A stretch of DNA of 63,368 nt, the filler included, from Collodictyon triciliatum (Eukaryota): the NCBI GenBank assembly GCA_043381765.1. It is 6 parts of 6 records of this genome, joined end to end, with 100 filler letters (N's around TTAATTAATTAA, not from the genome) between each part and the next. Parts side by side here need not be neighbours in the genome. Positions count along the whole stretch, not along the records: positions 34,518 to 45,906 come from JBHJMP010002413.1; 5 more parts are not named here. The stretch is one strand, 5' to 3'. The notes below the pieces were generated by a model. That model was not told the origin of the DNA, did not search any database, and saw only the letters and a list, made by a program, of their open reading frames with translations. Position numbers and translations under genes: made by a program. This document shows, one piece after another, positions 1 to 63,368 of the stretch. Within the stretch, counting starts at the first letter, position 1. Each line of letters begins with the position of its first letter.

Positions 1-39394: not shown

Positions 39395-42300
39395 ATGTTC
39401 AACGCGTCGTCTTCAGGCTCCTTTGCCGAATCCTCGGAATCTTTCAGCAAGAACAGCCGTAACCAACCCAGAAAGCAAAAAGTGGTCTCGAAGGAGAAGA
39501 AAGTGAGGAAGACAAACAAGGAGGAAGAGAGAGAAAGAGAGGAGGAGAAGGCCAGGGAGCTATTAAAAGACATACACGACTTGGAGCCTGACTGGAGCCC
39601 AAACGACTTGTCCCTTCTGAAAGCAACGCAGCTGGAGATCCACAATCGACCAGAAACCTCCTTGACGGAAAAAATCGGACTACTGACGAGGCTAAAAAGA
39701 CTCACACTAACATCCAATGCCTTCGAGTCCCTCCCTACCCAACTATCATTACTTACAAAGCTGAGCTGGCTTGATCTAAAAGAAAACAAGCTGAGCGATC
39801 TGCCAGAGGGCTTTTATAATCTGTCTGAATTGGTCTTTTTAGACCTGAGCATGAACAAGTTTGCTTTCATGGTTCCTCATGATTGGTACCTTCTTACAAA
39901 ACTTACCAGTTTGGTTATATATGGGAATCCTGTAAGTCAATAATAACATCCATGTCTTCTTCTTTTCTTCTTTTTCTTCTTTTTCTTATCCTATTATTTC
40001 CTTTTACTACTGAAATGAATGTTTAAATTATTTACCGAATAACCTCTTCAGTAATTGCGGTAGTAATATATTCGAAGCATGACTGACGATGTTATTTACC
40101 CTGATATATATGGTACATAGGTTGAATCTTTATCAATAGAAATAACCTATTTAAAAAACCTCAAGTCCATACAAATATTGGGAGAATCAGAAAACACTAT
40201 ACGGACAGCACCTCGAGGGATATCCCTATTGCCTTGCTGGAAAGAAAAAAATGAGCACACAAAGTCGATTCACGAACTTAATTTGTTCAATCATCCACCT
40301 TTTTATGTCGATATGAATCTCTCAGACATTTCTCATTTAACGAAATCATGGACGCAGTTTGAAATGATAGACCTATCCAAAAATAAGGTAAGCTTGCTTT
40401 TTTTTTTATCTACTTCAAAATTGCAGCACCTTAAGCAACACCACACCAAGATCAAAATCGTAATGCATACTATTTATCTCAGCTTGATAAAATACCGGAA
40501 TCCTTTCGAGACATGACTAATCTTTCATCGTTGACCATAAGCTACAATCAAGTAAGTAACGCACTGGTCTGATTATCAAATGTATCATACTCTTGCAAAA
40601 CATAAAAGCAATATATATATATATTCGTTTTAATTTTTTTAATAGTTTACCGAAATTCCACCCTGTATTTTAAACATGCCGTGGATTGAAACGCTGGATG
40701 TTGCATTCAATCAAGTAAGAACTAGAGAAATCCGAATAGATTTTTAATTTTTTTTTATTCTTCCTTTCATTTTTGTGCAGGATGGTGGAATAGATTTTTA
40801 ATTTTAACAGTATCACTAAATCCTAGATAACATTTAGATATTCGTAGTTATATATATATATATCATTATGTCTTATTGATGACTGACGAACCGTAATGGA
40901 TTAGATAACTGTCTTAGATGAGATGATAATAGGACTATCCAACATGAAGATTCTCAACGTCAGCAATAATTTGGTAGCTATCATAATAAAAATGTGACAG
41001 TATAAATATTCGAAAATTAAAAGAACTTTAAATAACATTTTAGTTAAGCTCTCTGCCTGTTATGTATGCTCTCTCCAATCTAGAGATTCTCAATGTTTCT
41101 GAAAATCCCTTGCCTCTAGCCCAACGCACCTTATTCAATATGATGAAATTGTCTTTTGATAACTTGTCTTTTTCTGGATGTGACCTTGCAGTCATACCGG
41201 ACGAATTTATGCTTTTACCAAAGAAAGCCAATGTTGATTTTTCAAACAATCAGGTATTTCAAGATTAAGATAACACAAATAACTCTTTTTTTTTAAAAAA
41301 AAAAAATCGTAACAAACAAATAAACAAATTTCATTTAGATTTCTACGCTGCCACCATGGTTATTTGAGCTTACTGGATTAACTGCTTTAAATTTATCTGA
41401 TAATCAAGTGAATACACCAATAATGGGTTTTCATTTTTTTTTCATTCAATTACCATGTTTATCTTATTTTATCACAAAAAATTCATCTATATTTTTTAAT
41501 TTTCGATTTTTTTTTATATTTTGAAATACAAACTGTTCCTGAGATATACGTATATTTGTACAAGATAACGGCCTTGCCCGAGAATATTTCGAATATGACG
41601 AATCTACATTCATTAAATGTTAGAAATAATAAGGTAAGCTTTATGATAGATGTAATACTTTTGATTTAAAAGTGTACTATGTATCAAAATCTTGGTGCGC
41701 TCTTTCTTCTTTCGTTTTCCTTTGTTTTTCCTTTGTTTTTCCTTTGTTTTCCCTTTGTTTTCCCTTTGTTTTCCCTTTGTTTTCCCTTTGTTTTCCCTTT
41801 GATCTGAATGAGAGAGGGCATCATTTCCCCTTTATTCGATTCATATAACGAGATTGACAACATAAACCCCCCATATTATTACTGAGCGAACATATTTACA
41901 GATAAACAGGCTTCCAACTTCCATAGGAAATTTAGAAAAATTACTGAACGGATTCAATGTCGAAGCAAACCCCATCTCTGATATACCACTGAATGTTATA
42001 AATCAAGGTTCCGAGGCGATTTTGAACTTTGTATACGAGTCTACCAAAGGTACTACTCATAAATGGACCCAAGGAAGGTTGCTAGTGCTCGGAGAGGGAG
42101 AAACAGGGAAAACGACCCTGATAAAATCAATATTACAGAAATCTTTATTTTTCAAAAGCACAGTTGACGCCCAGAGGGAAAGAACCGATGGAATAGTAAA
42201 TATCGATATCGATCATTCCGTTTTTGGAGGATTTTTGCAATCAAAAATATCTGCCAAGATCTGGGACTTTGGAGGACAGGAAGAGTTCCAAGTTACCCAT

Positions 42301-45300
42301 CCTTTTTTTCTGTCTGCGGGTGCACTTGTCCTAATATTATATAGACTCGATCAAAGCAAAGAAAAAAACAATCTTAATCGTTGGGTCAAGATGCTACAAG
42401 ATTTTGCTCCTGGTTCAAAGGTCATTATTGTGGGTACCCACAAAGATAAGCAAGTTCCAGAGTATGCGGCCGAGATGAAGGCAGAAATTGAAGGGTTGAG
42501 TGTGGTTACGAATGATATTGAGTTCATACATACTGGATTTCGAGTCAGCAACAAAAGTGGAAAGAAGATATCTGATCTAAAACAAGTTATATATAAAAGC
42601 ATGCTGCAATTGGATAATGTAAACAAGGAAATACCACAATCGTATACCAAATTGAAGGGATATTTGGAAGAAATGGGAAGGAGACTCAAGTACATGAAAT
42701 TAGAGGATGTCTATAATTACGCACACAAGAATTTTAACTTGATTCAAAGGAGGTGTAATTCTGCTTTGAAGTTTCTACACGAATTAGGCACAATCGTCTG
42801 GTACTCATCCAAAGATAATATGAAATCTATCATATTTCTGGATCCCATGTTCCTGATAAATGTTTTCAAATGTGTATTTAGCTTCAAAGGGATTGGAAGG
42901 AGCTCATCTGAAATCATCCTCATTTCCAATCTCAAAGAAAAAATCAAACAAGAATTTGGAATCGATCTTGAAGAAGACGCCTTCTTGGTGGTGGTTAGTA
43001 TATTCGATCATTTTGGGCTAGGAATACATTTTAACAAGGAATGCATTGCATTTCCTTCGTTGATGGACGAGTGTGAAAACTTGAGCACCATATGGAACAA
43101 TACCCCTGAATCCAACTGTGTTTCAGAAGTTTCGCTTGAATTGCATACAACTTCCGAAATGCAATTATCTGATAAGAGCAACATCATTACTTACGCATTA
43201 AGAATCGTCAAAGGAACACCACCAGGTGTCGAATACGATAATATATTCTTTCGCAATGTGGCGCTTGTGCATTTGACCATTAAAAGACCTACGGTTGAGA
43301 TAGGCCTCAGCACTAACGAACCAGCCAACGATTACGAATTGGCCCCAGGAGAACACATGAGAGCACTTTTTTTGATTCAGCGCAGCAGCATTAAAATAGT
43401 ATTAAGAAAGTACATTGCGGAAGAGGAGGATGGTATATTCATTGATACCTTCCGAGTTTTGAATAGTTTTAGAAAGCAAATTATATCGATGCGGCAAAAT
43501 TTCGTCAAATTGTGTTGTATTCCATGCTACAAATGCGTCAGTNNNNNNNNNNNNNNNNNNNNNNNNNNNNNNNNNNNNNNNNNNNNNNNNNNNNNNNNNN
43601 NNNNNNNNNNNNNNNNNNNNNNNNNNNNNNNNNNNNNNNNNNNNNNNNNNNNNNNNNNNNNNNNNNNNNNNNNNNNNNNNNNNNNNNNNNNNNNNNNNNN
43701 NNNNNNNNNNNNNNNNNNNNNNNNNNNNNNNNNNNNNNNNNNNNNNNNNNNNNNNNNNNNNNNNTCTCTCTTTTATTTTTATTTTTATTTTTAAGTAACT
43801 ATTTTTTTTATTTCAGGATAAAGTTTTAATCCATTTTATCGTAGGCATTTCAACCAGGTTTATTTCGCAGATGAAGAGAAAGAAAAACATGACGAACACA
43901 ACTTATGGCCACATTCAAGACTTTGGCTCGATGGATAAAGAGCTTGATAGTATATGGATCACCGAAAATATTCAACTTGTGGAGTACTTAGGGAAAGGGG
44001 CGTTTGGAAGAGTTTACCGAACTCAAAGAATACGAGAGAAAGATACAGTGGTAAAGATTCAAACAATCCAACAAGTGGGAAAGATAAATCTATCTGATTT
44101 TATCCAATCGATAATTCTGGAAAGTAAGTTGATTCACGAGTGTCGTGAATGCGAGAATATTGTCCAACTTTTTGGTGTCTTTAGAAAAGAAAATGAATTC
44201 TATATGGTGATGGAGTTTGCCGGCGTTTCTCTGAAAAAAATCATGGAAAAAAGGAAAGAAGACAGACCGACCCTGTCCCAAGTGGCCAATTTTTCTAGAC
44301 AGATATGTGCAGGATTAATGTTCATGCACTCCAAGGATCTGTACCATGAGGACCTCAAAGCGGATAATATCATGATAGTAGATGGTATTGTAAAGATTGT
44401 CGACTTTGGTATTGTCAGCCGGCGTGAGAACGAAAAAGTTGGGTCTCACTTACCTACGCGCTACGGAGAATGGAAACAGGACGGAACCTGCAATTGGCAA
44501 GCGCCAGAGATTCTGAATTGCGTGTGTAAACCTTACTATTATGATGATGACTCGCAATACGGGTGCGATGGTATCAATATTGGCCACCGAGGAGAGCCGA
44601 GCAATGTATATGCTTTCGGGATGCTTCTTTGGTTCATGTTTTCAGGGATGGAGCCATTTCTTGGAGAAACTCATGCAGAGAGCTTCACTATTCGTGGACT
44701 GAGGCCAGGTATACCTGCAGAAACACCCATCGAATTCCAGCATTTGATTAGGGCAAGCTGGAAACAGAATTACAAATATCGCCCGAGCCTACAGGCTATT
44801 GACAAAGTCCTGGGTGAGTTGCTGGCGAATAACTTGTCCATACCAAAGGATGTATTGGGTGCTATAATCCCTATGAAATACACTGCCATCGCTGATATGT
44901 ATCGTGGCGAGCTTATTGAGTTTCTGTCTTGCCATGGATGCGACGCTCTTGGGAAAAAGATGGCAAACGAATTTTGGGATACAGTCGATGAAGTAGCAGA
45001 CCGATTGAACGAGGATGACTTGATGCGAATTTACCATATCCCGCACTCTGAATTGACCATTCTGAGAGATATTTCTGAAGAGAAGCCGAAGACTGATTCC
45101 ACAGCCGCCAACAAGAAGCAGTTGGTTCGAGAATTGAGTCAGTTTGAACTGATTCAGCACATCAATAAGAAAGGGGAGAGCTTCAAGAAGTTTTCCGACA
45201 AGGTGAAAGCCTTGAAAATCAGTGGCGATATTCTGGCGAAACTCGATCAGCCAGACATCTACACGCAGTACTCTGTATCAGAAGAGGAAATCAAGACTGC

Positions 45301-45337
45301 CGCTCGTCTTTTACAGGACGGATTGATCGTCGACTGA
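39395..45337 (+). CDS. Roco protein: LRR-Roc-COR-protein kinase with C-terminal tandem SAM-like domains; exons 39395-39931, 40121-40387, 40483-40551, 40646-40714, 40905-40973, 41044-41253, 41339-41407, 41565-41633, 41902-(gap), about 43846-45337
   Basis: 23-aa LRRs; Roc motifs LLVLGEGETGKTTL, RTDG, IWDFGGQEEFQVTHPFFLS, IVGTHKD, VSNKSG; COR motif IPQSY..ALKFLHELGTIVWY..IFLDP; kinase motifs GKGAFGRVY, VVKI, HEDLKADN, DFG, GTCNWQAPE. The COR-to-kinase join is inferred across a 222-N gap. Confidence 0.88.
43543..43764. other. Intra-scaffold sequence gap (222 N) inside the Roco gene
   Basis: N run without the linker 12-mer. Confidence 0.95.
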
Positions 45338-45906
45338 TTTGTCTCCCTCTCTCCCTCGTTCTTATCCACCCTACATTGCACTTCTCTCTTCCCGTTTTCT
45401 TTTTCCATTTTTTTCCCTCTTCTTCTGCAGTTGGTCTGGGGGAGACTAAAGCGGTGGGGTTGACTGGGACCAGGACCGCGTTAAAGAGGTGAGACAATCA
45501 AGAAAACTCATAAATATAACTGCGCAATGAGAGTTATGAGTGACACTCAGCCATACTTGGTTCTCCTCTTTCTTTTCTTACGCCCCATCATAGAACTATC
45601 CATTAGGTGATAGTTGAAAATGTCAGTGTCTATTTACATTCCATATTCACTTTTTTTAGAAGAAAATAGTGTGGGTTGTGGTTGGGATATGCAGACCTTT
45701 TATTTGCTCATTTGCTTGTGCGCGTGCAGGAATCGTGCTTCCCAAGGCAGAGTTAAGGGTAGGTTTTTGCGGGCATAAATTCCGATTTGTTTCAGCTTCA
45801 TATCTTTTCTTCGCTTTCATGGCTCTCTCTTTTTTTTTTTTTTCTTTTTTTTTTTGTTTTTTTGGTTTGGTTTTTTTCTGTTAGGACCTTCTCCTGTCCC
45901 TGTTGC

Positions 45907-46006
45907 NNNNNNNNNNNNNNNNNNNNNNNNNNNNNNNNNNNNNNNNNNNNTTAATTAATTAANNNNNNNNNNNNNNNNNNNNNNNNNNNNNNNNNNNNNN
46001 NNNNNN
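45907..46006. other. Artificial contig spacer N44-TTAATTAATTAA-N44
   Basis: Same 12-mer linker at 45951-45962. Confidence 0.97.
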
Positions 46007-46078
46007 CAGGGATCGATACTACTTGCATATGCAACAAATCAGTTATTTCAAATACTTCCGATACTTGCAATATATGTT

Positions 46079-48157
46079 ATGAGTTATGTTAATGCTCTCT
46101 TCATCGAAGCTTCCAGAGTTAACTACAAGGATTATGATTCCATGTTCTTACATTCCTTGGGAGCAGATGACACAGAAAATCATCAAGAAAAAGTCTTAAG
46201 CAATGACATAAAGGCCGAGGAAACTCATCATCTGACAATTAATTTGGAAGAATTAAGAAAAATATTCAAAAGTTCCAAACTAATACATGAAAAATATGCT
46301 ATAATAAAGTCAATAGTGAGGAGAGATGTTTCTCTCGTAACATCTTTCAGCTTGCTCGGCGTAGCGGCAGGACTTGTTCTTCAAACTTATGTATATTTAC
46401 TGATTCAACTATCTTGGCTTGATTTTGAGAACTCTATAATTATAAAAAATCCGTGGCTTTTTCTGTCAACTTATGATGTCATTATATTTACATTTTCCAA
46501 CACAATAACTTTTCTTGGAAAAAGAACATTTCTGTTGCTATCAGATCCATTAAAACCACGATGTTTTTTACAAAATATGGTTCGAATCCCATTGATTCCT
46601 GAATTTTTTCGTTTAATGGAGGAGCGGAAAAACCAGAGAAAAGAAAAACTGTTTGTCCACGTTAGAGAAAATGAGTCAATGTCTCTAATTCACATAAGTA
46701 ATCTCAGTATTATTCCGAATTGTGATGGTCAATATGCACATAGAGTTGAGGCCGATGCAAAAGTAAATGAGGAAATATTGGACTTTAAGACCTATATCAA
46801 CAACCCACATTTTGTGACAAAATCTATACAGACTAATTACAATTATCTCTCAAATAAAAAAATATCGATGATTTTTCCTCCTGTCGACAAGTTCATTAAC
46901 TTCAAGGAGAAATTCAGATCGCAAACCGTGAACAGCTATAACAAGAGAAAAATAAGGCAACTTATAATTTCAATTTTATACAAGAGGAGATATTCTTCAA
47001 TTTGCATTCTGGTTGTTGGGTTGTATGAGCTTACTCATGATAGTAATTGGCTTTCATACTTTGTGTCCATAATCACTTTGGTATCTATCGCAAACGAACT
47101 TTCTTTACTGTTCGATTTTACGAAGGAACAATTTATCATTTGTTTTTGCTACTTTGAGAATATATTCGTCCTTTTCAACGCAATGTTAATGTACATTTCT
47201 GTATCAGATTTGTTTGGATGGGCCAGCTTTCGAGCATACACAACTTTTCCTTTGTTATCCATTTTCTTGGTTCGGCTAATAATGTATGACGTATACTACA
47301 TAGACCGAGATAAACTCAATATTCGAATGAAGGCAATTAGGGTAGATGAGAATTTTGAAAAGGAAATGCCTTTCACAAACTATTCTATGTGTATGCTTCA
47401 GCAGCATTTGGAAAGAAACAAAATTGAAAGAGCAAATGAATTTGAAAAAGTTTCAGATAAGTGCATGGCTATTCATCTGAATCAAGACCCTCTAAATGAG
47501 AAGAGAAGCCAAATTTACTCAGAAATGATTCATAAGGAAAGAATGTGTTACCTTAAAATGTTTGGATGGAATCACATACTTTTTTATCTAGCTGGTCCGA
47601 TCGTATTCATAGGCTTATTGCTTGTTCTTCAAAGCCCAATATTGGTTTATCCTAATGAGAGAATATTTAATGTTATAATCATTCGCGGAAAAAATTCCAC
47701 GTTGGTAAGAGGAGCTGTCTTTAATATTATTCTGTTTTGTATGAAAAGACTTTTCCGGTTCTTATCAAATCCACTCCTATCAACCACAATTACGGAACCA
47801 TATTTTCAATATCCATTAACTCGCGCTGTCCTTTCTGAGATGAAAAAGAATCAAATTGGGCCAGGAATTATGGAAGAAATAAATAGAAAAAGGGAGGAAG
47901 TACTCACACATAGGCAGGAGAAAGAAAAAGAGGAAAAAGAGGAAAAAGAGGAAAAAGAGGAAAAAGAGGAAAAAGAGGAAAAAGAGGAAAAAGAGGAAAA
48001 AGAGGAAAAAGAGGAAAAAGAGGAAAAAGAGGAAAAAGAGGAAAAAGAGGAAAAAGAGGAAAAAGAGGAAAAAGAGGGAGGAGAAAGAGCAGACGATATT
48101 AAAATCAAGAGTGAAGAAAATTCAAGCTTTGTTTTTGAATACTCTTTGGATATATAG
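46079..48157 (+). CDS. Hypothetical multi-pass membrane protein, 692 aa, intron-less ORF, possibly 5'-partial
   Basis: Long ORF with several hydrophobic stretches in three clusters and an (EKE)n tail; no family recognised. Confidence 0.7.
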   Translation: MSYVNALFIEASRVNYKDYDSMFLHSLGADDTENHQEKVLSNDIKAEETHHLTINLEELRKIFKSSKLIHEKYAIIKSIVRRDVSLVTSFSLLGVAAGLVLQTYVYLLIQLSWLDFENSIIIKNPWLFLSTYDVIIFTFSNTITFLGKRTFLLLSDPLKPRCFLQNMVRIPLIPEFFRLMEERKNQRKEKLFVHVRENESMSLIHISNLSIIPNCDGQYAHRVEADAKVNEEILDFKTYINNPHFVTKSIQTNYNYLSNKKISMIFPPVDKFINFKEKFRSQTVNSYNKRKIRQLIISILYKRRYSSICILVVGLYELTHDSNWLSYFVSIITLVSIANELSLLFDFTKEQFIICFCYFENIFVLFNAMLMYISVSDLFGWASFRAYTTFPLLSIFLVRLIMYDVYYIDRDKLNIRMKAIRVDENFEKEMPFTNYSMCMLQQHLERNKIERANEFEKVSDKCMAIHLNQDPLNEKRSQIYSEMIHKERMCYLKMFGWNHILFYLAGPIVFIGLLLVLQSPILVYPNERIFNVIIIRGKNSTLVRGAVFNIILFCMKRLFRFLSNPLLSTTITEPYFQYPLTRAVLSEMKKNQIGPGIMEEINRKREEVLTHRQEKEKEEKEEKEEKEEKEEKEEKEEKEEKEEKEEKEEKEEKEEKEEKEEKEEKEGGERADDIKIKSEENSSFVFEYSLDI
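47921..48076. repeat. (GAGGAAAAA)n in-frame 9-mer repeat encoding EEK
   Basis: Read directly within ORF 46079-48157. Confidence 0.95.
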
Positions 48158-49179
48158 GTTGGTAATCAACCTTAAATTTTAAAGAAATGACGTTACAAAC
48201 CATATGATACAACATACACGACATAAAATTTTGACATAATCAATACCTGTACCCCGAAACACCTCTCTGAAATTATTCGTACTTAAATTGAATTAAATGG
48301 AAAACTACAGAAATGTGACACACTTTACAGAACCCGGTCTTCTCACAGTCTTACCTAATTGTTGACTTTCTTGTAATTTTATCATATTTTAAAAAATAAT
48401 CGATTACAAAACGATGAATTTGTAATTGTTTCTTTAGCGCATAAAGCTACCTTTCACAATACATTTTGTTTCTCAGGTGTAGATGGCCATGAAAAATGAA
48501 CATTATTACGGAATATATTTCTTTCGGAATGGAAGAGGCCAAGAAAATAATTTTTCTATAGACACCTTAATGCTCACTCCATTCCTAGACATTGCGGCTT
48601 TTTTTTATTTTTCAAAAAAGGGACTTTTGAGCAGGTATATCGAATTATCCTCTTTTTCGAATATTAAAAGAATACCCGCTCGCTTTGGCAGGTATATCAA
48701 AGACTGAAAGAAACCTTATCCAAACTGTCCTTACTGACAAACTCTTCGCCTACTTACATATACCTGATAAGCCAACTCATCCACCTCTTCCTCTTTATGA
48801 CATCCCGCAACAACAAAAATCCCATCCAGTATACCTTATTTGAGGATTTACTCACCTAATCGCAAGCACAGGAGCACACCAAATAAATCAACCCTACTTT
48901 ATAAAAAAAAATCGCATTTTCTTTTCAAGTCCAAGAGAAACAGCACAAAAGCGTGTTCAATCCGGGCCGATGCATTGTAATTTCGACAAGGTAACCCCGC
49001 CCACGCCGAGATTGAATATGTGGTTGGGACGTTTCCTTTTGCACTCCGCAGGGTATGCATTCCCACATTTCTGCACAAGCTGATGAGTCGGATGAATACA
49101 AGAACGCACCGGCTGAAATCCAATGAGTCCGCAGACAGGGCAGGTTCTGTGAAGAATGTCAATTTCCGCGAACAGAACC

Positions 49180-50108
49180 NNNNNNNNNNNNNNNNNNNNN
49201 NNNNNNNNNNNNNNNNNNNNNNNNNNNNNNNNNNNNNNNNNNNNNNNNNNNNNNNNNNNNNNNNNNNNNNNNNNNNNNNNNNNNNNNNNNNNNNNNNNNN
49301 NNNNNNNNNNNNNNNNNNNNNNNNNNNNNNNNNNNNNNNNNNNNNNNNNNNNNNNNNNNNNNNNNNNNNNNNNNNNNNNNNNNNNNNNNNNNNNNNNNNN
49401 NNNNNNNNNNNNNNNNNNNNNNNNNNNNNNNNNNNNNNNNNNNNNNNNNNNNNNNNNNNNNNNNNNNNNNNNNNNNNNNNNNNNNNNNNNNNNNNNNNNN
49501 NNNNNNNNNNNNNNNNNNNNNNNNNNNNNNNNNNNNNNNNNNNNNNNNNNNNNNNNNNNNNNNNNNNNNNNNNNNNNNNNNNNNNNNNNNNNNNNNNNNN
49601 NNNNNNNNNNNNNNNNNNNNNNNNNNNNNNNNNNNNNNNNNNNNNNNNNNNNNNNNNNNNNNNNNNNNNNNNNNNNNNNNNNNNNNNNNNNNNNNNNNNN
49701 NNNNNNNNNNNNNNNNNNNNNNNNNNNNNNNNNNNNNNNNNNNNNNNNNNNNNNNNNNNNNNNNNNNNNNNNNNNNNNNNNNNNNNNNNNNNNNNNNNNN
49801 NNNNNNNNNNNNNNNNNNNNNNNNNNNNNNNNNNNNNNNNNNNNNNNNNNNNNNNNNNNNNNNNNNNNNNNNNNNNNNNNNNNNNNNNNNNNNNNNNNNN
49901 NNNNNNNNNNNNNNNNNNNNNNNNNNNNNNNNNNNNNNNNNNNNNNNNNNNNNNNNNNNNNNNNNNNNNNNNNNNNNNNNNNNNNNNNNNNNNNNNNNNN
50001 NNNNNNNNNNNNNNNNNNNNNNNNNNNNNNNNNNNNNNNNNNNNNNNNNNNNNNNNNNNNNNNNNNNNNNNNNNNNNNNNNNNNNNNNNNNNNNNNNNNN
50101 NNNNNNNN
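49180..50108. other. Intra-scaffold sequence gap (929 N)
   Basis: N run without the linker 12-mer. Confidence 0.95.
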
Positions 50109-50184
50109 AGCGGCGCTACCGAGAGAGCCATTTCACATTAACAAACAAGCAAATAGTCCAGCCCGGATAACTCATACTTACTCC

Positions 50185-63368: not shown

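Follow-up and report, generated by a model that had tools for sequence, protein, structure and literature searches.

Do the equal-sized, one-repeat exons of a Roco gene in Collodictyon triciliatum serve as cassettes for varying what the protein recognizes, or are they the trace of how its LRR array was built? The gene (gene 1) lies, with two neighboring LRR genes (genes 2 and 3), in the window, by which we mean the whole 63,368-nt stretch of DNA that was analyzed. An earlier note on this DNA had proposed the first answer, namely, a modular recognition system comparable to that of brown-algal Roco genes.

Exon geometry and splice register of gene 1

Gene 1 carries five exons of exactly 69 nt (23 aa) and a 210-nt exon that reads as three LRR units (Table 1). 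Each of these six exons is preceded by AG, trailed by GT, open in one frame, and in phase 0, and each ends one residue beyond the LRR asparagine (YNQ, FNQ, NNL, NNQ, DNQ, and NNK). The exon lengths, the splice bounds, the common cut after N-x, and the 210-nt triple are all as the earlier note had given them, and the phase-0 layout does make skipping and duplication frame-neutral. The flanking boundaries 39931/40121, 40387/40483, and 41633/41902 share both register and phase with the 69-nt exons, and the one register holds for all eight introns of the LRR-coding part. By simple arithmetic, with 69 possible sites per repeat, the chance of such a shared register is ∼1e-13, as (1/69)^7. We note that only 5 of the ∼16 LRRs occupy an exon of their own; the others are fused, four in the first exon (558 nt), about three each in the 267- and 210-nt exons, and the remainder in the last exon.

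Table 1. Positions of the exons and open reading frames of gene 1 and of genes 2 and 3 in the window
Feature	Position	Strand	Remarks
Gene 1, first exon seen	39395..39931	+	K/E-rich lead, then ∼4 LRRs uninterrupted by an intron
Gene 1, 267-nt exon	40121..40387	+	One LRR plus irregular LPCW module; ends DLSKNK/gt
Gene 1, 69-nt single-LRR exon LDKIPESFRDMTNLSSLTISYNQ	40483..40551	+	Phase 0-0; LRR HMM i-E 0.0059; 3′ junction to 40646 in RNA contig
Gene 1, 69-nt single-LRR exon FTEIPPCILNMPWIETLDVAFNQ	40646..40714	+	Divergent LRR; no LRR HMM match at i-E<1, but fits the LRR-tail pattern; both junctions in RNA contig
Gene 1, 69-nt single-LRR exon ITVLDEMIIGLSNMKILNVSNNL	40905..40973	+	LRR HMM i-E 0.12; both junctions in RNA contig
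Gene 1, 210-nt exon	41044..41253	+	Three LRR units, 22+25+23 aa (70 aa), middle one irregular; 5′ junction in RNA contig
Gene 1, 69-nt single-LRR exon ISTLPPWLFELTGLTALNLSDNQ	41339..41407	+	LRR HMM i-E 1.1e-5; outside RNA cover
Gene 1, 69-nt single-LRR exon ITALPENISNMTNLHSLNVRNNK	41565..41633	+	LRR HMM i-E 2.4e-4; outside RNA cover
Gene 1, last LRR(s), Roc GTPase, COR, CxxC stretch	41902..43542	+	Frame still open at start of 222-N gap
Kinase ORF	43799..45334	+	Pfam Pkinase 2e-36, PK_Tyr_Ser-Thr 1.1e-35
Gene 2 (paralog), uninterrupted exon	50110..53769	+	At least 1220 codons, ∼45 LRRs; Pfam LRR_14 3.6e-74
Gene 2, 3′ exons	53915..54822	+	53915-54133 (LPCW module), 54331-54480, 54556-54624, 54754-54822
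Gene 3 (paralog)	55905..56950	-	LRR exon 56950-56300, ends VSANP/gt; Pfam LRR_8 3.3e-20; LRR HMM matches

The frame of the first exon is open from 39374, with the putative start codon at the first ATG (39395); its translation ends in IYGNP at the donor gtaagt and matches Pfam LRR_8 (1.2e-12). The translated 267-nt exon gave no match in a Pfam search and aligns to the LPCW modules of the Diphylleia proteins P0001 and P0002. When the whole window was scanned for segments of 66, 69, 72, or 75 nt with a preceding AG, an open frame, an LRR tail, and a following GT, 12 matches were obtained, whereas 50 shuffles averaged 0.4 and never exceeded 2. Five are the 69-nt exons of gene 1, two are the 69-nt exons of gene 2, one reflects an AG inside the first exon (39860-39931), and four are chance, non-LRR matches.

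A search of sequencing runs matched seven runs, each with a small share (0.05-0.09), and from the four compared in detail came two RNA contigs plus a small number of near-identical DNA contigs of 151 nt, informative for the parts that they cover. The first RNA contig (245 nt; run X4, record 21; one metatranscriptome) differs from the window by two letters and joins 40551 to 40646, 40714 to 40905, and 40973 to 41044-45. Because it spans three exon joints, these three junctions are real and the four consecutive exons are all included. The second RNA contig covers 42912-43179 in the Roc-COR exon. Gene 1 is expressed, and its exon layout is a clean, RNA-supported observation of gene structure, to which any functional consequence could be attached only hypothetically.

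Roc, COR, and kinase regions and the neighboring LRR genes

Pfam analysis of the ORF 41866-43542 returned Roc (3.2e-20), Ras (5.1e-13), and COR-A (3.3e-10, residues 257-358); no Pfam model was reported for COR-B, a region that can be aligned with Diphylleia Roco proteins as far as about residue 417. The GTPase motifs are intact, with GEGETGKT (G1), DFGGQ (G3), and THKD (G4) readable in the translation. The LRR domain lies N-terminal to Roc-COR, and the P0002 LRR domain is covered in full by its alignment with the spliced gene 1 model; the junction 41633/41902, suggested by its GT-AG bounds and frame, would link the LRRs to Roc. Gene 1 is an LRR-Roc-COR gene, in keeping with the earlier assignment to Roco, and it shares the domain order and the intact GTP-binding motifs of Roco/LRRK-type proteins (Pfam Roc PF08477, COR-A PF16095).

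The downstream kinase ORF, which contains the motifs GKGAFG, HEDLKADN, DFG, and APE, starts 257 nt after the COR frame, with an N gap (43543-43764) in between that no RNA contig spans. This ORF probably forms the C-terminal end of gene 1. When it was used to search among longer proteins, only three matches were returned, all unrelated. In Roco proteins, the LRRs form an interaction surface and the Roc-COR GTPase is the switch that controls the kinase; by analogy, the gene 1 protein may combine an LRR interaction surface with a Roc-COR switch that would control a kinase.

In gene 2, the giant exon runs out of a 929-N gap (49180-50108) and ends in NIIANM before gt, in the register seen in gene 1; the LRR HMM gives 44 matches at i-E<0.1 across this gene. 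The boundaries of its 3′ exons, two of which (54556-54624 and 54754-54822) are 69-nt exons with a single LRR each, were read from the sequence rather than from RNA, and no Roc domain was seen downstream of them. For gene 3, similarly read, an intron at 56299-56091 precedes an exon (56090-55905) with an LPFW module and a stop. The register of the gene 1 introns recurs in gene 2 at 53769, 54480, 54624, and 54822 and in gene 3 at 56300, and this common register is therefore older than the divergence of the paralogs. The three paralogs lie within 18 kb, genes 2 and 3 without a Roc domain. Genes 2 and 3, which are convergent, look truncated.

An assembly artefact, a chance pattern, or a pseudogene would fit the many N gaps in the window, including the one between COR and kinase, and the truncated look of genes 2 and 3. 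We find this scarcely credible, since it is largely refuted by the RNA contig with its three exact GT-AG junctions; also against it are the open frames of all exons, the intact GTPase and kinase motifs, the excess of scan matches over the shuffles, and the near-identical DNA contigs that occur in independent metagenomes.

Tests for exchange and skipping of LRR exons

Were the locus an active modular system, the 69-nt cassettes would be alternatively spliced or exchanged among paralogs and so diversify the recognition surface, and genes 2 and 3 would serve as LRR-only reservoirs, convergent with brown-algal ROCO genes. The frame-neutral geometry suits this proposal, as do the three same-register paralogs, of which the two lacking Roc resemble the "reservoir" loci described in PMC3341825, the wide differences in LRR number across the family, and, relative to P0002, a single unit indel and a single unit match off the diagonal. 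The searches for its traces gave a different picture. A six-frame search with an LRR HMM derived from 35 units, of limited sensitivity for old relics, found no relic LRR exons in gene 1 introns or antisense; all seven of its matches (i-E<1) fall in plus-strand exons. Comparison by blastn among the gene 1 exons, the introns, and genes 2 and 3 revealed no similarity beyond one 37-nt element. Pairwise nucleotide identity among the five 69-nt exons (mean 0.436, maximum 0.507) is at background level, as given by 595 pairs of in-exon gene 2 LRR units (mean 0.446, 95th percentile 0.536). Recent recombination, in the form of near-identical paralogs or exons or rearranged LRR segments, was not found within the one window.

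Environmental contigs point the same way. The near-identical DNA contigs contain no structural variants, apart from two joints (39541>41718 and 40759>41500) that were discounted, their 21-nt sides lying in low-complexity sequence. The LRR exons carry only two environmental substitutions, of which 41044 T>A, a Leu-to-Ile change, was found in the RNA contig and also in a DNA contig, and 41606 A>C is synonymous. With regard to skipping, the sole RNA contig contains every exon it spans, and none of 10 isoform comparisons in seven Diphylleia Trinity genes differs by an LRR unit; what sets those isoforms apart is a truncated N-terminus, an alternative C-terminus, or, in one case, a retained intron of 49 aa.

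The nearest relatives of the gene 1 protein are nine Diphylleia rotans transcriptome proteins. Roc-COR identity to the best of them is 31-37%, protein searches gave none above 37%, and animal LRRK1-type matches are at or below 27%. The block WDFGGQ.EFQVTHPFFLS.GAL is conserved between gene 1 and these relatives, as is the LPCW insert within the LRRs. P0002 shares with gene 1 an architecture of ∼4 LRRs, an LPCW module, ∼9 LRRs with an irregular pair, and Roc; the precomputed Pfam lists for the C-terminal parts of P0001 and P0002, the two examined, include no kinase. Units E6c, E7, and E9a match their positional P0002 counterparts with scores of 51, 58, and 43 (within-gene maximum, 49), the score of 58 being that of exon 41339-41407, which has its best match in the positional unit V8. 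The best match of exon 40646-40714 is the nonpositional unit V7 (score 58), and an old rearrangement of LRR units relative to P0002 may therefore have occurred. In 20,000 permutations, colinearity of unit order with P0002 was significant neither for a monotone path (p=0.11) nor for the strict diagonal (p=0.35), and the impression from BLAST that the units are positional orthologs throughout was dropped after this test. Roc starts at residues 160 to 981 in eight of the nine relatives, and none to about eight LPCW-type modules precede Roc in the nine; with the pre-Roc LRR region varying so widely, the LRR arrays of the family are dynamic over long times.

Metagenome contigs contributed no closer genomic relatives: with a single-protein query, 0 of 370 pattern matches were confirmed, and a query with the family alignment gave 546 relatives, the best 80 of which are all at ≤30% identity and look like generic Roco genes. 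Taken together, we found no support for exon swapping or skipping that produces varied receptors, and we consider the active-system proposal quite improbable. The modular recognition system proposed in the earlier note thus finds no relics, no nucleotide similarity, and no skipping in one window and one RNA contig, while its remark that the exons are mutually divergent is borne out. As to the exon skipping for which it proposed a check, all exons spanned by the RNA contig are included, and 41339-41407 and 41565-41633 fall outside that contig.

Origin of the layout and comparison with other exon-modular LRR genes

We lean toward an ordinary LRR-Roc-COR (probably -kinase) gene, the layout of which is the footprint of exon-plus-intron duplication followed by partial intron loss. 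The LRR array would have expanded as a 69-nt exon and its intron were duplicated together in tandem; later loss of introns would have fused adjoining units, giving the first exon with its four LRRs, the 210-nt triple, and, in gene 2, the giant exon. The 69-nt exons would now be old, mutually diverged, and constitutively spliced as far as seen, presumably also where RNA cover ends, and the frame-neutral layout would be a historical footprint rather than a working generator of diversity. Single-LRR exons are all exactly 69 nt, whereas units inside multi-LRR exons vary from 22 to 25 aa; that length varies only within the latter is as expected if constraint relaxes after fusion.

Alternatively, an intronless LRR array may have received introns independently at a favored site in the repeat, the common register then reflecting target preference and not duplication of exon-intron units. 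Most LRRs are indeed without an intron (∼45 in one gene 2 exon, four in the gene 1 first exon), and three of eight exon ends are AG, a weak protosplice-like feature. The other five ends are not AG, however, the bases that open the exons differ (G, C, T, and A), and the introns share no common sequence, which argues against an introner-like family. Thirteen gains at one codon boundary in three genes would need a very strong site preference, and unit duplication is the simpler account of the exact 69-nt length of seven single exons. We therefore regard repeated gain as unlikely.

The precedent cited in the earlier note is in print: brown-algal ROCO genes (Ectocarpus, Saccharina) place one LRR per exon, with shuffling (PMC3341825, PMC11378527). 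The algal type I LRR exon has 72 nt (24 aa; GxxPxxLxxxxxLxxLxLxxNxLx) and is cut after NxLx (PMC3341825), and the algal ROCO LRR exon is termed phase 2 (PMC11378527). Gene 1 resembles these genes in being an LRR-Roc-COR gene with individual LRRs on exons of equal size, divisible by three in length so that gain or loss of a unit keeps the frame, and in having LRR-only loci nearby that carry the identical exon type. It differs in exon length (69 nt), phase (0), and cut point (after N-x), in having only 5 of ∼16 LRRs on single exons where nearly all algal LRRs are so placed, and in the kinase ORF downstream, the algal proteins being LRR-ROC-COR without kinase. Because exon size and cut point differ, the layout would be neither inherited from nor homologous in register with the algal one, which points to an independent origin. 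In the algal loci, relic exons lie within introns and in antisense, near-identical paralogs have recombined, splicing is alternative, and some sites are under positive selection (PMC3341825, PMC11378527); around gene 1, relics and recombined paralogs were searched for in the window, and alternative splice forms in one RNA contig and the Diphylleia isoforms, and none were found.

In the Tetrahymena LRR family (PMC6564038), the exons measure 90 bp, the introns are in phase 2, and young copies number in the tens of thousands; the exons are linked to a LINE-like element, the genes are not Roco, and the arrays are taken as a sign of exon-intron unit duplication. The present locus is likewise a protist array of LRR exons that agree exactly in length and share a single intron phase. 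Within one window it has seven 69-nt exons in phase 0, which, unlike those of Tetrahymena, are old and diverged, with no link to a repeat element seen there. Among the literature matches listed, with subscription journals outside the search, we found no description of a 69-nt LRR exon or of Roco genes in Diphylleia, Collodictyon, or CRuMs.

The idea that a deep-branching freshwater protist related to Diphyllatea independently evolved a phase-0, 69-nt, one-LRR-per-exon Roco/LRR cluster that varies its recognition surface by cassette splicing or by exchange with the adjacent LRR-only genes has, in our view, a slim prospect of being correct. It would be the third convergent case of exon-modular LRR receptors, after brown algae and Tetrahymena, with a Roc-COR-kinase output, and if cassette use or exon exchange held, this would bear on whether protists have repeatedly diversified recognition through such receptors. 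The layout itself brings in a further lineage, distant from both brown algae and ciliates, whose Roco-type LRR arrays keep a strict one-repeat-per-exon register, and it supports the view that such layouts recur as a by-product of solenoid-repeat expansion. Vertebrate genes with one LRR per exon (those for glycoprotein-hormone receptors and the LRR exons of NLR genes) also have LRR units as symmetric-phase exons, a layout generally taken as a trace of exon duplication; their exons have other lengths and phases than 69 nt and phase 0 and occur in extracellular or NLR contexts. Exon length and cut point in gene 1 differ from those of the algal and ciliate cases, which supports a repeated origin of such layouts.

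Intron register in the Roco gene and its paralogs

The identification of gene 1 (39395-43542, +) as a Roco gene proved correct: Pfam returns Roc (3.2e-20) and COR-A (3.3e-10) on 41866-43542 and LRR_8 (1.2e-12) on the first exon, and the P-loop, DFGGQ and THKD motifs of Roc are legible in translation. The ORF at 43799-45334, on the same strand, encodes a protein kinase domain (Pfam, 2e-36) with readable GxGxFG, HxDLKxxN, DFG and APE motifs; a 222-N gap (43543-43764) lies between it and the COR frame, and this candidate kinase ORF is likely fused to the Roc-COR of gene 1 across the gap.

The earlier note described five exons of exactly 69 nt and one of 210 nt, bounded by AG and GT, in phase 0 and cut at a common LRR position, and reading of the sequence bears this out. 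Each of the six is open in one frame and ends with the conserved LRR asparagine plus one residue (the N-x register). The 210-nt exon does contain three LRR units, as had been claimed, but their lengths make it no exact triple of 69 nt. Three further boundaries, 39931 to 40121 (after ..YGNP), 40387 to 40483 (after ..SKNK) and 41633 to 41902, are identical in register and phase. Since the noted exons and these outer boundaries agree, all eight introns of the LRR-coding region (8/8 GT-AG, 70-268 nt) occupy a single one of the 69 sites that a 23-codon repeat offers; by our own arithmetic, seven further introns would fall at the identical site by chance with a probability of ~1e-13. Single-exon LRRs nevertheless number only five of ~16, the first exon holding ~four LRRs and a 267-nt exon one LRR together with an irregular module that carries a conserved LPCW motif. 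When the whole window was scanned for AG, an open frame of 66, 69, 72 or 75 nt and GT with an LRR-like tail, 12 matches were found; 50 shuffles gave 0.4 on average and at most 2. The 12 comprise the five noted exons, two 69-nt exons of the neighbouring gene, one AG internal to the first exon and four chance matches that are not LRRs. The last LRR intron of gene 1 contains a microsatellite of 11-nt period (CCTTTGTTTTT-like, 10 copies, 41698-41807), and similar short-period repeats are common throughout the window.

Exons of gene 1 and of two LRR paralogs downstream of it in the window (genes 2 and 3)
Feature	Position	Strand	Remarks
69-nt (23-codon) exon, gene 1	40483-40551	+	read from sequence
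69-nt (23-codon) exon, gene 1	40646-40714	+	read from sequence
69-nt (23-codon) exon, gene 1	40905-40973	+	read from sequence
210-nt exon, gene 1	41044-41253	+	three LRR units, 22 + 25 + 23 residues
69-nt (23-codon) exon, gene 1	41339-41407	+	read from sequence
69-nt (23-codon) exon, gene 1	41565-41633	+	read from sequence
Giant exon, gene 2	50110-53769	+	uninterrupted, at least 1220 codons, ~45 LRRs, emerges from 929-N gap
Exon with LPCW module, gene 2	53915-54133	+	
Exon, gene 2	54331-54480	+	
Single-LRR exons, gene 2	54556-54624; 54754-54822	+	69 nt each
Intronless LRR exon, gene 3	56950-56300	-	ends ..ANP before gt
Exon with LPFW module, gene 3	55905-56090	-	

The giant exon of gene 2 ends ..ANM before gt, in the register of gene 1, and the N-x register recurs at 13 splice sites over the three paralogs. 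Genes 2 and 3 use the gene 1 register, which is thus a trait of the whole family and predates the paralogs. One repeat per exon is not the general LRR layout in this genome. The ~45 LRRs of gene 2 form ~five super-blocks separated by linkers with Y(Y/F/H)EP, and blastn detected no internal nucleotide repeat at E<1e-3 in this exon, which argues that the huge array is old. We lean towards reading the layout as a footprint of how the array grew: the LRRs would have multiplied by duplication of an exon-plus-intron unit, and some introns would later have been lost. The Roco gene itself would otherwise be ordinary and expressed. A common site could also arise if introns were gained repeatedly at a favoured position of the repeat, which we consider unlikely.

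All three paralogs share the irregular insert (40121-40387 in gene 1), with the pattern ..R.AP.GI..LPCW.., ~30 residues, ..W..F..IDLS.N. It has no Pfam match, occurs in Diphylleia rotans Roco proteins in none to ~eight copies, and perhaps represents an LRR cap or insert specific to the family. No Roc domain was found for gene 2 or gene 3 within the window; truncated paralogs and LRR-only genes are possible readings, as is an inverted misjoin. The two genes are convergent, and both fade at 54823-55904, after the LPCW/LPFW module and a few LRRs.

Exon similarity, transcripts and the proposed exon shuffling

The earlier note had also proposed a modular recognition system, and our results lend this no support. 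Run on all six frames, an HMM built from 35 LRR units placed every LRR it found at i-E<0.1 within exons of the three genes; at i-E<1 gene 1 has 7 matches, each of them in an exon and on the + strand. With 7-nt words, blastn found no similarity among gene 1 exons and introns or to genes 2 and 3, apart from one element of 37 nt within intron 40715-40904 and the 18-nt direct repeat adjoining it. The exons are indeed mutually divergent, as the note had cautioned: the five 69-nt exons are 33-51% identical in nucleotides (mean 0.436), no more alike than in-exon LRR units of gene 2 paired at random (595 pairs, mean 0.446, 95th percentile 0.536), and their intron flanks are 25-53% identical.

Contigs from four of 7 public sequencing runs, each with a small share of the window, were compared. 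A 245-nt freshwater metatranscriptome contig with two differing letters joins 40515-40551, 40646-40714, 40905-40973 and 41045-41113, so that three of the eight LRR-region junctions match prediction exactly and every exon within its span is included; that the layout is an artefact seems very improbable. A second RNA contig covers 42912-43179, and exons 41339-41407 and 41565-41633 lie outside RNA cover. In 10 isoform comparisons (7 Diphylleia Trinity genes) no LRR-unit indel was found, the differences being N-terminal truncations, alternative C-termini and one 49-residue retained intron. An active cassette system of LRR exons is therefore doubtful, given the lack of relic exons, of exon or intron similarity and of Diphylleia unit indels, together with the RNA inclusion; as these absences come from small data, they lower the likelihood of the cassette reading.

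The 245-nt contig and a DNA contig of another run share a T>A change at 41044, by which Leu becomes Ile in the opening codon of the 210-nt exon, and environmental contigs carry the synonymous 41606 A>C; freshwater and subsurface metagenomes contain near-identical strains of the source organism. The 37-nt element (40749-40785) has an inverted copy at 55364-55400 (94.6% identical) and is flanked by the 18-nt direct repeat (40734-40751 and 40788-40805). Many metagenome contigs of other organisms stack at 40747-40791 (90-95% identity, high depth), and the element may be a short dispersed repeat.

Relatives and known LRR exon systems

The Roc-COR exon has no close relative among 5.8 billion clustered proteins or 1.84 billion representatives. 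Its best nine relatives (31-37% identical) are all Diphylleia rotans transcriptome proteins by source names, the others reaching at most ~30%. The Diphylleia proteins differ widely in the LRR regions ahead of Roc, which begins at residues 160-981 in eight of them. Searches of metagenome contigs yielded no genomic DNA of a close relative. The spliced gene 1 model aligns with one of them, P0002, over the whole LRR domain with equal architecture. Only the LRR units E6c, E7 and E9a strongly match their positional partners (scores 51, 58 and 43; within-gene maximum 49), the best match of exon 40646-40714 is to a non-positional unit (58), and the order of the units did not reach significance under permutation (p=0.11 and 0.35); we therefore claim conservation for the architecture, not for every unit.

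The case for exon shuffling in brown algae rests on introns that carry LRR exons as relics or in antisense, on near-identical paralogs that have recombined, on alternative isoforms and on positive selection (PMC3341825; PMC11378527). The algal type I LRR exon measures 72 nt with its cut after NxLx (PMC3341825) and is called phase 2 in PMC11378527, and the Tetrahymena LRR exon is given as 90 bp with phase 2 introns (PMC6564038); the single-LRR exons of gene 1 measure 69 nt, are in phase 0 and have their cut after N-x. Given these differences, the gene 1 layout is analogous, not homologous, to both and adds one more independent case to a phenomenon already described; among the literature matches listed, none mentions one LRR per exon in this lineage.

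Other features of the window

An open frame of 716 codons (46007-48154) has no Pfam match; it contains several hydrophobic stretches, and its end is a long (KEE)n tail encoded by a microsatellite. At 29176-33595 (-), four short frames correspond to consecutive segments of the myosin head (Pfam, best E 1e-8), which indicates an intron-rich myosin gene upstream. Pairs of 44-N runs with 12 bases between them recur every ~11.5 kb (11412-11511, 22923-23022, 34418-34517, 45907-46006 and 57378-57477) and look technical (scaffolding or masking), not biological.
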